Sequence record: OQ721909
Direction: 5' to 3' (one strand)
DNA: 64,000 nucleotides
From: Escherichia phage vB_VIPECOOM01
Shown: piece by piece, positions 1-64,000 of the stretch
Position numbering within the stretch: position 1 is the stretch's first letter
How the letters are laid out: the number at the start of each line of letters is the position of its first letter
The notes under the pieces: model-generated
The model's input: only the letters and a program-made list of their open reading frames with translations
Told to the model about the DNA's origin: nothing
The model's database searches: none
Made by a program: the position numbers and the translations under genes

Positions 1-2178
1 TTAGGCCGCAAGGGCCTTCATAGTTTTAGCGATTTGGGAAACTTCATCATCACTTAAAGAGTTGCGATAACCGATGAAGTCGGAAACAATACGGAATTTC
101 TTGGTAAACTCAGCAACCATTTTATCACTGTTTTTTGAAGCATTATTTGATAATACATCAAAAAGATTAGTTACTGTCCAGATGTCATGACCGATGGTAT
201 CTTTTCCACCGTTGAAATATATCCCCCGCAATGAACTAACCATATTACCGAGTCGTGTATATTCTTCAGAAACTTCATCTGTACTGAAGTACTTCATCAT
301 AAAATCTAGTTCAGGATACTTGATAATTTTATCAATATATCGTTGAGCTGAACTTGAATAACCTACATACTTATCATAATCTACATCATCAAAAGCATCT
401 ACATATAAATCACGCAGAGTTTCAAAAATACATTGGCACTGACCAAGTTCTTTTACCTTTTTCTGCAAAAGCGGACGAATAACATAAAATTCATTAATGC
501 CAATAAGATTAGCCATACGAATCAAAATATTCGTAGATGGATGACAAAGCGATGTAGTACCATCCATAGAGAAAATATCAGAACGATGCATGTATGCTAC
601 ATAACCAGTAATTTCATCTGCTTCTGATGTGAGCGTAAACAATTCCTCTTTTTCCCAGCGCCCGTCTTTAATTTCAAACTTAAATGCAGTGGCAGTTTTA
701 GGACGAGGAGATGTACTTTTTACTGCCTTTGGAATATAACTTTTAACTAAAGCTTCAATTTCTGACAAATAATGAATGTTAACTTCATCACTTTCAAACA
801 TTGCCATAATATCAGGAAGCAAATCAATCTGCGATTCTACTTCCGGATTAATAAACAGAAGGCGTTCATTGTGATGAATATTTAAGGTGTTATTAAATTC
901 ACTATCATCTAATGCACGTGCTAATCCACGGACAATATTAACACGATTTTTAATATTATCAATAACAATATTAATTTTTGTCGTATTAATACCAAACAGA
1001 CGATAGCTTGACGCAACAGCTGAAGTTTCATGGCTTTGCTTAATGCGTTTCAGTCGAGGGTCAAGATTTACTTCATACACAACCCCTGCATTGCATAACT
1101 TACTGTCAGGTTCAAACATGCTTTGCATCTTTTTATATGACAGATTTTTAGTCGTGAATTTGACCGAATTACTAATCATATAATCTCGAGCAGAATATCC
1201 CATCTTCATCAATTCACGGTATGTATGACGAGGAGATGTAGATTCTTTAAATCGTTTTACATCTTCATTAAATGCCTTCTCACTGAGCTCTTTAACACGC
1301 TCAATAATATTTTTACGAGTACGATCATCTAATGAAAGAGCCTCACGCGATGGGGCAATATCAAGTGAACCCATTGGAAACTTAATGTAATTCACTTCAT
1401 TGCGGATGCTTAACCAGTTACGGTCTCTAATAACACCATCGATAGGATAAACAATACCGCCATAGATAGCATACAATCCACCACGATCTGGCCAGTATCT
1501 TTCTGGATTTACACCGTAATAGTCATCAAAATCCGGAAAATAATCAATTTCACGGTCAAGACCATTAATGATAGCCAAATCTTTGAATGGTCGCATGATA
1601 TAAGAAACTTCATAAGCAAAGTTTCTAAAGTCTTTTTCTTCAACTGGAACTACGATTTCAATACCAGTTTTATCGTTTGGACCCATTTCTTTTACGAATG
1701 TAGGTTTAATCTGCGGACCATCACCATCCATGTAAGCTACATAACCGCGAATTTCACCTTTATGGTACGAAGTAATACTGAACGTATCAGTATAACTAAA
1801 CGGAGATTTAGAACCTAAACCAAATCCACCAATGAAATCGTTAGATTCAGCCTTAGATGAACTAAAGTATGAATTATACAACCCAGGAGAATTATCATCA
1901 CCCTGAATATCAAAATCGCTCATACCCGGACCAAAATCTCGACAAACAAATCGCGGATCTAATCGTCCTGGAACTTGAATGATAAATTTTTCAGGATTTC
2001 CATTGAGAGCATGGGCATCAATCATGTTGGTAATCAATTCACGAACTACTGCGCGAATCTTGTTTGTATACAAATCAGATGACAGAATTTTAAATACTTT
2101 AGGAGATGCTGTGATGCTAAATGCCTTTGATTTAGAACCATTACCAAGAATTGTTTCTTTTTCAGTGGTGATAATCAT
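1..2178 (-). CDS. rIIA: rIIA protein
   Basis: 725-aa ORF, same length as T4 rIIA; ATG at 2178 checked; sits next to gene 39 at the conventional T-even map origin. Confidence 0.85.
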
Positions 2179-2188
2179 AATTTCCTCA

Positions 2189-2392
2189 TTAATTCATATT
2201 GCGTTTAATAACTTCAGCAACTTCTAGTAGTTCATCTTTAGTTGCGGTGTCGGATTGAATTTTATCTCTAATATCCTTAAAGCGGTTTTTAAACTCTTCG
2301 GCTTCTCCCATATCGAAAAAGCGTTGAATGATTCTATATTCTCGATGAACTGCTTTATCAAAAAGTTCTAAATTTACTTTATATGATTTCAT
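2189..2392 (-). CDS. hypothetical protein (rIIA.1 position)
   Basis: 67-aa ORF between gene 39 and rIIA; positional only. Confidence 0.5.
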
Positions 2393-2417
2393 TTCAATAT
2401 CCTCATTTGCCCAATTA

Positions 2418-2447
2418 ATTATACCACATCCTTGTGGTAAAGTAAAC
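2418..2447 (-). promoter_or_regulatory. early promoter (-35 GTTTAC, 18-nt spacer, -10 TATAAT)
   Basis: Minus-strand reading GTTTACTTTACCACAAGGATGTGGTATAAT; near-identical copy at about 46893..46922. Confidence 0.55.
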
Positions 2448-4264
2448 TACTGGCTCATCCATTCTTTACGAAGGTCAGCATTATCTCCCATGAGCATTTC
2501 AAAAAGCTCTTTCCAGTTCTCAGGAAGTTTAACAACATCATATACTGGATTTTGAATCATCTCACGATATTCAGATTTTTCCAAAGAGCCAAGTCCCTTA
2601 ATATAACGGATGCTATGTTTAGGTAGAGCATCTTTGGCGCTCTCATATTCAGCGACTGTATAAAACCATTCTTGTTTTTTACCGACCTGAGCGATGATTA
2701 CAGGAGTTTTGACAAAGCGAATTCTTCCTTGTTCAAACAATTCTGGCCAATTACTGAAAAATCCGAGCAAAGAAGGATAAATGCTTCCTAGACCATCATG
2801 GTCAGCATCGGTCATAATTGCAATATTATGATAATTCAAGTTTTCAGCTTTTTCACCAAGAACTAATCCAGTGATTGCGCAAATATCAAATAGTTCTTTG
2901 TTTTTAAGCATATCAGCATATGACATGCCCCAACTGTTAAGAACTTTACCACGTAATGGATAACCACCATGAAGTTCTTTATCACGAACATCAATAAGAT
3001 ATCCGATAGCCGAATCACCCTCAGTCAAGAAAAGAGTAGTGTCAGCATCTTTACCACAAAGATTCGCTTTGATATGTTTATGAACCTTAGCTTTAGAGGC
3101 CTTTTTAGCTGCTTTAGTTTCTGCTGCCTTTTCTGCCGCCAATTTACGAGCCAAGGCAGCTTCAATGATTGGCATTAAAATTGCTTCATTATTCAAAATA
3201 GCACGTGAAATCTTTTTAGCATCAAGCTGAATATGACTACGGATTTCACCAAATGGAGAAGTCAAACGCTCTTTAGTTTGAGAGTCAAATCGCATGTTTT
3301 TCATATCACGAACAAACATAACGATAGTCAAACATTCTTTAACACGTGCTTTAGTTACATCAATTTTGAATTTACGTTTGATTTGTGGAATAAGGTCTTC
3401 ACAAATATCATCCATAACACAGTCAATGTGATGACCACCATTCTTAGTATGAATGTTATTAACGTACGTCAATTGACGAAAACCATCCGGTGAACGACCA
3501 ACCGCAATAGAACAGTTTTCTTGTTCTTGAACGATAGCATGCTCATCATATTGGCGTGCGTATTTCTTAAAATTACCCTGAACCTTTTTACCATTAAAGG
3601 TAAATTGAATATCAGGATAAACTACTGCAAGTGTCTGGAGACGATCTAGTGTAATGTCAAGATAAACTTGAGATAGCTCATTAGTTTCAAATGACATAAA
3701 ATCAGGAATGAAAGTAACGCGAGTTCCTTTCCATTTTCCAGGAATATCTTCCCATGATTTATTTTCCATGCCGTTTGAACAACGAACTACAATATTATTT
3801 TGACCGTCGCCAGTTTCACCGACAAACATCACAGAAAAAATGTTAGTTAAACTAGAGCCAACACCGTTCATACCGCCAGTGACGCGTTCTTTGTCATCAC
3901 CGAAGTTACCACCTGCTTTTGGAATAGTCCATGCAGCAACAGGACCAGGAATTTCTTCACCGGTAGGTGTTTTAACCATCGCCTGTGGAATACCACGACC
4001 GTTATCTTCAACTGTTACTTGATTGTTTTTAATAGTAACATTAATTTTATTCGCGAATTTAAACTTAGTACGAATACCTTCATCTACTGAGTTATCGATA
4101 ATTTCATCAATAAGCTTAACAAGACCAGGTACATACTGAACACTTTCCCATTTACCAAACAGAAAGCGCTCATGCATTTCATTAGCAGAAGAGCCAATAT
4201 ACATGCCGCTACGCTTTTTGATATGTTCAATATCGCTCAGAATTTTAATTTCATTCTTAATCAT
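2447..4264 (-). CDS. 39: DNA topoisomerase II large (ATPase) subunit, uninterrupted gp39 as in T2/T6
   Basis: GyrB-like ATPase/TOPRIM motifs (IDNSVDEG, GGMNGVGSS); 605 aa from ATG at 4264, track ORF starts one codon earlier at GTG; no gene 60 split. Confidence 0.9.
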   Translation of the reverse strand: MIKNEIKILSDIEHIKKRSGMYIGSSANEMHERFLFGKWESVQYVPGLVKLIDEIIDNSVDEGIRTKFKFANKINVTIKNNQVTVEDNGRGIPQAMVKTPTGEEIPGPVAAWTIPKAGGNFGDDKERVTGGMNGVGSSLTNIFSVMFVGETGDGQNNIVVRCSNGMENKSWEDIPGKWKGTRVTFIPDFMSFETNELSQVYLDITLDRLQTLAVVYPDIQFTFNGKKVQGNFKKYARQYDEHAIVQEQENCSIAVGRSPDGFRQLTYVNNIHTKNGGHHIDCVMDDICEDLIPQIKRKFKIDVTKARVKECLTIVMFVRDMKNMRFDSQTKERLTSPFGEIRSHIQLDAKKISRAILNNEAILMPIIEAALARKLAAEKAAETKAAKKASKAKVHKHIKANLCGKDADTTLFLTEGDSAIGYLIDVRDKELHGGYPLRGKVLNSWGMSYADMLKNKELFDICAITGLVLGEKAENLNYHNIAIMTDADHDGLGSIYPSLLGFFSNWPELFEQGRIRFVKTPVIIAQVGKKQEWFYTVAEYESAKDALPKHSIRYIKGLGSLEKSEYREMIQNPVYDVVKLPENWKELFEMLMGDNADLRKEWMSQ

Positions 4265-4291
4265 CACTTATCCTCGTTTGGTTTCGGGAAT

Positions 4292-4317
4292 ATTATACTC
4301 CAGTAATCATAAAGCTA
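4292..4317 (-). promoter_or_regulatory. MotA-dependent middle promoter for gene 39
   Basis: MotA box TAGCTTTA, 12-nt spacer, -10 TATAAT; directly follows the UUCG hairpin. Confidence 0.55.
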
Positions 4318-4319
4318 AA

Positions 4320-4331
4320 GGCCCGAAGGCC
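4320..4331 (-). terminator. UUCG-tetraloop hairpin
   Basis: GGCC-UUCG-GGCC on the transcript, immediately after the 4333..4605 stop. Confidence 0.55.
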
Positions 4332-4332
4332 T

Positions 4333-4605
4333 TTATTTAAAACGGATAGTCGAATCCTTGAAGAATAGACCAGAACATACTGTTCCTTCTACTTTCTGCC
4401 CGGTAGGTCCAATAGCACGAAATCCAGTATGCTGGAAATCATTTTCAGAGCAACCGAACCAATTATATCCAGTGATTTCAATATTAGTAAAACCACTTGA
4501 AGACAAAACTTTGGTTGCATTATCAGCATCAGTACATCCTACTAAAGATACTGCTAATACTAATGCCGCGATAGAACGATTAACATATTTCATAATTTCA
4601 CTCAA
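4333..4605 (-). CDS. small lipoprotein
   Basis: N-terminal signal peptide with lipobox LVGC; stop followed directly by a UUCG hairpin. Confidence 0.5.
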   Translation of the reverse strand: MSEIMKYVNRSIAALVLAVSLVGCTDADNATKVLSSSGFTNIEITGYNWFGCSENDFQHTGFRAIGPTGQKVEGTVCSGLFFKDSTIRFK

Positions 4606-4975
4606 ATTTAATGGCTTGAAGGAGACTAATAATTCTCAAGCGACTTCTTTCATCTTTAACTGTAAAAGAAAGAGGATCGCCAGATTTCATAGTGATGGTG
4701 CATCCAAAATCAAAATCTTCTGTAACTTCTTCGAAGAAGTCAAATTCTTCATCATAAATTAGAACATTACTCTGAAAACTATGAAGAATTTTTCCATCAT
4801 TTCCAGATGCTGTACTAATCATTGTAACATTATGGCCTTTCATATCTTCAACGATAAATTCGCTTGTAGATATTACAGTATTAATAGAACTATTCCTATA
4901 AATAGAAGAAAGTAGATATTTCTTTTCTTCACCTTCGCGAACACGATATTTCTTACCGATTTTAAACATAATCAC
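4598..4975 (-). CDS. hypothetical protein
   Basis: 125-aa ORF; track start codon is GTG, likely true ATG two codons in. Confidence 0.45.
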   Translation of the reverse strand: MIMFKIGKKYRVREGEEKKYLLSSIYRNSSINTVISTSEFIVEDMKGHNVTMISTASGNDGKILHSFQSNVLIYDEEFDFFEEVTEDFDFGCTITMKSGDPLSFTVKDERSRLRIISLLQAIKFE

Positions 4976-5148
4976 CCTTTAAGTAAGTCGTAAAATCCAC
5001 CATTCACATGCTTAGGAGCAGAAGGCCGACGAGTAGACAAACGATGACATTTAGGGCAAACATCATTTTCTCGTTCAGAAATCTTTTTAATTTTTTCATA
5101 TTCATGCCCACAATCTTCGGATTGGCATTTATAATCATACATTGGCAT
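4972..5148 (-). CDS. FmdB-family zinc-ribbon protein (58 aa), missing from the ORF track
   Basis: Hand translation MPMYDYKCQSEDCGHEYEKI...CPKCHRL; two CxxC pairs; frame checked, ATG 2 nt after upstream stop and TGA overlapping next start. Confidence 0.45.
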   Translation of the reverse strand: MPMYDYKCQSEDCGHEYEKIKKISERENDVCPKCHRLSTRRPSAPKHVNGGFYDLLKG

Positions 5149-5150
5149 AA

Positions 5151-5570
5151 TTATTCCTTAAAATGTGCTTTCAACATCTGATACAAGGACCATGCCTGTT
5201 CATTATTTTCAATAGTAACTTTCATTACCGGGAATTCTGTGAAATCTTCTATTTGTTCTTGCTCTTCCTGCTCTTGTTCTTCAGCAGCCTGATATGGATT
5301 TTCCACTTCATCAAAGAACTCAGCTTCGTTAGTAGAGAGCCAGATAAAGTTTTCGTCAATGACTGTACCACATGTTGAATATCCAATTGTACCAGTAGAT
5401 GTCACAATTTTAGTAGGACGCCCGTAATAGTCAACATCTAAAATTTTAAAAGGTTCCATACCTAAACGTCGTGCATAGATTCCGTTGTCAGTATGGTCTT
5501 TAATAAAATTTTCTTGAGCTTGTTTATTTTTAAATTGATACCATTTATTAACTTCAAATCTAATAGCCAT
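5151..5570 (-). CDS. hypothetical acidic protein (goF position)
   Basis: 139 aa with [10 protein letters not shown] acidic tract; positional guess only. Confidence 0.45.
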
Positions 5571-5785
5571 TAATAAATTTCCTTCCAGTAAGTTGTGCCA
5601 TCTTCAGTAATTTCACGAAATACACCGTAAATCGGTTGTTTATCACCAACCTTTTCATACACATAAACCGAAGTCAAGTGAGTAAACTTAACAGTATGTT
5701 CCTTTTGAACCACTACCAAATCTGGATCGAATAATACATCTTCAAATTCGTCATTAGTGCATTTCTGAACAGTTTTACGTTTCAT
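5570..5785 (-). CDS. hypothetical protein (cef position)
   Basis: 71 aa, same length as T4 Cef; start overlaps upstream stop. Confidence 0.4.
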
Positions 5786-5798
5786 TACAATTTCCTCA

Positions 5799-6068
5799 TT
5801 AATTGAACAGTGGAGCGATGCGTTTCAGAAGAGTAGCAGCACCTTTGGCGAATTTTACATCATGAAAAACAGTTTCTTCTTCCGTTACAACACGAACTTT
5901 AATGTTTTCACAATCCCAATTTTTACGAACAATCTTCAAAAGCTGCAGTAAATCTTTACATTCAGCAATATCGATAACACATCCACGAGAATCTTCCATT
6001 ATCGCACGATAACCGTAAGCCGTACCATAATCGTTGAAAGATTGCTCGATGATAATTAAGTTTTCCAT
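5799..6068 (-). CDS. hypothetical protein
   Basis: ATG at 6068 with GGAG SD; track ORF starts at upstream TTG; preceded by the conserved promoter-leader cassette. Confidence 0.5.
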   Translation of the reverse strand: MENLIIIEQSFNDYGTAYGYRAIMEDSRGCVIDIAECKDLLQLLKIVRKNWDCENIKVRVVTEEETVFHDVKFAKGAATLLKRIAPLFN

Positions 6069-6080
6069 TTTATTCTCCAA

Positions 6081-6165
6081 GTTGTTTTCTGTATCAGTAG
6101 TTGATATTGATATAGTACCATAATCAACTACTGATGTATATAGTTTTATGAAAAAATTTTAAACT
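6081..6165 (-). promoter_or_regulatory. conserved promoter-leader cassette, copy A (diverged)
   Basis: UP-like AAAATTTTTTCA, -10 TACTAT, leader ending TTGGAGAATAAAATG; shared with copies at about 24739..24830 and 51978..52062. Confidence 0.5.
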
Positions 6166-6663
6166 TTATGCACAGCGAGCTTTGCTATAGTGTTTAATCC
6201 AACTTTCAGGAATGACTTTGTATGTTCCTAAAAATACCGCATTGTACAGCTTAACACCGTCTTCTACCCATTGATCGGTAATGTATGCACACATAGCACG
6301 AGTACGACGTTTTTGAACAACCCCTTCCTCATCTTCGGTAAATTCGAATTCATAAGGAGCAATGAACTTAATAGCCTGACCGAGTTTCCACTTAAAGTCT
6401 ACACCTACATGCGAAGTATCAATCGTTTCAATTCCTTTAGCAGGAATAGCTTTCAAAAACGCAGACTCAAGAAATTTCGCACGAACATAGCCAAACTGAG
6501 GTTTAGACTTTCCATCTTTAGGAATGATACGCACTTTTACTTCAGAATCTTCATCTTTAACGCCGTGTTTAAGCTGAATGCTTACAATTTCGACCAATTT
6601 TCCTGCTGCTTTAGAACGGGATTTATCAGATACACGAGCAATTTCACCAATATTAATAATCAT
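6166..6663 (-). CDS. hypothetical protein, possibly MotB-like
   Basis: 165 aa, close to T4 MotB length and position; C-terminus shared with 6740..7279. Confidence 0.4.
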   Translation of the reverse strand: MIINIGEIARVSDKSRSKAAGKLVEIVSIQLKHGVKDEDSEVKVRIIPKDGKSKPQFGYVRAKFLESAFLKAIPAKGIETIDTSHVGVDFKWKLGQAIKFIAPYEFEFTEDEEGVVQKRRTRAMCAYITDQWVEDGVKLYNAVFLGTYKVIPESWIKHYSKARCA

Positions 6664-6739
6664 AGTTATCTCTCACTTGTTAAAAAGATTTTATACTCCA
6701 CGGGACCATTATACTCTGGTCCCAAGAGTTTGTAAACTA

Positions 6740-7279
6740 TTAATTCAAAATAGCTACCACTGCACTACGATGTACTACGCTAAAATCACCTGCATGAACA
6801 ACGTTCAGAAGTTCAACACCATCTTCAATCCACTGGTCTGTTACCCAACCACAGACCGAAATAAATGGAGTCTTGATAGCTACCGCACGAGTTAGAAGGT
6901 CAGTAGGATCGCATTCTTGAAAGAGGATGAACTCTGCTTCAAAAACTATAGTTTTAATTACTTCATCATTATCTAAACGGTGTACTCGAATCACGTAAGC
7001 TTTATTCTTATCATACCAGTTACTTTTTGAAAAGCTTTTAACCACAAACTCGCCTTCACCAAAAACATTAGTCAATGCTTTATAACCCAAATTTAGTTCA
7101 GTAGTTTTAATTTCAGTTTCAACCAGTTTGTAGGTTTTGCCGATTTCAATAGCGGTAGTCATAGTAGGTTCCTTAATTTCCAGTGGTTTAACAGGGCATA
7201 CATAAGTGCTTACAACATCAAAATCAATCAGTTTAGCTACCGGATTTGGTGTGTATTCAGGATTATAATTAAATTTCAT
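6740..7279 (-). CDS. hypothetical protein, C-terminal paralogue of 6166..6663
   Basis: Shared C-terminal motif DQW(I/V)EDGV(E/K)L(L/Y)N(V/A)V. Confidence 0.45.
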   Translation of the reverse strand: MKFNYNPEYTPNPVAKLIDFDVVSTYVCPVKPLEIKEPTMTTAIEIGKTYKLVETEIKTTELNLGYKALTNVFGEGEFVVKSFSKSNWYDKNKAYVIRVHRLDNDEVIKTIVFEAEFILFQECDPTDLLTRAVAIKTPFISVCGWVTDQWIEDGVELLNVVHAGDFSVVHRSAVVAILN

Positions 7280-7281
7280 AA

Positions 7282-7821
7282 TTATCTCATTTCAATAAAA
7301 TCTACAAGTTCAGCATGGGATTTACGGAACATTACTTGGTGCCCGCCAATGATAACTTCATCTTCAGGAACTTCGTATACAGCGAGATAAAATCCTTTAG
7401 AAGATAATTCTTCCCGCTCTTCTCGTGTGAACCATCTCATCATATCATATTCACTAGCGAAAGCAAAATGATAAAGAGCTATAAACCATCCTGGAATATG
7501 ATATTCTACTCCAACATAATCTTTCTTGAACTTAGTATTAATTACTATATTAGCGTTTTTAACTAACAGTTTATCTTCATGTGGTACAGGAATTCTTTTA
7601 TTATCATCACTATGATGCATAAAATTAGGTCTGTCATAACCTACGTGTAATAGCCACTCTTCACTCCATGAATCTATTATACTCCTGTATGGCGTTATTT
7701 GAACACAAAGATTTCGACGTATTGTTATAGCATCTTCATAATTAAGAATACTAAAAGATGATTCAACACGATAAATTTTCATTTTATTATCCTCAGTAGC
7801 TATGGTGTTATAATACCACAA
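7282..7821 (-). CDS. hypothetical protein
   Basis: 179-aa ORF tightly packed upstream of dexA. Confidence 0.45.
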   Translation of the reverse strand: MWYYNTIATEDNKMKIYRVESSFSILNYEDAITIRRNLCVQITPYRSIIDSWSEEWLLHVGYDRPNFMHHSDDNKRIPVPHEDKLLVKNANIVINTKFKKDYVGVEYHIPGWFIALYHFAFASEYDMMRWFTREEREELSSKGFYLAVYEVPEDEVIIGGHQVMFRKSHAELVDFIEMR

Positions 7822-7839
7822 CTAACCGAGGAAGTAAAC
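7806..7839 (-). promoter_or_regulatory. early promoter
   Basis: Minus-strand GTTTAC...TATTATAAC upstream of 7282..7821. Confidence 0.45.
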
Positions 7840-7845
7840 AACTTT

Positions 7846-8529
7846 TTATCGTTTTGTTGGAAGAGACAGAGGATCGCACTCTTCCTCTGACGGAGCATCT
7901 TCAAGACCCATAGCATATCGCAAAGCATACTTCATCATCAGGATGTCTTTCGCACAGTCATGAATAGAATCATGTGCAACGAATCCATCTAAAGTTCCCT
8001 TTGGAAGAGGACACGTGGTCATATCACGAACAAGCAGAAGTGCTTCAATTCTGGTACGAATATCACGCTGATTCCAGAATTTACAAGGTTCTAACTTAAA
8101 TGTGTCAAGTTCATTCTCAGAAACGCCATTAAGACGCTGAATATCGCGAATGAGATCGACTAAAATTGGAAAATCAAACGACATTCCACGGCACCAGCCT
8201 TGAGATTTCCAAGGATCGATGTTATGTGCATTAATATAATCATTAAATTTTGCAATACCATCGATAGTGCTTACATCTTCATCTGATGGCGCAATATTTT
8301 TTCGAGCTTCAGGAGACTGATTTTTCCACCATTCGATAGTGCTTTTAGTAAAAAGACGATGTCCTTTTTGGCTTTTTAAATCAAACTTGATTTTAATGCC
8401 GCGTGAAACTAATTCATCAAATGTTTCAACTACTTCTGGATTAGGGTCAAAGGCAATAACAGCTAAGTCAATAACAGCTGCTTTTTCACCGCTTCCCATT
8501 GTTTCAAAATCTATAATAAAATCAAACAT
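7846..8529 (-). CDS. dexA: exonuclease A (DEDDh-type 3'-5' exonuclease)
   Basis: 227 aa as T4 DexA; N-terminal FIIDFETMG exonuclease motif; ATG checked. Confidence 0.8.
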   Translation of the reverse strand: MFDFIIDFETMGSGEKAAVIDLAVIAFDPNPEVVETFDELVSRGIKIKFDLKSQKGHRLFTKSTIEWWKNQSPEARKNIAPSDEDVSTIDGIAKFNDYINAHNIDPWKSQGWCRGMSFDFPILVDLIRDIQRLNGVSENELDTFKLEPCKFWNQRDIRTRIEALLLVRDMTTCPLPKGTLDGFVAHDSIHDCAKDILMMKYALRYAMGLEDAPSEEECDPLSLPTKR

Positions 8530-8804
8530 TAAATTTTCCTCGCTAAATCGCGAATTTGACCTACAGTATAATCTTGGATATAAACTTTATTAATGGGCTC
8601 ATCAATAAATTTTGCCATAGATTCAATATCTTTTTGTATCTCTTCAAGACTGTATACTATCTTTAAAGCTTTTTCGCGAATAGTAACATTATCAGGTCCC
8701 GAATTTTCTTGAATGACAGCTTTAACATTTGTCATAAGAGATTTAAACTGATGCAAACTTAATTCAATCATTAATAACCGCCTTATAAAGATGGCTAATT
8801 TCAC
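8529..8804 (-). CDS. hypothetical small protein
   Basis: 91 aa; resembles the next ORF (LEEI...DY..G.I..L pattern). Confidence 0.4.
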   Translation of the reverse strand: MKLAIFIRRLLMIELSLHQFKSLMTNVKAVIQENSGPDNVTIREKALKIVYSLEEIQKDIESMAKFIDEPINKVYIQDYTVGQIRDLARKI

Positions 8805-9024
8805 CTAAAACGTAATCACTGATTGTAACAGTTTTCACTTCACCACAAAAGAATTCTAACGCAATCAAATCTCGTTCAATTTCTTCCAATTGAAGCATTA
8901 ACTTACCTGATTCAATTTTCACGTTTTTGCGATTTTTACTATAAGCTATTTCATAAATTTCGCTCACTTTATCTTGAAGCAGATAAAACTGGTCTTTAGT
9001 TATTTCCACGAATAGCTTCCTCAA
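8764..9024 (-). CDS. hypothetical small protein
   Basis: 86 aa, paralogue-like to 8529..8804. Confidence 0.4.
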   Translation of the reverse strand: MRKLFVEITKDQFYLLQDKVSEIYEIAYSKNRKNVKIESGKLMLQLEEIERDLIALEFFCGEVKTVTISDYVLGEISHLYKAVIND

Positions 9025-9256
9025 ATTTAATCAGCAGCTTACAGACACTTTCATCTAGCGTAATTACCGTATCTGTATTACTGTGATATGATTGTTTTTC
9101 AATTCGTTTAATTGCTAGTATAGTATCACTTATAAGATTAAGCTTATAAAGGAGCTCAGCTCCTGTTACCATAACACTGAGATTATCTTGCTTATCAGTA
9201 TGCTTCTTTATACCATCTATTAGACGATTTAAATATTTTGAATTGATGTTAATCAT
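8996..9256 (-). CDS. hypothetical small protein
   Basis: 86-aa ORF just upstream of dda. Confidence 0.4.
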   Translation of the reverse strand: MININSKYLNRLIDGIKKHTDKQDNLSVMVTGAELLYKLNLISDTILAIKRIEKQSYHSNTDTVITLDESVCKLLIKFEEAIRGNN

Positions 9257-9262
9257 ATATCC

Positions 9263-10582
9263 TCACACATAAAACACATCATAACGACCACGAGTGACAC
9301 CAACATAAAGAAGCTGCTGAGCTAGTTCAGCATCTGCATAATGAATACAAGGCGTATAGATGAAAGCACGGTCTACAGACATGCCCTGAGCTTTATGGAA
9401 TGTTGATGCAGGAAGTGCTTTTACTTTACTAAACTGTGATTTAGCATCCCAAAAATCACTCCACGGAGCTTTTCCGCCTTTATTCCAATTTTTATAAGTT
9501 TCTGCCGTTTTACCTAAAAATAAGTTAAACTTATATAGCTCTTCATCAGATGAAATTATTTTAATCTTTTCACGATAATATTCATCATCGCCGTAAGTTT
9601 CTACTGTTAAATCCCAATGACGAATTAGATATTCTCCAGAAACACCACGAGCTTTAACAAATGTTGATGTATACTCTGCTTCTATAATACGAACTAATTG
9701 TCCGTTATTAAAAATAATTTCTGACACAGGCTTTCCATCAATTTTATATGTTTTAATTAATGGTTCCTGCATTACAATAATTTCACCAACGATAAAATCT
9801 TTATCAGTTTCAAAAATCTTTTTGCGAATAATGCTATTTAACTTATCAACAGATTTATTCGTAAATGCCATTACGCGATTTTCAAACAAATCATCTAGTG
9901 ATTTTACGATTGAAAAATAATTTACCATAAAATCGCGTAAAGCGGTATCACCAGTAAATCCACGTACTCCATGCCCGTCAACAACTTTGTCATAAATCCA
10001 CTTACCGTTGCGAACATCAGTAGCTACATCAATAATAGGAGCATTACTGCGTTTAACTTCAGTGAGTTCACACTGATAAAAATCTTTGTGCGTAAAGAAT
10101 GGACTGATATAAGCAGTGTTTTCTCCTGGGTCAACAGGTCTAATTTGCTTATTATCGCCTATTCCAATTATAGTACACCATGGTGGAATAGTTGAAAGCA
10201 AAATTTTAAATAGCTTTCTATCATACATTGACACTTCGTCGCAGATTAATACTCTGCATTTAGCCAAATCCGGTACTTCTTTTTGCTCAAAAAGAACGTT
10301 TTCTTCGTATGTTACTGGGTTAATTTTAAGAATACTGTGAATAGTACTCGCTTCTTTCCCTGACAGTTTTGAAAGAATCTTTTTAGCTGCATGTGTAGGA
10401 GCTGCTAAAATAATGCCAGTTTCGCCCGTAGATATTAAAGCTTCAATGATGAACTTAGTAAGAGTAGTCTTACCGGTACCAGCAGGTCCATTAATAGTTA
10501 CATGATGTTTCTTTTCTTTAATAGCCCTCATAACGATGTTAAAGGCATTTTTCTGGCCTTCTGTCAAATCATCAAATGTCAT
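9263..10582 (-). CDS. dda: Dda DNA helicase (SF1B)
   Basis: 439 aa as T4 Dda; Walker A GPAGTGKTT; ATG checked. Confidence 0.9.
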   Translation of the reverse strand: MTFDDLTEGQKNAFNIVMRAIKEKKHHVTINGPAGTGKTTLTKFIIEALISTGETGIILAAPTHAAKKILSKLSGKEASTIHSILKINPVTYEENVLFEQKEVPDLAKCRVLICDEVSMYDRKLFKILLSTIPPWCTIIGIGDNKQIRPVDPGENTAYISPFFTHKDFYQCELTEVKRSNAPIIDVATDVRNGKWIYDKVVDGHGVRGFTGDTALRDFMVNYFSIVKSLDDLFENRVMAFTNKSVDKLNSIIRKKIFETDKDFIVGEIIVMQEPLIKTYKIDGKPVSEIIFNNGQLVRIIEAEYTSTFVKARGVSGEYLIRHWDLTVETYGDDEYYREKIKIISSDEELYKFNLFLGKTAETYKNWNKGGKAPWSDFWDAKSQFSKVKALPASTFHKAQGMSVDRAFIYTPCIHYADAELAQQLLYVGVTRGRYDVFYV

Positions 10583-10890
10583 CGTAAATTCCCTGCAATT
10601 GGTATACTAACAATACGCCCAGTATCTAAAATTCGCCGATATAATCTTTGTGTGTCTACATCAGGCTTAACATGTTTAACTTCTATTTTATTAAACCAAA
10701 ACTTGCGTGGAGTCTCAACTAATCTCGGAATTCCCATACCTAAAGCTAGTCGATACTGCTCTTTAAGAGTAGTAAAAACTTTATCGGCAATCTCCCTTTC
10801 AAAAAATACAGCAGGACGATGTTCATCAAGAGGAACAGGCACCGCAAATCCATCTTTATCTCTATACACTATCGCATATACATAAAACAT
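10579..10890 (-). CDS. hypothetical protein (dda.1 position)
   Basis: 103 aa, start overlaps dda. Confidence 0.5.
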   Translation of the reverse strand: MFYVYAIVYRDKDGFAVPVPLDEHRPAVFFEREIADKVFTTLKEQYRLALGMGIPRLVETPRKFWFNKIEVKHVKPDVDTQRLYRRILDTGRIVSIPIAGNLR

Positions 10891-10891
10891 A

Positions 10892-11638
10892 TTATCCTCG
10901 GATAAGTTTAAAAATTGAACAATTTAGCGGGTATCCTCTTTTCAGTTTAAGTTTATCAATAAAAGACAAGTTTTGATACCGCTCTACACCTTGAATAATT
11001 TTATCACACATATCATATTGCATTTCTGCTTCTGACAACTTTTTCACGGTTTTCCAATCCGAGCCTTTAAGAAGAACGTTCAATTTAACAACTTCAGCGC
11101 CTTCTGCTATACGAGAACCATCAATACGAGCTTTAAGTGCTATAATTGTTAGCTTAACGTCAGAAGTTTGTTTTGATTTAGAAAGCTGAGAAATATGCTC
11201 AATTCGGTTTTCACGTTTTTTCTGTATAGCTTTAATTTGATTATAAGTCTTTTTGATTTTAGCCCATTTCTTTTCATCTAAATTTAGTTTATGAACTTTT
11301 TTCGCAGATGAACGACCAATTCGCAAAGCAAATAAATCACGCTTTTCAATCAGCTCTTCTAAAGTATAATCAGAACGAAATGTATTATACTTTTTCTTTA
11401 CTGCAATAACATTCCCTTTAATATATCCAACGTTATTATCAAAACGTTCTAATGATAATTTCTCTCCTTCAATACGATTATCAAAAGGTTCTCCTGAGTA
11501 AGCGCAAACTTTTTGATCTAAAATGTTCTTAATGTAATTGAAGTCTAAGTTAAAATCTTTAGAACGTCTTTTAGCTGATGCCTGAGTATGCTCTAGACGA
11601 CGTGTAATTTTACGAATTTGATTTTTAGACAGTTTCAT
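10892..11638 (-). CDS. Srd-position protein with degenerate HNH-like motif
   Basis: 248 aa between dda.1 and modA; segment CAYSGEPF...SLERFDNNVGYIKGNVIAVKKKYN resembles an HNH core lacking the catalytic His. Confidence 0.45.
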   Translation of the reverse strand: MKLSKNQIRKITRRLEHTQASAKRRSKDFNLDFNYIKNILDQKVCAYSGEPFDNRIEGEKLSLERFDNNVGYIKGNVIAVKKKYNTFRSDYTLEELIEKRDLFALRIGRSSAKKVHKLNLDEKKWAKIKKTYNQIKAIQKKRENRIEHISQLSKSKQTSDVKLTIIALKARIDGSRIAEGAEVVKLNVLLKGSDWKTVKKLSEAEMQYDMCDKIIQGVERYQNLSFIDKLKLKRGYPLNCSIFKLIRG

Positions 11639-11753
11639 ATTTTTCTCACGGACGGTTAACTACTTATACTATATCATTTTTACTTCAACTTGTAAACAAC
11701 TTTATGAAAAATGCTTTAAAACTTTCATGGTATAATGAATCTAAGTCCTTCCA

Positions 11754-12356
11754 TTATAGATTAAATCCTTCAAAATCAAGAGTATAGATAGTGTATGTTG
11801 AATACTTTTTATACTCATATCTATCTGCAATTCTAAATACACTTCCAGCTGGTATCATTACTTCTTGTTCATCTGAAACTAATTCCATATTACGATAACG
11901 ATGACTATCCGGAAACTTAAAACTTGGACTATATTCTTTACAACGTAGAGCTTTTATAGCATACTCCTGGAAATTAAACACCATAGGAGCTTTGAATTCA
12001 AAAATAACTTGTGTGTTGTATTCTAATCCAGAAGCAAAATGTAGAGCTATATTTTTATCATATGAAGCTGATACTACTTTATCAAATGTAATAATATCAA
12101 TTTCTTGATTTAATACCTGCTTAGTCTCAACTGGAACACCTCTCCAAAGAGGTTTATCGTTTGGAACCAAACGAGATTTGATTATTTCATTTAACCAAGA
12201 ATGATCGTCTGGCTTATTAGTAATACAGTGAATTAAAAGTTCAATTTCAGATAAATTAAATCCTTCAGAAAGTAATTCTTCACGAATAGAAGCACGCACC
12301 GATGCATCCATTGATTTGATTTTAAAATCTTTTAATTGCATTGCTGAATATTTCAT
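11754..12356 (-). CDS. modA: ADP-ribosyltransferase ModA
   Basis: 200 aa as T4 ModA; adjacent paralogue modB; synteny dda-srd-modA-modB. Confidence 0.7.
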   Translation of the reverse strand: MKYSAMQLKDFKIKSMDASVRASIREELLSEGFNLSEIELLIHCITNKPDDHSWLNEIIKSRLVPNDKPLWRGVPVETKQVLNQEIDIITFDKVVSASYDKNIALHFASGLEYNTQVIFEFKAPMVFNFQEYAIKALRCKEYSPSFKFPDSHRYRNMELVSDEQEVMIPAGSVFRIADRYEYKKYSTYTIYTLDFEGFNL

Positions 12357-12988
12357 TCAACTACCTCAATATCATACACTTTAAATGTTCCAAATGAATC
12401 GTGTAATTTTTCTTTTGAAATAGAAGTTATTTTATACTTTCCAATTGGAATCATCCATTCTTGTTCACGCACAATCATCATTAAGTTATCAGTACGCTCT
12501 GAATCTAATCCATCAGTATCTTCATATGTATACTTAAACTCAGTATTAGGAGAAGAAAGTATAATATCGCTAATATGGTCAGAGTAATTAAAAGCTTTAT
12601 CAGTTTTTAAGCGAAGTATTGTTTCAGTGAAATATTCAGCATAAGAAAAAGAACACGCTGTGTGCAAACTAGTAGTAAATGAATCTACCCTGTTCGTTGA
12701 AAACACTTCTCCAACTTGTAAATCTTTAATGAGCTCTTTTGTCGATTTTGATATACCACGATATAACTGATAAGGCGATTTAGTTAAATGCTTTTTAACG
12801 ATTTTATTCAACTGCTGATGAAGAGCTTCATTCTTTTTGGCTTCCATACATTGCCAAAGAATTGACTGTTCAAAGTCAGTAAATTTTTCACAGACTTTTT
12901 TATACATATCATATTGAAAATCAACGCTTTCAGCTTTTATAGATAACTGTTCAACATCTGCAAGATTAATAATCATGATAGCCTCCAT
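12353..12988 (-). CDS. modB: ADP-ribosyltransferase ModB
   Basis: 211-aa paralogue, start overlaps modA; probable true start at internal ATG with GGAGG SD. Confidence 0.65.
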   Translation of the reverse strand: MEAIMIINLADVEQLSIKAESVDFQYDMYKKVCEKFTDFEQSILWQCMEAKKNEALHQQLNKIVKKHLTKSPYQLYRGISKSTKELIKDLQVGEVFSTNRVDSFTTSLHTACSFSYAEYFTETILRLKTDKAFNYSDHISDIILSSPNTEFKYTYEDTDGLDSERTDNLMMIVREQEWMIPIGKYKITSISKEKLHDSFGTFKVYDIEVVE

Positions 12989-13043
12989 ATACTTCAGAAG
13001 CTATCATATCATTGTTAGGAAGGAAAGTAAACAACTTTTTGAA

Positions 13044-13226
13044 TTATTTTGCCCAGGGAGCCCAGGGCGGAGGGTCAAGATGGTATGAAGCTAGTTCTTC
13101 TAGAAGAGCATCTGGGGCTTCAATTCCATAATTCTGTAATACTATACGGTACTCTTTCTTATAATCACTAGAATCATTCTGGATATTCGTAGAATGATTA
13201 TCTTCTAACATCTCAAATAAATCCAT
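13044..13226 (-). CDS. hypothetical small protein
   Basis: 60-aa ORF. Confidence 0.35.
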   Translation of the reverse strand: MDLFEMLEDNHSTNIQNDSSDYKKEYRIVLQNYGIEAPDALLEELASYHLDPPPWAPWAK

Positions 13227-13234
13227 ATTAATTC

Positions 13235-13705
13235 CTAGCGATAAAAACCAAAATAACGATTAGCTTCAATAATCTTTCTTTCTTCTTCGGACATTCTCCA
13301 GCGTAGTCCAACATCAAAATGAGCCCAGACCATCTTAACGAATGCATTTATATCTTTAATATCTTCAATAATGAATGTTTTACTTTTAAAAGGCTGACTC
13401 GCTAATTTAACTTTATCGTCTTCAAACAGGTCAAAAAGACCATATTCATGAGCTCTTTTATAGCCTTTAATAGTTAAAGCTTCAGAAGAAGAAAACGGTG
13501 AATCAGTATTCTGCAAAATATCTTCAGTATGCTTTATAATTAGAATAACATTTTCTGGATATTTTCTTTCTTTTATATCTTTAATTAAAATATCCGGATT
13601 TTCTGCTAAAGGAATAATTAATGAGCACTTTTTATCAAGTGTATTTACTGATTTACCTTCTTTAGACATAAATTCTATTGAATAATGTTTTGCTACTTCA
13701 ATCAT
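13235..13705 (-). CDS. hypothetical protein
   Basis: 156-aa ORF, ATG checked. Confidence 0.45.
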
Positions 13706-13862
13706 GTGATTTCCTCTTGCCTACTAACGGGCCGTCAGGAATTTTGTTTTCCTGGATATATTTCTCATTTTCTTCCATCATTTTACTACCGATTTTAAGA
13801 AGCAAATCCAATGCTTCATTTGCTTTAGCCTTGGCCTCTTCTAGAGTTATATCTTTGTTCAT
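13698..13862 (-). CDS. hypothetical small protein (54 aa), missing from the ORF track
   Basis: Hand translation [21 protein letters not shown]...; ATGA overlap with upstream stop, frame checked. Confidence 0.35.
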
Positions 13863-14062
13863 GATTTATCCCCATAGATGTCTCTCATCAATTTAAGCGC
13901 TGAGCGTTCTAATTTCTTTTCTTTCTCGGCACTAATCATTGATTTCATCCATTCTTCTGATTCGTTCTGCATTTCTTTATTTGCTTGTTCAACCCAACCA
14001 TCATCAATGTACATTGAGTTTGGTCTATTGAACCATTCAAACATTTTCTTCAGAACTTTCAT
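13859..14062 (-). CDS. hypothetical small protein
   Basis: 67-aa ORF. Confidence 0.4.
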
Positions 14063-14534
14063 TTGTTTTACCTAAAACAACAGTAGGAGCATCATCAAAT
14101 TCATGAATTTTTAGCAAATTTGGATGTAAACTATTCCACACAGAAGAAATAAAGTATGATAACGCATCTTCACTCGCAATTATAAATTTATTTCCTTTAT
14201 CTATTTTCCAACTATATAATGAATCATACGAATAGAAAGATAAAGGTTTATCATTATATTGTTCTGCGCTAACATTAATGTATTCGGATTTAGTAAATGC
14301 TTCAATTGCTCTAAATGGAATATTTGGTACAGTTTCAATGATACCAATCTTTTTAAGCTTTATTTCAGCATCTTCTGGAACTGGCATTGAAACGAAATTT
14401 TCTACGAGATACATTGGGTCACAATAACCCTTATCAATCATTACTGCTACTGTAATTGGAACATCTTTAGCAAACGACATAATATTACTGCTAATATACA
14501 TTTCAAACAAAATCGCTTCCATAATTTTCCTCAA
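14037..14534 (-). CDS. hypothetical protein (mrh region)
   Basis: 165-aa ORF. Confidence 0.45.
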
Positions 14535-14872
14535 TCACAAGATGTAGATGAACAACTAGAATCACAAGAACTTCCACATGAATCGCCCGCCCATACATGA
14601 ACAGGAACATTAGTGTCATATGAATCAGAATTAGATTGTGTATTCTGCGTATTAGATGATGTAGTAGGTGTTGACCAGCGCCAAGGATTTTTATAATATT
14701 CTTGGGCTTCTTCATAAGTCATAGTAACTGCTTCTACTGTTCCATCTCCCATATAAACATATTCAACTACAGTTAAAGGAAGGTAATCGTTTGAAATAGG
14801 AACTACACCTTCTCCGGGAGTTGTAGAGAAAAAATCCGTAAAGAAACTTTTAAACCAATTAAAGATAAACAT
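14531..14872 (-). CDS. hypothetical protein with Cys/Ser-rich C-terminal tail
   Basis: 113 aa ending [18 protein letters not shown]. Confidence 0.45.
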
Positions 14873-15084
14873 TATAAAAAGCCTCTTTGAAATTCGACTC
14901 TTTGAAATCCACCCCAGTCAGTGTATCGCATTTCAGCATTGAACTCGACTGAACCATCTGCATGCATCATGAATGAATGCGTGACGACATCACAATCCCA
15001 GCTTTTCATGCCCCATTTATCAGAGATAGCTTTATCAAGAACCTTCTGGAGGTCTTCATTTGGTTTAATCCAACGATTTAACAT
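14872..15084 (-). CDS. hypothetical small protein
   Basis: 70 aa; early promoter upstream. Confidence 0.4.
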   Translation of the reverse strand: MLNRWIKPNEDLQKVLDKAISDKWGMKSWDCDVVTHSFMMHADGSVEFNAEMRYTDWGGFQRVEFQRGFL

Positions 15085-15110
15085 AGTGCTCTCCTCTATA
15101 AGATAAATCT

Positions 15111-15140
15111 ATTATACCATACTCATTTTGGAAAGTAAAC
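15111..15140 (-). promoter_or_regulatory. early promoter
   Basis: GTTTAC, 18 nt, TATAAT upstream of 14872..15084. Confidence 0.5.
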
Positions 15141-15155
15141 CAGTAAAATGAAAAA

Positions 15156-15175
15156 AGGACTCCCGAAGGAGTCCT
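15156..15175 (-). terminator. UUCG hairpin after soc
   Basis: 7-bp stem GGACUCC/GGAGUCC with UUCG loop, 8 nt after the soc stop. Confidence 0.6.
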
Positions 15176-15182
15176 TGAATTA

Positions 15183-15428
15183 TTAACCACCAGTTACTTT
15201 CCACAAATCTTCGTTTGCGGCAATCCATTCAGTACGTTGATTTTCTTCATATACTGTAGAATATGCTGCTTTTTCTGAAGGGAATGTCTGGTAATGAGCG
15301 CCAGAAATTTTGTGAACGTCAGAATAAAGAGGGAAAGCTACAGAAATTTCCTTTCCTTCAATTTTCTTATTTCCATCTAATTTCTGCTCAAACGTTTTGA
15401 TATTAACATAACCGCGAGTACTAGCCAT
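15183..15428 (-). CDS. soc: small outer capsid protein Soc
   Basis: 81 aa vs 80 aa in T4; TATAAATA late promoter upstream; UUCG hairpin downstream. Confidence 0.85.
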   Translation of the reverse strand: MASTRGYVNIKTFEQKLDGNKKIEGKEISVAFPLYSDVHKISGAHYQTFPSEKAAYSTVYEENQRTEWIAANEDLWKVTGG

Positions 15429-15458
15429 GTAATTCTCCTTTTATTTAAATTACATGAT

Positions 15459-15466
15459 TATTTATA
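15459..15466 (-). promoter_or_regulatory. late promoter TATAAATA for soc
   Basis: Exact TATAAATA about 30 nt upstream of the soc ATG. Confidence 0.6.
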
Positions 15467-15510
15467 ATAATTCTCACGGCTTTTAAGTCGTCGTTTAAAT
15501 AAACGAGCTA

Positions 15511-16029
15511 TTAATAACCTCGGTCTTGACGAGCGAAGTTTTCAGCATTTTTCAGATAATAAAGTTTAAAAATTTCTTCAGCCGTAAGACCAAGACCTTG
15601 GAACATGTTCAGAACGAAATGAAGAATATCAATCATTTCGAATTTAATTTCCAACTGATCTTGCGGAGACAAATCAGTAATTAGAGTTTCACGGCGTTCA
15701 CCATGTTGAGCTTTCCAAGGCTTCCATACAGCAGATGCATCTTTTTCACCATTGCTCATACCGCCAAGAGAAGTTAGAAGTTCACGGAATTCATCATCAA
15801 TATAATCTTTCTGATTACGCAGCCAATCAACAACTTCACCTGCAGTAGCCAAATCATCAGGATGACGGTTATATTCAGGTTTATCTTTAGCTAAACGAAC
15901 TTGCAGAGATTTCTGCATATCAAGCATAACTTGCAGCGGGTCTTTTTCATCACCGAGAATATCCCAGTATTCATTTTGAGCTTTATCAGCGCCTTCGATC
16001 AATTGTGAACATTCATTAAAGTATGCCAT
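15511..16029 (-). CDS. 56: dCTP pyrophosphatase gp56 (MazG-like)
   Basis: 172 aa from ATG at 16029 (T4 gp56 171 aa); track ORF is N-terminally extended. Confidence 0.8.
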   Translation of the reverse strand: MAYFNECSQLIEGADKAQNEYWDILGDEKDPLQVMLDMQKSLQVRLAKDKPEYNRHPDDLATAGEVVDWLRNQKDYIDDEFRELLTSLGGMSNGEKDASAVWKPWKAQHGERRETLITDLSPQDQLEIKFEMIDILHFVLNMFQGLGLTAEEIFKLYYLKNAENFARQDRGY

Positions 16030-16100
16030 TATTTTTCCTTTCAATTCATGGATTAGTAGATTAATTATACAATAAATATATAAAGCAATAAGGAGGACAT

Positions 16101-16301
16101 ATGGTGCAAAAATTAATGGCACTTGTTAATGCCATCAAAGGTAATAAAAAACGTATAGCTTTTACTATTTCTGCTATGATAGGAATTTTACTTTGGAATT
16201 TTGTTTTATCGCCAGTTGCTATTGCTCATGGCGTTAGTATTCCAGTAATTACTCTTGATACATTCGTAGATTTAGCATTTGCTTTAGTTGGGTTAATTTA
16301 A
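16101..16301 (+). CDS. small two-helix membrane protein (plus strand)
   Basis: 66 aa, hydrophobic; AGGAGG SD 4 nt before ATG; fills the 56/61 gap where T4 carries segF; 3' end converges on gene 61. Confidence 0.45.
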   Translation: MVQKLMALVNAIKGNKKRIAFTISAMIGILLWNFVLSPVAIAHGVSIPVITLDTFVDLAFALVGLI

Positions 16302-17326
16302 ATCTTAGCATATTTAGATAGCCGCATTTTAGCCATCAACCCTTGGGCAATATTATTTTTCATATATTCCATAATTTGTTCAGGGGTTGCACCTTCCTTT
16401 CTAATCATATCATTAACATCTTTTGATTTCCAGGGAGATTTGTCCCAAAACATAACCCTTTCTCCTGCATCAACTAATTTAGTCATTCGTTTAATAGTGT
16501 CAGGGTGACGAGGTTCATTATCTAAAACCCATACACGTCTATCTTTAAATGGAACAATTTCTAGGTCTAATTGGCCACCCGTAATAGCTATACCATTTTC
16601 AATAAAAAGTGAATCTATAGGTCCTTCTAGAACATATACATCACCATCTTTAACCCGTTCGACACCATAGATTTTTGTTGCCTCAGGATAAGCTTTGATG
16701 GTGATATATTTTTGAGGAGCATCTTTCTTTAATGCACGTCCTTGAAAAGACTCAGCTTTTCCATTAGCATTATAAATTGGAATAACAAGACGAGGCTCAG
16801 GTATTTCCTTTTTATATGTTCCTGGTGCTATACTATTAACTAATTTAGGCCATTCGGTTGTAAACCAAAGATATTTCCATTTATCCTTTGGAATACAGCG
16901 AGCTTTTACATATTTTATAATTGGATGGTCTTCCGTCAGTTTATCTAATCTAATACATGACGGAAGAGATTTAATTATTTTCTTCTCAGGTTGTTTAGGA
17001 AGTTCTTTAGGTTTTTCTACTGGACGACTTTTACCTTTTTCTTTTCTTATTTCAAAGATATACTCACGATATAAATCAGGTTCAAACTCCTTTAAATATA
17101 TTCCGATTGGTGCATGATAGTTACAGTTATAACAATGAATATTTCCTTCATTATTATCACCATAATACCATCCACGGGCTTTATTTTGGTCGGTTTTTGA
17201 ATCTCCACAAACAGGGCATCTAAACCGCAATTTAAAAGTTGAACTATTATTTACTTGTGTGAATTTAGGTAAATGAGCCAATGCACGGTATGCAAACTCA
17301 TTATCAATCCAAGGTATTGATGACAT
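16298..17326 (-). CDS. 61: DNA primase gp61
   Basis: 342 aa as T4 gp61; zinc ribbon CPVCGDS...CYNC; ATG checked. Confidence 0.9.
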   Translation of the reverse strand: MSSIPWIDNEFAYRALAHLPKFTQVNNSSTFKLRFRCPVCGDSKTDQNKARGWYYGDNNEGNIHCYNCNYHAPIGIYLKEFEPDLYREYIFEIRKEKGKSRPVEKPKELPKQPEKKIIKSLPSCIRLDKLTEDHPIIKYVKARCIPKDKWKYLWFTTEWPKLVNSIAPGTYKKEIPEPRLVIPIYNANGKAESFQGRALKKDAPQKYITIKAYPEATKIYGVERVKDGDVYVLEGPIDSLFIENGIAITGGQLDLEIVPFKDRRVWVLDNEPRHPDTIKRMTKLVDAGERVMFWDKSPWKSKDVNDMIRKEGATPEQIMEYMKNNIAQGLMAKMRLSKYAKI

Positions 17327-17328
17327 TT

Positions 17329-17493
17329 TTACTCTTCTTTTTCTTTAGATTCCTCTTTTTTCTTTTTAGGAATCTGTTCAGGGCCTTTATTTACTACAGC
17401 ACCTGATGTTGTTCCAGTAGAGATATTTTCAGGATTACCGCCTGAATCTCCAGCTACCATATCTTCTTTAATAAATTCTTTATATGTTTTCAT
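17329..17493 (-). CDS. candidate capsid-targeted internal peptide (54 aa), missing from the ORF track
   Basis: Hand translation MKTYKEFIKEDMVAGDSGGNPENISTGTTSGAVVNKGPEQIPKKKKEESKEKEE; N-terminus matches the CTS of ipII/ipIII in this window; GAGG SD; frame checked. Confidence 0.45.
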   Translation of the reverse strand: MKTYKEFIKEDMVAGDSGGNPENISTGTTSGAVVNKGPEQIPKKKKEESKEKEE

Positions 17494-17494
17494 A

Positions 17495-17851
17495 TTAACC
17501 TCTATTCATAAAAGCATTAAAAATTTGGTCATCAATCGATGGAATAGCAACCTTTTCTACATCATTTAACAAATCATTAATTTCGTCAGATAGCATAACG
17601 CATGTACCTTTATTTCCTGTAATTGTTACTGCGCAATTACGAACGTTTTCTTTATCAAATTTTAGGTTAATATTTTCGTAGTGAAAATCCTTTAATGCCG
17701 AATATATTTTTAAAATGAAATTGTCTTTTACTACAATAAACCCAACCTCACTATTAAAACGTGGTTCATGGAAACTGTAATAAACCTTTTCATCTATAAA
17801 ATCGTATGAAATTTTTTCCATTTTTAAATATGAAAATTCAGAACTATACAT
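17495..17851 (-). CDS. hypothetical protein (61.1 position)
   Basis: 118 aa; last 12 codons and stop are nucleotide-identical to the next ORF. Confidence 0.45.
   Translation of the reverse strand: MYSSEFSYLKMEKISYDFIDEKVYYSFHEPRFNSEVGFIVVKDNFILKIYSALKDFHYENINLKFDKENVRNCAVTITGNKGTCVMLSDEINDLLNDVEKVAIPSIDDQIFNAFMNRG
17500..17536. repeat. 37-nt direct repeat, copy 1
   Basis: ctctattcataaaagcattaaaaatttggtcatcaat, identical to 17858..17894. Confidence 0.8.
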
Positions 17852-17852
17852 A

Positions 17853-18479
17853 CTAATCTCTATTCATAAAAGCATTAAAAATTTGGTCATCAATAGAAAC
17901 ATTCACTTTAGACTGTTTTTCTGATGTCAATTCATATCCGCATATTACAATTTTGTGATCAATATCAAAATATGCAGAAGCAATATGATTAATGATGTTT
18001 TCAGTAAAGTCTAAATCAACATCAATATCTTTTTGACCACAACCTAAAGGATAAATAATGCGAGTAATTCGATTATCTTTAACAAAGATTCCACCGACAT
18101 ACTCAGTGTTACGTTTAAAGTCTACACGCCGACGAAATGAAAAATATTCAGGCTCTTTATGAGCTCGGCTCATAGGACACAACGAGTAACTAGAGTAAGA
18201 GATGTCAAATCCTACGCCTTCAATATGAGCCAAAGTATCATGATTAAACCAATTATAATCGTACGCCAAGTCCATTAGATTATAATATGTAAAAGGCACC
18301 GGATTAACATCATTAGTCACAAGCATGTAATTAGCAACTGCTATAATTTCGTTGTTTTTAACGAATACAAACCGTGATTGATGCGAATGACCTGGACCCG
18401 CGTTTTCACGATTAATGATATAACACTGGGCACCTTTATATTTGTATGTATCTTTGCACTTGTGCATTTGATAGAGCAT
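17853..18479 (-). CDS. hypothetical protein (61.2 position)
   Basis: 208 aa; shares C-terminal SIDDQIFNAFMNR with 17495..17851. Confidence 0.45.
   Translation of the reverse strand: MLYQMHKCKDTYKYKGAQCYIINRENAGPGHSHQSRFVFVKNNEIIAVANYMLVTNDVNPVPFTYYNLMDLAYDYNWFNHDTLAHIEGVGFDISYSSYSLCPMSRAHKEPEYFSFRRRVDFKRNTEYVGGIFVKDNRITRIIYPLGCGQKDIDVDLDFTENIINHIASAYFDIDHKIVICGYELTSEKQSKVNVSIDDQIFNAFMNRD
17858..17894. repeat. 37-nt direct repeat, copy 2
   Basis: Identical to 17500..17536; encodes the shared C-terminus of the 61.1/61.2 ORFs. Confidence 0.8.
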
Positions 18480-18772
18480 TATTCACCTACCACTTCAGCG
18501 ATGATATTTTTATTATTAAAGTTTTTATCGCAATATAGAACATAATTATACTGCATTACACCACCAGACTTAAGCTGTTTTTGCACTTCAGCTTTCATTT
18601 CAGGACGATCACGCTCAACGATATTCATAATATCTGCTTCAATTTGAGTTTCAACTTCAGTCTGATCTGCAGTCATAGACCATTCACACAAGTCTTTATC
18701 ATAACCTGCCATAGCAGGCTGAGCAGCGCAAGAAGATAAAGCAAAAATTGCAGCAAAGATAAATTTTTTCAT
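18479..18772 (-). CDS. sp: periplasmic Spackle-like protein
   Basis: 97 aa with signal peptide MKKFIFAAIFALSSCAAQPAMA; length and position match T4 sp. Confidence 0.55.
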   Translation of the reverse strand: MKKFIFAAIFALSSCAAQPAMAGYDKDLCEWSMTADQTEVETQIEADIMNIVERDRPEMKAEVQKQLKSGGVMQYNYVLYCDKNFNNKNIIAEVVGE

Positions 18773-18832
18773 GATAATCTCCTCAGTAGTTTATGTTTAT
18801 ATAGTATCTCAATTTCCAACAAAAGTAAACAG

Positions 18833-19132
18833 TTATTTTAAAACTTCTGCATAATCACATGTTACAAACTGTTTCTCTAACTTGATGATTTTACGAAAGT
18901 ATCTTTTACATTGGCGAATCTGTCGCTTCGTAGGGCGCACAGCAAACTTAATAAATTCCACTCGACCAAATGGAGGACTTTCTTCTGCTGGAATATCTAA
19001 CACCAATTCCCACGTATCCGCAATAAGTGCCTTGAATTGAGTATTTTTCCTGACGTTATACGGAGTAGGTTTAAATAAAACAATGTGCATATTATCCTCG
19101 GCAATCAACTTCACATACTTTCTTATCATCAA
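18833..19132 (-). CDS. basic small protein (61.4 position), possible TifA-like RNA-binding anti-toxin factor
   Basis: 99 aa with basic C-terminus; directly downstream of dmd; assignment from position and memory. Confidence 0.35.
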   Translation of the reverse strand: MMIRKYVKLIAEDNMHIVLFKPTPYNVRKNTQFKALIADTWELVLDIPAEESPPFGRVEFIKFAVRPTKRQIRQCKRYFRKIIKLEKQFVTCDYAEVLK

Positions 19133-19274
19133 TGAAAGCTTTAACTAGTGCTTTATTAACTTCAGCATATTGAGTAGTAGCCCATTGAACGTCATCTTTC
19201 ATCATTGTGATTTCTTTAGTAAACATGCTTTCATTCTTAAACCACCCCATAAAAACTACCTTTACCAATTCCAT
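19092..19274 (-). CDS. dmd: Dmd, antitoxin against RnlA/LsoA
   Basis: 60 aa, length and position (between 61.x and 41) as T4 Dmd. Confidence 0.65.
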   Translation of the reverse strand: MELVKVVFMGWFKNESMFTKEITMMKDDVQWATTQYAEVNKALVKAFIDDKKVCEVDCRG

Positions 19275-19303
19275 AACAATCTCCTCATTTAACCAACAAG
19301 ACT

Positions 19304-19333
19304 ACTATACCATAGTCTTGTCAGCTTGTAAAC
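19304..19333 (-). promoter_or_regulatory. early promoter upstream of dmd
   Basis: GTTTAC, 18 nt, TATAGT between gene 41 stop and dmd start. Confidence 0.5.
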
Positions 19334-20760
19334 TAAAATTTTAATTCATTTGCCAAAGCATCTAACTGAGCTCGAGCCGATTCATTTCTTTGATAGCGGT
19401 TCTGCTCAGCCTGAATCTGCTGTGAACCTGCTACTTCGTTCACTTCAGTTGGAGTAGAATCTTGTTCAATTTCTACCCATTTCTGATTTCCTTTTTGAAC
19501 ACCCATCAAAAACTTATTCCATTTATTCTTATCACCATATCGTGATTTGATTTGCTTAATGAGTTGTTGTTCAGCAGCTGCTAGCTCCTCGGTTTCAATG
19601 ACCGCAAGCATAAAATCGGCTGTTGCTGGAAGACCGGCAGATTCTGCAATATCGCTCATGTTAACATCAGAAGAATCCCAAGCTTGCTTACCAACCTGTG
19701 CTGCAGTCCAAAGAACAGTTTCGGTTTCAACAGCAAGAGCACGCAATTCTTCTGCGATGGCTTTAACAGTTGTGTAACTATTTTCTGAATAAACTCTAAT
19801 GCGGCAAGATTTACAAATACCTAGATAGTCAACAATAATGATTGTTGGAACAAAATTCTTCTTGAGCTTCAATTCGTTTAAAAGCGACCGAAATGTATTA
19901 GCATCTGCTCCACCAGTAGGATATTGCTTAACGATTAAACGTCCAAGAGTAGATTTCTCACGCCATTTTTCCATTTTTCCTTTATATTCAGCGTAAGAAA
20001 TATGCCCATCATCAATGTCATCAAGAGAAACATCGAGCATATTAGCATCAATACGTTTAGCACAGACTTCTTCTGCCATTTCCATTGAAATGTAAAGAAC
20101 ATTATGACCGAGCTGTAAATAATCTGCTGCCAATGAACACAGACCTAATGACTTACCAACGTTAACACCAGCCATTAAAACGTTCAGTGTTCCAGTTTCA
20201 GCTCCGCCTTTAGTAATTTTGTTTAGAATTTTGAGTTTAAATGGAACCTTACGAGCTTTATTCATATAAGATAGCCAACGTGCTTCGTAGTCATCCATCC
20301 AATCATGACCAACGTAACTATCAAATGAAATTGATAATGCTTGACGCATGATGTCAGGAATAGCACCTACATCTGGCATTTTCTTATTTCGTTTTTCCGG
20401 AGGAAGCTCAGCATTAGTTTGAATTTCAATTATTTTAGACGTAGCATTAAACATCGCCCTTTGCTGAACATATTTTTCTGTTTCTTTTACTAACCAGCTG
20501 TGGTCTTCCGGAGAATCGGTTAGTTTTGAAATAAGTGTTTTTACACCAGAATATTCTGTTTCAGTAAATGAACTATTTTCTAATGCAACATTTAACGCAT
20601 TAATAGATGGAACGCTATGGTACTCATTAACATGAGATTTAATTAATTTGAATGTATTTTTAGCTGGACCACTTTCAAAATATTCTGAATCCATATATGG
20701 CCAAACTTTTGAAAAATAAGCTTGATCAAATATGAGATGAGAAAGAATAATTTCTACCAC
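19333..20760 (-). CDS. 41: replicative DNA helicase gp41
   Basis: 475 aa as T4 gp41; Walker A GVNVGKS; GTG start with AAGGAG SD. Confidence 0.9.
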   Translation of the reverse strand: MVEIILSHLIFDQAYFSKVWPYMDSEYFESGPAKNTFKLIKSHVNEYHSVPSINALNVALENSSFTETEYSGVKTLISKLTDSPEDHSWLVKETEKYVQQRAMFNATSKIIEIQTNAELPPEKRNKKMPDVGAIPDIMRQALSISFDSYVGHDWMDDYEARWLSYMNKARKVPFKLKILNKITKGGAETGTLNVLMAGVNVGKSLGLCSLAADYLQLGHNVLYISMEMAEEVCAKRIDANMLDVSLDDIDDGHISYAEYKGKMEKWREKSTLGRLIVKQYPTGGADANTFRSLLNELKLKKNFVPTIIIVDYLGICKSCRIRVYSENSYTTVKAIAEELRALAVETETVLWTAAQVGKQAWDSSDVNMSDIAESAGLPATADFMLAVIETEELAAAEQQLIKQIKSRYGDKNKWNKFLMGVQKGNQKWVEIEQDSTPTEVNEVAGSQQIQAEQNRYQRNESARAQLDALANELKF

Positions 20761-20769
20761 ACTTACTCC

Positions 20770-21132
20770 TTAAAAGAATTTAAATTTTTTCTTTGACCTT
20801 TTATTAAATGCATCTTGTAGTTGCATTGTAATACATTTTTCTACATGAGGAGCTAACTCAGCTTTTCTTTCTTGGTCAAGAACAGCAAAGTCCATTATGA
20901 CTTTTCCATCAACCCAATCTAATTTTGTCACATACACAATGTGTGTAGAACCATCTTCTAGTTTAATGACAATCTCCTGGATAACATTTTCCATGGCAGA
21001 TTTAATTATCTTAAGAGATTCATTAAAAAGACGTTCTTTTCTTTCTTCTTCCCCCTCCGAAGAGGGGGATTCATCGATAATTTCTAGATTTAAATCTAAA
21101 TCATCTTTATTCATTAAATTCTTCCATATCAC
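20770..21132 (-). CDS. 40: gp40 head vertex assembly chaperone
   Basis: 120 aa between uvsX and 41. Confidence 0.55.
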   Translation of the reverse strand: MIWKNLMNKDDLDLNLEIIDESPSSEGEEERKERLFNESLKIIKSAMENVIQEIVIKLEDGSTHIVYVTKLDWVDGKVIMDFAVLDQERKAELAPHVEKCITMQLQDAFNKRSKKKFKFF

Positions 21133-22288
21133 TTAACTGATCTAGGTCAGTTTCTAAATCAGCTGCTGATTTACTTTTACTTTCTGGAGATTTAAATTTT
21201 TCAACCTTTGAGTTAATCAATTCATCAACTTCAGCTTCAACAATTTCATTACTATCAATAGCACCTAACTGATAAGCACGTTTAATAGCATCTCGGAATG
21301 GTTGATGCTTAAATAAAGGACCCCAGAATGTAGTACAGTTGGTATCTTTTGCACGCCAAGATTTTTCTTCGCGAATCATCTCGCCGGTTTCTTCGTCAAG
21401 AAATTCACGAGCATACCAGCCATTTTTAGGTTTTACCACAAATCCTAATTCAAGAGCCATATCTAACAATCCAGAATAAGGATCGATGCCACCGTCAAAT
21501 TTAACATCAATAAAGAATTTACTTTTTTCTTTAACGGTACGAGATTTTTCTACATTTAGAACAAATTGATACCCCTGAAGATCAGAACCATCTTTAATCT
21601 GGCGCTTACCGATAATGAATACAGTATCAGCCGAATACATTACGCCTGTACCACCTGTCATCACGGTTTTACTAAACATTTCAATTGTTTCAATTGTATG
21701 GTTAACCGCAACACACGGAATGTTTTTAATACTAAAATAAGGAGTAACAATACGGAATAATGACTTCAGCGATTTAGCACGAGTCATATCTGCCACAGAT
21801 TTTTCATTCAAGGCATCTTCCGTTTCTTTCTTAGAAGCCATATTACCGATTGAGTCGATGAATACAATAACTTTTTCACCGCGCTCAATAGCTTCAAGCT
21901 GATTCACCATATCAATTTTCAGTTGTTCAACTGACTGGATTGGTGTATGAATTACTCGTTCCGGGTCAACTCCCATGGATCGCAAATAAGCTGGAGTAAT
22001 ACCAAATTCGCTATCATAGAATAAACAAACCGCATCAGGATATTTGTTCAAATACGCCGCAACCATAGTCAAAGACATATTTGATTTAAAGTGTTTAGAA
22101 GGACCTGCAAAAATGGTTAAACCAGACTGCATACCGCCATCAATTGCACCGGAAATAGCAATATTAAGCATTGGGATTTTTGTACGGATTACATCCTTTT
22201 CATTAAAGAATTTAGATGTAGTCAGTTCAGCAGTCATTTTAGAAGTGGAAGCTTTAATCAAACGGGATTTTAAATCTGCAATAGACAT
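21107..22288 (-). CDS. uvsX: UvsX recombinase (RecA-like)
   Basis: 393 aa vs 391 aa in T4; RecA-fold; ATG checked. Confidence 0.9.
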   Translation of the reverse strand: MSIADLKSRLIKASTSKMTAELTTSKFFNEKDVIRTKIPMLNIAISGAIDGGMQSGLTIFAGPSKHFKSNMSLTMVAAYLNKYPDAVCLFYDSEFGITPAYLRSMGVDPERVIHTPIQSVEQLKIDMVNQLEAIERGEKVIVFIDSIGNMASKKETEDALNEKSVADMTRAKSLKSLFRIVTPYFSIKNIPCVAVNHTIETIEMFSKTVMTGGTGVMYSADTVFIIGKRQIKDGSDLQGYQFVLNVEKSRTVKEKSKFFIDVKFDGGIDPYSGLLDMALELGFVVKPKNGWYAREFLDEETGEMIREEKSWRAKDTNCTTFWGPLFKHQPFRDAIKRAYQLGAIDSNEIVEAEVDELINSKVEKFKSPESKSKSAADLETDLDQLSDMEEFNE

Positions 22289-22365
22289 TCATTTTTTCCA
22301 TAGGCATCATTATATTTTCCTCACTGGTTAAAGATAGAGTAATTATAACACAATAAATTTAGGCA

Positions 22366-23214
22366 TTAATCAACTGCTATTGGATGAATAGCATTAAACT
22401 TATGAAACGCTTCTGATTTTTCTTTGCGCGAAACACACATGCGAAGAACCTTTAATGGCTCGTCTTCTTCACCTAATGATTTTCGTTTTTCAATATTAGA
22501 TGTTTTCCAACGAGCTTGCTCTGGAAATTCTCTATTGATTTGCTCGAGCGCTCTATTATGTTTTGAATTACTACGAATTGAACTACATCCGCCAGGAGCC
22601 TGTGCTTTTCCGGATACAACCAGATATTTGAACAAAGCCAAATGCGGATAACCTTGATTAATTAAATTGAGAAATGCATACATATCTTCGCATAAATCAA
22701 TTTTTCCATACCCAATTTGTTCTGTTGTAAGTTTTCCGAGGTCATACCAGGTATTCGTGAATCCATATGAATTTTCACGATAATTACCCCAAGATGAAGT
22801 AATTTTAAAAATTGGTAGACGAGCATGGCCATGATAATACCCGCAATCCATAGCATCTTCCACGTATTGAATCAATTCATAGAACTGTTCACGGGTTAAT
22901 TGATTAATTTTATCTACGCAGCGACGATCATCTTTCTTTCGCATTGAACTCATACGAATAGTAGTATCATCATCGATCATCCAAATTCGTTGACCTGCAT
23001 ACATATCAGTAATTGCTTTACGAGTACCAGCAATTCCATTAACATCATCAGGAATAGTTATAATTTTAGCTCTAGACCCGTAAGCGTCATAATAAGCTTT
23101 TTCTTCGTGTTTACGTATTACAATATGAGGTTCATAATCAGATGGAAACATATCAAGGGCAGAAACTGCCCCTACGCGTTGATAGCTTGGAATTACGAAT
23201 TGAATCATTTCCAC
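22366..23214 (-). CDS. GT-A-type glycosyltransferase at the beta-gt locus (candidate beta-glucosyl-HMC alpha-glucosyltransferase)
   Basis: 282 aa with WMIDDDT (DXD) motif; T4 beta-gt is 351 aa. Confidence 0.55.
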   Translation of the reverse strand: MEMIQFVIPSYQRVGAVSALDMFPSDYEPHIVIRKHEEKAYYDAYGSRAKIITIPDDVNGIAGTRKAITDMYAGQRIWMIDDDTTIRMSSMRKKDDRRCVDKINQLTREQFYELIQYVEDAMDCGYYHGHARLPIFKITSSWGNYRENSYGFTNTWYDLGKLTTEQIGYGKIDLCEDMYAFLNLINQGYPHLALFKYLVVSGKAQAPGGCSSIRSNSKHNRALEQINREFPEQARWKTSNIEKRKSLGEEDEPLKVLRMCVSRKEKSEAFHKFNAIHPIAVD

Positions 23215-23945
23215 TCACCGTTATAATCTTTTTTCGCAATATGAGTTTCGCCAGTTTTCCACCAATGGTCAACCAAGTAAAAATGACGGGAATACACATG
23301 AAGACTTCCGACATTCCATATAATAGAACCTGCTTTATACTGACGAGTTGAATCACCTGCGTTCAAATCAGATACTAATTTATCTAGTACGTATTTTTGC
23401 CACGCATAATCATTACGGAATCCGAAGACCACGTCATTTGAGCGCATGTTAACTACTGCATTGACTTTCTTATCACGAATCAGGTACTGTACTGTATTAG
23501 TACACATGAAATCTGACATACCATCTTTATTGTAGTCAAACTGCATGGATGGACGAGTATAAATCATGATACCACGTCGAGAATCAGGATTTTGACCAAG
23601 TTCAGCTAAACACATATCATACTGGGCATAGTTATCTTCTGACCAGATGGCCCAACCATAATTCGAGTTAATTTCGCCTTTAGAAGATGCTACCTGTTGC
23701 CAAATCTTCGGTGTTTCACCTGGAATATCTTTAACAAACAAGCTTTGAGACTTATACCATTCAAGTTCACGCTGAATGTATTCATCATTAAGAGCGCCAA
23801 AAATAAAAGGTTCATCTGCTACAAATGATGCACCAATAATTTCAATAGTTTTAACACCAGTTTTATCAATTACGAAATCTTTTTCCTTTAATGCAATTCC
23901 CAAATGAAGACGGATTTCTTCAACTGTCATAGAGTCATTAATCAT
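23205..23945 (-). CDS. 42: dCMP hydroxymethylase gp42
   Basis: 246 aa as T4 gp42; thymidylate-synthase-like; ATG checked. Confidence 0.9.
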   Translation of the reverse strand: MINDSMTVEEIRLHLGIALKEKDFVIDKTGVKTIEIIGASFVADEPFIFGALNDEYIQRELEWYKSQSLFVKDIPGETPKIWQQVASSKGEINSNYGWAIWSEDNYAQYDMCLAELGQNPDSRRGIMIYTRPSMQFDYNKDGMSDFMCTNTVQYLIRDKKVNAVVNMRSNDVVFGFRNDYAWQKYVLDKLVSDLNAGDSTRQYKAGSIIWNVGSLHVYSRHFYLVDHWWKTGETHIAKKDYNGEWK

Positions 23946-23952
23946 TTAAACC

Positions 23953-24102
23953 TCAATTGATACATTCATATTTAACTTGTAACAGTAATAAACTCCACCC
24001 TATAATAAGCGTTGGAATCATACAAGGAACTGCTACGCTATAGTATATACTTATTATAATCATCAAGATTAAAAGCAATACTGCTAAAATTTTGCTTTTC
24101 AT
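23953..24102 (-). CDS. small hydrophobic peptide (49 aa), missing from the ORF track
   Basis: Hand translation MKSKILAVLLLILMIIISIYYSVAVPCMIPTLIIGWSLLLLQVKYECIN; ATGA overlap with imm stop. Confidence 0.35.
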   Translation of the reverse strand: MKSKILAVLLLILMIIISIYYSVAVPCMIPTLIIGWSLLLLQVKYECIN

Positions 24103-24350
24103 TCCTTCTCTCTGATGATAATTACTTGATTTGGCTGTGTTGACTTTTTAGTTTCACCCGCAATTGACCAAATAAAGGTAATAAACCAACCAATAATTGA
24201 CCAGTTAAACAGTAAAGATGTGAAAAAGATTCCTACTGTCGATTTTGACCCACGCATCAAGGCGATGAACCACGGAAGCATGTATATAATAATAGCCAAC
24301 ACACCTGAAACTAAAACCATAAAAATTGAACCTGCTACTAAAGTTTCCAT
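24099..24350 (-). CDS. imm: Imm superinfection immunity membrane protein
   Basis: 83 aa as T4 Imm, two hydrophobic helices, position between 42 and 43. Confidence 0.75.
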   Translation of the reverse strand: METLVAGSIFMVLVSGVLAIIIYMLPWFIALMRGSKSTVGIFFTSLLFNWSIIGWFITFIWSIAGETKKSTQPNQVIIIREKE

Positions 24351-24357
24351 GTTTTCC

Positions 24358-24738
24358 TCACTTAGTCAAATTTTTTACACATGAATTATAAGAATTCACT
24401 ACATACTCCATCGGAGCATTTTTACCAGTACGCCACTGGTAATTATTAGCCCAATTTGCCCAAAGCACGGCGCAGTAGTTTTCAATTTTTTCTTCGCGTG
24501 TAATTACATCCGAATTACGATATGCTTGAGCAGATTCATCTGGACGAATAGCTTCGTCAAAATTCGCCTGCATTTGTTCTACTGTCTGTTTTGGAGCTTC
24601 TTTATAACACTTAACATTAGGATTATAAAATTTGCTTGAACAGTTTACAATTTTTCCTACATCAGACTGATTTACTACTGGTCCTTGAGCTACACAACCA
24701 GTAAGACCCAATGCAATAACCAAAATAGCGATTTTCAT
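24358..24738 (-). CDS. lipoprotein (imm.1 position)
   Basis: 126 aa from ATG at 24738; lipobox LGLTGC; track extension is translated promoter/leader. Confidence 0.5.
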   Translation of the reverse strand: MKIAILVIALGLTGCVAQGPVVNQSDVGKIVNCSSKFYNPNVKCYKEAPKQTVEQMQANFDEAIRPDESAQAYRNSDVITREEKIENYCAVLWANWANNYQWRTGKNAPMEYVVNSYNSCVKNLTK

Positions 24739-24830
24739 TTCATTCTCCAAATCCGCATCAGTTGATAGTTGTATAGTACCATGGAAGAACAGAGATGTAA
24801 ACAGTTTTGTGAAAAATTTTTTAATGAATT
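24739..24830 (-). promoter_or_regulatory. conserved promoter-leader cassette, copy B
   Basis: AAAAATTTTTCACAAAACTGTTTAC, 18 nt, TACTAT, leader CAACTATCAACTGATGCGGATTTGGAGAATGAAATG. Confidence 0.55.
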
Positions 24831-24890
24831 CCGGAGGTCCAGAATCATCTATTTTTCCTAAGTATAGATTTATATTACTTGTATGAAAAA

Positions 24891-24906
24891 GGGACCCGGA
24901 GGTCCC
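24891..24906 (-). terminator. tetraloop hairpin after gene 43
   Basis: GGGACC-UCCG-GGUCCC, 14 nt after the gene 43 stop. Confidence 0.5.
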
Positions 24907-24919
24907 TAGATTTATTCTA

Positions 24920-27616
24920 TCAGCCAAACAGGAAGTCTAACGAAGCTTTTTCCTCATAGTCCATACCTGCCGATTCACACATACCCGCAAGCGGTTTAAC
25001 AAACGATTTTTGGAACAAAGTTGAGTAGTCAATCCAAGACAGTACATCAGAACGAATTTCTTTTGGAAGTTCCGTACCCGACGGCCAAGCAATACACTTG
25101 TCACCAAATGGATTTCCCTCACGTAATGGAAGAACCATTACCTTATTTCCATCCAAAATTGGAGCTACACCTAAACCACTAACAGCTCGACGATAAGTTA
25201 GCACCCCACGAATGTGGAACGGGCATTTAAATCCTGGCCAACCTTTATCGTCATATTTCGCTATATCGTTCGCGGTTTTTACTTCAGCAATAACTTTATA
25301 ATCAAGTTGACGATATTCTTTCTCAAAGTTCTTGTAGTATTCTTGGACAGACTCTTCACCTTCTTGAAGAATACGACGAATACTTTCTTCGAGAGCTTCT
25401 TGTACTGCTTTTGGTGTTGAACTCTGCTGAGTTTCCATACCCATGATTTTTAGATGTGGTTCAGCAAATCGCTTATCTTCCATATCATAAACGTTCAGAG
25501 CATAACGTTTTTTCGCTTTCCAAAATCCACCGACGCCCTTTGAACCAAGTGGAGGGCAAGAAATAGCTTCACGGTCCATATGCATCAGATGCTCGCGGTT
25601 ATTCATATAATCACATAACTCACGATATGCAACATCAATCATAGGTTCCATCTTTTTCTTACCAAACTGATTCATAAATTCAACTAAATCATTTTGTTCT
25701 TTAAAGCGGTCAAGACCTACTTTTTCAATAACTTTATCTACGCAGACATATACCGAATCAGTATCACCTGCTGCGATGAAATCTTCACCATCAGTTCCAC
25801 ATACTTTATTCAGATATTCATTAATTTTACGAGCAATCCACTGAATACCAACTTGACCAAAAATTGTGATAGCAGTAGCATTTCGCAAATCATAATAGCG
25901 GAAATGAATGTTACCAAGAGCACCATAAAGACTGTTAATAAGAATTTTACGGTTCAGCTGATTTGTGTTAGCAAGTGTAGCTGCTTTTTCACATTCTTCG
26001 ATCAGACTATTAAGAACAGATTCGGTGTAATTCGACAATTCGTTTAAGAAATCATCATTGAACTTAACATATCGTTCAACTTCTGGTTTAGTTGAGCAAG
26101 ACCCTGCACCTTTCATAATAATCTTTTTAATAGCTTCGGCATTCATTTCTTCAGCGAACATTTTCTTTTTCCAGTCTTTACGCTGGAAAAATACTTTAGC
26201 GATTTCCTTTGGAATGATACCTTCTTGATGCTTATCATACATCCATCCATTCGGAGAACAAGAATATTCATCACTTGGCTTAGGAGCTGTTCCTGCGATG
26301 TATTCATGAATTGGATGAACTTTAAACTGTCCACGAATAGTTTCAGGACTAATGTTAACCTGACGAATAATGCTAGGATACAGAGACGTCAAGTCAAAAC
26401 TCATAATGTATCGACGAGCAATCGGTTTAGGTTCAAATACAAATGCACCTGGAAAACTCTGTTTAACGTGCGAACCTTGTTGAGGAATAACCTTGTGTTC
26501 ACCTTTCAACGAGTTAAAAATAATAGCATCCCAAGTTTTAATAGGACTCATTACGCCAGAAAAAGGCATTTTAGCATAATAAGACATACTTAAAACTAGA
26601 TCGATAAATCCACGAATTTTATCAATTGCTTGAACTGATTCTACGTCAATGATGTTATAACTAATGTATCGTTGATGATTAGTCTCACGAAGTTTATTAA
26701 TAGGACCGTCATATGGTAATTTACCTTTTTTGGTTTCATGTTGAGCAACTGATTCCAAAGAGAACGATGGCAAATTAGTAAATGCGAATTTTTTGTACAA
26801 ATCTAAATAATCAAGAATAGATACGCCATCAATAGAATAAATTTCTTTGCTACCGTACATATTTTGAATTAGTTTAGATTTTACTCGACCGATTGGAGAG
26901 AAGCGTTTCATACTACGTTCACCGAGAACCATTTTAACACGATTCATGATATACGGAACGTCAAATCCCTCAATATTCCAACCGGTAAAAATAGCAGGTC
27001 GTTTCTGTTCCCAGAGATTAATATATTCCATGAGCATATCACGCTCATTATCAAATGGCATATAAATTACTCGGTCAAGAATTTCTTGAGGAACTTCATC
27101 ACCGCCTTCACAGTCAAGTTTAGCAGCTAACTTTGCATCCCATTTTGATACTGAACCGTACATTGAATTCAACAAATCAAAGACGTAAAAACGGTCGTCA
27201 ATTGAATCATAATGAGTGATAGCATCAATTTCATATTCTGCTTTCATTGGGTCAGGAAATTTATCGCCAGTAACCTCAATGTCACAGTTAGCTACACGAA
27301 CAAATTTTCGATCATAAACAATTTCTGAACCATATGTATCACTGATATAAGCGAGTTTAAAATCGTTCATACCGAGAGCTTCGAGACCGATGTCTTCCAT
27401 TCGTTTCATCCAATCTCGGGCATCTTTCATTGATGGAAATTTTTGAGGAGCGCAATTTTTACCATAAATGTCTTTGTATTTTGATTCTTCCTTACAGTGT
27501 CTAAACATAGTCGGAAGATATTCTACTTCACGAGTACGTTCCTTTCCGTTTTCATCAATATAACGTTCAACAATATTATTTCCGACTGTTTCGATAGAGA
27601 TATAAAATTCTTTCAT
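24920..27616 (-). CDS. 43: DNA polymerase gp43 (family B)
   Basis: 898 aa as T4 gp43; ATG checked; operator hairpin upstream. Confidence 0.95.
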   Translation of the reverse strand: MKEFYISIETVGNNIVERYIDENGKERTREVEYLPTMFRHCKEESKYKDIYGKNCAPQKFPSMKDARDWMKRMEDIGLEALGMNDFKLAYISDTYGSEIVYDRKFVRVANCDIEVTGDKFPDPMKAEYEIDAITHYDSIDDRFYVFDLLNSMYGSVSKWDAKLAAKLDCEGGDEVPQEILDRVIYMPFDNERDMLMEYINLWEQKRPAIFTGWNIEGFDVPYIMNRVKMVLGERSMKRFSPIGRVKSKLIQNMYGSKEIYSIDGVSILDYLDLYKKFAFTNLPSFSLESVAQHETKKGKLPYDGPINKLRETNHQRYISYNIIDVESVQAIDKIRGFIDLVLSMSYYAKMPFSGVMSPIKTWDAIIFNSLKGEHKVIPQQGSHVKQSFPGAFVFEPKPIARRYIMSFDLTSLYPSIIRQVNISPETIRGQFKVHPIHEYIAGTAPKPSDEYSCSPNGWMYDKHQEGIIPKEIAKVFFQRKDWKKKMFAEEMNAEAIKKIIMKGAGSCSTKPEVERYVKFNDDFLNELSNYTESVLNSLIEECEKAATLANTNQLNRKILINSLYGALGNIHFRYYDLRNATAITIFGQVGIQWIARKINEYLNKVCGTDGEDFIAAGDTDSVYVCVDKVIEKVGLDRFKEQNDLVEFMNQFGKKKMEPMIDVAYRELCDYMNNREHLMHMDREAISCPPLGSKGVGGFWKAKKRYALNVYDMEDKRFAEPHLKIMGMETQQSSTPKAVQEALEESIRRILQEGEESVQEYYKNFEKEYRQLDYKVIAEVKTANDIAKYDDKGWPGFKCPFHIRGVLTYRRAVSGLGVAPILDGNKVMVLPLREGNPFGDKCIAWPSGTELPKEIRSDVLSWIDYSTLFQKSFVKPLAGMCESAGMDYEEKASLDFLFG

Positions 27617-27619
27617 AGA

Positions 27620-27652
27620 TATTCCTTAGTTTATAGCCCGAGTTATTAGGCT
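27620..27652 (-). promoter_or_regulatory. gene 43 translational operator (gp43 autoregulation hairpin plus SD)
   Basis: mRNA reads GAGCC-UAAUAACUC-GGGCU then AAGGA SD and ATG; loop AAUAACUC matches the known T4 operator. Confidence 0.7.
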
Positions 27653-27676
27653 CTTGATATATTATACTCCAAATAA

Positions 27677-27690
27677 GGGGCCGAAGCCCC
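27677..27690 (-). terminator. UUCG hairpin
   Basis: GGGGC-UUCG-GCCCC after the 27695 stop, followed by -10 TATAAT. Confidence 0.5.
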
Positions 27691-27694
27691 TTGC

Positions 27695-27958
27695 TTAAAT
27701 TAATACCATTTGTCGGTGAAAAATTGTTAATCCATCTGCATTAATTGACTTAACTACTGCAGTAAAATATTTTTGTTCAGGGTGAACTAATTTTTGAAAT
27801 TCTACCTGAAATTTTAGTTGGAGGTTTTCTGGTAAATCAAAAAGTGTTTCTGTTGCAGAAAGATTATATTTTTCTTTAAGAGACGCCATATATTCTTGTG
27901 GGCTTATAGCAGTCATATTAATTACCAATCGTATATTTGGGAACGAGTTTCCATTCAT
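27695..27958 (-). CDS. hypothetical small protein
   Basis: 87-aa ORF overlapping regA 3' end; likely shorter. Confidence 0.3.
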   Translation of the reverse strand: MNGNSFPNIRLVINMTAISPQEYMASLKEKYNLSATETLFDLPENLQLKFQVEFQKLVHPEQKYFTAVVKSINADGLTIFHRQMVLI

Positions 27959-28286
27959 GTTTTTGTTTAAAAGAAATAACTCGGAAGTTATTAGTTAAAT
28001 CTTTCATAAAAGTTCTTTGACCAGGAGCGATTTCGATCAGTCCCCAATCTTCTAACAGCCATGCAATCGAATCACGACGAACTTCATCTTCTTCTGTCAT
28101 TTCAACTTGGCGACCATCCATACGAAGCATTTCTTTAAAATGAACGATATAGTATAGTCCTTTTTTCTGAAGAATGTGGCAGGACTGATACAGAACTTTA
28201 TCTTTATTATTAGCAATTCCCATGCGAGTCAAAGTTTCTTTTACTTTCAGAAAATCTTCAGGTTTTTTAAGAGTAATTTCAATCAT
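27918..28286 (-). CDS. regA: translational repressor RegA
   Basis: 122 aa as T4 RegA; synteny 62-regA-43. Confidence 0.85.
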   Translation of the reverse strand: MIEITLKKPEDFLKVKETLTRMGIANNKDKVLYQSCHILQKKGLYYIVHFKEMLRMDGRQVEMTEEDEVRRDSIAWLLEDWGLIEIAPGQRTFMKDLTNNFRVISFKQKHEWKLVPKYTIGN

Positions 28287-28287
28287 T

Positions 28288-28851
28288 TTACCATTCCAAT
28301 GCTAGTTTTTTGAGTTGTTTCTGTTCTTTTACGTTCTTAGTCACTTCTTTCAAAAAATCATCCGTGACTAAACCTTTTAGTTCCTTTAATACTAAAGGAA
28401 GTTTTCCATTTTTAGTAAGAATTGATTTATAGTTAATTGCATCATTTGTATTAACTTGATACCGCTTAGCAAGTAACTTAATAATCAATACTTCGGTAGA
28501 ATCTTCAACCAGTTTTGCCCATTTACCATATCTTTTACCCCGAGGAACAGCAGCCATCAGATAATTAAAATGGGCTTCATCGCTTAAACCTGATCCAATT
28601 AAATTCATAGCATATACAGCTGGCATGCACTCAGGAAATTGTGATAATGCATTCTCAACCATGTATTTTGAATAATCTTTTTGAGCAATAGAGCATTTAG
28701 TTTTATTATTGATAGCTCCAATTATTTCAAAAAATTCATTTTCAGCTTTTTCTTTAAAAGAATCTGCAGCAGATTGGACAGCTGTCCAATCTTTTGAATA
28801 CCAAGCAACTTGATGCTCGTTTAATTGAATATCATCTTCAAATAAGCTCAT
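28288..28851 (-). CDS. 62: clamp loader small subunit gp62
   Basis: 187 aa as T4 gp62. Confidence 0.85.
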
Positions 28852-28852
28852 A

Positions 28853-29827
28853 TCACTTCCACTGCATTTCGCATGCCAATTGAATGAAAAGATATGCTAA
28901 ATGTAATTCCGTATTAGCCGCAATTCCATGATACTGGTTATTTTCACCAACAATTTCATACATACGAATAATACTTTGCGGAGTTACGCGTGTATAGATT
29001 TCTTCAGCAAGTTTACCTACGAACCACGAATAATCAGCTGCATATTTTGGTGCTAAAGCTCTGAGTTGTTTAACATCTTTATTTTTGAGAGACTCAAGAA
29101 CATCATCAATAGCACCACGATCGTTAGTAACCAGTGATAAAATACCAGCATCCAAAACACCTTTAGATGAATAACTATCGAGCTCACCAATAGTTTTACG
29201 AAAATCAGGAAAATTCTTTTTAACCAAAGCTGCTACAACTTTCATATCAGCTATAGCAATTCCTTCATGCTTGCAGATTTCAGTCAATCGACGAATCATC
29301 TGCTTCATCATTTCAATTTTATCTTCATCGGTCGGTTGACCGAACGTAATAACTCGGCAGCGTGACTGAAGCGGTTTAATAATACCATCAATATTGTTAG
29401 CAGTAATAATAATACTACAGTTTGAACTATAAGCTTCCATAAAGGAACGAAGATGTCGTTGAGACTCTGCTAACCCTGAACGGTCAAATTCATCAATAAC
29501 GATTACTTTTTGACGACCATCAAATGAAGCTGCACTAGCAAAATTAGTCAAAGGACCGCGAACGAAATCAATTTTACAATCTGACCCATTCACAAACATC
29601 ATATCAGCATTTACATCATGACACAATGCTTTTGCTACGGTTGTTTTACCTGTTCCTGGAGAAGGAGAATGAAGAATAATATGTGGAATCTTACCTTTAC
29701 TTGTAATAGATTTAAAGGTTTCTTTATCAAAGGCGGGAAGAATACATTCATCGATAGTAGATGGACGATATTTCTGTTCAAGAATGTGTTCTTTTTCATT
29801 TACAGTAATCATAATTTCCTCATTCAA
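28853..29827 (-). CDS. 44: clamp loader ATPase gp44
   Basis: AAA+ Walker [11 protein letters not shown]; 324 aa. Confidence 0.9.
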
Positions 29828-29845
29828 GTTTTAGTGTAAATTATA

Positions 29846-29859
29846 AAGGGCCGAAGCCC
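29846..29859 (-). terminator. UUCG hairpin after gene 45
   Basis: GGGC-UUCG-GCCC motif between genes 45 and 44; coordinates approximate. Confidence 0.45.
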
Positions 29860-29863
29860 TTTA

Positions 29864-30550
29864 TTAAAAGTCGTGGGTAGAATCAGCTTCAAGAGCTACT
29901 ACATAATTCGCATGTTCACCTTCAAATTTAGCAGCACCTTGTTTACCTTTTGCCCAGAGCAGAAGTTTATAATTTCCTGGTTGCATTTTCATATTTGCCA
30001 TATTGATAATGAAATTAAATGTATTTTCACCATCATAATCACCAAGAGTCAAAGAATATTTAACACGGGTCAAAGCAGAATCTTCTACTTTATTAAAACC
30101 GTTAATTACGATTTTACCTTCTTTTACTGTGATAGCAATTGTATCAATCTGCAGACCACGAGATACACGCAACAGCTGTTGAAGGTCTTCAGCTTTAATT
30201 TCAGTAACAACAGATGCTACCGGGAATGGAATTGGTTTATTAGGAGCAACTACTGTACTCGGATCGGCTGCTGGCCAAAAAATTGTTGAACGAGCATCAG
30301 CAATTTTAATATTACCATCTTCTGACTGGGAAATTTCTGCATCATCATTAACTAGGGACAGAATACCGAGAAAACCGTTCAAATCGTAAATTGCTACATC
30401 AAAATCAATAGTGTCAGAAATATTTGCTTCTGCATAAGTTGTACCATTAACTGCGCGAGTCATAATAAATTGACCGGATTTAAGCATAATACCAGAGTTA
30501 ATAGTAGCGAAATTTTTAAGCAGAGCAGTAGTATCTTTAGACAGTTTCAT
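29864..30550 (-). CDS. 45: sliding clamp gp45
   Basis: 228 aa as T4 gp45; synteny. Confidence 0.9.
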   Translation of the reverse strand: MKLSKDTTALLKNFATINSGIMLKSGQFIMTRAVNGTTYAEANISDTIDFDVAIYDLNGFLGILSLVNDDAEISQSEDGNIKIADARSTIFWPAADPSTVVAPNKPIPFPVASVVTEIKAEDLQQLLRVSRGLQIDTIAITVKEGKIVINGFNKVEDSALTRVKYSLTLGDYDGENTFNFIINMANMKMQPGNYKLLLWAKGKQGAAKFEGEHANYVVALEADSTHDF

Positions 30551-30605
30551 GTAATTTCCTTCAATTCAAATGAGATTTAATTTTATAACTAATTTAATAA
30601 AGCAA

Positions 30606-30995
30606 TTAACGATTAAAATCAGCAGCAATTGTTTCCGCAACAATTTGAGCAGCAACAATTAGACGTTCATCTGCATTACCACAATAACCATCTTCAAGGC
30701 GTTCACCGCATGAAGTCATAATAAATTTAGCACCAGCATTTAGAGATTCTGCCGTATGTTTGCGCATCAGTTCAATCCATTTATCACTCACTTCACGATC
30801 GATAGCTTCATAATACGCATGACGAGCAGGTGCAGATTTAATTTTGCTTTGAATAACTTCCATTGCGTTATCAGAAAGAGACAAAACCCATGCTCGACGA
30901 ATTTTATTTTGGTTTTGTGGATTTGATTCAGAACGCACGTGTTTTGGCTGAATATCTTTTACATCAACAGTATAATTCACAGTAATTTTAGTCAT
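30606..30995 (-). CDS. rpbA: RNA polymerase-binding protein RpbA
   Basis: 129 aa as T4 RpbA; position. Confidence 0.65.
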
Positions 30996-31004
30996 AATAC
31001 ACCT

Positions 31005-31193
31005 TTAGTCATAATAATCAGTAACAGTCCAAGCTTCATTTCTGTTGGACATTATTTTCGTATATTCTGATTTAAATGCATTCTTAAGCATAGATTCAGT
31101 AACTATATGCTCTTCATTAGAAAAATTATTTCTCAGAATATATCGTTTTATTTCAGGAATAGTTAATAGATGCTGTCCAGTTGAATATTCCAT
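31005..31193 (-). CDS. hypothetical small protein
   Basis: 62-aa ORF. Confidence 0.4.
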   Translation of the reverse strand: MEYSTGQHLLTIPEIKRYILRNNFSNEEHIVTESMLKNAFKSEYTKIMSNRNEAWTVTDYYD

Positions 31194-31248
31194 GTTTTTC
31201 CTCCATAGAGATTATACTCTAATAAATTAAAGCATAATCTCTTATAAA

Positions 31249-32931
31249 TTAAACCATTACAGTAAATCGACCAACTTTCTTCATTTGAAGATGCTGACCA
31301 TATTCTTGCGGGTCATGGTCTTTATGCGAAATTATAAAAACATTAGTATTTTTCATTGAATTTATAATATTAGCTACGCCTTTGATACCTTCGGCATCAA
31401 ATGACCCATCAAACACTTCATCAAGAATTAATGTACTAATACTAACACCAGATACGATAGAAGCAATATCACGCCAAGTAAATAAAAGAGCAATATCGAT
31501 TCGTGCTTTTTCACCTTCACTAAATGAAGCATAACTAAAATCTTCACGACCACGGGATTTAATTGTCTCATTAAATTCTTCATCTAATGTAAACACATAA
31601 TCCGCTTCCATTATTTTAAGATAATGGTTAATGTGCTTATTAAATAATGGAATGTACTTTTTAATAATAGCACCTTTAATACCAGAATCTTTGAGCATGT
31701 CAGTCAAAATTCCTCTGTGGTATTTTTCCATTACTAAATTAGTTTTTGTCTTAACAATTTTATCAAGTTCTTCTTGAAGCAGTGCTATTTCATCAGCATG
31801 GTCAATAAACTCAGATGATGCTTTTTCTATAGCCGCTTTAACTTTTTTAGCTTTATCTACCGTCGTGATTAAGGATTGCTTTTTATTGCGAATATCATTT
31901 GCCAACGTCTGCTGGGTTTTAATATTATCTCGGTATTCATCAACAAGAACTTTTAAATTATCACGATGCGTTGAAAGCTGTTCAAATGAATGCGTACATT
32001 CAGAAACTTTATCTTTAATTTTAGAAACAACTTTATCACCGGAACTTAATTGTGACAAACAGGTTGGACATAATCCACCTTCGTGATACATATTAATGAC
32101 TTTATTATACGAGTCAATTTTTGATTTAATTAAAAATGCTTCTTGACCGATTTTATTAAATGCATCAGTCGGGTCTTCATCCAAAACAATATTAACTAAT
32201 CTTTCATTAGCTTCTTCTATTTCCGATTTTAGCGTTCTAGCTTCTTTTGCCAAATCATCGTACATATTCTGCAGACGAGTAAGGTTATCACCAGACAATT
32301 TTTTCTGGCGTTCAACATTATCATTATATATTTTAATTTGTTGGATAATACTATCTTTTTTAACATCAAGCACTTGGTTTTGTGAATTTAATTCACGTAT
32401 TAGTGCTTTATTAAGCTTATCCATTTCAGCTAATGTTCCTACCTCGAGCAGGTCTTCGACGAGTTTTCTTCTTGCAGGAGTGGATAGGCCCATAAAAGGG
32501 GTATATCCAGCCGTGCCGAGTACGACAATCTGTTTGAAACTGGCATATGACATTCCGATAAGCTGTTCAAATTCTGCTTGGAAATCTTTACTGCTGGCAG
32601 ATTCATTAAGACGTGTACCGTTAACGGTGATTTCGAAAACGTTCGGTTTTTGTCCTCTTTTGATATAGTACTTTTTCTCATCATATTCCATCCACAGTTC
32701 AACTAAAAGTTCTTTCTTATTTGTGCTGTTTATTAATTGACCTTTTTTTACATCACGGAATGGCTTGCCAAAAAGCCCAAATGTGATGGCTTCTAACATA
32801 GTAGACTTACCACCGCCATTTCGTCCAGTAATAAGAGTTTTTTGAACCTTATCTAATTGAATGTCAATAGGATTTCCACCTACTGACATTATATTTTGAT
32901 ACCTAACTCGGTTTAGTTTAAAATTCTTCAC
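31249..32931 (-). CDS. 46: recombination nuclease subunit gp46 (Rad50/SbcC-like ATPase)
   Basis: 560 aa as T4 gp46; Walker A GRNGGGKST; CxxC hook. Confidence 0.9.
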   Translation of the reverse strand: MKNFKLNRVRYQNIMSVGGNPIDIQLDKVQKTLITGRNGGGKSTMLEAITFGLFGKPFRDVKKGQLINSTNKKELLVELWMEYDEKKYYIKRGQKPNVFEITVNGTRLNESASSKDFQAEFEQLIGMSYASFKQIVVLGTAGYTPFMGLSTPARRKLVEDLLEVGTLAEMDKLNKALIRELNSQNQVLDVKKDSIIQQIKIYNDNVERQKKLSGDNLTRLQNMYDDLAKEARTLKSEIEEANERLVNIVLDEDPTDAFNKIGQEAFLIKSKIDSYNKVINMYHEGGLCPTCLSQLSSGDKVVSKIKDKVSECTHSFEQLSTHRDNLKVLVDEYRDNIKTQQTLANDIRNKKQSLITTVDKAKKVKAAIEKASSEFIDHADEIALLQEELDKIVKTKTNLVMEKYHRGILTDMLKDSGIKGAIIKKYIPLFNKHINHYLKIMEADYVFTLDEEFNETIKSRGREDFSYASFSEGEKARIDIALLFTWRDIASIVSGVSISTLILDEVFDGSFDAEGIKGVANIINSMKNTNVFIISHKDHDPQEYGQHLQMKKVGRFTVMV

Positions 32932-33191
32932 AAAAGATTCCTTTTAATGTATCTTTTAGACCATTCTATCATATCATCATAATCTAAAAAGTATTCATCA
33001 AATTCAGCCATGCAAACAACACCTTGTGCTGCTTTTGATGTGATATAAATTATTCCAACATATCTAGAATCTTCTTCGGTGTAATCAATATTTGCTATGA
33101 ATTCATCGTTAATGTCAAATGTCGAAAACTTCACAGTATGCATCCTTAATACAAGATACAGCCATATCTTGTAATGATTTAGGTGTGTCAT
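32928..33191 (-). CDS. hypothetical small protein
   Basis: 87-aa ORF. Confidence 0.4.
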   Translation of the reverse strand: MTHLNHYKIWLYLVLRMHTVKFSTFDINDEFIANIDYTEEDSRYVGIIYITSKAAQGVVCMAEFDEYFLDYDDMIEWSKRYIKRNLL

Positions 33192-33378
33192 TATCTAAAA
33201 TGTTGAAGTTAAAAGATACAGCCCAGTCAGTGCAGACCGTGACCTTTTTAATACAATTATCTTCAACCTCTAGTGGTTCAAACCAGTATTCAATAATTTC
33301 TTTATGCCCAATATCATCTTTTACTTCGCATTCAAAATGCTGACACATTATAACATTTTTAAATTCATCAAAAGTCAT
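33115..33378 (-). CDS. hypothetical small protein
   Basis: 87-aa ORF; overlaps previous. Confidence 0.4.
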   Translation of the reverse strand: MTFDEFKNVIMCQHFECEVKDDIGHKEIIEYWFEPLEVEDNCIKKVTVCTDWAVSFNFNILDNDTPKSLQDMAVSCIKDAYCEVFDI

Positions 33379-34394
33379 TGTGTTGCCTCTACATATAACT
33401 GATTTGCATATTGAATAAGTGCTTCGCGATCAGAATCAGTGATGTCTGGAATTGCATTAATGTATTCTTCCATCAACGTCTGAAGAGATTGAACTTCAAC
33501 TTCTTCATTATCATCTGACTCGACAGAGTTATCAATCTTTGACACAACTCGTAATGAATGCACAACTTTTTCTAGTTCAGATTCGAACTTTGTCAGATTT
33601 TTGTCTACCTCAGTTACTATAACACGTACTGATAGATTTGTAAAATCTTTATAGTCAATTTTTCCCTTAAATGGGTATTGAATTCGACGATGCCAGGTAG
33701 TGTTGTTTGGAATAAATTCCATTCGTTCTGTTTCTGTATCAAACATCCAGAACCCGCGAGGGTCATTCTCGTCACCTGCAGTTAGTGTCCATGGTGTCCC
33801 AATATATCTGACGTTAGCAGCCTCAGAGATAGTATGGAAGTGACCAGACCACACCTCTTTATAAGTCTTAAGGAAATCAGGTTCAAGACCATGAGATTTC
33901 ATTCCTTTATAAAAATAAAATCCATTCAGCTCCCAGTGACCGACACAAAAAGAAGCAGATGAAGTTTTGATATGTTCAAGAATTTCGCCAGTATTTTCTT
34001 CACACATCCAAGGAATTAAATCAATCAAACATCCGTCAAAATCTACTGTAGTAGGCTTATCATATACTTTAACATTAGGATATTTAGCCAAAAGCTCAGT
34101 AGAAGCATTTGGAGTTAAAGTATTTTTAAAGTGCATATCATGGTTTCCTACAACGGTATGTAGTGTAATACCAGCATCATCAAGCATCTGAACTATTTCA
34201 CGAGCGAACTCCATAGTTTTATGCGTGATTGCTTTTCGCACATCAAAAATATCGCCGTATTGAATCCATGTAGTAATTCCATTTTTCTTAGAATATTCTA
34301 TTGCTTGTTTAATTCCATCCAGTTGAATGGATTGAACCCACTCATCATCGGCTTTAACGCCTAAATGCCAATCACCTAAATTTAAAATTTTCAT
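33375..34394 (-). CDS. 47: recombination nuclease subunit gp47 (Mre11/SbcD-like)
   Basis: 339 aa as T4 gp47; phosphoesterase motifs (GDWH, GNHD). Confidence 0.9.
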   Translation of the reverse strand: MKILNLGDWHLGVKADDEWVQSIQLDGIKQAIEYSKKNGITTWIQYGDIFDVRKAITHKTMEFAREIVQMLDDAGITLHTVVGNHDMHFKNTLTPNASTELLAKYPNVKVYDKPTTVDFDGCLIDLIPWMCEENTGEILEHIKTSSASFCVGHWELNGFYFYKGMKSHGLEPDFLKTYKEVWSGHFHTISEAANVRYIGTPWTLTAGDENDPRGFWMFDTETERMEFIPNNTTWHRRIQYPFKGKIDYKDFTNLSVRVIVTEVDKNLTKFESELEKVVHSLRVVSKIDNSVESDDNEEVEVQSLQTLMEEYINAIPDITDSDREALIQYANQLYVEATQ

Positions 34395-34531
34395 ATATCA
34401 AGAACCGTCATTGAAATGCAAAATAAAATTATTGAAATAAATCCATCTGGAGTGCTAAAGAATCCAATCCAACATGCTCTCGTGAATAGATAAAACGCTA
34501 GAAAAAGTATCACATATCCAAGAAATATCAT
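34391..34531 (-). CDS. small hydrophobic peptide (46 aa), missing from the ORF track
   Basis: Hand translation MIFLGYVILFLAFYLFTRACWIGFFSTPDGFISIILFCISMTVLDI; ATGA overlap with gene 47 start; its ATG lies in the middle-promoter -10. Confidence 0.3.
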   Translation of the reverse strand: MIFLGYVILFLAFYLFTRACWIGFFSTPDGFISIILFCISMTVLDI

Positions 34532-34555
34532 TATATCAAACTCCGTATAAAGCTA
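34530..34555 (-). promoter_or_regulatory. MotA-dependent middle promoter for genes 47/46
   Basis: MotA box TAGCTTTA, 12-nt spacer, -10 TATAAT. Confidence 0.55.
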
Positions 34556-34557
34556 AA

Positions 34558-34569
34558 GGGCCGAAGCCC
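34558..34569 (-). terminator. UUCG hairpin after alpha-gt
   Basis: GGGC-UUCG-GCCC directly after the alpha-gt stop. Confidence 0.55.
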
Positions 34570-34570
34570 T

Positions 34571-35773
34571 TTATTTTGTAATAATGTCAAACTGTTCTTT
34601 AAAGCAGAAGCTTGAATCTTGATGCTGATACAAAAATTCATAAGCTTTTTCACGTTCACGGTCATAAAGAGCTCGGTCAGATGACAGTTCTTTAATACGT
34701 TCAAATGTTGATTCCATGTCATTTTCATCAAACCAAACGATACCGCTATCATGAGAAATTAATGGAGTATTATCAACACGGAATTTTAAATTTTCGCCAG
34801 TAGATTTCCAAAATACCGGAATTGTTCCACATGCACCAAGCTCGAGATGAGTATATTCTAAAGAACGCTGTAGATATTTTTTGTCCAACTTACTCAGCTG
34901 ATAACCAAATCCTGATTTACTCATGCGTTCAAGCATTTCGCTATTTACATAACGATCAAGAATTTGCGTTGGCAAATTAGGAGCAATTTTAATTTGGTCT
35001 ACTTGATGAAGACGATAATACTCGTATGGAATTCCTTTTTCTTTAATAGGAATGAACGCTGGAGAACGTTCCAGACCTTCCATAATAGTACTTAGTCCTG
35101 CAGGTTTAAGATGTTTTTCGTGAAAATCAAACATCTGATAAAAGCCTTTCCATGTAGTAGTACGACCAATCCAACGGTTGATATTCATGTTAATTTCAGA
35201 AACATCTTTCCAGTAAGTTGATCGAACCTTCGCAATATCCATAGGAGGCTGAAAGTTATATACGGTCGGTGCTTCTTCAATATCATCAAACAGAGAAACT
35301 GTTTCTGGATACCATTCTTTCATCAAAACTTTATTAAAGTCACCATTATCAGAATGGCTAAAAATAACATCAGCTCGACGAACAGTTTCTTCTAATCCCA
35401 AATTTCGGCGCAAAGAAAGAGAAGAATGGTCATGCTGATAAACTACAACACGAACCGAAGGTTTAATGTTATCAATAATTTTTTTATAGTTATTAATGGT
35501 GTCTTCTTCTACTGAAGTAGCAGGAACTGAATTGATAATTAGAATATCACAATCATTTACCAACTTAAGTGTTTTATCGTATTCTTTTGCCAATAAAACC
35601 GGAATTGAAAATGATTTATAATCATGCGCGCAATTACGGGTAAATGATTTATCTTTAGCATAAACCAAAGTTACTTCATGACCATTTTTAATAAACCAAT
35701 CACGCTGCTCAAGAGAAAATTTAGTTACACCGCAACCTTCAAGACCTCGAGCCATAAAAATACATACTTTCAT
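34571..35773 (-). CDS. a-gt: DNA alpha-glucosyltransferase
   Basis: 400 aa, near-identical by recall to T4 alpha-gt N-terminus (CIFMARGLEGCGVTKF). Confidence 0.9.
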   Translation of the reverse strand: MKVCIFMARGLEGCGVTKFSLEQRDWFIKNGHEVTLVYAKDKSFTRNCAHDYKSFSIPVLLAKEYDKTLKLVNDCDILIINSVPATSVEEDTINNYKKIIDNIKPSVRVVVYQHDHSSLSLRRNLGLEETVRRADVIFSHSDNGDFNKVLMKEWYPETVSLFDDIEEAPTVYNFQPPMDIAKVRSTYWKDVSEINMNINRWIGRTTTWKGFYQMFDFHEKHLKPAGLSTIMEGLERSPAFIPIKEKGIPYEYYRLHQVDQIKIAPNLPTQILDRYVNSEMLERMSKSGFGYQLSKLDKKYLQRSLEYTHLELGACGTIPVFWKSTGENLKFRVDNTPLISHDSGIVWFDENDMESTFERIKELSSDRALYDREREKAYEFLYQHQDSSFCFKEQFDIITK

Positions 35774-35797
35774 TTAATATCCTCATTGTTTTGGTTT

Positions 35798-35822
35798 ATT
35801 TTACCAAAAATTTATAAAGCAA
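35798..35822 (-). promoter_or_regulatory. MotA-dependent middle promoter for alpha-gt
   Basis: MotA box TTGCTTTA, 11-nt spacer, -10 TAAAAT. Confidence 0.5.
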
Positions 35823-35825
35823 TAT

Positions 35826-35841
35826 AGGAGCCTCGGCTCCT
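35826..35841 (-). terminator. hairpin upstream of the alpha-gt promoter
   Basis: Inverted repeat AGGAGCC/GGCTCCT. Confidence 0.45.
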
Positions 35842-36016
35842 ATCCGCATAATACGCCATACAGAGGCTCATTAGAGCTTCTAAATTTTATGCGCTTATAT
35901 GTTATAGTTCCTTCTGCTTTAGCTTTATCATGAGACGCTTTAAAGAGTCTCATCATTTCTACTTTAGAGGAACGAATTTTATTATAATCTGTTTCAGAAG
36001 TCTGGGTGTTCATCTT

Positions 36017-36223
36017 TCACAGTTGCCACCATTTTTTGACTTGATAAGAATCAACCCACACTTTCATATTAGGGTCTGCTCTTACAATAGGAGGATTAAC
36101 TTCTTTAATTGAACTATCATGGTATTCTTTTTCAGAAATTTTCACACAAAGATGACCATTCAAAGATTCAGTAAATCCTGCATTAATTTTAAGACGCTTG
36201 AATTTTACGCGTGTAAGCATCAA
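36017..36223 (-). CDS. hypothetical small protein
   Basis: 68-aa ORF. Confidence 0.35.
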   Translation of the reverse strand: MMLTRVKFKRLKINAGFTESLNGHLCVKISEKEYHDSSIKEVNPPIVRADPNMKVWVDSYQVKKWWQL

Positions 36224-36506
36224 TCATATCCTCAATCTGCGATCTAGTAGTCTTCCAAAGAATATTAATAAGTTCATCGTTATATGGCTGTTTTAGAATA
36301 TCCCGACTTTTCTTGATAGCATATTCGTATTGAGCAAAATTATTGTTTTCAGCTGCAATCTGAGCGTGCTTGTAAAGACGGTTCAGTTCGCGTTTGTTTT
36401 TAGACAATAACTTATTTGCTTTTCTTTCTGCTTCAAGACGGTTCTTTTCTTCAATAGAAGAAATAAGCTTTTCCACTTCATCATTAATTTCGGGTTTATC
36501 AGTCAT
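36189..36506 (-). CDS. hypothetical protein
   Basis: 105-aa ORF. Confidence 0.4.
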   Translation of the reverse strand: MTDKPEINDEVEKLISSIEEKNRLEAERKANKLLSKNKRELNRLYKHAQIAAENNNFAQYEYAIKKSRDILKQPYNDELINILWKTTRSQIEDMIDAYTRKIQAS

Positions 36507-36507
36507 A

Positions 36508-36726
36508 TTATTTCTCTAATATAAAATAAAAATCATCATCTGTTAAATGATACCGATAGTTTAATTCTACACCATTAGATTTAAAAGCGGTATCATACGG
36601 ATTTTCTGGATCAATATCAATGTCAAGAGCTAAAACTTCCCTGAGATACATTTTAAGTAAATAGGGAATAGCTTCAACTTCAGGTATTTCTTCCAAGAAT
36701 CCGGAGAGGTTAATCGTTAGCCTCAT
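36508..36726 (-). CDS. hypothetical small protein
   Basis: 72-aa ORF. Confidence 0.4.
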
Positions 36727-37273
36727 ATAAAAAATCCAAACTAGGAGAATCGTCTACAACACTTTTCTTTTCAGCCCCTGGTGTTCTATAGGTTGATTCT
36801 TCGTAATGCGTCATTTTATCGTAGATGTCTTGAATAAAAGTTTCATCTACTAACGCAACCATATCGTCGTCACGACTGTCATAGACATTGTGAACGAAGT
36901 AACTGTATTTCTTTGCAACTTCCTTACGTTCTTTTTTAATACGTTGGACGAATGCATTAAAACAAGCTTGAGTTATATATGCATGTGGGTTTTTATATTT
37001 CGTTTCATCAAAATTATGAAGCCCCTTAATAGAAGCTTCTATACCATCTGCAATCATTTCTTGTTTCCAGGATTGGGTGTATCCTGAAAAGTTGAAACGT
37101 TTAGATAAGCCTTCTGCAATAAGCATAATGGCTAATCCGATAGTATCATTCTGACGAACTACTTTATTTGGGTCTTTATTATTTGCTAATTCTGTTTTCC
37201 AATCAATAATAGCTTGTAAAAGCTCTTTATTGTTTACGTAATTATATTTAGGCTTAGTTTCTGACATTTTCAC
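36710..37273 (-). CDS. 55: late-transcription sigma factor gp55
   Basis: 187 aa vs 185 aa in T4; position upstream of alpha-gt. Confidence 0.85.
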
Positions 37274-37347
37274 CTCTTAGCTCAATTCATAGATCTATTA
37301 TATCATAATATTTGAAGATCTATCTTAAAGCATAGAGGATGAATCAG

Positions 37348-37617
37348 TTATCTAAGTAAACAGTATGCTTGGAATACTTTCTCCATCATCTTTTTAAATT
37401 CATGAATATCTATATAATGACTGGTTAAATCAGCATGATATAAAAAGTCTAAAAACTTTTCATGTGTGCTAACATATTCACTTTCATTTAATTCAGAAAC
37501 ATGGCTTTCCCAATATCCAACACCAGTCTTATTTGGGAAAAATGAAATTTTCATATATTGGTCAACATAGAAAATTCCATAATTTTCAATAGTAATAGAA
37601 ATATTAATAAATTTCAT
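37348..37617 (-). CDS. hypothetical protein
   Basis: 89-aa ORF. Confidence 0.4.
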   Translation of the reverse strand: MKFINISITIENYGIFYVDQYMKISFFPNKTGVGYWESHVSELNESEYVSTHEKFLDFLYHADLTSHYIDIHEFKKMMEKVFQAYCLLR

Positions 37618-37829
37618 ACATTCATCAACTTAGCCGCTTCAAGAGCTGCATCTAGTGAATCAAATTGGTCAACATATTCAATCAATTCGCCGTAATTGGC
37701 ATATAACCACCATTGGCTAAATTCATACTCAAGGATGAATCCGTTTCCTTCAATTTGAGTTAAACCAATGCCATTTGTATTTACTTCATATCCAGCAAGA
37801 CGCAAATCGTTAATAAGAGCTTCGTTCAT
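37614..37829 (-). CDS. hypothetical small protein
   Basis: 71-aa ORF, overlapping stop/start. Confidence 0.4.
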   Translation of the reverse strand: MNEALINDLRLAGYEVNTNGIGLTQIEGNGFILEYEFSQWWLYANYGELIEYVDQFDSLDAALEAAKLMNV

Positions 37830-37831
37830 AA

Positions 37832-38158
37832 TTATGCCTTAGTAATTTTCAGGTCAGCAAATTTTTTCTTGCGTTGATTTTTCATACGACGAATAGTTTT
37901 ATCAGAAATTTCATGTTTTTGATAAGCTTTAGATTCTACACCAAAAGCTTTAACATCAAATTCTGACAAAATATATTGAACCAACAATTCACGGACAGTA
38001 TTGCGTCCAATTTTCTGATCATTCTGTTTCATCGTCTGATGAAGCTCTTTTTCCCATTTATCCAAAATTTGAGGAGTTACAATATCGCCTTTTTCTAGCA
38101 AAGAAACTACTTTATCATATGCATAAGAATTGATGGCGTTTTTAATTTGAATAGTCAT
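37832..38158 (-). CDS. hypothetical protein
   Basis: 108-aa ORF. Confidence 0.4.
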   Translation of the reverse strand: MTIQIKNAINSYAYDKVVSLLEKGDIVTPQILDKWEKELHQTMKQNDQKIGRNTVRELLVQYILSEFDVKAFGVESKAYQKHEISDKTIRRMKNQRKKKFADLKITKA

Positions 38159-38210
38159 ACATTATCCTCAATTACGTTAAAATTTTATTATCCAAAAAGG
38201 GCCGAAGCCC

Positions 38211-38411
38211 TTAGCTAAACTGTTTGGCGCCCTTCCAGCCTTCGTACATCATTGCAGCTGATATTAATATTGCTCCTGCGCATTTTGAATATTTGTGATT
38301 CCAAAACCAGTTCAGAAAAACTTCGTCATCAATACCTTGGGCTATCATATTTTCAAAGAACTGACGACGAGCTTCGGCAATTCGTTGTGATAATTTAGAT
38401 TCAGGATTCAT
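38211..38411 (-). CDS. hypothetical small protein
   Basis: 66 aa; UUCG hairpin overlaps stop. Confidence 0.4.
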   Translation of the reverse strand: MNPESKLSQRIAEARRQFFENMIAQGIDDEVFLNWFWNHKYSKCAGAILISAAMMYEGWKGAKQFS

Positions 38412-38627
38412 TTAAATTTTCCAGTTACCGTTTTCATCAATAAATTTAATCCAGTCATTTACTGACCACTTAGTCGTATCGCCTTTTGGAGCAACATTTA
38501 AAGTGTATAATCCTTGTTTAAAAAGCATGCGTTTGATATTCATATTTTCCTCAGCTATAACGATAGCACTCGTTTGATTTACGCTTAGCAACTCGTTGAG
38601 AAGTATTGTAATCAAAATCATCGTCAA
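38412..38627 (-). CDS. hypothetical small protein
   Basis: ORF overlaps the next; true start probably internal. Confidence 0.3.
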   Translation of the reverse strand: MTMILITILLNELLSVNQTSAIVIAEENMNIKRMLFKQGLYTLNVAPKGDTTKWSVNDWIKFIDENGNWKI

Positions 38628-38889
38628 TGTAAACTGATTTTTTCAACTTTCTTACTTCACCACGTAATTGACGATTTAGCTCATCTTTAACTTCTGAATC
38701 AATACCTTTCATTCTACGCCATTTATCTGAGCGAAAAATGTTTTCAACCATATCTTTATGACTTACACCATCAGGAGCTTTACGCTTTCCGAAATAGTCA
38801 TAATCACGAACTTTCAAGTCTTTACGACGATACGTTTTACCCATGGAGTTTAATTTCCTTAGCAACTGAACTAAATACAGCACGATCAC
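38551..38889 (-). CDS. hypothetical basic protein
   Basis: Lys/Arg-rich; start probably internal. Confidence 0.35.
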   Translation of the reverse strand: MIVLYLVQLLRKLNSMGKTYRRKDLKVRDYDYFGKRKAPDGVSHKDMVENIFRSDKWRRMKGIDSEVKDELNRQLRGEVRKLKKSVYIDDDFDYNTSQRVAKRKSNECYRYS

Positions 38890-39043
38890 AAATCATCTGT
38901 TTATGTAACTTGAGTATAAGATAATAAACTTCAAAACCGTTTACATAAGTAACGCGAACAACATTACCATTAATAAAATAATATTGTCCCTTTTTAATTT
39001 CTTTATCAACCACAACCATATCAATTCCTCGAAGGCAATTCAT
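38837..39043 (-). CDS. hypothetical small protein
   Basis: 68 aa; early promoter upstream. Confidence 0.4.
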   Translation of the reverse strand: MNCLRGIDMVVVDKEIKKGQYYFINGNVVRVTYVNGFEVYYLILKLHKQMICDRAVFSSVAKEIKLHG

Positions 39044-39049
39044 ATGTTA

Positions 39050-39079
39050 ATAATACCACAGTTTAAACTTCTTGTAAAC
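39050..39079 (-). promoter_or_regulatory. early promoter
   Basis: GTTTAC, 18 nt, TATTAT downstream of nrdH. Confidence 0.45.
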
Positions 39080-39176
39080 AACTTTGTGAAAATTATTTTA
39101 GGGAATGATAAGAAGTGAATGATAGTTAGAATGGTAATATACAGAATGTGAGAAAGAAAGGCCCAGAGGGCCCGTC

Positions 39177-39485
39177 TTAGTCTTCTATGATATCTCTATC
39201 ATATCCAAGTGAAATGAGAGTTTCTTTGAAGTGTTTGATGTTCTTTTGTCTAGAATCATTGATGAAAATGACTGGATAACGAATGTTAAGAGATGTGAAT
39301 CCAGCTCGTTTAGCAAGAGATACAATCAGTGGACGATCATACTCAATCTTACCATTATTTGTAAGAACTTTATAGAAAGTAAAAGGAGCATTGAGCTCCT
39401 TTAGAAGTTTTGTAACTGATTGACATCCAGGACAACGACCTACTTCATCTGGAATTCCATAGACTTCAATCTTGTTTTGTTTCAC
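39177..39485 (-). CDS. nrdH: glutaredoxin-like NrdH
   Basis: 102 aa as T4 NrdH; CPGC redox motif. Confidence 0.8.
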   Translation of the reverse strand: MKQNKIEVYGIPDEVGRCPGCQSVTKLLKELNAPFTFYKVLTNNGKIEYDRPLIVSLAKRAGFTSLNIRYPVIFINDSRQKNIKHFKETLISLGYDRDIIED

Positions 39486-39487
39486 AA

Positions 39488-39724
39488 CTATTCCTTACTA
39501 AGAGCAGCATTCAGCTTGTTAGTAATTTTATCCAGACGCTCATTGAACTCGCTAGAAGACAGTCCTTTTTCTGGAGAAATCAAACTAATCACGAAAAATA
39601 TAGCAATAAAAGGAATAAGAAAAATAGCTCCAACTGCCATAAACAAAAAGAATGTTACGGTTGTAAGAAAATCAGCTAAACCTTTACGAAATTTATACAT
39701 ATTTACCCTTAATTGATTAACCAA
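39488..39724 (-). CDS. small membrane protein
   Basis: 78 aa with one long hydrophobic segment. Confidence 0.45.
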   Translation of the reverse strand: MVNQLRVNMYKFRKGLADFLTTVTFFLFMAVGAIFLIPFIAIFFVISLISPEKGLSSSEFNERLDKITNKLNAALSKE

Positions 39725-39814
39725 GCATTGATAAGCACTAAACTATACTGCGAATAAAATTCTGGACCAAAATGAAAAATCATATCATTTATAGTATCAA
39801 TAATATAATTCAGT

Positions 39815-40285
39815 TTAATCATGTTTCCACACCCCATCGGTATTTGACCAAAGCCGTTGATTATCTGATCCTCGCCACAGCTTTTTGGTCGGAAGATTTT
39901 TCTCATACTTCCCATCAATAATAACATCAACATATTTAAGCATTTCTAGTTGTTTAATATCTTCAAACTTATATCCTGTCCACAACCAAATGCTTTTATT
40001 CGGATAAAGATTTTTTACCGTTTGAACAATGCAATGAACAACATCTCGGTTATCAGGATAAAGAGGGTCTCCTCCAGTTATAGTTAATCCTTCTATATAA
40101 TCATTATTCAAACATTCAATTAATTGTTCTAGTGTTTCACCAGTGAATGGAACGCCATTTCTAGCATTCCATGTTGATTTATTATAACACCCTTCGCATT
40201 TATGCAAACAACCTGTAACGAAAAGAACGACCCTGCATCCAGGGCCATTCACAAAATCGCAGGGATAAAATCTATCGTAATTCAT
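39815..40285 (-). CDS. nrdG: anaerobic ribonucleotide reductase activase NrdG
   Basis: 156 aa as T4 NrdG; radical-SAM cysteine cluster CLHKCEGC. Confidence 0.85.
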   Translation of the reverse strand: MNYDRFYPCDFVNGPGCRVVLFVTGCLHKCEGCYNKSTWNARNGVPFTGETLEQLIECLNNDYIEGLTITGGDPLYPDNRDVVHCIVQTVKNLYPNKSIWLWTGYKFEDIKQLEMLKYVDVIIDGKYEKNLPTKKLWRGSDNQRLWSNTDGVWKHD

Positions 40286-42099
40286 TGGTGTTTAACCCTA
40301 TGCATGATTTCTTTATTTTTGCCGAGATTAAATCCGCGTTCATTCGGATTTCCCAAATAACCACAAGTTCTTCTTATTGTGTTCATCTTTTTAGGATCAG
40401 TTTCTCCACAAATAGAACAAACAAATCCGTTTTCAGTAGGAGTCATTTCATGGGTACTTCCACATGTAAAACATTTATCTACTGGCATGTTAACGCCAAA
40501 ATAATCTAAATGTTGTGCAGCATAATCCCATACAGCCTCAAGACCTTTTAGGTTATTTTTCATATCAGGAAGTTCAACATAAGAAATGTGACCACCTGTC
40601 GCAATGAAATGATACGGGGCTTCGCGAGAAATCTTTTCAAACGGAGTGATATTTTCTTCTACTGAAACGTGGAAACTGTTAGTGTACCAGCCTTTATCAG
40701 TAACGTCTTTTACACTTCCATATTTTTCGGTATCAAGTTTGCAGAAGCGATAGCACAGGTTTTCAGCAGGAGTAGAATACAAGCTAAAAGCAAAACCGGT
40801 TCTTTCAGTCCACTGCTTAAGACGAGCATTCATTTTAGTTAAAATTTCTTGCCCAATATCACGACCGACAAGGATATTCAATTCGTGAATACCAATGTAT
40901 CCTAAAGACACTGAACTTCTACCGTTTTTAAATAACTCAATTATATCATCATCAGGTTTAAGACGAACCCCGAATGCACCTTCTTGGTAAAGAATAGGAG
41001 CAACAGTCGCTTTAACTCCTTTTAAGGAACTAATTCTACACATCAAAGCTTCAAAACACAAATCCATTCGTTCATTGAACAATTCGGCAAATTTCTGTTC
41101 ATTGAACTGTGTTCCAATATAAGAATCTAACGCAATACGAGGAAGATTCAGTGTTACAACGCCAAGATTATTACGTCCATCAAGAATTTCATTACCAGTC
41201 GAATCTTTCCATACACTTAAGAAACTGCGGCAACCCATTGGAGAAACAGGAATAGATGAACCGGTGATGGCTTTATTGTTCTTAGCCGAAATGATGTCAG
41301 GATACATTCTTTTGCTTGCACACTCTAGAGCAAGCTGCTTAATATCATAGTTCGGATCGTCTTTATAAAGATTAACACCTTCTTCAACGAACATAACAAG
41401 TTTAGGGAAAATAGGAGTTATCCCGTCACGACCAAGACCTTTAATACGATTTTTCAGAATTGCTTTCTGAATCATTCGTTCAGTCCAGTCAGTTCCCGTG
41501 CCAAATGTAATTGTTACAAAAGGCGTTTGTCCATTTGAACTAAAGAGAGTATTTACTTCATATTCATAAGCTTGGAACGCATCATATACGTCTTTTTCTG
41601 TTTTAGACTGGGCGTAATTCAACGCATCAGCGATTTGCCATTTTTCTGCATCCTCAATATGTTTTGCATAGGTGCGTTTAACATAAGGAGAAAGTACTTT
41701 GTCTACATTCGCAAAAGTCGTTCCGCCGTATTGATGGGAAGCAACCTGTGCAGTAATTTGTGCCATAATTGCAGTAGCAACGCCGATTGATTTAGGAGTT
41801 TCAATCTGTGCATTACCGAGCTTAAATCCGTTCTCAAGCATTCCTTTTAAATCTACTAAACAGCAATTAGTAAATGGAAGAGCAGGAGAATAATCAATAT
41901 CATGGAAATGAATAATTCCGCTTTCATGCGCTTTCATAATAAAAGACGGGACCATATTTTTGGCAATGTGTTTAGACACAATACCAGCCATAAGGTCCCG
42001 TTGAGTTGGAAAAACACGAGAATCTTTATTAGCATTCTCGTTTAAAAGGTCTTTATTAGTTTTATGAATCAATCCTTCAATTTCTTTTTCAATTGTCAT
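40282..42099 (-). CDS. nrdD: anaerobic ribonucleotide reductase NrdD, intron-less
   Basis: 605 aa continuous ORF (T4 NrdD 605 aa after intron splicing); C-terminal Zn ribbon and glycyl-radical region. Confidence 0.9.
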   Translation of the reverse strand: MTIEKEIEGLIHKTNKDLLNENANKDSRVFPTQRDLMAGIVSKHIAKNMVPSFIMKAHESGIIHFHDIDYSPALPFTNCCLVDLKGMLENGFKLGNAQIETPKSIGVATAIMAQITAQVASHQYGGTTFANVDKVLSPYVKRTYAKHIEDAEKWQIADALNYAQSKTEKDVYDAFQAYEYEVNTLFSSNGQTPFVTITFGTGTDWTERMIQKAILKNRIKGLGRDGITPIFPKLVMFVEEGVNLYKDDPNYDIKQLALECASKRMYPDIISAKNNKAITGSSIPVSPMGCRSFLSVWKDSTGNEILDGRNNLGVVTLNLPRIALDSYIGTQFNEQKFAELFNERMDLCFEALMCRISSLKGVKATVAPILYQEGAFGVRLKPDDDIIELFKNGRSSVSLGYIGIHELNILVGRDIGQEILTKMNARLKQWTERTGFAFSLYSTPAENLCYRFCKLDTEKYGSVKDVTDKGWYTNSFHVSVEENITPFEKISREAPYHFIATGGHISYVELPDMKNNLKGLEAVWDYAAQHLDYFGVNMPVDKCFTCGSTHEMTPTENGFVCSICGETDPKKMNTIRRTCGYLGNPNERGFNLGKNKEIMHRVKHQ

Positions 42100-42569
42100 T
42101 TTAAACTCTTTCTAAGCTGCTTCTTAAATGAAGCTATTAATTGTGTTTTGGTGTCAGATTCATTATATTCAAATCCTCTTTGAAGCATCTCAGCCATCAT
42201 TTCCTCTTTTCCTAAACGAGAAAATTCCTTTGATTTATCTCCAACAAAGTTAGGGTGAATATTATTTTGGGTGTAATCGGATTTTAAATAAGTAAGTAAA
42301 TTTTCTAACCATTCAAGATAATCAACACCTTGTCCCTTTAAGCCAGAACGATTAAATTTATGCTTCATTTGACCTTCTGCAGCATTACAGAGATTACATA
42401 GCAACCCACGTACCTTTCCTGCTTTTGGTCCATTTAATTCATGGTCATGGTCAAGGTGATTAGCTTGAACATCAGGATTTAGTTCTCGTTGGCAAATTAA
42501 GCATTTACCGTTTTGTGCATCATAAAATTTCTGTTTTTCTTCTTTATATAATTTGCCAGTCAATAACAT
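42096..42569 (-). CDS. 49: endonuclease VII (Holliday junction resolvase) gp49
   Basis: 157 aa as T4 EndoVII; CxxC...HxDH motif region. Confidence 0.85.
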   Translation of the reverse strand: MLLTGKLYKEEKQKFYDAQNGKCLICQRELNPDVQANHLDHDHELNGPKAGKVRGLLCNLCNAAEGQMKHKFNRSGLKGQGVDYLEWLENLLTYLKSDYTQNNIHPNFVGDKSKEFSRLGKEEMMAEMLQRGFEYNESDTKTQLIASFKKQLRKSLK

Positions 42570-42611
42570 AATAAAACCCTTACCTTAAATAGATAAGGGT
42601 ATTTATTATTT

Positions 42612-42833
42612 TCAAGTATTGTAAAACATTCGATGCAATCGCTTATATTGTCGAATCATCTTTTTAGTAGGACGAGAATAAGTTCCTATACAAGTGGTCA
42701 TATTAGGGTCAGTAGGACTTCCTTTAATAAAAAGTTTCCAAACCTTACCACCATTTAACTTTTCAGTATAAATTAATTCGGTTTTCATTAAAACGCTCGT
42801 TAGAAAAAGAAATTTGAGTTTCAAGCCATTCAA
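42612..42833 (-). CDS. hypothetical small protein
   Basis: ORF overlaps next gene; true start probably internal. Confidence 0.3.
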   Translation of the reverse strand: MNGLKLKFLFLTSVLMKTELIYTEKLNGGKVWKLFIKGSPTDPNMTTCIGTYSRPTKKMIRQYKRLHRMFYNT

Positions 42834-43251
42834 TATATTCTGCAGCAGCTTGCATCAAATTTCCTTCATAGCCATCGTTATTTTCTTGTGCAGCTAATTT
42901 AGCTAATGCATATGAAATGCGTTCACCTTGAAAAGCGGCTTTAGGTTTATGAATAGCTTGATCAACTCGTTCTACAACTTCTTCAATTTCGCCATTTTCT
43001 GCGGATTCAGTATTCCACAAGCACCAATACGTAATTGGCTTATCGTAGATGTTAATAATCTTTCCATCAGAAAGTTCAATTTCAATAATTCCAGTATCAG
43101 GTTCTATATCATCTTCGCATTCTTTTGCAAGTTCACGAACTTTAAAGACAGTACCTGCACTAAGTTCCGGCCAGTAATTACACAGCCCTTTATCAGCACG
43201 ATTAATTCTAAACCACTTATCTACTGCAATCATATCCCATCTCCATATCAA
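42763..43251 (-). CDS. hypothetical protein, possibly Pin (Lon protease inhibitor)
   Basis: 162 aa vs T4 Pin 161 aa, downstream of gene 49; positional only. Confidence 0.35.
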   Translation of the reverse strand: MIWRWDMIAVDKWFRINRADKGLCNYWPELSAGTVFKVRELAKECEDDIEPDTGIIEIELSDGKIINIYDKPITYWCLWNTESAENGEIEEVVERVDQAIHKPKAAFQGERISYALAKLAAQENNDGYEGNLMQAAAEYIEWLETQISFSNERFNENRINLY

Positions 43252-43356
43252 TTAAGTCATTTATCGTTGGTTCATTATATACTGTTTCTTCATCAGTGTA
43301 AACCGGTTCTTCCGGCTCTGGCTCTACTGTTTCCCATCTAGCCGCCCACCAAGGTT

Positions 43357-43677
43357 TTATAGCGTAATCCATTCTCGTATTGTCTGAGTTACTACACGTT
43401 CACGGAGCTCGACTAGTTCAACAGTCGGAACTGCATAATACCAGTCAGAATGGTAAGAACCTGAACGGCATTCATTTACGGAAACATGTACATTATGTTT
43501 TGGACTAAAATAAACACACTGCCGATATTGGCATTTGCCATCTTGTACCCAATCTTCTATTTCGATAGGTTTAAGATAATCCGAAAAATCGAAATCATAA
43601 TTTTCTGAAAATGCATCATGGTCTTCGATGATTTCACTCAGAACTGCATCAACATCTAATTTATTTTCAATATTCAT
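43357..43677 (-). CDS. hypothetical protein
   Basis: 106-aa ORF. Confidence 0.4.
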   Translation of the reverse strand: MNIENKLDVDAVLSEIIEDHDAFSENYDFDFSDYLKPIEIEDWVQDGKCQYRQCVYFSPKHNVHVSVNECRSGSYHSDWYYAVPTVELVELRERVVTQTIREWITL

Positions 43678-43687
43678 TTTTCACCAC

Positions 43688-43897
43688 TTAATTTCGCAAT
43701 TTATTAAGTTCTTCATAATCAATCCAGGATTCTAGTCCTGATGGCAAATCAGATTCAATTTCCCAAAGAAGCTCTTCAATTTTCTGAAGACGATCTAATT
43801 CTTCGGCTGGAATAGTAACCATTGACGGAGTTCTTGATACACTAATATCGTAAATCATATTTACCCCAGTTTGACCATGCAATCGCCATATTTCCAT
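43688..43897 (-). CDS. hypothetical small protein
   Basis: 69-aa ORF. Confidence 0.4.
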   Translation of the reverse strand: MEIWRLHGQTGVNMIYDISVSRTPSMVTIPAEELDRLQKIEELLWEIESDLPSGLESWIDYEELNKLRN

Positions 43898-44076
43898 TTA
43901 GAAATAGACTTTTCACCGTTAGAATAATAAACTTCGAGTTTAGCACGATTATTTTTAATTTGAATAACCTTTGCTGTCATCAAAGTTCCATACCCGTAAT
44001 AAACTGCAACCTCATCACCTACATATACCGCGCTTCCGCGGTAGTCATGGATATAATCAGTTCCTTCGAGCATCAT
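43861..44076 (-). CDS. hypothetical small protein
   Basis: 71-aa ORF. Confidence 0.4.
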   Translation of the reverse strand: MMLEGTDYIHDYRGSAVYVGDEVAVYYGYGTLMTAKVIQIKNNRAKLEVYYSNGEKSISKWKYGDCMVKLG

Positions 44077-44336
44077 TTAAAGTATTCCCGCAATTGGTCA
44101 AATCCACCAACATGACTTCCATCAGGAGCAAATACCTGAGGCATCGTCAGTCCAATTTGAGTATCACGACCCAGTTTAGTTAGAAGCTCAGCGATTTTCT
44201 CATCATCAAAAACACCTTTTTCCGGCATAATGTTGATAAATTCAAACGGCTGTTTCTTCACAGTCAAAAGACGTTTTGCATTATCGCAATACACACATTT
44301 ATGGATGCTGCTATCATAACCATATACTTTAAACAT
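44073..44336 (-). CDS. nrdC: thioredoxin/glutaredoxin NrdC
   Basis: 87 aa as T4 NrdC; CVYC active site. Confidence 0.8.
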   Translation of the reverse strand: MFKVYGYDSSIHKCVYCDNAKRLLTVKKQPFEFINIMPEKGVFDDEKIAELLTKLGRDTQIGLTMPQVFAPDGSHVGGFDQLREYFK

Positions 44337-44337
44337 A

Positions 44338-44580
44338 TTATTCCTTAATTCCTAGTACTTGTTTAAAAGTCTCGTCGTAATCAAGACTTTGACCTGTTTG
44401 TTCTTTATGTTTGTATATAATATCACTTACTTCTGATAGCATATTTTTATATGAACGAGTTAAAGCAGATTTAAGCACGCTATATCTATCAGGAAATTTA
44501 CCATGTTCATTATAATACGCTATTGCTAATTCACGGACTGCCTTTTCAGCAGTCTCCATATATTCTTTACGCTTTGTCAT
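44338..44580 (-). CDS. hypothetical protein (nrdC.1 position)
   Basis: 80-aa ORF. Confidence 0.45.
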
Positions 44581-44884
44581 TTTCTTCTCGGTTAAATCGG
44601 TGTTTGCAATGACGGCATTTATAACGAAGATTACTAGTCTGCCAATGGACTAATTGAACCTGTTCAGTACCACATTTTGGGCAGTTCGGAACATTCTTAG
44701 AAGCCCTTTCGCGGCGTTCAACCATAACCATAATGGCATCCCAGGCTGGAGGTTTAAAGTCTAGATCGTCACAACCATGAATCTTTCCACGCATTTCTAG
44801 ATCGTCTTCTTCACCTGCCATAATAATTTTAATTAGACTGGAATTACTTGAAGCTGCAATGTCTTCTAATAGACGCTTTTTCAT
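44567..44884 (-). CDS. zinc-ribbon protein (nrdC.2 position)
   Basis: 105 aa; CPKCG...CRHC. Confidence 0.45.
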
Positions 44885-45810
44885 TTCAATACCTCAATAG
44901 CATTACGTAAACCATTTGCTTTTGCATTAAGAGATTTTAACAATTTGGTGTGTTCGGCAATCTGGGCTTCAACTTCAATCAAACGAGCATTGAGATATTC
45001 ACGTTCTTCGCTCAGGTTATCAACCTTTTCTACTTTAGGCTCTTTTACAACTGTCTTATATGTATTAGGGTTCTTCAGTTTAATTAGAATGCGTGAACTG
45101 TATAACATTGAACCATTATTTTCGATTTCGTCATACATTTCTACTACGTCCATGATTTTTAACATCATGCGGAGTTTATAAGATAACGAACGAATAGTTT
45201 TGTTGTGCTTATTAATTTCTCTAGAGTTCATGGTACCGAGATTACGTGAGTAGTAATAAGGAACCTGGATATCAATTGATAATGATGCGTTACCATTACC
45301 GGTTGGTTTGAATACTGCAGTAACCCAATCCTTAACATGAACTGTATTTGTACGGTCATCGCCCGCGGTAAATAGTTTACGAGCATGCTTAAAAAGCATA
45401 TTCACTTGGTCATTGAATTGACAAGCGAATTTATCAGCAAATTTAGTTTCAGGAATGGTAGATAACCAATCAGCCAAATGGGTCTTTTTAACATCGTTAA
45501 CAATAGTAAATTCAACCAAATCAGTTATAGATGTCTCAGATTTAATAAAGCTCGGCTTCATAAAGTTTTTAATGTTATCGCGAGCTACAGTAGAAGATAA
45601 CATACGAGAACGTTTAAACCATTGAAGCAAATTGCCCAACGAATGAGAATAAGCGTTCTGTGTATCTTTACAGATATGATTTTCCTGGCCAACATACTGA
45701 AGGAAATCACGAAGAATATTATTGATTACTGCTCTGTGTCCGATCTGATAATTACGGTGTTTAGTAATAAGACTGTCAAAATAATCAATATAATGTTTAC
45801 GAGTTTTCAT
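44881..45810 (-). CDS. coiled-coil-tailed protein, paralogue family member 1
   Basis: 309 aa; C-terminal heptad-like tail (LIEVEAQIAEHTKLLKSL). Confidence 0.5.
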   Translation of the reverse strand: MKTRKHYIDYFDSLITKHRNYQIGHRAVINNILRDFLQYVGQENHICKDTQNAYSHSLGNLLQWFKRSRMLSSTVARDNIKNFMKPSFIKSETSITDLVEFTIVNDVKKTHLADWLSTIPETKFADKFACQFNDQVNMLFKHARKLFTAGDDRTNTVHVKDWVTAVFKPTGNGNASLSIDIQVPYYYSRNLGTMNSREINKHNKTIRSLSYKLRMMLKIMDVVEMYDEIENNGSMLYSSRILIKLKNPNTYKTVVKEPKVEKVDNLSEEREYLNARLIEVEAQIAEHTKLLKSLNAKANGLRNAIEVLK

Positions 45811-45862
45811 GTTCTTCTCACTTGGTTAATGATTTATACTCCGAGCCATCCTTGGCTTTAAA

Positions 45863-46864
45863 TTACTTAATTAACTGTAAAGCTTGTTCAAGACGATCCA
45901 GGCGATTAACAGATTCTTCCCAAATCCTTTTAGCCTGCTCATATTCTTTCTGCGCTTTATTAGAAATTTCTAGAACTTCTTTATAAGCCTTTTCTAGTGC
46001 AATAACTTCTGGACGAATTTCTACAGGTTCAGGCGAATCATCAAGATTATCCATTAGTTCCTCAAGTGTAATTTCTTCTTTAGGAGTATTCACAATTTCA
46101 TCACATTTTTGTTGGTAAATTTCTTTATCAGTCGGTGAGTACGCACATTTCACTTCACGAAGACTAACTACAATTTTATATCCTTCCCAACCGCATATAT
46201 TCTTAAAAGGATACGTATGAATATTTTCTACTGTTTCCATACAAAGTAATGCGGTTTCTAATTGACGAGTTATAGTGCTAGCAATTGAGAAAAATTTATT
46301 AATATTCCTTTGGTTAGTTTCTGGTGTAAAAAATCCATAATTCACAAAAATAGATACTTTATTTTTATCAAGTTCATATTCTTTTACGATAATCATATCA
46401 GAAGCCAAAGGATGAATTTGACGATAATCGCCATAACATAATTTAGAAGCTGATTTTAAAATTTGCTTTTTGAAAAGCCTGAAATTACTAATCCAACGAC
46501 GAGTAAAAATATTCTCAGGGTCTTCTTTATTATTAAGATGATAAGAATTAACATCACCGAACCAATTATATCCTACTACATCTTTGGTTCGTTTAATTTC
46601 TTTCCCAAAATTACCAAGAATATCTCGATTAACCAAATATGAAAGAAGACGAGACTCTTTAAAGGTTTTCTTGATAACATCTTTATCTACACGACTAGAA
46701 ATTTTACGAATTTCATGAATAAATTTAACAGAAGAAACAAGACTTGCGTCAACACTATTGAGCCATTGATTGATAATAGAAATAACGCTATTTTGGCCAA
46801 ACAATGGTATAGCTTTATCATCAATAACGCTATTGAATGATTTGATATATTCGTTACGAGTCAT
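45863..46864 (-). CDS. coiled-coil-tailed protein, paralogue family member 2
   Basis: 333 aa from ATG at 46864 (GAGGAG SD); shares FxxxL(K/R)xxASxL core and coiled-coil tail with neighbours. Confidence 0.5.
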   Translation of the reverse strand: MTRNEYIKSFNSVIDDKAIPLFGQNSVISIINQWLNSVDASLVSSVKFIHEIRKISSRVDKDVIKKTFKESRLLSYLVNRDILGNFGKEIKRTKDVVGYNWFGDVNSYHLNNKEDPENIFTRRWISNFRLFKKQILKSASKLCYGDYRQIHPLASDMIIVKEYELDKNKVSIFVNYGFFTPETNQRNINKFFSIASTITRQLETALLCMETVENIHTYPFKNICGWEGYKIVVSLREVKCAYSPTDKEIYQQKCDEIVNTPKEEITLEELMDNLDDSPEPVEIRPEVIALEKAYKEVLEISNKAQKEYEQAKRIWEESVNRLDRLEQALQLIK

Positions 46865-46892
46865 ATTAATCTCCTCAGTAGAAAGTAAGAAC

Positions 46893-46922
46893 ATTATACC
46901 ACATCCTTGTGGCAAAGTAAAC
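46893..46922 (-). promoter_or_regulatory. early promoter (near-identical copy of 2418..2447)
   Basis: GTTTACTTTGCCACAAGGATGTGGTATAAT. Confidence 0.55.
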
Positions 46923-47950
46923 TAGTTTAGTGCATTTAGTGCATTGTTCAGTTTAGAACGTTGCTTCGTGAGATTTTTGACTTTTTCTTGAGCTTTTTCT
47001 AGCATCTTTTCAGCTTCTAACACTTCATTAGTTGCTTTAACGAGTTCATCATCTACTGCCTTGATAGACTTCTCAATCGCATCTGCATGCCATTTTTCAA
47101 CAGGTTTAAGACTCGGATTTTCAACAGGAAGAAAATTCACTTTATTGAATTTCCATGCATCCTTATTACCTGAACTATACATCCAAAATTTAGGATCGTT
47201 TGATGAGTAATTGGATAAATTTAAATTTAAGTTATCTTGCACTTCCTGCTTTTTCTCTTGCGTGACTTCGTCCTTTCTCAAAAAATCGTATTTAAATGAA
47301 ACGATCATATCAAGTTCATATGTTGTTGTGTCTAATTTAAATCGTTCGAAATGTTGTGAAATCTTAGACTGAACAGCGGCAACAACATCCATATACTTAA
47401 ATGCTTCTGTCAACTGCGATTTAAGGCATTCGCAAATTGAAAGAGAATTTTTTGTATTAGGTTTAAAGCTAATTCGTGCAGTTCTATTATTTTCTTTTAA
47501 TGGTCTTACTTCCATCTGAAGAGTATAACCATCAAATTTCAGGTTCTTTAAGTTAATATCAGAACCTTTCAATCGACTCGCAGTTGATAAAATTTGCTTT
47601 AATTGTCTACGGAACAGAGCAATAAATCTCCATTCAATACGATAATGATTTGGATTGAAAAATCCAGATGATAAATCGACCTTACTTTGACCAACGCCTT
47701 GAACAAATAAAGGATTTTTATAATCAATAGTTTTACAGAAATCGGTGAGTTGCTCACGAGCAGTCATTTGTGTAATATATCCCGCTTTACTAAAATTACG
47801 CACCCATTCACTGCTATTCGTATACTTAAAGTGATGAATAACACGATTAACTTTATCAGGGTCTAAATTATTTTCACACAAAAATGTCATAACATCACGA
47901 GTATAACTGGCATTACGAACCATATCTTCAATTTGAGAACGAGTTTTCAT
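46922..47950 (-). CDS. coiled-coil-tailed protein, paralogue family member 3
   Basis: 342 aa; same architecture. Confidence 0.5.
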   Translation of the reverse strand: MKTRSQIEDMVRNASYTRDVMTFLCENNLDPDKVNRVIHHFKYTNSSEWVRNFSKAGYITQMTAREQLTDFCKTIDYKNPLFVQGVGQSKVDLSSGFFNPNHYRIEWRFIALFRRQLKQILSTASRLKGSDINLKNLKFDGYTLQMEVRPLKENNRTARISFKPNTKNSLSICECLKSQLTEAFKYMDVVAAVQSKISQHFERFKLDTTTYELDMIVSFKYDFLRKDEVTQEKKQEVQDNLNLNLSNYSSNDPKFWMYSSGNKDAWKFNKVNFLPVENPSLKPVEKWHADAIEKSIKAVDDELVKATNEVLEAEKMLEKAQEKVKNLTKQRSKLNNALNALN

Positions 47951-47958
47951 AGTGTTCC

Positions 47959-48849
47959 TTAAGATTTAAGTAAATCAACAATTTTAATTAACTTTTCACG
48001 CTCAGATTTAGCTTTACTACTCAATCCAGATAGTCTGAAAATTTCATCATCATATTGTTGAATAGAAATATTCAGCTCTTCAATCTGTTTATTAAAATAA
48101 TCAATTTGTTCAGAATGTTTTTCGTTACTACGAACTGGTACAGGTTTCGTAGGCAATTTAGTTGAACTGGATTCATTCGGGCGATAAATTAAAATACAAC
48201 TTGAACCAATAGGGCATTTTGCACCAGATGAATATTCTAATGTTCCAGCTTCTTTTAAAACTTCAAAAGCTAAACAGAGATGATGCCCCATATTAACATA
48301 ATCTGTAGAGTGAGCTCTGATGTAATAATCATCTCCACGAATACTAAATTTAAAGCATTTAAGGTCTTCTGTATTATTGGTCTTAAAAATCATTTGTTTA
48401 TCTAGACCTTTAGCTAATCGAGCACCCAATGCTAATAATCGTCGTTGATTTTCCCACAAATCCGCAATCATTTGGTCGAATGATAATTTCGGCATTAGTC
48501 GACCATAAAGGTCATATCCTTTATTATAATTACGAAGGATTTCACTCGCATTAATGCGAGACAATGCTCCAATTTTATTAAGGGCTTTCATAATGCGATT
48601 AGATAAACTCATTCCAGACCCGTTTGTTCGCTGTAAATGTTTTTCTAATCCAAATCCAATATCAACTTTAAACTTATCTAAAATTTCTGCATGAACATCT
48701 TTGTCGATAACATTCAAATCCAAAGTTGGGTTAAATCTATGAAAAAATTTATCTGGCTCTCCACGGCGAAGTACAGTCCATTCATTCATCATTTTTTTAT
48801 TAACTAATGATTTAATTACTGCATTGACATTATTAATTACTACTGACAT
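47959..48849 (-). CDS. coiled-coil-tailed protein, paralogue family member 4
   Basis: 296 aa from ATG at 48849; same architecture. Confidence 0.5.
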   Translation of the reverse strand: MSVVINNVNAVIKSLVNKKMMNEWTVLRRGEPDKFFHRFNPTLDLNVIDKDVHAEILDKFKVDIGFGLEKHLQRTNGSGMSLSNRIMKALNKIGALSRINASEILRNYNKGYDLYGRLMPKLSFDQMIADLWENQRRLLALGARLAKGLDKQMIFKTNNTEDLKCFKFSIRGDDYYIRAHSTDYVNMGHHLCLAFEVLKEAGTLEYSSGAKCPIGSSCILIYRPNESSSTKLPTKPVPVRSNEKHSEQIDYFNKQIEELNISIQQYDDEIFRLSGLSSKAKSEREKLIKIVDLLKS

Positions 48850-48856
48850 ATTTTCC

Positions 48857-49264
48857 TCACTCAATTTCAATTTTACTAAATACACAGAATATGATTGAAC
48901 AGACTATATAAGCGCCACACACGGATTGAACTAATACCATCCCAAAGAACCAAACAATATTATCAAACAGTGTTTGTTTTACGTCGAAAGGACGTAAACT
49001 TACAGTAATATTATCACCTTTTTCTATTGAAGAATACATCTCTGGGGAAATATATTCACTAAATCTATAACCGTCTTTGAGTTCATATACGGCAATAAAC
49101 GATAAACTAGACCCTTTTCCTTGTGTTCCTGTAATGGTATTAACTACAGTAACATCATAATCTTTATAGTGCATATAATCATTAATTGCGTAATAACCAT
49201 ATGCAACTACTACACATAAACAACATATCAATAAATTCAATCTTTTAATTATCAACTGTTTCAT
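48857..49264 (-). CDS. membrane protein
   Basis: 135 aa with N- and C-terminal hydrophobic helices. Confidence 0.45.
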   Translation of the reverse strand: MKQLIIKRLNLLICCLCVVVAYGYYAINDYMHYKDYDVTVVNTITGTQGKGSSLSFIAVYELKDGYRFSEYISPEMYSSIEKGDNITVSLRPFDVKQTLFDNIVWFFGMVLVQSVCGAYIVCSIIFCVFSKIEIE

Positions 49265-49319
49265 AATAATCTCAATTAAAAGGGCTTAGAACCATTATAC
49301 CATCCTTGGTATAAAGCGG

Positions 49320-49847
49320 TTATGCGAGTACCGTCTTTAACCGTTCTTCAAACTTCCGAAGAGTATTTTGGCGTTCAGCTCTTTGCTTTTTGTAAGTTTC
49401 AATACGCTCTGAAATGAGAGAGTATCGTTCATTTACTGATTCTTTCATAAAATCAGGAATTTCACGAGAAGCTTTAATCTCGTCAAATTTATCAATAACA
49501 GCTTGCTCTTCAGCAATTAAGTTATCATACATCAAAATATCTTTCTTGATGAACTCAATATCTTCTTGAGTTACACGAGATAATTTAGATGCTTTATCCT
49601 TTTTGTACTGTTCGTTAGTATCACGAGACCAGTGTAATGTACGATTTTTATTCGTATTTTTGTAAATTTCGACAATACCAATCTCATCAATAATAACGAT
49701 CCAATTCCAACGGGATTTGTAAATTTGTCCTCCATCAACAGTGATTTCACCTCCGATTGAGATGTCGTTAAAGAACTTACTCTGTGCTTCAGATTTAAAT
49801 TTACCATCGTTGTAATTTACCAAGTTGAAAATATCTTTAGCGTTCAT
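49320..49847 (-). CDS. hypothetical protein
   Basis: 175 aa; early promoter upstream. Confidence 0.45.
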   Translation of the reverse strand: MNAKDIFNLVNYNDGKFKSEAQSKFFNDISIGGEITVDGGQIYKSRWNWIVIIDEIGIVEIYKNTNKNRTLHWSRDTNEQYKKDKASKLSRVTQEDIEFIKKDILMYDNLIAEEQAVIDKFDEIKASREIPDFMKESVNERYSLISERIETYKKQRAERQNTLRKFEERLKTVLA

Positions 49848-49907
49848 TTTCTGTTCCTCCGTAGTTGATAGGGTAATAATACCACAGAGGAACAGTCTTG
49901 TAAACCA

Positions 49908-50213
49908 CTAAAAGAAACTTCTTTCACAATTTTTTCCACTGAACCATGCGCTTACCGCTTTCTTAGTCTCGGGAGCAGTGTGGTCCATAAACCATTCAAA
50001 GGCAGCCTTTTTATGATTCTGAAGGGCTTCTCGGGCTTTAATCTGCTCACGGTCTATTAACACTAACATATGAGCCTTTCTTGTCACCATGGGCTTCTTA
50101 TGATTTTTTGAATACTCCCAGTCATTTGTCCATCGCATTGTCGTTGCGAATTGAAATACTGCTTCTTTAATTTTAGTTTCGTAAATTTCACGAGCCTTTG
50201 AGTATAACATCAC
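49908..50213 (-). CDS. hypothetical protein
   Basis: 101-aa ORF. Confidence 0.4.
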   Translation of the reverse strand: MMLYSKAREIYETKIKEAVFQFATTMRWTNDWEYSKNHKKPMVTRKAHMLVLIDREQIKAREALQNHKKAAFEWFMDHTAPETKKAVSAWFSGKNCERSFF

Positions 50214-50292
50214 TACCTCCGTTTACCAGTTTAATTCTAGTCATCTTTTTAATGGCAGTCCATATAATCTATTTCTGAACTGCCTTTTTGTC

Positions 50293-51012
50293 TTAGGATT
50301 CTTCTAAATGTCTTTTCTGAAAAGTTGATACCATACTACGATACGGTTCATTTGGATATCCGTGTTTTATAGCTTCCTTTGTAAATTTTCTCCATCCATA
50401 TTTAGTTTCTTTCCAAAGCTCGAATAATTCATCTTCATATTGCCATATAGTTAAATGAGAACGCTTTGCAGCTTTAATTCCATTAATATGCTTTTCTTTT
50501 ACTACAGGATTGCTTAGTTTCTTTTTAATAATATTACTAACTTTTCTAACAAAAGCTGGGTCCTTATATCGTTGTGAAGTTTTTATTGAAGTGTTTAATT
50601 TAGCTTCCGGCGTGGATGTGACCTCTTTCATCTTTTTCTTCATATGCTGTATATGATTAGGATTTTTCCATAAATTTATAGAATGCTTTTTGCATTTTAT
50701 CCTAGTTTCATCTGCAACCTTTCCTCCTTCACCCCCGTATGACAGGTTAACACAGTTTTTTCCATATTTCAATTTACCTGCCATGATATATAATATTTCA
50801 GCTTGTACCATTTTATCATAATTATCAAAAACTTCTAAAACCGTTTTTGATAATATGTGGTCATTTGACACTTTTACACGTTCTATATAATTTCCACTAC
50901 CAACATACGAATCATTGATGTTATTAGTTATATGTCGACCATAATAGTATTTCTTAATACCTGTCTTTAAATTTAATATTTCAGTTTTATAGATAGTAAA
51001 ATATTTTTTCAT
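50293..51012 (-). CDS. GIY-YIG-like (Seg-type) endonuclease candidate
   Basis: 239 aa; N-terminal IYK...GIKKYYYGRH...YVGSG resembles a GIY-YIG module; Lys-rich C-terminal half; ATGA overlap with upstream ATPase gene. Confidence 0.45.
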   Translation of the reverse strand: MKKYFTIYKTEILNLKTGIKKYYYGRHITNNINDSYVGSGNYIERVKVSNDHILSKTVLEVFDNYDKMVQAEILYIMAGKLKYGKNCVNLSYGGEGGKVADETRIKCKKHSINLWKNPNHIQHMKKKMKEVTSTPEAKLNTSIKTSQRYKDPAFVRKVSNIIKKKLSNPVVKEKHINGIKAAKRSHLTIWQYEDELFELWKETKYGWRKFTKEAIKHGYPNEPYRSMVSTFQKRHLEES

Positions 51013-51977
51013 TTTAATAATACCGTTTCAGCAATTTCTTCCCAACCGTTTTTGTCGGTCATAATAAAGTCAGCAAGATAAAGAGCAGTACGCAGTGAAA
51101 CATTGCGTAAACGATTAACATTAACTTTCATCCATGATAATGCTTTATAAGTTTCTTCATCAGAAAGACCGCGCTTTTGCATCATGTCAGTTGAAAGAAT
51201 AACATCTTCAACCCTGACCATAATTTCTTCATTAGTGTGAACACCCAAATCCAAATAAACTGAGCGGGACACTAATGCTTGTAAGTGTGGAGCAAGTTTA
51301 GTACCACGGTCTAATTCGCGGTCAATGTCAACGTTTGTGATAAAAACAATCGTTCCTTTAAATTCAAACTCACGCTCAATGCCTTTTTCTTCTAAGTAAG
51401 AAGACGCAGTGCTCCAGCAGACTTTACGGGTCTCTCCGGTGTCCAGAGCGGCTTTTAGAAGATTAAGAATATCCATATCAGAGAAAACATCCACATCATC
51501 AATCAAAAGGACAGAATTCTCTTCACGATTATTCCAAAGCTGCTCATAAAGACCAATACCAGAGATTTTACCATTAATGCTTTTATATTCAATGTATCCA
51601 ATATCATTTGCTTTATTTAAAGCTTTATCTAAAGAATACGTTTTACCAATACCTGCTGCGCCAGAGATAATTAATGAACGAATATTTCCATTAATAATAC
51701 CGTTCGTCATCATTCCCATAACATTAAATCTTTTATTAATGCGGGTTTTCATATCTTCATACGATTCTTTAACTTCTTCAACTTTTACACCATCATATGA
51801 AATATCTGATTTGTAAACCCAAACACCGCGACGTTTACCGTCAATTTCAACAAAAACTTTACCATCTCCTTGTGCATCTACCGGAGCATTATCTGGGAAC
51901 CATTCGCCTAAGAGCTCAAAAGTTCCAGAGATTTCTTTACCGAAGTAGATACCCTTATTGATAGTTACAGTTTTCAT
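51009..51977 (-). CDS. P-loop (AAA-like) ATPase
   Basis: 322 aa from ATG at 51977; Walker A GAAGIGKT, Walker B LLIDDVD; track extension is translated promoter/leader. Confidence 0.6.
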   Translation of the reverse strand: MKTVTINKGIYFGKEISGTFELLGEWFPDNAPVDAQGDGKVFVEIDGKRRGVWVYKSDISYDGVKVEEVKESYEDMKTRINKRFNVMGMMTNGIINGNIRSLIISGAAGIGKTYSLDKALNKANDIGYIEYKSINGKISGIGLYEQLWNNREENSVLLIDDVDVFSDMDILNLLKAALDTGETRKVCWSTASSYLEEKGIEREFEFKGTIVFITNVDIDRELDRGTKLAPHLQALVSRSVYLDLGVHTNEEIMVRVEDVILSTDMMQKRGLSDEETYKALSWMKVNVNRLRNVSLRTALYLADFIMTDKNGWEEIAETVLLK

Positions 51978-52062
51978 TTTATTCTCCAAATCCGTATCAG
52001 TTGATAGTTGTATAGTACCATAAAGCTTTATGCTTGTAAACTGTTTTGTGAAAAAATTTTGA
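51978..52062 (-). promoter_or_regulatory. conserved promoter-leader cassette, copy C
   Basis: About 40 nt of leader and -10 nearly identical to copy B; -35 GTTTAC; ends at the ATPase ATG. Confidence 0.55.
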
Positions 52063-52070
52063 AATAAAAA

Positions 52071-52088
52071 GGGAGCCCGAAGGCTCCC
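52071..52088 (-). terminator. UUCG hairpin after the NTase-like gene
   Basis: GGGAGCC-UUCG-GGCUCCC, 7-bp stem. Confidence 0.55.
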
Positions 52089-52090
52089 TA

Positions 52091-53104
52091 TCATTTATAA
52101 TAACTTCGGTGGTTTTCAAGATAAACCTTCTCAAGGAAGTCATCCCAGAAACCCATGTCTACTTTTTGCTGCATACCGTTCTTAGAAGCTTCAATTGATG
52201 CTGCTTCTACTTGATCGACCACATCTTCCAAAAACTCTTGAACAGTTTTAAATGGATGCTTGCCCAGCTTCACGTCGAGAATAAATGGGGCATCTTGTAG
52301 TGGATAAACCAAGTCACCAGTTTTGTAAATTTCCAATAGTTGGAGTCCACCACGACAAGCATGACTCAGAGCTTTCCAGTCAATGCCCTCATTCGCTTCA
52401 GCCTTACGAGCACGTTCACCATATTCAGCATCAAGTTTATTCAGAGATTGCTTAAGCTCAATAAGAGAAAGTGTAGTCTGATATTTACGACCCAACACAG
52501 TATAGAACGTTTGCGGTCCCGTTTTCTCATGATTATGGAACACCCATTCACAGAATTCATTTTCTGGAAGACGATGCTTAATATCTTCAACTTTAGTGCG
52601 ACGTTGCTTAATGGAACCGTCTTCTTGATAATCAACCCACTGATCGGGGATTTGATTAACTACTTTCAATACATCACGCAATGCGGCCAAACGAGAACCC
52701 TTAACACCATATTTAGAAGCTTGCTTGCGGACATATCCTAAATAGGATTTCATGTTAGTTGTATAAAATCGTGAACGATTGTCTTGAATAAACTTCCATA
52801 CATCAGGCAAATCAGATTTAACTACTAGTTCAGGTGGAGTGTGAAGCATATCCAATGCTACAGTTTCACCATCTGCTGCTAATTTAAAGAAATACTTAAG
52901 ACTGTATAGTTCATGGTCAATATCATCTTTAGTGTTTTTAGATGATGTGTTGTTAGTGTTTTTACTCATATGCTCTTTAACATTTCCGATAAGAATATCG
53001 CGAGCAGGAGGAACAAAGATTTCTTTAAAATCTACATCAGATTCTGGAGTAGAAGTTCCATAAAGATGACTACCAAAATAGCTTTTCATTACTGTTTTCA
53101 TCAT
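52091..53104 (-). CDS. nucleotidyltransferase-fold protein (pol-beta superfamily)
   Basis: 337 aa; N-terminal FGSHLYGTSTPESDVDF matches the GS...DxD minimal NTase motif. Confidence 0.5.
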   Translation of the reverse strand: MMKTVMKSYFGSHLYGTSTPESDVDFKEIFVPPARDILIGNVKEHMSKNTNNTSSKNTKDDIDHELYSLKYFFKLAADGETVALDMLHTPPELVVKSDLPDVWKFIQDNRSRFYTTNMKSYLGYVRKQASKYGVKGSRLAALRDVLKVVNQIPDQWVDYQEDGSIKQRRTKVEDIKHRLPENEFCEWVFHNHEKTGPQTFYTVLGRKYQTTLSLIELKQSLNKLDAEYGERARKAEANEGIDWKALSHACRGGLQLLEIYKTGDLVYPLQDAPFILDVKLGKHPFKTVQEFLEDVVDQVEAASIEASKNGMQQKVDMGFWDDFLEKVYLENHRSYYK

Positions 53105-53562
53105 TCAGCCTTATATTCAATAACAGGACACACTTTAGCTTTACGGGCTTTTAAAAATTCGACGATAATAGATTTCTTTGGTTGAATAGGAGGTAAACCT
53201 TTATACGCCCTATCAATATTTTCTACATGTAAAGCATAATCCTTTTTCCATTTATAATCTTTATATTTTTCATGCAGTTGTGCAGGAATAACAAATGAAC
53301 CAATAATAAGTAAAACAAGCAAAATGGCAAGTATAAATGCTGATGGAATAAGAGTCCATAAACTACCAAAAATAAGCCATTTCTGCATGATTTCTGCGCA
53401 GATGATAGTTAGACCTGCGAGTATAGTACATCCGAAAAAAGAAACGAAAAATGTAGGAATGGCAATAGACCAAAAATACGCGCATAGTGTCTTAGGTCGT
53501 TTCCATTCATCATTAAACATTTTGAATAATTTATAGTGCCAAGAGCTTTCATTAATAATCAT
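53101..53562 (-). CDS. membrane protein
   Basis: 153 aa with several hydrophobic helices. Confidence 0.45.
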   Translation of the reverse strand: MIINESSWHYKLFKMFNDEWKRPKTLCAYFWSIAIPTFFVSFFGCTILAGLTIICAEIMQKWLIFGSLWTLIPSAFILAILLVLLIIGSFVIPAQLHEKYKDYKWKKDYALHVENIDRAYKGLPPIQPKKSIIVEFLKARKAKVCPVIEYKAE

Positions 53563-53564
53563 AA

Positions 53565-54086
53565 TTATCCTTTCATTGAAGGTGTAACAGTTGTTAAATA
53601 CTTAATCATAGCCTCAGCTTCTGATTTTGATAATGAAATTTCTCCATTGTTTTGACGAATAGAAATAAAATCCGGATGACGGTCACCACCAGCTTTTAAA
53701 ACACACATATAAGTATCAGTTTCATCTTCAATATTTGAAATGATTGAAGCAGTTCCACATGAATGTGGTTTTTGATAAATCAATGCAGCTTTTCTTCCAC
53801 CGTTTGATTGTTCATAAACTTTTAACACATCAAACAAATCGCTTCTTTTATCAATAGCTAAGATGTTGTTTTCATCTTCAATGTTAAATCCTTCGGATAC
53901 TTCATAAAGTGTCACCCACAAATCACCTATATCGATAGTAGCATTTCCTTTTCCACGACTTTCAAGAATATGACAAATTTTCTTGATTTCGTCATAACTC
54001 ATTTTAATAATATCATCTCCTTGAATAAGGAAGATGTCATTTTTAAATTCAACACGAATTAAACCACTTTCACTTGAAATAAACAT
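53565..54086 (-). CDS. hypothetical protein, paralogue of 54093..54647
   Basis: C-terminal SKSEAEAMIKYLTTVTPSM vs TKDEAIALKTYLDSVIPTM in neighbour. Confidence 0.45.
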   Translation of the reverse strand: MFISSESGLIRVEFKNDIFLIQGDDIIKMSYDEIKKICHILESRGKGNATIDIGDLWVTLYEVSEGFNIEDENNILAIDKRSDLFDVLKVYEQSNGGRKAALIYQKPHSCGTASIISNIEDETDTYMCVLKAGGDRHPDFISIRQNNGEISLSKSEAEAMIKYLTTVTPSMKG

Positions 54087-54092
54087 ATTTCC

Positions 54093-54647
54093 TCACTTTG
54101 AAATCATAGTTGGAATGACAGAATCAAGATAAGTCTTTAGCGCAATAGCTTCGTCTTTGGTAAATGTGACAATATGTGATCGAAAATCGTCAATTTGGCG
54201 AATAGTTAAGACATCTCCCTCTTCATAACATTTTGATACATTTAAAAGAGTTTCATCATTCTGATTGCAAGCGTTAGTAATAATAGCATTGCAATTTTTG
54301 AGCCATTTTAAACTATGTTTTCTTTCATTAGAATAATAAAAATATTTAATCTTAGCTATAAAACTATCCCAATGGATAACTGATAAACACATTGACTCAC
54401 TGTTAATATTAAATCCTGGGCATGAAGAATAAAAATGAATTTTGTGCTCATCATTGATGCTTACTATTTTATCAGTATAAGGATATTCAATTTGGGTTAA
54501 ACGAATGATTTCACTGGGCGTAAAATATAGCATATCGTCTTCTTGCGTCAAACGATACATATTATTTACTTTTTCTATAGCCAATTCACCAAAAAGCGGA
54601 CTAACTTCTAATACTAATCGTTTCATATTAATCCTTTTTATTAGCAT
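54093..54647 (-). CDS. hypothetical protein, paralogue of 53565..54086
   Basis: 184 aa; shared C-terminal motif. Confidence 0.45.
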   Translation of the reverse strand: MLIKRINMKRLVLEVSPLFGELAIEKVNNMYRLTQEDDMLYFTPSEIIRLTQIEYPYTDKIVSINDEHKIHFYSSCPGFNINSESMCLSVIHWDSFIAKIKYFYYSNERKHSLKWLKNCNAIITNACNQNDETLLNVSKCYEEGDVLTIRQIDDFRSHIVTFTKDEAIALKTYLDSVIPTMISK

Positions 54648-54906
54648 GAATTTGTTCTAAAATTTTAGAGTATTCCTTCGTATCAGATTTACGTACAATC
54701 GATACACTATAAGGCATACTATCAGTATCTTTTATAAAGCGTTCCAAATGACACTCTAACAAAATTTCTGGATTATAAATCGTGTACATCAAATTACCTG
54801 TTGCTCCACGATATTGGCAGATTTCTACTGATTGAGTATCATTCCATAATTTTGTTAAGACTAAATCACCTACTTCTAATTTCGGAAAGCTCACATTATT
54901 CACCAA
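54628..54906 (-). CDS. hypothetical protein
   Basis: 92-aa ORF. Confidence 0.4.
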   Translation of the reverse strand: MVNNVSFPKLEVGDLVLTKLWNDTQSVEICQYRGATGNLMYTIYNPEILLECHLERFIKDTDSMPYSVSIVRKSDTKEYSKILEQIHANKKD

Positions 54907-55081
54907 TTAAAGTTTCAATATAAGAATCAAGATTTACTTTAGCTTCTTCCATAAGAGTTTTGTATTTAATCTTGTTAGCATATCCAGAGAAAGCTGATTC
55001 ATCAATAACTGTTGATGTATGAACAGCTTTACTATACATCTCAATTAATTCTCTTAATTTAAAAGCCTGCTCACTTGTCAT
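54896..55081 (-). CDS. small helical protein, tandem family
   Basis: 61-aa ORF. Confidence 0.35.
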   Translation of the reverse strand: MTSEQAFKLRELIEMYSKAVHTSTVIDESAFSGYANKIKYKTLMEEAKVNLDSYIETLIGE

Positions 55082-55245
55082 TACATGCTCCTTTGAATAA
55101 TATCAATAATATTGTTCACCAAATTATAAGTAAACATTGGGTAATTATATTGAATCATCACATACACAACAAACAAAATTTTCATTCTCTTCTCCTTGGC
55201 AGTTGACAAGATTACTATACCATAACCTTGCCAACTTGTAAACCA

Positions 55246-55419
55246 TTAAATGACGTTTTCAATAAAATTCTGAAGCTTTGTGTGAGCATCAACCATGATT
55301 TTCATTTCTTCCTTTGCGAAAGCTGTGCCTCTTTCCCGAGAAGAACACTCATAGTCAGAAACTGCATTAGCATATTCTTCAATTAGCTTCATTAAAAACA
55401 TCTGCTTTTCAGTTTTCAT
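55246..55419 (-). CDS. small helical protein (57 aa), missing from the ORF track
   Basis: Hand translation MKTEKQMFLMKLIEEYANAVSDYE...; resembles flanking small ORFs. Confidence 0.3.
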   Translation of the reverse strand: MKTEKQMFLMKLIEEYANAVSDYECSSRERGTAFAKEEMKIMVDAHTKLQNFIENVI

Positions 55420-55603
55420 TATTCCACCTAATCATTTCAAGATATTGAACTAACTTAGCTTTGGATTTATCCAAATCTCTTTTAGCTGCTTCTATACCGT
55501 CGTATGAATATCCTTCACAATGCTCAACTGCCAATTGGTATGAATCTATTTCAACATCACGTGCTAATTTAATGATTTTTTCAAACTGTTCACGTGTTAG
55601 CAT
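55409..55603 (-). CDS. small helical protein, tandem family
   Basis: 64-aa ORF. Confidence 0.35.
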   Translation of the reverse strand: MLTREQFEKIIKLARDVEIDSYQLAVEHCEGYSYDGIEAAKRDLDKSKAKLVQYLEMIRWNNEN

Positions 55604-55605
55604 AC

Positions 55606-55845
55606 TTAAACTCTCGTATTATGATCGATAATTTCATCAAGAAACATATCTAAAGCTTCTACAGCATTATCAACTTTAGCTTCAAGTTCTTCAGCGCCTT
55701 TATTTGCAATGCCTGCCGAAAACCAAGCAAAGTCACTAAGTTCCTCGTCTGCTTTGCGAATTAAAGCTACCAATTCTTTAATTTTATCTGCTTGTTCAAT
55801 ACTAATCATTATTCCACCACATATGAAAGAGAGAATATTGCACAC
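55606..55845 (-). CDS. small helical protein, tandem family
   Basis: 79-aa ORF. Confidence 0.35.
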
Positions 55846-56042
55846 GCCATATGAGTTGCAGCTTCATCACACATATCATAACGTTTCTTAAGAAGTTCTA
55901 CAAGTTCTTCACTAGTAACATCATCCATGTTGACGAAAAAATCACCATTAATGATGACGTAGATATTTCCTTCTTGATTAAGTGCTTCAATTTTCATGAT
56001 GTTCTCCTCTTTATCCGATGGTTGTATAGTATCACAGCTCAA
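55809..56042 (-). CDS. hypothetical small protein
   Basis: 77-aa ORF. Confidence 0.35.
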
Positions 56043-56070
56043 ATGGAAAGTAAACTGGTAAAATGAAAAA

Positions 56071-56088
56071 AGTCTCCCGAAGGAGACT
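56071..56088 (-). terminator. UUCG hairpin after rI.-1
   Basis: AGUCUCC-UUCG-GGAGACU. Confidence 0.55.
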
Positions 56089-56092
56089 AATG

Positions 56093-56479
56093 TTATTCGA
56101 GGGAAAGAAGATACTTACTCTGGTAAAACATTCCAGTAATATCATCTATCGTGCTTTGAATGGCTGGAGGCATTTCTTTGTAAATGCTGTTAGATTGGTC
56201 TAGTATACGATCAATCATTTTAATTGTGTCGGTCGGAAGTTTACTAGCATCTGGAATTGAAGGTGTGTATTTTCTACCAGAATACCCCAAATATTGCTCA
56301 CCAAATTTATCAATCAAATCTGGCAACTCAGAGAAAATAAAATCGTATGCTTTGTGTCTAGCATAACTTTTAGTTTCAAAATGTGCAGAATGAAAATAAG
56401 CTTGTGCAGCCATTAATAAACCTAAGTATTCATCTGCCTTTGAAGGTTTTCCACTTTGTGAAAAGTCGCTGAATTTCAT
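56093..56479 (-). CDS. hypothetical protein (rI.-1 position)
   Basis: 128 aa; UUCG hairpin after stop. Confidence 0.5.
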
Positions 56480-56769
56480 TCAGTCTCCAATTTAATGTTC
56501 ATAATTCTAGCGTATGATTGTGCCATCTCCGCGCCTCGCTCTATACATTCAAAATCGGAAGAGCACGGGTCATTTTTATAAGTCGTTCGCATAAAACTAT
56601 AGAACTGTTCAGATGATTCTACGCTTTTATTCTCAAAAAGCATATAAACGTGTCTAATACCAGATTCCATAAATTTATCAAAATGAGGATCGACATTCGC
56701 TTCAATCGGTGGAGATAAAGCAAACGCTAATCCTAGCATGGCAAATAGTGCCGTTGCTTTTAAGGCCAT
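56476..56769 (-). CDS. rI: lysis inhibition regulator RI (antiholin)
   Basis: 97 aa as T4 RI; N-terminal signal-anchor; position next to tk. Confidence 0.8.
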   Translation of the reverse strand: MALKATALFAMLGLAFALSPPIEANVDPHFDKFMESGIRHVYMLFENKSVESSEQFYSFMRTTYKNDPCSSDFECIERGAEMAQSYARIMNIKLETE

Positions 56770-56781
56770 AAAGGCCTCCTA

Positions 56782-56994
56782 TCATTTTTGTCCTGTATTT
56801 ACTTTATGCCGATGCACGGCCTTAACTTTATCAAGGTATTTTTCAAAATTTCGCAATCTAGTATAGTCTGCCGGAGATTGGTTGAGTGATACTTCTCGAC
56901 GCAAAGCTGAAATGATATTTCCAACTTCCCTACGAATTTCATCTAATTGAAGAACAGTAAGATTGCGAAGTTGCTTTTCAGTTAATTGTAGCAT
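56782..56994 (-). CDS. hypothetical protein (rI.1 position)
   Basis: 70 aa; TATAAATA late promoter about 25 nt upstream. Confidence 0.5.
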
Positions 56995-57019
56995 ATATAC
57001 CCCTTTAGTTAGATAAACC

Positions 57020-57027
57020 TATTTATA
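57020..57027 (-). promoter_or_regulatory. late promoter TATAAATA upstream of rI.1/rI
   Basis: Exact TATAAATA between the tk stop and rI.1 start. Confidence 0.55.
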
Positions 57028-57036
57028 ACTTTTGCA

Positions 57037-57618
57037 CTAACCGAGCTTTTTAGTTAATTCATTCCAATGTTTTCTACACAAAGAAACATAAATTTCATCA
57101 CCAATACAGATTTGATTACCTTCTTTAACTGGTGTTCCATCTTCCATTAATCGAGCTGTCATAATAGCTTTTTTACCACAATGACAAACTGCTTTTAGTT
57201 CAATAAGTTTATCTGCAATCGCCAAAAGTTCTTTAGAACCTTCAAATAATTTTCCAGCGAAATCAGTCCTTAGTCCATAAGCCATAACAGGAACATTATA
57301 TGTATCAACAATTCGGCTTAATTGATGCACCTGTTCAGTTTTTAAAAACTGAGCTTCATCTACAAATACGCAATGAATATCTTTTTGTGCTTCAGCCCAT
57401 TTATAGAACTCAAAAATATCCATATCATCCGTAATAATATTCGCTTCCTGTTTAATTCCAATGCGAGAAACGACTTCACAGACAGAATCGCGAGTATCAA
57501 TAGCAGGCTTAAGAACTAATACACTCATTCCACGTTCTTTATAATTATGTGCAGCAGTCAAAAGAGAAGCAGATTTTCCAGCATTCATTGCTGCATAAGT
57601 AAAAATTAAACTCGCCAT
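57037..57618 (-). CDS. tk: thymidine kinase
   Basis: 193 aa as T4 Tk; P-loop AAMNAGKSASLL and C-terminal Cys cluster. Confidence 0.9.
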   Translation of the reverse strand: MASLIFTYAAMNAGKSASLLTAAHNYKERGMSVLVLKPAIDTRDSVCEVVSRIGIKQEANIITDDMDIFEFYKWAEAQKDIHCVFVDEAQFLKTEQVHQLSRIVDTYNVPVMAYGLRTDFAGKLFEGSKELLAIADKLIELKAVCHCGKKAIMTARLMEDGTPVKEGNQICIGDEIYVSLCRKHWNELTKKLG

Positions 57619-57627
57619 ATCACCTTC

Positions 57628-57813
57628 TTAAAGCGTATTCACATAAGCTATTAATTCGTTTTCTTTCTTATCAAACCGGTCAGCAAATTCTTCTTGCTGT
57701 TCGGGAGATAGCGGGCCGTATTCATCATAAAAGGTGTTTGCTTCTGCATGCTCATCTAGAAGTTCATGGATAAGCTCAAACAATTTATCTTTTTGTTCTT
57801 TACTCAGACTCAT
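57628..57813 (-). CDS. hypothetical small protein (tk.1 position)
   Basis: 61-aa acidic ORF. Confidence 0.4.
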   Translation of the reverse strand: MSLSKEQKDKLFELIHELLDEHAEANTFYDEYGPLSPEQQEEFADRFDKKENELIAYVNTL

Positions 57814-57979
57814 ATATTAATTTCCAGGAGTTTTAAAATAATTCGCTTTTGCTTAAATATTTCCGTAGTTAAATGGTCAGTATCTTTTTGACCGATTCCA
57901 ATGGCAAAACCTTTATTAACAGCGAGTTCAATTAAATTATCAAGCTCACGTAACACTTCATATTGTAACTCAAAATTAT

Positions 57980-58207
57980 TCATTTTGGTTTACCTTCTTT
58001 AACGAAATCAGGATAAGGATAAAATCCCGAATAAAATCCTTCGCCTTTATGATTGATGCATCCTTTATTAGAACAATAGCACCAATAATCGAAATCACAA
58101 GCCATTTCATCATTGCATAAAGCAAAAACAACTGGCCATTTACACTTTTCACAATGTGCATTTTTAAGAATACTAGTTTGGCTCATAACCATGTAACCTT
58201 TAAGCAA
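57980..58207 (-). CDS. Cys-rich small protein (tk.2 position)
   Basis: 75 aa with about 9 Cys. Confidence 0.4.
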   Translation of the reverse strand: MLKGYMVMSQTSILKNAHCEKCKWPVVFALCNDEMACDFDYWCYCSNKGCINHKGEGFYSGFYPYPDFVKEGKPK

Positions 58208-58395
58208 TATTCTTCTACATGTTGTTTACGACCTTTCTTATCAATAAAGGTATATTCAACGAATGTTCCAATATAGTCTTTATCTACATCATGTGGACTA
58301 TTAATTGGGCATTTAGTACGGCAAATGCGTTCCCATTGACGAATAATTTCTGCTTTGTTTTTAGGGTCAAACGGATGCGGGTAATGTGCTTTCAT
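58183..58395 (-). CDS. hypothetical small protein (tk.3 position)
   Basis: 70-aa ORF. Confidence 0.4.
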   Translation of the reverse strand: MKAHYPHPFDPKNKAEIIRQWERICRTKCPINSPHDVDKDYIGTFVEYTFIDKKGRKQHVEEYCLKVTWL

Positions 58396-58846
58396 AATCC
58401 ACCACTATTAAATCAATATCAGGAGTAAACATGTCGATTAATTTAGAAACCTTATCCCAATCACCGCCAGCAATACCACAACCTATGCGTGGAATGTAAA
58501 TTACTGGTTTAAACAAAAGGGTCTCTGCCTGTAGATTTAATTCTATCATGCAGTTTACTAAAGCACCATAATCAAGATTAGGACCTGGTTCGTATTGTGT
58601 ATACAGATTATAGCATATACCAAATCCCGCAGGACTATGTTTAAAAACAATAGACATATCGCCTAATTTATCACGAGAACCATATTCAGTAGTGGTTTTA
58701 TCTATTTCTAAAATTTTAGGATAGGCCCTTGCTAATTGACCTGCTACACCTGAACCCATAGTATGAAAACAATTGCACCCGTGCGCAATAATATTACCTT
58801 GAAGAAATAGGGCGACAATATCGCCCTTGATATATTTTACAATCAT
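58367..58846 (-). CDS. macro-domain protein (ADP-ribose binding/hydrolase, tk.4 position)
   Basis: 159 aa; macro motifs GNIIAHGCNCFHTMGSGVAGQ and IGCGIAGGDW. Confidence 0.65.
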   Translation of the reverse strand: MIVKYIKGDIVALFLQGNIIAHGCNCFHTMGSGVAGQLARAYPKILEIDKTTTEYGSRDKLGDMSIVFKHSPAGFGICYNLYTQYEPGPNLDYGALVNCMIELNLQAETLLFKPVIYIPRIGCGIAGGDWDKVSKLIDMFTPDIDLIVVDYESTLPASV

Positions 58847-59184
58847 CTAGTACTCAATCCTCGATTATAAGAATCTACCAAACGGTCAACCATTGAATGA
58901 CAAGCGGCTTTATCTTTCTCCTCCGCAACTGAACATTCTAAGGTATTCCACTTTTTAGCATATCGTTTTAATAAAGTATCATTTTTGTATCTGCTTGATT
59001 TATCTCTTTCTCCGTCTTTATATGCATATATTAATTTCTGCGCAAATTCAGCTTGGCATGCTTTATTTTTCCCGCAATAATCCGCGGCAGTACGGTTTAC
59101 ATACTCTCTAATTTCAGTATATGATGTATTTGCTAACGCAGAAAATGAAATTAATCCTATACATAAAACCAAAATTTTAGTCAT
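58843..59184 (-). CDS. secreted small protein (vs position)
   Basis: 113 aa with signal peptide. Confidence 0.4.
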   Translation of the reverse strand: MTKILVLCIGLISFSALANTSYTEIREYVNRTAADYCGKNKACQAEFAQKLIYAYKDGERDKSSRYKNDTLLKRYAKKWNTLECSVAEEKDKAACHSMVDRLVDSYNRGLSTR

Positions 59185-59722
59185 TTACTATTTCCAAAAG
59201 TTTATTATTTTTAAGGTAGTTAGCCTTTTCTAGGACTTCAGAAGCATATTTAGAACCTGCTTTAACATTCCATCCCGAATTATAAGAGGATATCGCCTTT
59301 CTTATATCGCCCTTATGTATATTTAACCAATAAGAAAGTTCAATGTACGCCCATGAAGCTGAATTGGACCGTTTATTCAACATTCTTTTTATTTCAGCAT
59401 CAGTCATATTATAACCAAGTTCCTTAACTCTTGCTCGCATAGTAGGCAAATAATTTTGGAACATTCCGTAGGCATGATGCTTTGGTTTAGATTTTAAATT
59501 AACTCCGGCAGAGCTTTCTTGCCATAAAATAGCAGCCATTATATGACCTAATCCGCTCTTGTGGATATTTTTATGTGTTTTATATTTTCCATCCTTAGAA
59601 AATTGTTCCCCGAATTGATACGCGTAACGCATGTTATCGAGTTGGACATTACTGAAAGTATGCTCGGAGCTATGTGCCATCATAGAAATGGCCAATAGAC
59701 CAGCGAGTAGTGCTTTTCTCAT
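59177..59722 (-). CDS. soluble lytic transglycosylase-like protein (vs.1 position)
   Basis: 181 aa; signal peptide; SLT catalytic motif ILWQESSAG. Confidence 0.65.
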   Translation of the reverse strand: MRKALLAGLLAISMMAHSSEHTFSNVQLDNMRYAYQFGEQFSKDGKYKTHKNIHKSGLGHIMAAILWQESSAGVNLKSKPKHHAYGMFQNYLPTMRARVKELGYNMTDAEIKRMLNKRSNSASWAYIELSYWLNIHKGDIRKAISSYNSGWNVKAGSKYASEVLEKANYLKNNKLLEIVND

Positions 59723-59729
59723 GCTTACC

Positions 59730-60191
59730 TCATTGAGTTTTAATTACTGCTTTAGAAGCCTTTCCCGGTAAACGACGACTGTTGATAATTGCCATCCTGC
59801 ACTGAAGTGACGGGTCTTTGAACTTCGCATTAGGTTTACAAACTGTAAATCCAAGCCAAAGATTTCCATCAGTGATTTCTAAACGCCCAGGACGATATTC
59901 AACCCCATCAATAAAATCCTCGTCAATGTCAGGACGCGGAGGCATATTCAGGAATTCATTAACTTCTAAAACATGGTCTTTTATTTTATGGAATAATTCA
60001 AAAACATATGTCTCATCAATCTCCCGTTGAATTGCACGATCAAGAAGATGCTGAGAATATTTTAGATGAAACGATGAGACTCCTGCTGCTTTTGATGCCT
60101 CACGAATCTCATTGTTAATTTGACGAAACTCCGACTCAAAGTGACGACGGAGTTTATTTCGACGGATAAAAACTTCTGTGTTGATAGTCAT
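59730..60191 (-). CDS. regB: endoribonuclease RegB
   Basis: 153 aa as T4 RegB; position. Confidence 0.75.
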   Translation of the reverse strand: MTINTEVFIRRNKLRRHFESEFRQINNEIREASKAAGVSSFHLKYSQHLLDRAIQREIDETYVFELFHKIKDHVLEVNEFLNMPPRPDIDEDFIDGVEYRPGRLEITDGNLWLGFTVCKPNAKFKDPSLQCRMAIINSRRLPGKASKAVIKTQ

Positions 60192-60251
60192 GTTATTCTC
60201 CTCTTAACTGATAGAAAAATTATACCACAGTCAAGAGGAAAAGTAAACAAG

Positions 60252-60572
60252 TTATTCTTTAAATCTAATCAATTTATTCATAGACTTTGTAACTTCTGCA
60301 CGAACCTCATGCAGGTTTTTAAGCTGTTCAAGACGCTGCTCATAGTAAGCAATTTCATCTTCTTCGAGACAGTCCTGTGAATCTTCTTTAAGATAACGCG
60401 CATAGTCCTGGAAAGCTTTACGGACTACTTCCTGGAAGTCATCAAGACTTTGAATTTTCTTAGGAGCAACAGATACACGACGAGGGGCAGTATAATACTC
60501 ATAACCAAACCCTGCGCTTAATTGAGCCATTAATATTTTTCCTCTGGTTGGAATACCGCGCGACAAGCCCAC
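60252..60572 (-). CDS. hypothetical protein (vs.3 position)
   Basis: 106-aa ORF. Confidence 0.4.
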
Positions 60573-60796
60573 ATACTAGCTTCTTTGAGTTTCGTTTTAG
60601 CAATAGTTAGCTGATCGAGGCTTTCAGCATAATTCTTTGCGAATTCGTAGTCTTCGCAATTATCTAGTGCTTCCCAGAATTCATCGTATAAAGCGTCAAA
60701 GATAAGTCCTAAACGAACTTCAGCATCTTTGATAGCATTCACTTTACCGATTTTCTCTTCAGTATGTGGCTTATAACCCTTAATATCTTCAATCAT
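60530..60796 (-). CDS. hypothetical protein at vs.4 position, possible Acb2-like cyclic-nucleotide sponge
   Basis: 88 aa; T4 vs.4 has been described as anti-CBASS Acb2 (from memory); positional only. Confidence 0.35.
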
Positions 60797-61010
60797 ATTT
60801 TACTTCCTCACCAGTACCCAAATCATATTCAACTAAACGAATAGGTTCATGAATGCCATATCCCTGAACAGAAATTTCTGTCGTAGGATAAATTCCACTA
60901 ATATCACCCATGTTCCATGCTTCATTAAATTGCTGTTCGCCTGAATTACTAAACCACTCGGCGAAAGCATTTAGCACATCTTTAGAACCTTCAATAATTA
61001 TCTTTGCCAT
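60789..61010 (-). CDS. hypothetical small protein (vs.5 position)
   Basis: 73-aa ORF. Confidence 0.4.
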   Translation of the reverse strand: MAKIIIEGSKDVLNAFAEWFSNSGEQQFNEAWNMGDISGIYPTTEISVQGYGIHEPIRLVEYDLGTGEEVKYD

Positions 61011-61378
61011 TACAAACTCTCAGTAAAGGTACGAGCGATAACGTCGCGCTGCTGTTCCGGAGTCAGAGAGTTAAAGCGAACTGCATAACCGGATACACGG
61101 ATGGTCAGCTGCGGATATTTTTCCGGATGCTTAACTGCATCTTTCAGAGTTTCACGACGCAGAACGTTAACGTTCAGGTGTTGACCACCTTCAATTTTAA
61201 CTGTAGGTTGTGTTTCAATTTCAATTTCAATTTCACGAGCATGCAAACCATAGAAAATTTCTGGGTCTACAAAAGAGTCCTCTTTAAAAGTTTTAGAGAC
61301 AATAATTCGTACTTGAATACCATCTTCAAAATAAATAGTACCTTTATGTGTGCCTTCAAGAATTTGATATGCTTTCAT
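61010..61378 (-). CDS. autonomous glycyl radical cofactor (GrcA/YfiD-like)
   Basis: 122 aa; C-terminal glycyl-radical signature [25 protein letters not shown]. Confidence 0.8.
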
Positions 61379-61384
61379 ATAACC

Positions 61385-61765
61385 TCAATTAGAAAATAAA
61401 TTTATCCAAGACTGTTCTTTAATTAAAAATGGCTCAGAATCATATGCCATTAAACTTTGGGTGATTAGTCCTTTAAAAGGCCCATCAATAAATTCCATGG
61501 TAAAATATGGAATTTTATTCATTAATCTTGCATTAGGAGCAGTACACAAAACTCTGCATCCTTTGAATACGCCTTTTTGTAATTTGTATTGCTTAGGATA
61601 AAATTCGCTCAAGACGTTGTTATTTGCCAAAATTTCAAAATGATTCACCAATTTATTTTTAATAGTTTTTGGCGAAAAATAAAGATATTCGAAAAGTTGC
61701 GTATCTGTCATCATTGCATTCCAATTACGAAAAACTGTGGACGAGTAATACCACCAATGCAACAT
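61385..61765 (-). CDS. hypothetical protein (vs.7 position)
   Basis: 126-aa ORF. Confidence 0.4.
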   Translation of the reverse strand: MLHWWYYSSTVFRNWNAMMTDTQLFEYLYFSPKTIKNKLVNHFEILANNNVLSEFYPKQYKLQKGVFKGCRVLCTAPNARLMNKIPYFTMEFIDGPFKGLITQSLMAYDSEPFLIKEQSWINLFSN

Positions 61766-62253
61766 TTACTATTGCAGCAGTGTTGCACAGTTTCAATATG
61801 AATATCGTAAATTTTATCCATATCAGGAGATTTAACAGGCTCATCGATTATATACAAAATCCGCGAAAGCGATAAACCTCTGAACTTGCTACCTCTATTA
61901 CCAACAAAACTACGGACAGAATCAGTAAATAAACGGAATCGAATATCATCATTAGAATAGCGTGAAAATTCTTTTTTAATGTGGCCCGCAGAAATTTTAG
62001 CGTAAGCTGAAGTATTAGAAAGAACAATAACTGTTCCACCGTCATACAACCAATTAGCGGCAAAATTAGTTACTGCAGTTGATTTACCGGATTGACGTCC
62101 ACCATCTAGTCGAAGTGTGCAGTATTCTTTAAATAAATGTGGCGAATCAGGTACATAAAATCCACTATTACAAATTTCTTCTACTCTAGCATCAGAATGG
62201 TGTGTAAAAGCATTCATCAGGGATAGATAAGGACCAGTTAAAAATGTTCTCAT
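61711..62253 (-). CDS. P-loop NTPase-like protein (vs.8 position)
   Basis: 180 aa from ATG at 62253; GGRQSGKST Walker A; track extension is translated leader. Confidence 0.45.
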   Translation of the reverse strand: MRTFLTGPYLSLMNAFTHHSDARVEEICNSGFYVPDSPHLFKEYCTLRLDGGRQSGKSTAVTNFAANWLYDGGTVIVLSNTSAYAKISAGHIKKEFSRYSNDDIRFRLFTDSVRSFVGNRGSKFRGLSLSRILYIIDEPVKSPDMDKIYDIHIETVQHCCNSKCCIGGITRPQFFVIGMQ

Positions 62254-62285
62254 TTTATTCTCTCTAAATTTGGGCCATTCCATGG

Positions 62286-62330
62286 CGCATGAATTGTCCA
62301 TTTCTGTATTTACCCATTACCGCACTTGGG
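62286..62330 (-). promoter_or_regulatory. repeated hairpin-containing leader element, copy 1
   Basis: Shares GCATGAATTGTCC-TTTCT-TATTTA-C-ATTACCG with the ipII copy. Confidence 0.4.
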
Positions 62331-62398
62331 CTCGACCTTATTACAGGTTGGCGGGAATCCCTCATAGAATCATGAGGTCCAGGTTATTCCCATGTTAT

Positions 62399-62815
62399 TT
62401 AAATGTAAATATTTTTGCCGTAATACTTATACCAGTGCGGCTTCATTAAAATTTTTTCATCGAGTCGTTGTTGACTCAACCTAATAGCTGATTTGCATGG
62501 ATTATAATCATTTTTCCATTCTGCTGGAATATCGCTGATGTCAGGAACTTCAGTATCTTTTATACTAAACCCACGTTTTAAGCATTCCATTATAATGTCT
62601 GATTGACGCTTTCGCAAAAATTCTAACTTGTCGTAAAAGAACGTAACATGACCAGAACCTAAAATAAACTCGGAAGATATTTTAAAATCTTTAACCCGCT
62701 TACCATTTGCCACATGTTTACGAACTATACCAAAAACACGTGGCAATTCACGGTATTCTGCGATTAAATGCTGATCAGCAAGTTCAGATACTAAAGTCAA
62801 ATTAATACGAGTCAT
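62399..62815 (-). CDS. denV: endonuclease V (pyrimidine dimer glycosylase)
   Basis: 138 aa; N-terminal [17 protein letters not shown] matches T4 endoV by recall. Confidence 0.9.
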
Positions 62816-62872
62816 TTTACCTCTCCAAGTAATTATGAATATACTATCACAATTCTAGGAGAAAGTAAACTG

Positions 62873-63175
62873 TTATTTACCTTTAATTACTTTAGCTGCT
62901 TCGATAGCCGCTTGCTGAAGGTCATCCATAGACATACCGAATTTAGAAGCAAAGTTATCAATTTTCTTTTCGACAGCATTCAAAGGCTTGGCCTGTTTAC
63001 CTTCATTAGCGCCAGGAAGAGCGAGAATACGCTCTTTGTCAATATAAAGGCTTACAAGTTTCTTACGGTCTTTATCGGACAAATCATGAAATGAATGGGC
63101 CTTTTTATTTATAGCGGCTTCTAATTTACCTGCACTCACTCGCGCTTCAGCAATAAATTCTTGATATGTTTTCAT
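62873..63175 (-). CDS. ipII: internal protein II
   Basis: 100 aa as T4 IPII; CTS MKTYQEFIAEA. Confidence 0.85.
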   Translation of the reverse strand: MKTYQEFIAEARVSAGKLEAAINKKAHSFHDLSDKDRKKLVSLYIDKERILALPGANEGKQAKPLNAVEKKIDNFASKFGMSMDDLQQAAIEAAKVIKGK

Positions 63176-63221
63176 ATGTTTCCTTTAAATGTAAATAGTT
63201 TTATTCTTTAAGTTTGGGACA

Positions 63222-63262
63222 ATTCGCACGCATGAATTGTCCGTTTCTATATTTATCTATTA
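63222..63262 (-). promoter_or_regulatory. repeated hairpin-containing leader element, copy 2 (ipIII-ipII gap)
   Basis: Perfect 9-bp inverted repeat GGACAATTC/GAATTGTCC plus shared flanking sequence. Confidence 0.4.
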
Positions 63263-63283
63263 CCGGGTTCGAACTCGGCTTTA

Positions 63284-63862
63284 TTAAGAATTACCACGAG
63301 CTGCATTAGCAACGGCGTAAGCGTACTGAACATTAGCGTCTTTAAACGTACCTTTAGAGGTATCTAGTTCTGCCTTAAAGCCGCCTTTAGTCATAACATC
63401 GGCAAATTCTTTACGGAAAGCCATTGCATCAAGGCTTCTCCATGACGATTTGTGCTTGGCGAATTCAAGACCAGCGTAGTTGACAGCCTTAGCTAATTTA
63501 TTATCAATAACCCATTTACCTGCTTTAGGCACAAATACCGGGCCTTTCTGTTTAGAGAATAGTTTTAAATTCCAGCGACGAAGGTCACCGTCAGCTTTAA
63601 CAAAAGCTGCGTCCAAGTTACTAGCAACAACATCTTGAATATGGCCAAATTTAAGCCCATCAACTTCAATATTTAGATCGGTACGCCAGCGAAGTCCTTC
63701 CCAAGCGAAAGCTTTAAAGTCAGAAGCCTTTGTAGCTAAATACCGTTCAATAGTAGCTGTTTTAGGGTCAAAGCCGTTTCCTCGATAAGTCCACTCATCT
63801 TTATTAATTCCTTTGGCCTTTTCCACAGAAGCTTCAGCGATAAATTCTTTATACGTTTTCAT
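63284..63862 (-). CDS. ipIII: internal protein III
   Basis: 192 aa vs 194 aa in T4; CTS MKTYKEFIAEA. Confidence 0.85.
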   Translation of the reverse strand: MKTYKEFIAEASVEKAKGINKDEWTYRGNGFDPKTATIERYLATKASDFKAFAWEGLRWRTDLNIEVDGLKFGHIQDVVASNLDAAFVKADGDLRRWNLKLFSKQKGPVFVPKAGKWVIDNKLAKAVNYAGLEFAKHKSSWRSLDAMAFRKEFADVMTKGGFKAELDTSKGTFKDANVQYAYAVANAARGNS

Positions 63863-63935
63863 GTGTTTCCTTTAAATATTTTAATTAGTAACTGTGAATA
63901 TACTATCACAGTTCTAGAAGAAAGTAAACAACTTT

Positions 63936-63965
63936 ATAGATTTTTATAGATTTTTATACGCGTCC
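63936..63965. repeat. tandem 10-bp repeat (tagattttta, about 2.5 copies)
   Basis: Visible direct tandem repeat upstream of ipIII, followed by inverted repeat CCACGT/ACGTGG. Confidence 0.6.
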
Positions 63966-64000
63966 CACGTACCAGTTCTAAACGTGGCAATGACTCGTTT

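Follow-up and report, generated by a model that had tools for sequence, protein, structure and literature searches.

Probable recombining early promoter and leader cassettes of the T4 type, ending in a RegB/S1-like site, ahead of unrelated genes in Escherichia phage vB_VIPECOOM03

In the genome of Escherichia phage vB_VIPECOOM03 (OM03; OQ721911.1, Tequatrovirus, T4-like), three unrelated genes are preceded by copies of one module of 85-100 nt. Each copy very probably corresponds to a T4-type immediate-early promoter joined to a short leader, predicted to be unstructured, and to a translation-initiation region of consensus type, and represents a recombining cassette of the PeSL type (promoter-early stem-loop, a name that comes from Krisch's group) with a candidate RegB site at its 3' end. 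The module is real, highly non-random and already known, being a textbook feature of T4-like genomes. The three copies, here called A, B and C, lie in the window, which comprises bases 1-64000 of OM03, and all coordinates, including those outside the window, refer to this genome. A 701-nt query around cassette A shows 100% identity to OQ721911.1 at the same coordinates, with about 500 other T4-like records also matching. Names of neighbouring genes were taken from the annotation and from comparison with T4 (AF158101). The sequence-only reading, which had first described a promoter and 5' leader module reused in front of three genes, was right about the places, since all three copies are present there on the minus strand, the strand that also holds all early genes here. 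It was right as well about the unrelatedness of the downstream genes. In Pfam, the product of the ORF behind A had no hit, that of the gene behind B matched DUF5481, and that of the gene behind C had weak AAA matches below threshold.

From 5' to 3' the module is composed of an A/T UP tract, GTTTAC at -36..-31, an unconserved spacer, TGnTACTAT, the start-site box CTATCAAC and the site GGAGAATAAAATG (Table 1). In the alignment, the UP element AAAATTTTTTCACAAAAC is kept in all copies and the extended -10 TGGTACTAT is invariant across 12/12 copies. The promoter scan bears out for B and C the proposed arrangement of GTTTAC, 18 nt and TACTAT, equivalent to TTTACA-17-TACTAT with a TG extended -10, and the GTTTAC-to-ATG promoter core of C is identical in T4. 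The near-identity claimed for B and C also holds, with 49/51 identical nucleotides (96%) in the stretch that begins at the extended -10 and runs beyond the ATG. Their UP tract and -35 are 84% similar, but no relation is seen between their 15-nt spacers (40% in an alignment with gaps, about the level between other unrelated spacers). A 34-nt pattern of the leader, searched with at most 3 mismatches allowed, matches B and C only and has 0 matches in 100 shuffles. Cassette A is diverged and has lost its -35, as had been noticed: with ATATAC for GTTTAC it matches the sigma-70 hexamers at 8/12 positions (TATACA for TTTACA), below the scan threshold, and its TGn, -10, start-site box and RBS are intact. 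The -35 of A is equally degenerate in T4, and with such a -35 cassette A may be a weak promoter.

Table 1. Positions of cassettes A, B and C, of their parts and of associated genes in OM03
Feature	Position	Strand	Remark
Cassette A, whole module	6066..6165	minus	Intergenic, motB stop codon to ATG of ORF 5799..6068; T4 counterpart between motB and cef
Neighbour of A: motB	6166..6663	minus	
Neighbour of A: 89-aa ORF	5799..6068	minus	Precedes cef
A: A/T-rich UP-like tract tttaaaattttttcataaaact	6142..6163	minus	Aligned with UP tracts of the other copies
A: degenerate -35	6135..6141	minus	ATATACA vs GTTTACA in the other copies; no sigma-70 match passes the scan
A: extended -10 TGGTACTAT	6112..6120	minus	Alignment
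A: start-site box ATATCAACT (CTATCAACT in B, C)	6099..6107	minus	Predicted start A at 6105, from -10 geometry
A: mid-leader, long form, family-specific ACTGATACAGAAAACAACTT	6079..6098	minus	Alignment
A: GGAGAATAAAA, Shine-Dalgarno and A-rich tract	6068..6078	minus	Exact T4 RegB/S1 11-nt consensus; ATG 6068..6066
Cassette B, whole module	24736..24826	minus	Upstream of imm.1-like lipoprotein gene 24358..24738
Neighbour of B, other side: gene 43 (DNA polymerase)	24920..27616		
B: terminator-like hairpin after gene 43	24890..24907	minus	Some 63 nt upstream of the A/T tract of B
B: -35 GTTTAC (-36..-31)	24797..24802	minus	Promoter scan
B: extended -10 TGGTACTAT	24773..24781	minus	Predicted start A at 24766, inside CTATCAACT (24760..24768)
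B: mid-leader, short form GATGCGGATTT	24749..24759	minus	Alignment
B: GGAGAATGAAA, RegB/S1-like	24738..24748	minus	G for A at position 8; ATG 24738..24736
Cassette C, whole module	51975..52066	minus	Between nrdC.11-like and nrdC.10-like (51009..51977) genes
C: terminator-like hairpin of upstream gene	52070..52089	minus	3 nt from A/T tract, the PeSL stem-loop arrangement
C: -35 GTTTAC	52036..52041	minus	Promoter scan
C: extended -10 TGGTACTAT	52012..52020	minus	Predicted start A at 52005, inside CTATCAACT (51999..52007)
C: mid-leader, short form GATACGGATTT	51988..51998	minus	Alignment
C: GGAGAATAAAA	51977..51987	minus	Exact RegB/S1 consensus; ATG 51977..51975
regB, endoribonuclease gene	59730..60191	minus	Product 151/153 identical (99%) to T4 RegB; presumed to act in trans on GGAG sites

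The three copies exist as described, but the family is larger than three: beyond the window this genome has at least two more full copies, D ahead of 67975..68238 and E ahead of 166415..166621, and the promoter half alone is common to two further promoters, at 162825 and 146005. The leader, first given as 30 nt, is 28 nt long in B and C and 37 nt in A when counted from the predicted start, and comes in two forms, short in B, C and E and long in A and D, which differ by a 3-nt and a 7-8-nt indel. Short mid-leaders read GAT(A/G)CGGATTT, long ones ACTGATACAGAAAA(A)CAACTT.

As to promoter class, Liebig and Ruger reportedly put forward in 1989 a consensus that covers both the early promoters of T4 and their ribosome-binding sites. 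A genome-wide scan of OM03 (GTTTAC-N-TGnTAnnnT) returns about 35 canonical early promoters, all of them on the minus strand, with the same picture in T4, and a GGAG/GAGG Shine-Dalgarno and an ATG are found within 25-50 nt of nearly all of them. Published T4 early promoters carry GTTTAC at -36..-31, an A-rich UP region and a GT-rich extended -10 (PMC1524935), and the class has been defined by UP, -35, TGn and -10 plus further consensus regions (PMC2988021). The cassettes resemble this class in having GTTTAC at -36..-31, an A-rich UP tract, a GT-rich TGn -10, a start-site consensus and a short leader ahead of a GGAG-type SD, and in the location of all copies on the early (counter-clockwise) strand; A departs from it in its -35. 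Spacing and consensus match make promoter activity with a start at the A of CTATCAAC most likely. Weaker forms of the UP tract, -35, TGn/-10 and start-site box are present in the genome's other ~30 early promoters, and in 29 early promoters outside the family the positions of the start-site box are kept as C-3 in 18/29, T-1 in 20/29, A+1 in 23/29, T+2 in 18/29, A+5 in 20/29 and T+7 in 19/29. Since the start-site box persists with the sub-family removed, the 'conserved leader' begins with a generic promoter element. The parts specific to the sub-family are the 10-20-nt mid-leader and the -10/start version TGGTACTATACAACTATCAACT; having one such version and a related mid-leader sets the sub-family apart from the general T4 early promoter consensus. 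In T4, motA has a promoter and leader of the same family. It is highly improbable that the sub-family TGGTACTATACAACTATCAACT(AC)TGATAC(A/G)G, found in T4 before motA, imm.1, nrdC.10, e.8, the ndd.6 region and cef, forms a distinct immediate-early regulon, in which the mid-leader or start-region DNA would be bound by a phage or host factor and the likeness would be kept by selection and not by recombination alone. A literature search for a genome-wide start-site dataset of T4 returned none.

At its 3' end the module carries a candidate switch-off signal. The sequence GGAGAATAAAA has 8 occurrences in the genome, 8/8 on the minus strand and each running into an ATG behind an early promoter, where about 1 match to a looser consensus is expected from shuffles. 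RegB/S1 sites have the general form GGAGRAYARAA with the T4 optimum GGAGAAUAAAA and an invariant GGA (PMC1702504), and the site must be single-stranded, with cleavage stimulated by ribosomal protein S1 (PMC1702504; PMC3014915). A and C equal GGAGAAUAAAA exactly, whereas B reads GGAGAAUGAAA, with its mismatch at position 8, which is one of the three most conserved A positions of the RegB consensus. Similar to the RegB/S1 sites of T4 early mRNAs (motA and motB leaders; Durand et al. 2006, Uzan & Miller 2010), the candidate 11-nt site falls within the translation-initiation region of an early message, where the RNA is predicted to be single-stranded, and regB itself lies in the window; the difference from the RegB/S1 consensus is the G of B at the conserved position.

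The sequence-only reading had explained conservation through the leader by a shared post-transcriptional operator, which is borne out at the RBS by the RegB/S1 consensus and finds no support in the mid-leader, which varies like the spacer. An operator peculiar to the leader is not upheld: what is conserved is the RBS and a start-site box generic to early promoters, and folding predicts no RNA structure. Folding of five leaders gave nothing more stable than shuffles (MFE -1.8 to -4.5 kcal/mol, z -0.5 to +1.2), and an Rfam scan of the whole window at gathering thresholds gave 0 hits. A palindrome, TATCA..TGATA, was considered as a leader structure and rejected: it straddles the predicted start, and its arm spacing is 2 vs 5 nt in the two leader forms.

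A stronger version of the operator idea would make the mid-leader (CUGAUACGGAUUU; long form CUACUGAUACAGAAAACAACUU) a dedicated post-transcriptional operator for RegA or another phage or host factor, co-regulating a subset of early genes that includes T4 motA, and this is quite unlikely. Its attraction is that B, C and E agree at 92-100% in the mid-leader despite their unrelated promoter spacers, that the same leader type stands before T4 motA, and that the surroundings of the AUG are A+U-rich and unstructured with a poly(A) tract, which are loose hallmarks of RegA sites (PMC3014915). However, mosaic combinations of promoter and leader (see below) account for the discordance between spacer and mid-leader without selection. 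Anchored scores against the RegA SELEX consensus AAAAUUGUUAUGUAA, which overlaps the AUG, are not separated either: the cassettes reach 5-6/12, the window's known targets dexA, 44 and 45 reach 3-6/12, and all 120 gene starts average 4.4 +/- 1.6. Because known targets, cassettes and average gene starts score alike, the SELEX match does not discriminate, and according to a review RegA sites have no clear consensus (PMC3014915). The shared operator that the sequence supports is the RegB site at the RBS; the sequence speaks neither for nor against RegA binding. The best RegA SELEX matches among the window's 120 gene starts are at 5785 (cef) and 19274 (dmd), both 9/12 anchored (GAGGAAATTGTAATG, GAGGAGATTGTTATG).

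Orthologues of locus B (n=14: OM03, T4, T2, fPS-90, slur03, G50, Pu-Krd-SF3, SG1, IME339 and five IMG/VR contigs) show which parts are constrained. IMG/VR yielded 6 exact-pattern loci and 5 imm.1 loci, all from close relatives, and GenBank phage records were taken instead. In these 14 phages the UP tract, -35, -10/start box and GGAGAAT(A/G)AAATG are almost invariant, and there are about 8 variants of the spacer and about 8 of the mid-leader (among them ctgatgcgg, ctactgatacgg, ctactgatacag, ctaatacgg, ccaatacag, ttgatacgg and ctgatatgg), while T2 has a wholly different leader. Within this closely related set, spacer and mid-leader are the most variable stretches of the gene 43 - imm.1 interval. 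Conservation beyond the promoter hexamers is seen in relatives at the start-site box and the RBS and not in the mid-leader. The mid-leader being as variable as the spacer argues against a mid-leader operator under strong selection; weak purifying selection on it may exist, given a small sample of 13-14 closely related phages. In the same interval, the ~55 nt from the gene 43 terminator to cassette B (~24835-24889) are near-invariant in 13 relatives, with two variable positions, and hold a weak sigma-70-like match, TTTTCA-17-TATACT.

Comparison of the copies with each other shows that likeness in the promoter half and likeness in the leader half do not go together. C and E are 100% identical in mid-leader and RBS with spacers at 53% (about the level of other unrelated spacers), and C and promoter F have 100% identical spacers with mid-leader and RBS at 45%. 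Between B and D the respective values are 87% for the spacer and 59% for mid-leader and RBS, and between A and D 60% and 97%. B, C and E have mutually unrelated 15-nt spacers, and the leader of promoter F resembles the leader of the OM03 motA promoter. Similar discordance exists between T4 and OM03: the frd.3 promoters have unrelated spacers (53%), the T4 frd.3 spacer being that of nrdC.10 and the OM03 one of the B/D type; the nrdC.8 promoter is TACTAT-acaactatc in T4 vs TATTAT-taccctatc in OM03; and T4 motA stands behind a promoter and leader of the family type, OM03 motA behind a different promoter and leader. The apparent breakpoints lie in the invariant -10/start block and at the RBS. Such mosaic combinations, among paralogues as well as T4/OM03 orthologues, fit recombination between copies.

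The proposal of recent promoter-cassette shuffling can be kept as far as the mosaic halves and the changes of the gene behind the cassette in relatives are concerned, but not as a 'recent' duplication of whole cassettes. That the copies are recent duplicates of one contiguous segment, alike without any functional or recombinational meaning, is scarcely credible: B and C are highly identical over 51 nt and C and E are identical from -10 to ATG, yet in B, C and E unrelated spacers sit between near-identical flanks, and the similarity of paralogous cassettes ends exactly at the ATG. Moreover, T4, T2 and further Tequatroviruses were found to carry the cassettes at the same loci, and hence the copies predate the divergence of these phages. 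There is also little to recommend, as a most improbable account, that the cassettes are att-like targets of site-specific recombination and not substrates of general homologous or microhomology recombination. The apparent crossovers do cluster in one invariant 18-nt block, but the annotation contains no cassette-associated recombinase, T4 recombines at homologies of 2-10 bp (PMC9391042), and the invariant block is at the same time the functional -10/start region, which would concentrate detectable crossovers anyway.

The ACT/ACTACT indel was tried as a marker of homogenisation and was not used as evidence, as other genomes mix the states and slippage at tandem ACT could recur. The extra ACT unit is missing from B, C and E in OM03 and from C only in T4, and this length difference could stem from replication slippage instead of conversion. 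Two side observations concern other promoters of this genome. An identical promoter core and leader (GTTTACAAGACTGTTCCTCTGTGGTATTAT taccctatcaactacggaggaacagaaaatg) stands before different genes at 49847-49930 and at genome positions 165903-165990, the T4 nrdC.8 orthologue having the TACTAT-acaactatc version in its place. Between motA.1 and motA (region 162413-162880), OM03 has an additional ORF of 75 aa (162518..162745), which has a C-type promoter.

Recombining elements of this layout have been described. A PeSL consists of an AT-rich region, an early promoter, an SD and start codon at the 3' edge and usually a stem-loop, with TTTACW-N17-TAYWAT as PST/T4 consensus (PMC4122927). PeSLs adjoin indels and replacements between close relatives (PMC4122927; PMC2839356), and their crossovers, which yield mini-circles, were mapped between -10 and SD/ATG (Arbiol 2010, PMC2839356). 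The cassettes share with PeSLs (Arbiol 2010, Comeau 2014) the A/T tract, the early promoter and the SD/ATG at the 3' edge, and copies likewise stand before unrelated small ORFs, beside indels or replacements and with apparent crossovers between -10 and SD/ATG. Measured against the PeSL composite, B and C conform with TTTACA-17-TACTAT followed by GGAG...ATG, and A is one base off in the -35 (TATACA). The stem-loop differs among them: C shows the full layout with an adjoining hairpin, the hairpin of B lies farther upstream (Table 1), and the promoter scan of locus A found no upstream hairpin there, such that A, with its degenerate -35 in addition, deviates from a strict PeSL layout. Unlike PeSLs in a classic hyperplastic region, B is situated in the core replication cluster (gene 43 - imm - 42).

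The PeSL authors trace the idea to the T-even internal-protein (IP) loci (Repoila 1994; PMC2839356, PMC4122927). With the flanking elements of those loci (Repoila 1994) the cassettes have in common that T4-early-promoter-based repeats border swappable genes. Whereas IP cassettes run into the coding region (MKTY.EFIAEA N-terminus), similarity among A, B and C ends at the ATG. The window has an IP-type example of its own, with IP locus promoters at 62828-62870 and 63887-63929 that are 91% identical. Together with the repeated leader and N-terminal coding stretches at 63144-63190 and 63831-63877 (91%), these promoters represent a second kind of cassette, with similarity into the coding region as described for T-even IP loci. 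Internal virion proteins are encoded at 62873..63175 (MKTYQEFIAEA) and 63284..63862 (MKTYKEFIAEA), and a 61.1-like ORF at 17329..17493 (minus) begins with MKTYKEFIKED, close to the capsid-targeting-type N-termini of internal virion proteins.

Taken as PeSL-type early cassettes, the copies suggest an order of events that we infer for promoter activity, start site, RegB cleavage and recombination pathway. Host sigma-70 RNA polymerase would bind the UP tract, GTTTAC (-36..-31) and TGnTACTAT and would start some 7 nt past the -10, at the A of CTATCAAC. The 28-37-nt leader, presumably single-stranded, would allow ribosome loading at GGAG, and RegB, once made, would together with ribosomal protein S1 cut inside GGAGAAUAAAA and turn the early message off. 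The likeness of the copies would have two reasons, namely common constraint on the functional blocks (UP/-35, TGn/-10/start-site box, RBS/RegB site) and recombination, through which the copies would swap segments by crossing over within the invariant TGGTACTATACAACTATC block and at the RBS/ATG. These swaps would at the same time insert, delete or replace the small early genes that directly follow a cassette. No new biology is involved; the cassettes are a worked example of how one standard promoter and RBS 'socket' expresses interchangeable early genes, of sockets probably recombining with each other and of an RBS that would carry the RegB/S1 switch-off signal. For annotation, such sites point to early transcription units and to messages that are likely sensitive to RegB, and flag loci of accessory-gene gain and loss behind motB, gene 43 and denB.

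Turnover behind the cassettes is visible at several loci. At locus A, T4 has kept the cassette and its 89-aa ORF has shrunk to an 11-codon deletion remnant; 212/506 matching records cover at least 80% of this locus. At locus B, the 14 phages present three downstream alternatives, which are imm.1, a 78-85-aa membrane-type ORF followed by imm.1, and a third ORF in T2. Locus E, outside the window, has in relatives an 80-87-aa ORF without T4 homologue. In the genomes examined, no gene replacement was seen at locus C. Near that locus, a homing-endonuclease gene at 50293..51012 overlaps the 3' end of the nrdC.10-like gene, and T4 is without an endonuclease between nrdC.9 and nrdC.10. Elsewhere in the window, a 49-nt direct repeat, 94% identical, occurs at 17491-17539 and 17849-17897, made up of a common C-terminus (SIDDQIFNAFMNRG/D*) and the SD-ATG junction of the adjacent ORFs 17495..17851 and 17853..18479. 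At the corresponding place T4 has gene 61.2 alone; the additional ORF or partial duplication of OM03, delimited by the repeat, would be a gene insertion at a non-promoter repeat.

Follow-up and report, generated by a model that had tools for sequence, protein, structure and literature searches.

Coding in the stretch of Escherichia phage vB_VIPECOOM01 analysed here (64,000 nucleotides of sequence record OQ721909, hereafter the window) runs almost entirely on the minus strand. Between gene 56 and gene 61 there is a plus-strand open reading frame (ORF) of 66 codons. Several questions should be addressed in judging such an ORF. Is it a gene at all? Is it an accessory that entered at a variable site, or a long-standing part of the genome? 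When would it be expressed, and what might its product do?

A plus-strand ORF between genes 56 and 61

Annotation was taken from record OQ721911 (Escherichia phage vB_VIPECOOM03, Tequatrovirus), which shares 100% identity with the window and has equal coordinates. The near-total minus-strand coding pointed out in the initial annotation is, if anything, an understatement, since this ORF is the only plus-strand CDS among approximately 124 annotated in 1-64.5 kb. The start of gene 56 (position 16029) and the end of gene 61 (position 16298) are separated by 268 nt, and the features assigned in and around this gap are given in Table 1. The 66-residue ORF, with a Shine-Dalgarno (SD) sequence four nucleotides ahead of the ATG, is confirmed. 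So too is the overlap of its 3′ end with the stop codon of gene 61, the convergent pair sharing the tetranucleotide TTAA. The same 4-nt stop overlap is present in T4, RB69, Potts1 and NM4.3.

Table 1. Features of the 56/61 junction and its flanks, in window coordinates.
Feature	Position	Strand	Remark
soc	15183..15428	-	
Gene 56 (dCTPase), flanking gene	15511..16029	-	
Middle-promoter-like site for gene 56 (MotA box TGCTTTA, N11, TATAAT)	16064..16087	-	consensus match only
T4 late-promoter-like core AATAAATA (consensus TATAAATA at -13..-6)	16071..16078	+	motif match
Shine-Dalgarno AGGAGG	16091..16096	+	4-nt spacer (acat), then ATG
66-codon ORF (66 aa + stop, ATG start)	16101..16301	+	dam.1 ortholog
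aa 1-18, basic amphipathic N-terminal segment (5 K/R, 0 D/E), predicted cytoplasmic	16101..16154	+	AF2 helix 2-12
Terminator-like hairpin + U-run	16113..16138	-	~160 nt after gene 61 stop, ORF codons 5-13
aa 19-42, predicted transmembrane helix (24 residues)	16155..16226	+	hydropathy, AF2 helix 16-42, invariant columns
W32-N33 codons	16194-16199	+	invariant
P38 codon	16212-16214	+	invariant; A40 near-invariant
aa 43-66, juxtamembrane loop (G44, L47, P48, D/E53) + short hydrophobic helix	16227..16298	+	predicted periplasmic or membrane-interface
Stop-codon overlap TTAA, ORF / gene 61	16298..16301		convergent
Gene 61 (DNA primase), convergent neighbour	16298..17326	-	

The window contains 34 plus-strand ORFs of at least 60 residues that start with ATG, so length alone is unremarkable. 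Only the ORF at the 56/61 junction carries an SD, and the 64 kb contain a single plus-strand instance of the pattern AGGAGG-N3-9-ATG, at this position.

Comparison with the copy in T4 reveals differences at 15 of 198 nucleotides, comprising ten synonymous changes and five conservative replacements. The dN/dS ratio for this pair is 0.13 and is similar in most other Tequatrovirus pairs. Over seven Tequatrovirus copies the variable sites number 7, 2 and 12 at codon positions 1, 2 and 3, respectively. The frame has no stop codons, while four of the other five frames have between five and nine. The complementary frame has one stop and a dN/dS of 0.15, the value its register leads one to expect. Purifying selection acts on the ORF, which is a genuine gene.

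Conservation, synteny and the neighbouring slot

A tblastn search with the protein matches 694 phage records, 684 of them at 80% coverage or more. Sought at the 56/61 junction of other T-even phages, the peptide is found abutting gene 61 in at least eight genera of the Tevenvirinae, in the same position and orientation and convergent on the 3′ end of the primase gene. Homologs of 20-52% identity occupy the equivalent site in Mosig-, Gapriver-, Kanagawa-, Marfa-, Jiaoda-, Gelderland- and Moonvirus. The pairing of SD and ATG is kept in all relatives examined, with GGAG(G) placed 4-6 nt before the ATG at 12 of 12 homolog loci and at six further Tequatrovirus loci. Gaprivervirus TH15 carries a tandem pair of paralogs, both intact. 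A frameshift interrupts the second copy in VR20, and in EAWsc9 this copy is degraded; the second paralog, or what remains of it, sits between the ORF and gene 61.

Three residues, Trp32, Asn33 and Pro38, are invariant across 36 diverse family members. Conservation reaches 90% or more at Ala40, Gly44, Leu47 and Pro48, and position 53 is usually acidic. The resulting motif, W-N-x4-P-x-A-x3-G-x2-L-P-x4-(D/E), is present in the window protein, which keeps Trp32, Asn33, Pro38, Ala40, Gly44, Pro48 and Asp53 and has isoleucine, not leucine, at position 47. Residues 2-66 match positions 1-65 of the 65-position PHROG 2024 profile with an E value of 1.9e-30.

The distribution has clear limits. The gene does not occur at the 61/56 junction of Krischvirus JSE, Tulanevirus ZHF or Acinetobacter phage Ac42. 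A profile search of 1.84 billion representative proteins returned only 18 clusters and a related-locus search with the single protein only five IMG/VR loci. The gene is present in Tevenvirinae and in an uncultured group associated with E. coli, that is, in phages of enterobacteria only. Sequence comparison indicates vertical conservation of the ORF within the Tevenvirinae; in the record of phage T4T the gene bears the name dam.1. The initial proposal of an authentic plus-strand gene that has a strong SD and encodes a small membrane protein is supported, and the conserved SD-ATG pair passes the refutation test put forward with it.

Could the ORF nonetheless be a chance occurrence in a spacer whose real content is a terminator for gene 61 and a promoter for gene 56, both on the minus strand? 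ORFs of this size do arise by chance on the plus strand of the window, as noted, and promoter-like and terminator-like elements of the minus strand overlap the region. The MotA-type pattern of the putative gene 56 promoter has 13 matches in the window against 3.1 expected, a number reached in none of 100 shuffles. The terminator-like hairpin has a ΔG of -12.4 kcal/mol (z -3.1) in the window and -8.9 in T4, and is absent at the RB69, VR20, ZX14 and Potts1 loci. A role for this hairpin as the cause of conservation was rejected, since it is limited to Tequatrovirus. The idea of a chance ORF is contradicted by the low dN/dS, by a frame that is open in 684 of 694 records, by a motif that persists at 20-50% identity, by an SD unique in the window and by the failure of the hairpin to be conserved outside the one genus; we accord it almost no likelihood at all. 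We note that the middle-promoter-like site of gene 56 overlaps the plus-strand late core, the two being placed back to back.

The initial annotation viewed the ORF as an accessory insertion at a known hotspot, on the understanding that segF of T4 lies at the 56/61 junction. This is incorrect. In T4 (NC_000866) segF is positioned between soc and 56; the corresponding spacing in the window is 82 nt and segF is absent. The T4 56/61 junction consists of dam followed by a gap of 309 nt, unannotated, that holds a 66-residue ORF at 17738..17938 (+), 92% identical to the window copy. Proximity to gene 56 is the sole likeness between segF and the ORF. The former, a minus-strand gene, flanks gene 56 at its opposite end and specifies a GIY-YIG homing endonuclease of 224 residues, whereas no GIY-YIG or HNH endonuclease domain is found in the 66-residue product.

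What varies is the slot that separates the ORF from gene 56. In the window and several IMG/VR relatives it is empty (71 nt), and it is occupied by dam in T4, by a homing endonuclease in GRNsp7 and by a MazG-like ORF in Kanagawa-, Marfa- and Moonvirus. This variation is what might commend an accessory or mobile insertion of the segF type. However, the sporadic presence expected of such insertions is not observed. The matching records, 684 of 694 with the gene at full length, place it at one fixed site across eight genera, with the ORF diverging along with them. The synteny contradicts a mobile insertion, and we regard that explanation as extremely improbable. The fixed element is the ORF next to gene 61 and the variable one is the neighbouring slot towards gene 56.

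The gene is not new to the databases. It is unannotated in the T4 reference records NC_000866 and AF158101, and appears in the T4T record HM137666 as dam.1, a 'hypothetical protein' (ADJ39749.1). This entry, RB69ORF029w, RB32ORF030w and PHROG 2024 are orthologs alike in position, orientation and length, with no difference of substance from the window ORF (the RB69 copy shares 52% identity with the window protein), and all are described as hypothetical protein. Nolan et al. (2006) list RB69ORF029w among the novel RB69 ORFs (PMC1524935), a consequence of T4 appearing to be without it. The ORF is therefore already catalogued, as dam.1, RB69ORF029w and PHROG 2024, with the status of a hypothetical protein.

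One T4 record departs from this pattern. In OL964745, from the T4 mutant T4_7t1, the ORF has lost 2 nt and its leader 4 nt. If the deletion in the ORF is real, the gene would be dispensable in the laboratory, with the caveat that dam is also split in this record and so sequencing error is a possible source.

Late-promoter motif and predicted membrane topology

Upstream of the ORF is a sequence that resembles the core of a T4 late promoter, from which a transcript start is predicted near 16084 with a leader of 17 nt. Among 12 homolog loci, NATAAATA ends 12-22 nt before the ATG in ten and TTAAATA is found in two (SEA1 and NM4.3). The upstream motif reads TATAAATA in ZX14 and Potts1, CATAAATA in VR20, TH15, EAWsc9, PEi20 and KP179, AATAAATA in the window and RB69, and GATAAATA in T4. 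The flanks upstream of the ATG are unalignable between genera, yet the motif is kept at all 12 loci; a late-core motif occurs in just 1.6% of 40-nt windows of the homolog loci. In the 64 kb under study ATAAATA occurs nine times against 42 ± 6 expected from shuffles, a 4.7-fold depletion which shows the motif to be avoided. Four of the five minus-strand copies are just upstream of soc, gene 49, rI.-1/rI and ipII, genes that are expressed late in T4. From a motif that is conserved at the homolog loci, depleted elsewhere and associated with late genes we infer a gp55-dependent late promoter, and the ORF is probably transcribed late from it.

The start signals of soc, of rI and of gene 49 (its late start) provide a useful comparison. 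They likewise display a TATAAATA-type core shortly before a strong SD. These genes are on the minus strand like their neighbours, whereas the ORF runs the other way, forms a monocistronic unit and has A, not T, at -13. The T at -13 of T4 late promoters is poorly conserved (PMC1524935). Nolan et al. list no late promoter ahead of RB69ORF029w (PMC1524935). A published T4 omics study was built on the reference annotation without the ORF, and its text never uses the words 'antisense' or 'unannotated'.

No plus-strand terminator was found downstream of the ORF, so the late transcript probably continues antisense into gene 61. This raises the question of whether the main function is at the RNA level, with late antisense transcription shutting off the primase and the peptide being secondary. 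The tight and conserved convergence, with overlapping stop codons, would suit such a role, as would the lack of a plus-strand terminator after the ORF. On the other hand, purifying selection acts on the protein, the amino acid motif is kept where the DNA no longer aligns and, in Gaprivervirus, the ORF and gene 61 are kept apart by the second paralog or what is left of it. We consider it highly improbable that the RNA is what matters most. An antisense effect is compatible with simultaneous function of the protein.

The AlphaFold2 (AF2) model, based on an alignment of 36 sequences, has a pLDDT of 81.6 and presents helices at residues 2-12, 16-42 and 52-62. The N-terminal sequence differs between subfamilies and is basic in nearly all. 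Lysine and arginine are enriched on the N-terminal side of the transmembrane (TM) segment in nearly all of the 36 members, and residues 43-66 contain one K/R at most and one or two acidic residues in most members. By the positive-inside rule this distribution points to an N-in/C-out orientation. A single TM segment at residues 21-41 is predicted by TMHMM for RB69ORF029w (PMC1524935, supplementary file 2). The C-terminal helix, residues 52-62, carries two aspartates and is too short and, in many members, too polar for a second TM span. The product is best read, from these predictions, as a single-pass N-in/C-out inner-membrane protein, and a two-TM hairpin appears less likely. The two-helix membrane peptide proposed in the initial annotation therefore stands in part: the protein is hydrophobic with one clear span of 24 residues, and the second membrane helix is not upheld.

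Conservation is concentrated in two places, the outer-leaflet half of the TM segment (Trp32, Asn33, Pro38 and Ala40) and the juxtamembrane loop. An invariant asparagine within a TM helix is typical of helix-helix association, and in this protein it points to self-association or to a membrane partner. The clustering of conservation in the outer half of the helix and the loop suggests that the protein acts through contacts.

A consistent picture can be assembled. The ORF would be transcribed alone from the gp55-type late promoter AATAAATA at 16071-16078, against the surrounding early and middle genes, and translated from the strong SD AGGAGG. The basic, sequence-variable N-terminal helix would be cytoplasmic and serve as a topological anchor; the single TM helix would carry the invariant Trp-Asn pair and the proline in its outer-leaflet half; and the short conserved loop and helix (G..LP....D/E) would face the periplasm. 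Late in infection the protein might then associate with copies of itself or with a different inner-membrane protein, through helix-helix packing or contacts of the juxtamembrane region. We place a probability of about 80% on the joint reading, namely a conserved dam.1 gene, transcribed late, whose single-pass inner-membrane product has a membrane-contact role.

Candidate functions and significance

Similarity searches say little on function. Sequence searches of Pfam, NCBIfam and the PDB, with 13-36 members, gave nothing beyond noise, and the only BFVD entries that Foldseek matched to the AF2 model belong to the family itself. Comparison with T4-type Imm and RI by hhalign gave probabilities below 1% for both, indicating no relation. 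In the literature on dam.1, RB69ORF029w, ORF030w and phrog_2024 nothing on function was found. A gp21 prohead-protease site (L/I-x-E) within the conserved (V/I)-x-(L/M)-(D/E) was considered and rejected, as the spacing is a misfit and Tequatrovirus has aspartate. Database labels are automatic and mutually inconsistent, ranging over 'Holin', 'holin family protein', 'virion structural protein [STEP3]' and 'head morphogenesis'. We set aside the STEP3 'virion structural' tag as evidence because the sliding clamp gp45 is tagged alike in OQ721911.

Distant members of the family, on uncultured siphovirus-like contigs, match PHROG 2024 at E values of 1e-9 to 1e-13 and keep the motif. A tblastn search with three of them (P0138, P0132 and P0142) gave nothing informative among cultured phages. 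One of the contigs derives from E. coli assemblies. In five of six contigs the gene directly follows that for endonuclease VII, with a 3′ overlap of 4-8 nt in four; in the remaining one, L018, the endonuclease VII gene is nearby but divergent. The downstream genes, where present, are a 180-residue 'minor tail'-like ORF and then others. In L018 the distant member is the first of four genes in a run, the last of them encoding a lysozyme, whilst in contig L024 a lysozyme gene is 3.5 kb away on the other strand. A small protein with a TM segment and a coiled coil, and with weak matches to Rz-like spanins, is always near the distant members. These genes appear to lie in late operons, a context that fits a late, possibly lysis-linked role.

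Is the product then a holin? On this hypothesis it would be a second small T-even holin, permeabilising the inner membrane late in infection. It is small (66 residues), with one TM segment (19-42), and the promoter assigned to it is of the late type. UniRef names the homolog of OE5505 'Holin', the EAWsc9 record has 'holin family protein' and the run of genes in L018 ends, as described, in a lysozyme gene. The best holin signal is that of one distant member against phrog_3427, with an E value of 0.002. The names, however, are automatic, and the curated holin families gave no match (Pfam with 36 members, NCBIfam with 13). The charged C-terminal domain of holins is lacking; the C-terminus is hydrophobic (…DLAFALVGLI) and the charge is N-terminal. 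The endolysin gene, at 63944-64438 in OQ721911, does not adjoin the ORF, and the same holds in T-evens, where the ORF is not adjacent to e, t, rI or spanin genes. Moreover T4 already has a holin, T, the loss of which blocks lysis. A true holin is distinctly unlikely.

A broader class, that of accessories to lysis timing or the lysis apparatus, whether holin-like or holin-modulating and with the true holin included, is the likeliest of the functional classes considered; it is nevertheless less likely than not, and we advance it tentatively. T7 gp17.5, the S21 pinholin and T4 RI are similar to the ORF product in size, membrane location, the timing suggested by the late promoter and polar TM residues. 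Set against holins and antiholins in general, the product differs in having no family match, no charged tail and no endolysin neighbour in T-evens, and RI is unrelated by profile. The genetics of T4 lysis, built on r mutants, is old and dense, and we know of no lysis function that maps at the 56/61 junction.

Superinfection exclusion offers another explanation. A protein resembling Imm or HK97 gp15 might block incoming phage DNA, or protect progeny. T4 Imm and HK97 gp15 are, like the ORF product, small inner-membrane proteins of enterobacterial phages. The conserved face of the product is predicted to be towards the periplasm. Confinement to phages of enterobacteria, with absence from the JSE, ZHF and Ac42 junctions, would suggest a partner specific to the host. 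Tail genes are where exclusion morons such as HK97 gp15 occur, and the members of the uncultured group lie in a similar neighbourhood. Late expression would be odd timing for such a function, though, in a lytic phage with early Imm and Sp already at its disposal, and similarity to Imm is not detected. Unlike the ORF, as we interpret it, Imm is made early, and the two have no sequence relation. We judge a role in exclusion unlikely.

A morphogenetic or virion-associated role, either as a membrane anchor for assembly or as a membrane-active ejected protein, is very unlikely. The putative late timing, the STEP3 tag and the tail-gene-like neighbours in the uncultured group are in its favour; the tag, as indicated above, cannot be relied upon. 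Krischvirus, Tulanevirus and the Acinetobacter T4-likes share the virion plan of T4 yet lack the gene. To our knowledge there is no unassigned 7-kDa component of the well-studied T4 virion. That the gene is found only in phages of enterobacteria counts against a core virion function and in favour of one directed at the host or its envelope.

A further suggestion, made with some doubt, is that the protein is an overlooked late component of envelope control in T-even phages, which through its Trp-Asn/Pro face may tune holin triggering, lysis inhibition or some other membrane event.

What does this mean for the T-even phages? The whole family takes T4 as its reference, and the T4 reference records still lack a conserved gene, so that transcriptome and proteome studies using these records cannot see it. 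For annotation the result is useful. The gene is conserved across Tevenvirinae, is under purifying selection and is the lone opposite-strand gene in the first 64 kb. It is set in an early region, behind a conserved late-promoter motif, and is shared with an uncultured siphovirus group, while neither the T4 reference annotation nor T4 genetics includes it. The value is mostly that of annotation, in providing a testable small membrane protein, not a new kind of system. Should the product modulate lysis or another membrane event, it would represent a new part in a system thought complete; otherwise it would be one more small conserved hypothetical protein.

The variable slot and tandem paralogs

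What separates gene 56 from the plus-strand small ORF, the T4T dam.1 homologue, varies in content from phage to phage, and three different genes found there are included in the table. The small ORF family itself can be present in tandem. In the Gaprivervirus TH15 two paralogs lie in succession (2495-2692 and 2701-2901 of locus L006), the second, which is similar to the Marfa/Kanagawa type, beginning 8 nt past the stop of the first. The second copy is frameshifted in VR20 (L005 2759-2896) and mostly deleted in EAWsc9 (L011 1955-2090).

Distant members of the family are present in six uncultured siphovirus-like contigs: L018 (5001-6610) and, at around 4260-6100, L020, L021, L023, L024 and L026. 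Within the collection, no cultured phage corresponds to any of these contigs. Here the family member is adjoined by an endonuclease VII gene and an ORF with TM and coiled-coil segments. In L018 it shares a single gene run with a lysozyme gene, and CTAAATA is placed with its 3′ end 21 nt upstream of the ATG.

The small ORF in database records

The ORF is intact and carries no annotation in T4 (17738-17938; NC_000866, AF158101) and in PEi20 (NC_028683; L009 1780-1965). In the RefSeq record of T2 the primase gene is the sole feature listed under the gene 61 match. In OQ721911 the sliding clamp gp45 (29864-30550) and other non-structural genes bear the note 'virion structural protein [STEP3]' as well, and such notes should not serve as evidence. 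In the mutant T4 clone T4_7t1 (OL964745; L031 1162-1405) the small ORF carries a 2-nt deletion near codon 22, and 4 nt are missing between its SD and ATG; dam is split as well. These changes reflect a disruption that is viable or else an error of sequencing, and a literature search found no publication on this clone.

Neighbouring features of the window

The gap between soc and gene 56 is just 82 nt (15429-15510) and segF is therefore missing from this phage. We note TATAAATA at 15466..15459 (-), approximately 30 nt upstream of the soc ATG. Following 61.1, two minus-strand ORFs (17495-17851 and 17853-18479) terminate in near-identical peptides, …SIDDQIFNAFMNRG and …SIDDQIFNAFMNRD, whereas T4 has 61.2 alone at this position. 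The additional ORF, of 118 aa, appears to be a partial copy or a paralog.

Predicted transcription signals

The motif ATAAATA shows a 4.7-fold depletion across the window. Four copies with no convincing ORF downstream (see table) could drive late antisense RNA or be inactive.

Features of the window and of homologous loci
Feature	Position	Strand	Remarks
Homing endonuclease, 56/small ORF slot	L029 932-1582		Salmonella phage GRNsp7
dam, same slot	L002 3847-4626		T4
MazG-like 94-aa ORF, same slot	L004 2137-2421		Kanagawa-, Marfa- and Moonvirus
ATAAATA, no convincing ORF downstream	4898, 18051, 61331	+	
ATAAATA, no convincing ORF downstream	63106	-	within ipII-like CDS
Middle-promoter-like site	16064-16087	-	upstream of gene 56; MotA box TGCTTTA, 11 nt, TATAAT
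Terminator-like hairpin and U-run	16113-16138	-	~160 nt past gene 61 stop

The terminator-like hairpin is encoded inside codons 5-13 of the small ORF, with a ΔG of -12.4 kcal/mol compared to -8.9 kcal/mol in T4; RB69, VR20, ZX14 and Potts1 lack it. The middle-promoter-like site of gene 56 overlaps the plus-strand late-promoter-like core, such that the 71-nt spacer would hold two overlapping, divergent promoters of different temporal classes.

Follow-up and report, generated by a model that had tools for sequence, protein, structure and literature searches.

A short open reading frame beside the primase gene of a T4-like phage raises the question of whether its product is destined for the phage head. 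The window analysed here is a 64,000-nucleotide stretch of DNA from Escherichia phage vB_VIPECOOM01 (sequence record OQ721909). The original prediction held that a minus-strand frame in the window begins with a capsid-targeting sequence (CTS), the N-terminal signal of T4 internal proteins, and that a new gene here could encode a peptide that is packaged in the head, injected with the DNA and directed against host defences. We asked what this gene is, what its two parts resemble, and which role its sequence, spread and expression favour.

The frame is T4 gene 61.1

The 165-nt minus-strand frame at 17329..17493 is present as described, and its translation, MKTYKEFIKEDMVAGDSGGNPENISTGTTSGAVVNKGPEQIPKKKKEESKEKEE, had been quoted exactly. 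It is T4 gene 61.1 and is already annotated. The gene and its immediate surroundings are as follows:

17329..17493, minus strand: gene 61.1 coding sequence, 54 codons plus TAA; orthologue of T4 NP_049649, annotated as WFG78196.1 (phrog_1823)
17499..17502, minus strand: Shine-Dalgarno sequence GAGG, 5 nt 5' of the 61.1 ATG (sequence inspection)
16298..17326, minus strand: gene 61, DNA primase, with its ATG 2 nt past the 61.1 stop codon
17495..17851, minus strand: 118-aa frame, a truncated AdfA/61.2 paralogue with no counterpart in the T4 locus

In T4 (NC_000866), gene 61.1 (NP_049649; UniProt P39228; phrog_1823) is the same gene in the same position with the same conserved module: it has 54 codons, immediately precedes gene 61 and starts MKTFKEFIKEDMVAGD. 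The window protein is identical to it at 52 of 54 residues, the two substitutions being Y4 (F4 in T4) and T26 (I26 in T4), and the phrog_1823 profile matches the window protein over its full length (E 7e-34). The gene is also present in T2, T6, RB14 and ime09. Three parts of the original prediction fall with these results. The frame is not unannotated, since the source record carries it as WFG78196.1; it is not new, being a known T4 gene; and the suggestion that T4 has no such gene beside primase was mistaken, as NP_049649 sits there and T2, T6 and RB14 have it likewise.

Gene order around 61.1, with 61.2, sp, dmd and 41 upstream and 61 downstream, is that of T4 plus one inserted frame. This insertion, an AdfA-like frame between 61.2 and 61.1 (Pfam PF23813 AdfA, E 4e-8, residues 22-118; also phrog_4122), ends 1 nt before the 61.1 ATG. 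It had been taken for 61.1, and the placement of the gene itself between genes 61 and 61.1 is wrong.

The leader is of the capsid-targeting type

The first ten codons were compared with the starts of two internal virion protein genes in the same window:

17464..17493, minus strand: 61.1 leader (codons 1-10), MKTYKEFIKE; decapeptide of the CTS type with a gp21-type I-K-E motif at its end
63284..63862, minus strand: ipIII (phrog_5341, internal virion protein), CTS MKTYKEFIAE, comparator
62873..63175, minus strand: ipII (phrog_7857, internal virion protein), CTS MKTYQEFIAE, comparator

Ten N-terminal residues of IPIII are enough for incorporation into the head (Mullaney and Black, summarised in PMC9026906), and suppressor analysis by the same authors assigned positions 4 and 7 to targeting and positions 8 and 10 to processing (via PMC9026906). 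The gp61.1 leader is identical to that of ipIII at 9 of 10 positions and to that of ipII at 8 of 10, and at all four determinants (Y4, F7, I8 and E10) it carries the IPIII residue. The statement that the first ten residues are essentially the ipII and ipIII CTS is borne out by this comparison; E10, the predicted cleavage glutamate, is aligned with gp23 E65. By sequence, the leader falls within the definition of a CTS, and its classification as a CTS-type sequence is supported. The pattern MKT[YFW]x[ED][FLIM] occurs three times in the six-frame translation, exclusively at the starts of 61.1, ipII and ipIII; 200 dinucleotide shuffles gave a mean of 0.015 matches and a maximum of 1, and the leader observation therefore lies far beyond chance.

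Relatives in other genera keep the leader in the orthologous locus. Gaprivervirus TH55 has a 61.1 leader reading MKTFKDFINE and four IP-like frames with leaders of the same type (MKTFNEFFNE, MKTYQEFITE, MKTYQEFINE and MKTYQEFLAE), and in this genome the 61.1 leader and the IP CTS are consistent with co-variation. The short gp61.1 of RB49 starts MIGFKQFVEE, with F4, F7, V8 and E10. A search of 150 kb of RB49 and of the complete asfd_1h genome turned up no further CTS-type frame. At the DNA level the 30-nt leader of 61.1 is 83-87% identical to the starts of ipII and ipIII; the similarity is confined to these 30 coding nucleotides and ends at the start codon, which excludes a recent recombination scar. 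The concern raised at the outset that the region merely copies the 5' end of ipIII can thus be set aside, the similarity stopping at the ATG and the leader being kept across genera.

The same spacing of residues is found outside the internal proteins. [quoted passage not shown] With this pattern in common, the CTS of the internal proteins, the leader of gp61.1 and the last part of the gp23 propeptide resemble variants of a single signal.

The body is a paralogue of the gp23 N-fist

The remainder of the protein divides into a conserved module and a basic run with a variable tail:

17380..17463, minus strand: codons 11-38, DMVAGDSGGNPENISTGTTSGAVVNKGP, paralogue of the mature gp23* N-terminus, comprising the N-fist (66-91) and G92-P93
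17332..17379, minus strand: codons 39-54, EQIPKKKKEESKEKEE, a conserved Lys/Arg run followed by a lineage-specific acidic tail

The prohead protease gp21 strips the first 65 residues from gp23, and residues 66-91 form the N-fist, which touches four subunits and joins the I-domain linkers in making the Soc site after expansion (PMC7136217). The N-fist latches adjacent capsomers to one another in the expanded capsid. The N-terminal region of gp23 is internal in the prohead and is thought to contact the core.

BLASTP aligned gp61.1 residues 2-38 with gp23 residues 57-93 at 43% identity (E 2e-9), and hhalign extended the match to gp61.1 2-47 against gp23 57-102 (97.7%, E 1.4e-12); longer relatives of gp61.1, described below, matched gp23 at 97.6%. 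Against the PDB sequence set, the best match to gp61.1 was T4 gp23 (E 0.0085), with D11 on A66, and tblastn with gp23 1-134 ranked the 61.1 frame second in the RB49 and TH55 genomes. Glu10 of gp61.1 aligns with gp23 Glu65, D11 with the first residue of gp23*, and residues 11-36 with the N-fist (gp23* 66-91). The residues invariant in the gp61.1 family (G15, D16, G18, I24, G27, G31 and P38) correspond to residues invariant in gp23 (G70, D71, G73, I79, G82, G86 and P93). The similarity is strong to gp23 residue 93 and ends at about residue 102. Homology is limited to gp23 57-102, with no Pfam match to the Gp23/HK97-fold capsid body in gp61.1; the label "major capsid protein" that some records give to 61.1 is therefore wrong and needs correction. 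This paralogy of the body with the cleavage site and N-fist of gp23 had been overlooked, and it changes the likely biology from that first proposed.

The paralogy is old. In four genomes, the module was identical to gp23 at 13-16 of 28 residues in every genome pair, with no excess similarity to the gp23 N-fist of its own genome, which argues that the resemblance is ancient and upheld by shared constraint rather than by gene conversion. In the AF2 model the N-fist-like module is disordered.

A Lys/Arg run follows the module throughout the family, and hhalign carries the gp23 alignment into MVRR, residues 98-101. The tail beyond is not conserved, its acidic version being T4-specific; in the T6-type allele the acidic tail is replaced through a 1-nt deletion in an A-run. 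The predicted mature peptide of the T4 type has a pI of 5.0 and a net charge of -2, and those of most relatives have a pI of 8.3-10.3.

Two other identities for the peptide were rejected, the second with some reservation. The motif GDSGG might be read as that of a serine protease; at 54 aa the protein is too small, it has no Pfam or NCBIfam match, and GDSGG corresponds to GDHGY in gp23. For mimicry of the Gol/Lit kind, strong similarity covers gp23 57-93 and the Gol region, taken here as about gp23 residues 94-122, lies further on.

Gene 61.1 is near-universal and under purifying selection

Using tblastn, we found the 61.1 peptide in 1,431 phage records, compared with 1,451 for the gp23 N-terminus. 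The gene is thus near-universal in Straboviridae, with carriers infecting E. coli, Klebsiella, Acinetobacter, Aeromonas and Vibrio, and the orthologues that the original prediction proposed to seek in Tevenvirinae exist both there and beyond. Against T4, dN/dS is 0.10; against TH55, pN is 0.087 with pS at 0.785 (saturated). Gene 61.1 is a real gene under purifying selection.

Family members come in two architectures. A short form of 50-60 aa occurs in Tequatrovirus, Gaprivervirus, Krischvirus RB49, Biquartavirus asfd_1h and others. A long form of about 145-165 aa (phrog_2086; about 600 records) shares the module with the window protein and adds a conserved N-terminal domain of about 100 aa; it is carried by Karamvirus CC31, RB16, Mosigvirus-type PECP20 and KVP40-type phages, and is annotated "61.1" in CC31, RB16 and KVP40-type phages. 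We found no fold match for the N-terminal domain and, by hhalign, no homology between it and the gp23 N-terminus; Pfam and NCBIfam hold no family for either form, and no function is recorded for members of phrog_1823 or phrog_2086. Since the long form is present inside and outside Tevenvirinae, and the T4 module is nearer to the long form of PECP20 than to the short form of RB49, the long form is probably ancestral, with the N-terminal domain lost more than once.

The position of the gene between helicase gene 41 and primase gene 61 is kept from T4 to PECP20, the KVP40-like phage VH1_2019 and metagenomic contigs. The distance to primase varies: 2 nt in the window and in T4, 39 nt in PECP20 and 81 nt in VH1_2019, and in RB49 two small frames lie between 61.1 and primase.

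What precedes the module is either a CTS-like decapeptide or the domain of about 100 aa, and the long forms do not have the aromatic P7/P4 pattern. The residue directly before the module is Glu in 47 of 47 family members, and about 95% have a hydrophobic residue at P3. The cleavage motif of gp21 is L/I-x-E (PMC9026906). Among the 47 relatives, [L/I/V/M/F]-x-E at a fixed spacing is the sole conserved feature upstream of the module, with variable sequence further upstream. In one metagenomic variant, the module is flanked by a second CTS-like segment and I-K-E, giving the appearance of a polyprotein of gp21 sites.

Early transcription and a dispensable gene

The best sigma-70-like consensus match in the region lies upstream of dmd:

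19304..19332, minus strand: sigma-70-like promoter, TTTACA-17-TATAGT with TG

We infer that this site is the early promoter of the dmd-61.4-sp-61.2-61.1-61 unit; an early promoter of dmd-tifA has been described (PMC9391042). No late promoter (TATAAATA) was found between 15467 and 57019, the nearest being at 15459 (soc) and 57020. In a T4 time course, 61.1 RNA is early and gp61.1 was undetected in the proteome ("NA"); the RNAs of ipII and ipIII are also early and their proteins late (PMC9697503 supplement). Early transcription of 61.1 is therefore compatible with a role in the head.

In CRISPRi-ART, 61.1 scored "Not Fit" (-0.84, p 0.93) and is listed as of unknown function, and primase gene 61 likewise scored "Not Fit" (PMC11879866 supplement). 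For 61.1 this result is compatible with a non-essential accessory role in the head. A mass-spectrometry paper on the T4 head reports nine processed head proteins, and its main text and the supplements examined do not mention 61.1. Literature searches for gp61.1, the CTS sequence and "CTS-like" returned table entries and nothing further, with no published detection of gp61.1 in proheads or of its cleavage by gp21.

A predicted prohead-processed peptide

gp21 is active inside proheads only. Because a gp21-type motif is the sole upstream feature that the family keeps, we favor processing in the head. We propose that gp61.1 would join the scaffolding core of the assembling prohead, through the contacts made by the IP CTS and by the homologous pre-cleavage segment of gp23 (F59, F62, L63 and E65). 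gp21 would then cleave it on the C-terminal side of Glu10, just as it does at Glu65 of gp23, freeing a 44-residue peptide that starts DMVAGD, with a free N-terminus at Asp11. In the forms of about 150 aa, the N-terminal domain of about 100 aa would take the place of the decapeptide as propeptide. The freed peptide could serve as an accessory of core or shell assembly, be retained on DNA through its Lys run, or be expelled. Small cleavage products normally exit the prohead, which makes retention or injection of this peptide doubtful.

We judge entry into the prohead and cleavage to a 44-aa peptide to be a close call, with the chances falling slightly short of even. Speaking for a head role are the leader with its CTS residues, the placement of E10 on the gp23 E65|A66 cleavage site, near-universality and purifying selection. 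Against it, the gene lies in an early anti-toxin operon, outside the head-gene and IP loci and with no late promoter nearby; the protein went undetected in the T4 infection proteome and unmentioned in the main text and examined supplements of the T4 head mass-spectrometry paper; and the T4-type product is mildly acidic (pI 5.0), whereas internal proteins are basic (PMC9026906). The long forms without the aromatic CTS pattern, the disordered module in the AF2 model and an N-terminal domain without a fold match also weigh against it. gp61.1 is, on its sequence features, a credible candidate for a head-processed peptide.

A wider reading is possible, though we hold it with considerable doubt: gp61.1 may be an unrecognised part of head assembly in T4 and essentially all Straboviridae, a free-standing gp23 cleavage site and N-fist that is delivered by a CTS or propeptide, excised by gp21 and active in trans. 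It could then fill N-fist or scaffold-contact sites, modulate maturation, or ride the DNA into the next host.

Comparison with known systems

T4 internal proteins are dispensable. gp61.1 resembles IPI, IPII and IPIII in this respect, in its early RNA, in leader positions 4, 7, 8 and 10 and in its leader identity of 8-9 of 10 residues. It differs from them in being far smaller, conserved, acidic in the T4 type and located in the 41-61 cluster, with a gp23-paralogue body. Internal proteins are basic and hypervariable (PMC9026906); gp61.1, conserved in about 1,400 records within the 41-61 cluster, does not have the hypervariable and patchy body of an IP-locus protein.

To gp23 itself, gp61.1 is homologous over about 46 residues, sharing the cleavage Glu and nearly all of the invariant Gly, Asp, Ile and Pro residues; it differs in having no HK97-fold body, and the paralogy is ancient. 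A second likeness is to gp67, the "precursor to internal peptides", and to gp22: gp61.1 is small, has L/I-x-E sites and is predicted to yield a short peptide, and in the metagenomic variant two such sites bracket the module. Unlike gp67 and gp22, gp61.1 is not encoded in the head-gene cluster; it lacks a late promoter and an acidic core-like composition, and its processing is a prediction. With Dmd, TifA (61.4) and AdfA (61.2), finally, it shares an early operon, small size and dispensability on lab hosts; unlike them it is far more widely conserved, resembles a structural protein and has no sequence relation to the three.

Alternative roles

The alternative that survives best, while still unlikely, would have gp61.1 act in the cytoplasm as a mimic. 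Made early, it would tie up a factor that otherwise binds nascent gp23 at its cleavage site and N-fist. Possible targets would be a chaperone, a protease, or a host sensor or abortive-infection system by which the capsid protein is detected. Such a decoy would add a further counter-defence or regulatory gene to the dmd, tifA and adfA region, the "anti-TA island" in which Srikant et al. described the remaining genes as "attractive anti-toxin candidates" (PMC9391042). The operon shared with Dmd, TifA and AdfA, the early RNA (PMC9697503 supplement), the robust homology to a gp23 segment and dispensability on the lab host (PMC11879866 supplement) all suit a decoy, as does the predicted disorder of the module (AF2), which is common among decoys. 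Near-universality across Straboviridae with very different hosts does not, being unlike the distribution of host-specific anti-defence genes; occurrence across Vibrio, Aeromonas, Acinetobacter and enterobacterial hosts points instead to a conserved phage partner. It is also hard to see why a decoy would need an invariant Glu of the gp21 type and the residues of a CTS, and with strong similarity only to gp23 residue 93 the mimicry would miss the Gol region as placed here.

The original prediction in full, a 44-aa product that stays in the head, enters the next host along with the DNA and acts there against defences as IPI* does, appears improbable, as it requires retention and injection on top of every packaging step. 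The leader has the sequence determinants of a CTS, and a CTS can carry foreign cargo into heads and from there into cells (PMC9026906). The peptide could be kept on DNA by its conserved Lys run, and in most relatives the mature form is basic (pI 8.3-10.3), but the T4-type peptide is acidic. The gene is highly conserved whereas IPs are hypervariable (PMC9026906), and the body is a capsid-protein paralogue, not an inhibitor-like fold. Silence on 61.1 in the main text and examined supplements of the T4 head mass-spectrometry paper also counts against an injected effector.

Slightly less probable again is a link to replication, as a DNA- or primosome-associated accessory or as a leader frame translationally coupled to primase. 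The 41-61.1-61 order kept from T4 to KVP40-like and metagenomic phages, the Lys run, and the 2 nt between the 61.1 stop and the primase ATG in the window and T4 could be understood in this way. The junction is loose elsewhere, however (39 nt in PECP20, 81 nt in VH1_2019 and two frames in RB49), and a tight junction that is not conserved weakens the case for coupling. Selection acts on the amino acids of the N-fist-like module and not on the 3' end alone, and a role in replication offers no reason for the homology to gp23. The 61.1 knockdown was without effect, although primase was also "Not Fit" in the same screen (PMC11879866 supplement).

A non-functional remnant, either a scar left by recombination with the start of an ip gene or a piece of a duplicated gene 23 in decay, would account for the leader 83-87% identical over 30 nt to the ipII and ipIII starts and for the gp23-like body, and is effectively refuted by conservation: the frame is intact in about 1,400 genomes, with a dN/dS of 0.10, a pN of 0.087 where pS is saturated, a good ribosome-binding site, DNA similarity that ends at the ATG and no own-genome gp23 excess of the kind that recent conversion would leave.

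Implications for T4-like head assembly

Together, these comparisons make gp61.1 a candidate new gp21-processed prohead protein encoded by a known gene. We found no description in the literature examined of a protein that combines a CTS-type leader with an N-fist paralogue. If gp61.1 is in fact a capsid decoy, a mimic of the capsid protein would sit within the anti-toxin island. If the head role that we favor is true, a conserved 54-aa protein would add a component to the prohead-protease substrates and CTS proteins of T4, a textbook system whose list is regarded as essentially complete, and it would suggest that the CTS of the internal proteins works as a mimic of the last part of the gp23 propeptide (F59, F62, L63 and E65).

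Capsid-targeting sequences and shell-protein propeptides

We compared the propeptides of gp23 and gp24 from T4, RB49, TH55 and asfd_1h with the capsid-targeting sequence (CTS) of the internal proteins. The P7/P4/P3/P1 pattern of this sequence also occurs at the end of the gp23 propeptide, where it comprises F59, F62, L63 and E65, and in the 10-residue gp24 propeptide (MAKINELLRE). Because the pattern is common to both, our comparison suggests that the CTS imitates the propeptide ends of the shell proteins themselves. The TH55 genome carries two tandem paralogues of gp24, the vertex protein (164041-166593), with propeptides MAKINKLLRE and MQKINALIHE.

Allelic and extended forms of 61.1

The KKKK codons of 61.1 contain a run of six A residues (A6), and removing a single one produces exactly the T6-type allele (P0002, 62 aa; 17332..17370, minus strand). 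This frameshift replaces the acidic tail with a basic one and makes the T6-type gene overlap the primase start. As a 1-nt deletion is enough to yield an allele with another tail, the tail of 61.1 is not conserved and the A6 homopolymer is a slippage hotspot. Two further copies of gp61.1 in the protein collection, P0018 and P0027, are systematically altered at Ser, Pro, Thr and Ala, with Ser and Pro changed to Phe or Leu, Thr to Ile and Ala to Val. This substitution pattern suggests that they derive from assemblies of C-to-T converted reads, and both are probably artefacts in the collection.

In a metagenomic T4-like contig (4001-4720), a 239-aa variant of 61.1 is the sole gene between helicase 41 and primase. 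Its N-domain is followed in turn by the LFE|DMVAGD module, a KKKRKK stretch, a second segment resembling a CTS (MNEVMTFCQFQTDIKE) and an extra domain of ~90 aa, and P0030, P0048 and P0045 are built similarly. The variant looks like either a polyprotein of gp21 (prohead protease) sites or 61.1 fused to an IP-like gene.

Genes around 61.1 and a putative late promoter

The window contains the following features:

16101..16301, plus strand: 66-aa hydrophobic ORF (phrog_2024)
17495..17851, minus strand: extra 118-aa ORF between 61.2 and 61.1 (PF23813, E 4e-8; phrog_4122)
17853..18479, minus strand: gene 61.2, AdfA, anti-DarT factor (PF23813, E 4e-133)
18479..18772: sp
18833..19090: 61.4/tifA, as annotated in the source record
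19092..19274: dmd
63106..63113, minus strand: exact match to the T4 late-promoter consensus TATAAATA, within the ipII coding sequence

Together 61.2/AdfA, dmd, 61.4/tifA and sp form the published anti-TA island (PMC9391042); our ORF calling gave a longer, TTG-started 61.4/tifA reaching 19132, compared to the annotated extent. The 118-aa ORF, which has no counterpart in T4, ends in SIDDQIFNAFMNRG, the C-terminus of 61.2/AdfA except for the final residue. The ORF is paralogous, in truncated form, to the C-terminal half of AdfA; it may act as a further factor of the anti-DarT type, or it may be a duplicate undergoing decay.

Whereas T4 has dam and segF between soc, 56 and 61, this phage lacks both (15183..17326) and carries the 66-aa ORF in their place. 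This ORF is convergent with gene 61, with a 4-nt overlap at the 3' end of the latter, an arrangement shared with the Mosigvirus-type phage PECP20.

The late-promoter match lies ~60 nt from the ipII start and may serve denV, downstream.

Larger homologues of 61.1

Matches to the long-form 61.1 model in BFVD revealed homologues embedded in much larger viral proteins: A0A411BBR2 (672 aa), A0A1B1IT15 (913 aa) and two more of ~390 aa each. The function of 61.1 could emerge from the remaining domains of these large proteins.

Follow-up and report, generated by a model that had tools for sequence, protein, structure and literature searches.

A conserved coding tail shared by two tandem genes of the T-even anti-toxin island as a likely substrate for cassette gain and loss

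Genes and repeat copies between sp and gene 61

The DNA analysed here, referred to below as the window, is a stretch of 64,000 nucleotides (64 kb) of Escherichia phage vB_VIPECOOM01 (sequence record OQ721909). Its identity is 100% with Escherichia phage vB_VIPECOOM03 and ~97% with many Tequatroviruses, and the phage is a Tequatrovirus. In the annotated T4 record, the order of genes on the minus strand is 41, dmd, 61.4, sp, 61.2, 61.1 and 61, and adfA (61.2), tifA (61.4) and dmd (61.5) have been proposed to constitute an anti-toxin-antitoxin island of T4 (PMC9391042). The corresponding part of the window carries, in addition to these genes, a further small gene and two copies of a direct repeat:

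16298..17326, minus strand: gene 61 (DNA primase), conserved and flanking the variable slot on its downstream side
17329..17493, minus strand: gene 61.1, 54 aa, 52/54 residues identical to T4, whose ATG and Shine-Dalgarno sequence fall within extended copy 1 of the repeat
17491..17539, minus strand: 49-nt extended copy 1 of the repeat, made up of the Ser codon, the tail, GGT, the TAA stop, a T and the 61.1 ATG
17495..17851, minus strand: 118-aa gene, phrog_4122, absent from T4, encoding a short AdfA-family-like protein with the family tail
17500..17536, minus strand: exact repeat copy 1, 37 nt (codons 106-117 of the 118-aa gene, IDDQIFNAFMNR, and the first base of codon 118)
17849..17897, minus strand: 49-nt extended copy 2 of the repeat, made up of the Ser codon, the tail, GAT, the TAG stop, a T and the start ATG of the 118-aa gene
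17853..18479, minus strand: adfA (T4 gene 61.2), anti-DarT factor A, 208 aa, 198/208 residues identical to T4 AdfA
17858..17894, minus strand: exact repeat copy 2, 37 nt (codons 196-207 of adfA (61.2) and the first base of codon 208)
18479..18772, minus strand: sp (spackle, 61.3), conserved and flanking the variable slot on its upstream side
18833..19274, minus strand: tifA (61.4, ~18833-19090) and dmd (61.5, 19092-19274), further anti-toxin genes of the island

The 208-aa ORF matches Pfam PF23813 (Anti-DarT factor A) over residues 1-207 with 441.7 bits (cut-off 27, E = 4e-133) and is 95% identical to T4 AdfA. By this match it is a full-length member of the AdfA family, and neutralisation of DarT is predicted for it. 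Its His165 is equivalent to RB69 position 164 (the R164H allele type), the DarT1-binding position, and AdfA was shown to bind DarT1 when position 164 is His (PMC11257639/PMC11825919). The 118-aa gene lies 1 nt downstream of adfA within one operon, and its counterpart in relatives is annotated as similar to RB32 ORF033c. A sequence-only reading of the window had described these two ORFs at their lengths of 118 and 208 aa, and they are indeed found at 17495-17851 and 17853-18479 on the minus strand. It had also labelled the pair 61.1/61.2, which holds for the 208-aa ORF (61.2) but not for the 118-aa ORF, which has no T4 counterpart; the annotation is therefore corrected, as the 118-aa gene is not 61.1. 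That name belongs to the 54-aa ORF at 17329-17493, which had been taken for a candidate CTS peptide gene and which matches T4 61.1 in 52 of 54 residues.

The 37-mer CTCTATTCATAAAAGCATTAAAAATTTGGTCATCAAT occurs in two exact copies, at 17500-17536 and 17858-17894, just as the sequence-only reading had reported. Allowing up to three mismatches, no third copy is present in the rest of the 64-kb window, and two matches were obtained in none of 100 dinucleotide-preserving shuffles. The repeat lengthens to 49 nt (17491-17539 versus 17849-17897; 46/49 identical, 94%), and the start-to-start spacing of the copies, 358 nt, equals the 357-nt gene plus the 1-nt spacer. Each copy comprises the last 13-14 codons and the stop codon of one gene and, after a single base, the start codon of the gene that follows, and in the coding direction the copies read TC(G/T) ATT GAT GAC CAA ATT TTT AAT GCT TTT ATG AAT AGA G(G/A)T TA(A/G) T ATG. 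The earlier description of the exact repeat as the last 12 codons and the stop is right in that the IDDQIFNAFMNR codons are included, but the stop lies outside it and the last codon contributes only one base. The Ser codon preceding the exact 37-mer differs synonymously between the copies (TCG versus TCT), and the last codon and stop are GGT TAA in the 118-aa gene and GAT TAG in adfA, exchanging Gly for Asp. The C-terminal peptide shared by both genes is (S)IDDQIFNAFMNR(G/D).

The extended copies also contain translation signals, which the sequence-only reading had passed over, as it had the identity of 61.2 as the anti-DarT factor AdfA. AGAGG inside extended copy 1 is the Shine-Dalgarno sequence for 61.1, and the Shine-Dalgarno sequence in extended copy 2, ahead of the 118-aa gene, is weakened to AGAGA. 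With up to two mismatches allowed, the Shine-Dalgarno-ATG junction motif TAGAGGTTAATATG has two sites in the 64-kb window, both at the repeat copies, and this uniqueness rules out the repeat as a generic ribosome-binding-site motif. An RNA element at the repeat is likewise ruled out, since neither copy forms a stable RNA structure and the folds of both are no better than those of shuffles (fold z from -0.65 to +0.40).

The 118-aa gene and the tail it shares with AdfA

The 118-aa ORF is a real gene under purifying selection, because comparison with an orthologue of 74% identity, located on a metagenome contig, yields a dN/dS of 0.27 for the whole gene and of 0.32 with the tail left out, and because 297 phage records contain its body, which in 290 of these has 95-99% nucleotide identity. 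The family is narrow, since an exhaustive HMMER search with the 118-aa protein against 1.8 billion representatives gave three clusters only. No description of a short AdfA paralogue was found in the literature searched.

Like AdfA, the 118-aa protein carries the family's C-terminal tail, and it scores 33.3 bits against PF23813 (gathering cut-off 27), with residues 22-118 placed on profile positions 113-211, in the C-terminal half of the profile; precomputed PF23813 matches exist for all five of five cluster representatives of the protein. Unlike AdfA, it is about half the length and its Pfam score depends on the tail. Indeed, once the last 14 residues are removed, the 118-aa protein has no match in a Pfam search. 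When the tails are trimmed, BLASTP of the 118-aa protein against AdfA gives a weak match (E = 0.021), and hhalign gives a collinear alignment of 84 columns to AdfA residues 96-184, in the C-half (P = 0.0025 and 0.001), which for the pair in the window ends exactly at the tail. Using a broader short-family profile, the hhalign match covers 36 columns (P = 0.0018) and falls on the N-half of AdfA instead, with a common hφVK(D/N)NxI motif (VKDN) at its centre. Overall, hhalign P values are 0.001-0.003, and the best-matching half of AdfA switches between runs. AlphaFold models of both proteins are of low confidence (pLDDT 56 and 66); the strand order in these models is compatible with the C-half alignment, and Foldseek searches against BFVD returned weak matches only (TM <= 0.44, rmsd above 10 Å). 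Homology between the body of the 118-aa protein and that of AdfA is plausible, and the tail is the sole element that the two proteins robustly share. The two ORFs had been called otherwise different, a description to be softened in view of this weak and ambiguous similarity beyond the tail.

The tail, DDQIFNAFM.., marks the whole family and is kept in relatives that are only 40% identical. Two divergent clusters of the short form (50% and 40% identity) end in IDDQIFNAFMKRG and SIDDQIFNAFMNRG, and the C-terminal end of RB69 AdfA (Mosigvirus) is SVDDQIFNAFMNRG. In Gaprivervirus (SP18, PSD2001), sp is followed by a 146-aa gene and then by a short-form gene of 117-119 aa, both of which end in DDQIFNAFMKR(D/G), while the body of the 146-aa protein does not significantly resemble either AdfA (P = 0.51) or the short family (P = 0.15). 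A further family, phrog_8539, matches the last 30 residues only. Tail-bearing genes all lie in a single slot, with sp on one side and 61.1 on the other. The tail peptide is under strong purifying selection.

A toxin-neutralising role of the 118-aa protein is suggested by its position in the anti-toxin island, the family tail and the weak AdfA-like motif. Most likely, as its position and family weakly indicate, the protein would be another toxin-neutralising factor with a different specificity. T2 carries the 118-aa gene as its only AdfA-like gene; the papers on AdfA describe T2 as a phage without adfA and do not count the 118-aa protein as an adfA homologue. T2 with adfN deleted forms no plaques on DarTG1 cells and, as the short gene is the only one of its kind in this phage, the short protein at native levels would not neutralise that DarT1. 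T4's own AdfA likewise does not neutralise that DarT1.

Presence and absence among relatives and concerted change of the tails

Using positions 17200-18600 (1401 bp) as query, we found 525 matching phage records, which fall into discrete classes. Records with the full-length span have both genes, a span of 1043 bp (equal to 1401 - 358) corresponds to adfA only, 786 bp to the 118-aa gene only and 428 bp to neither gene; in a further class both genes are present and the 5' part of adfA is different. By rough count, both genes are present in ~160 of the 525 records, the short gene alone in ~137, adfA alone in ~183 and neither in ~45, numbers that are approximate and are based on the presence of the 118-aa body in 297 records, of the adfA 3' body in 343 and of both repeat copies in ~162. 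T4 and SholemSchwarzbard have the order sp-adfA-61.1, at both the annotation and the nucleotide level, pSs-1 and T2 have sp-118aa-61.1, RB10 has sp-61.1 with neither gene, and both genes are found in this phage, NR1, ECML-363, Sf21 and an ENA metagenome contig. Dozens of phages sequenced independently of one another, among them Shfl2, RB18, RB32 and slur phages, have a colinear arrangement with two copies at ~97% identity. Within IMG/VR, a sample of five contigs containing the 25-nt core of the tail (described below), too small for statistics, comprised three with adfA only, one with the short gene only and one with both.

The sequence-only reading had proposed a comparison with single-copy relatives, and these exist: in T4 and many others there is one copy and the locus is reduced by exactly 358 bp, the adfA body being followed by the 37-mer and then by GTTAATATG of 61.1. 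In T4 and SholemSchwarzbard, the junction runs from the adfA body (...GTTTCT) through the 37-mer into GTTAATATGAAAAC, the start of 61.1, and is 358 bp shorter. The T4 junction is the product that would be expected from exchange anywhere in the repeat. The 118-aa gene thus behaves, as had been proposed, as a cassette between recombination-competent direct repeats, and T4-type genomes without it lack exactly one period. The accompanying idea of a cassette insertion is not favoured over deletion from a two-gene ancestor, which would fit the data equally well, and all four states exist.

Part of the history of the locus is left unexplained by such exchanges. In the short-only and neither-gene states, sp is followed by a 12-nt spacer, TAATTAGAGG(T/C)TA(G/A)T, which resembles the end of the tail and which no simple exchange among the sequences known today would generate from the two-gene arrangement. 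We considered a single deletion at a microhomology (GAATAA / GAATAG) as the origin of these junctions and rejected it, as the junction it predicts is unlike the observed one. Tandem duplication of the cassette, the predicted reciprocal product of exchange, is seen in phiD1 only, where four copies of the core lie at the locus with adjoining runs of N; we do not accept phiD1 as such a product, given that Ns lie at the junction and that it is probably a mis-assembly.

Synonymous sites in the tail vary, with GAT/GAC (at both Asp codons), CAA/CAG, TTT/TTC, AGA/CGA, GCT/GCC/GCA and ATT/ATA all represented, and this variation is specific to lineages, not to genes, co-varying between the two genes of one genus. 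Both Gaprivervirus genes have CAG, TTC, AAG (Lys) and CGA, and both Tequatrovirus genes have CAA, TTT, AAT (Asn) and AGA. Over 39 nt, the long and short tails have 0-4 differences in Tequatrovirus and 2-6 in Gaprivervirus, compared with 7-10 differences between tails of the two genera whatever the gene type. Within Tequatrovirus, the 25-nt core CAAATTTTTAATGCTTTTATGAATA is invariant in 13 of the 13 tails examined, whereas at the two Asp codons GAT and GAC are combined in mosaic fashion from gene to gene and genome to genome.

The short forms of Tequatrovirus and Gaprivervirus are clearly orthologous, with 50% identity along their entire length, from which it follows that the two-gene arrangement predates the split of the genera. 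Since the tails nevertheless cluster by genus, they have evolved in concert, which is a signature of gene conversion or of recurrent recombination between the copies. Constraint on the peptide is by itself insufficient to account for the identity of the copies, because synonymous sites vary by lineage. The genus-specific synonymous changes are mostly from A/T to G/C, and parallel compositional drift may contribute to the signal; drift does not explain the shared Asn-to-Lys change. Similarly to gene conversion of tandem paralogues in general, a near-identical segment within a genome is divergent between lineages. The tract here differs from the general case in being very short (~40-50 nt) and in coinciding with a strongly selected peptide, which makes selection and conversion hard to separate.

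Proposed recombination at the tail, alternative explanations and significance

Our preferred explanation, which we consider likely, is that the conserved coding tail formed by the repeat doubles as a substrate for homologous recombination, and that this accounts for gain and loss of the cassette. The repeat is the conserved 3' end common to two tandem genes of the T-even anti-toxin island, and its copies would be kept alike by purifying selection on the tail peptide, by the overlap of the last codons with the downstream ribosome-binding site, as read from the sequence, and presumably also by repeated gene conversion or recombination, to which the concerted evolution of the tails points. T4-type phages recombine at very high rates, and because of this activity the 37-49-nt direct repeat would be expected to act as a crossover site. 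Intramolecular or unequal exchange would then remove one 358-bp unit, i.e. the 118-aa gene, and its product would be an intact adfA joined to the end of the downstream copy, which is the T4 arrangement. Exchange between co-infecting phages of different arrangement would restore the cassette, and the same exchanges would homogenise both tails. The outcome would be the combinatorial presence and absence of the genes among phages that are otherwise ~95-97% identical.

Several other explanations deserve weighing against recombination at a native coding tail. The tail could be a portable C-terminal module, acquired through recombination by unrelated proteins for its function (for example as a binding helix) together with its translation signals. 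We regard this as rather unlikely, though it has points in its favour: the tail-trimmed 118-aa protein does not match the AdfA Pfam family, a diverse profile shrinks the residual similarity to the VKDN motif of ~36 columns (P = 0.0018), the 146-aa Gaprivervirus gene carries the tail on a body unlike AdfA (P = 0.51) and the short family (P = 0.15), and the phrog_8539 match is limited to the last 30 residues. However, it is improbable that a tail of 13 codons would be grafted in frame onto genes unrelated to each other, the slot from sp to 61.1 is where all genes with the tail lie, and the collinear 84-column alignment ending at the tail (P = 0.001-0.0025), with which the predicted strand order agrees, argues for related bodies, whose similarity could be erased by the fast divergence of counter-defence proteins. 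The sequence-only reading had itself raised a C-terminal module swap, which is not needed, since the tail is native to all members of both families, even to relatives of 40-50% identity in another genus; only the 146-aa gene, which shares the tail alone, would fit that description. It is improbable that the repeat is passive, its identity resulting from selection on the peptide and the ribosome-binding site and from A/T codon bias, with unrelated indels giving rise to presence and absence. The peptide is indeed invariant across the family, the last codons overlap the Shine-Dalgarno sequence and codon usage in T4 is biased, but synonymous sites that differ between genera and lineages co-vary in both genes of a genus, and in T4-type genomes the difference amounts to exactly one repeat period, the junction lying within the repeat.

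The bracketing of a whole gene by direct repeats, with empty sites in relatives, is also what might be seen if the 118-aa gene were a mobile element with a target-site duplication, or if cassettes were exchanged as PeSL-type regulatory units. Both are very improbable. Pfam and PHROGs revealed no transposase, integrase or homing-endonuclease domain in or beside the gene, and no mobility gene within or beside the insert, where only AdfA or families of unknown function were found; furthermore, the supposed duplication is functional coding sequence that is also present in single-gene genomes and in other genera. As to regulatory cassettes, promoter-like and terminator-like sites occur at about the numbers obtained with shuffles (17 observed versus 16.2, and 2 versus 1.4, respectively), none of them lies at the borders, and the genes belong to one operon in which a single nucleotide separates them. 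That the repeat was collapsed or expanded during assembly of this one genome, a concern which the sequence-only reading had raised and for which phiD1, with its N runs and four core copies, shows that the repeat can confuse assemblers, is hardly credible: both copies are present in ~160 independent phage records as well as in ENA and IMG/VR metagenome contigs (one IMG/VR contig with both), and the repeat stands.

Recombination at the coding tail has close precedents. Within the same island, T4 was found to undergo deletions and tandem amplifications at homologies of 6-10 bp, leaving one repeat copy (PMC9391042). These dmd-tifA amplifications (Srikant, Guegler & Laub, eLife 2022, PMC9391042) involve the same phage group, the same island and the same outcome. 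The dmd-tifA events arose in the laboratory at 6-10-bp chance microhomologies, whereas the present repeat is a functional homology of 37-49 nt that is evolutionarily maintained and is seen as a natural polymorphism in hundreds of isolates. The cassettes known as PeSLs do not code for protein and combine a promoter with a terminator (Arbiol et al. 2010, PMC2839356; Comeau et al. 2014, PMC4122927). As in PeSL shuffling, short conserved sequences at gene borders would serve as recombination sites by which small non-essential genes are inserted, deleted or replaced in plastic regions of near-identical genomes; in contrast to PeSLs, there is no promoter, terminator or stem-loop here, and what is shared is the end of a reading frame and a translational junction within an operon. 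The mechanism is therefore unsurprising, direct-repeat recombination and modular shuffling being well documented in T4-type phages, and the modest new point would be that a conserved coding tail with its translational junction, and not a non-coding cassette, serves as the recombination site.

A stronger version of this idea, for which we see only a slim chance, is that the tail and the Shine-Dalgarno/ATG junction are a dedicated, selected 'recombination handle', the coding counterpart of PeSLs or integron attC sites. If this were true, T-even phages would shuffle toxin-inhibitor cassettes in their anti-toxin-antitoxin island during co-infection; the cassettes would be the fast-evolving long form (AdfA), the 118-aa short form and the 146-aa Gaprivervirus form, and the 118-aa protein would be an inhibitor of some other DarT variant or toxin.

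These observations place an uncharacterised gene alongside dmd, tifA and adfA in the anti-toxin island of T-even phages; it is carried by ~57% of the Tequatrovirus records, T2 among them. The locus is a well-populated natural example, within a counter-defence island, of the known plasticity of T4-type genomes. Recombination at the shared tail would provide a reason at the sequence level for the free gain and loss of adfA and its short neighbour among near-identical phages, which may be of relevance for predicting the host range of therapeutic T4-like phages.

Nucleotide diversity at the adfA locus

The 118-aa gene, a short AdfA-like form lying between adfA and 61.1, is far less diverse across phage records than the adjacent adfA. 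For the former (window 17540-17850), 290 of 297 phage records fall at 95-99% nucleotide identity, whereas for adfA (window 17900-18300) the phage records are spread over 95-99% (n=110), 90-95% (n=135) and 80-90% (n=97). Such low diversity fits a cassette that has only recently spread within the genus. In one class of relatives (L005, L006, L007 and L008), the match to the window stops at ~18313, within the 5′ end of adfA (18300-18479). The N-terminal ~55 residues of AdfA in this class are RB69-like (MIYYMHKNPPFKY... where the window has MLYQMHKCKDTYKY...), while the rest of the protein is T4-like. In this sense adfA is itself mosaic, and the junction suggests a recombination breakpoint within the gene.

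The repeated tail and its junctions

The two genes that share the 37-nt 3′ end differ in their last codon, the upstream gene of the pair ending in Asp (GAT) and the downstream gene in Gly (GGT) (window 17849-17862 versus 17491-17504), and the same pattern is found in Gaprivervirus (L009, L010). The C-terminal residue of T4 AdfA is Gly, as expected if that end comes from the downstream repeat copy. The G-to-A difference between the two last codons makes the Shine-Dalgarno sequence of the short gene GAGA, weaker than GAGG, which hints that translation of the short gene could be lower or coupled.

In three phages without adfA, pSs-1 (L003), RB10 (L004) and T2 (L018), the conserved upstream flank sp (61.3) is separated from the next ATG by a 12-nt spacer, TAATTAGAGG(T/C)TA(G/A)T, which looks like the final bases of the tail-plus-Shine-Dalgarno junction. 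A single exchange between present-day sequences does not explain the origin of this spacer. In the record of Yersinia phage phiD1 (L017, HE956711; 1890-2860), the 25-nt core, invariant in the 13 Tequatrovirus tails examined, occurs four times and the 118-aa gene twice, with the two gene copies lying either side of an N-rich stretch. The repeat probably misled the assembly here, and the arrangement is unlikely to be a true tandem duplication.

A possible internal duplication in AdfA, and long and short forms of 61.1

The motif hφVK(D/N)NxI is present twice in AdfA (window 17853-18479), as FVFVKNNEII and GIFVKDNRIT (residues 37-48 and 131-142), and hhalign aligns the N-terminal half with the C-terminal half over 39 columns (P = 4e-4). 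A ~100-aa domain may have been duplicated within AdfA, and the 118-aa protein would then be the single-domain version. For 61.1, both a long and a short form exist: the 54-aa product of the window (17329-17493) matches the C-terminal third of phrog_2086, a PHROG family of 156 aa (E = 3e-16), and RB69 61.1 (L011 1818-2096), at 92 aa, is extended at its N terminus. The analysis gave no result that bears on the note's candidate CTS peptide, a label attached to this 54-aa ORF.

A possible TifA-like gene in Gaprivervirus

Directly downstream of the short AdfA-like gene, the two Gaprivervirus loci carry a 73-aa gene:

L009, 2356-2577: 73-aa gene
L010, 2314-2535: 73-aa gene

Its product has the stretch ARPTKRQIR in common with 61.4 of the window (TifA, 18833-19090; VRPTKRQIRQCKRYFRK). 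Gaprivervirus may carry a TifA-like gene at another position than in the window, which would suggest that gene order has been shuffled within the island.
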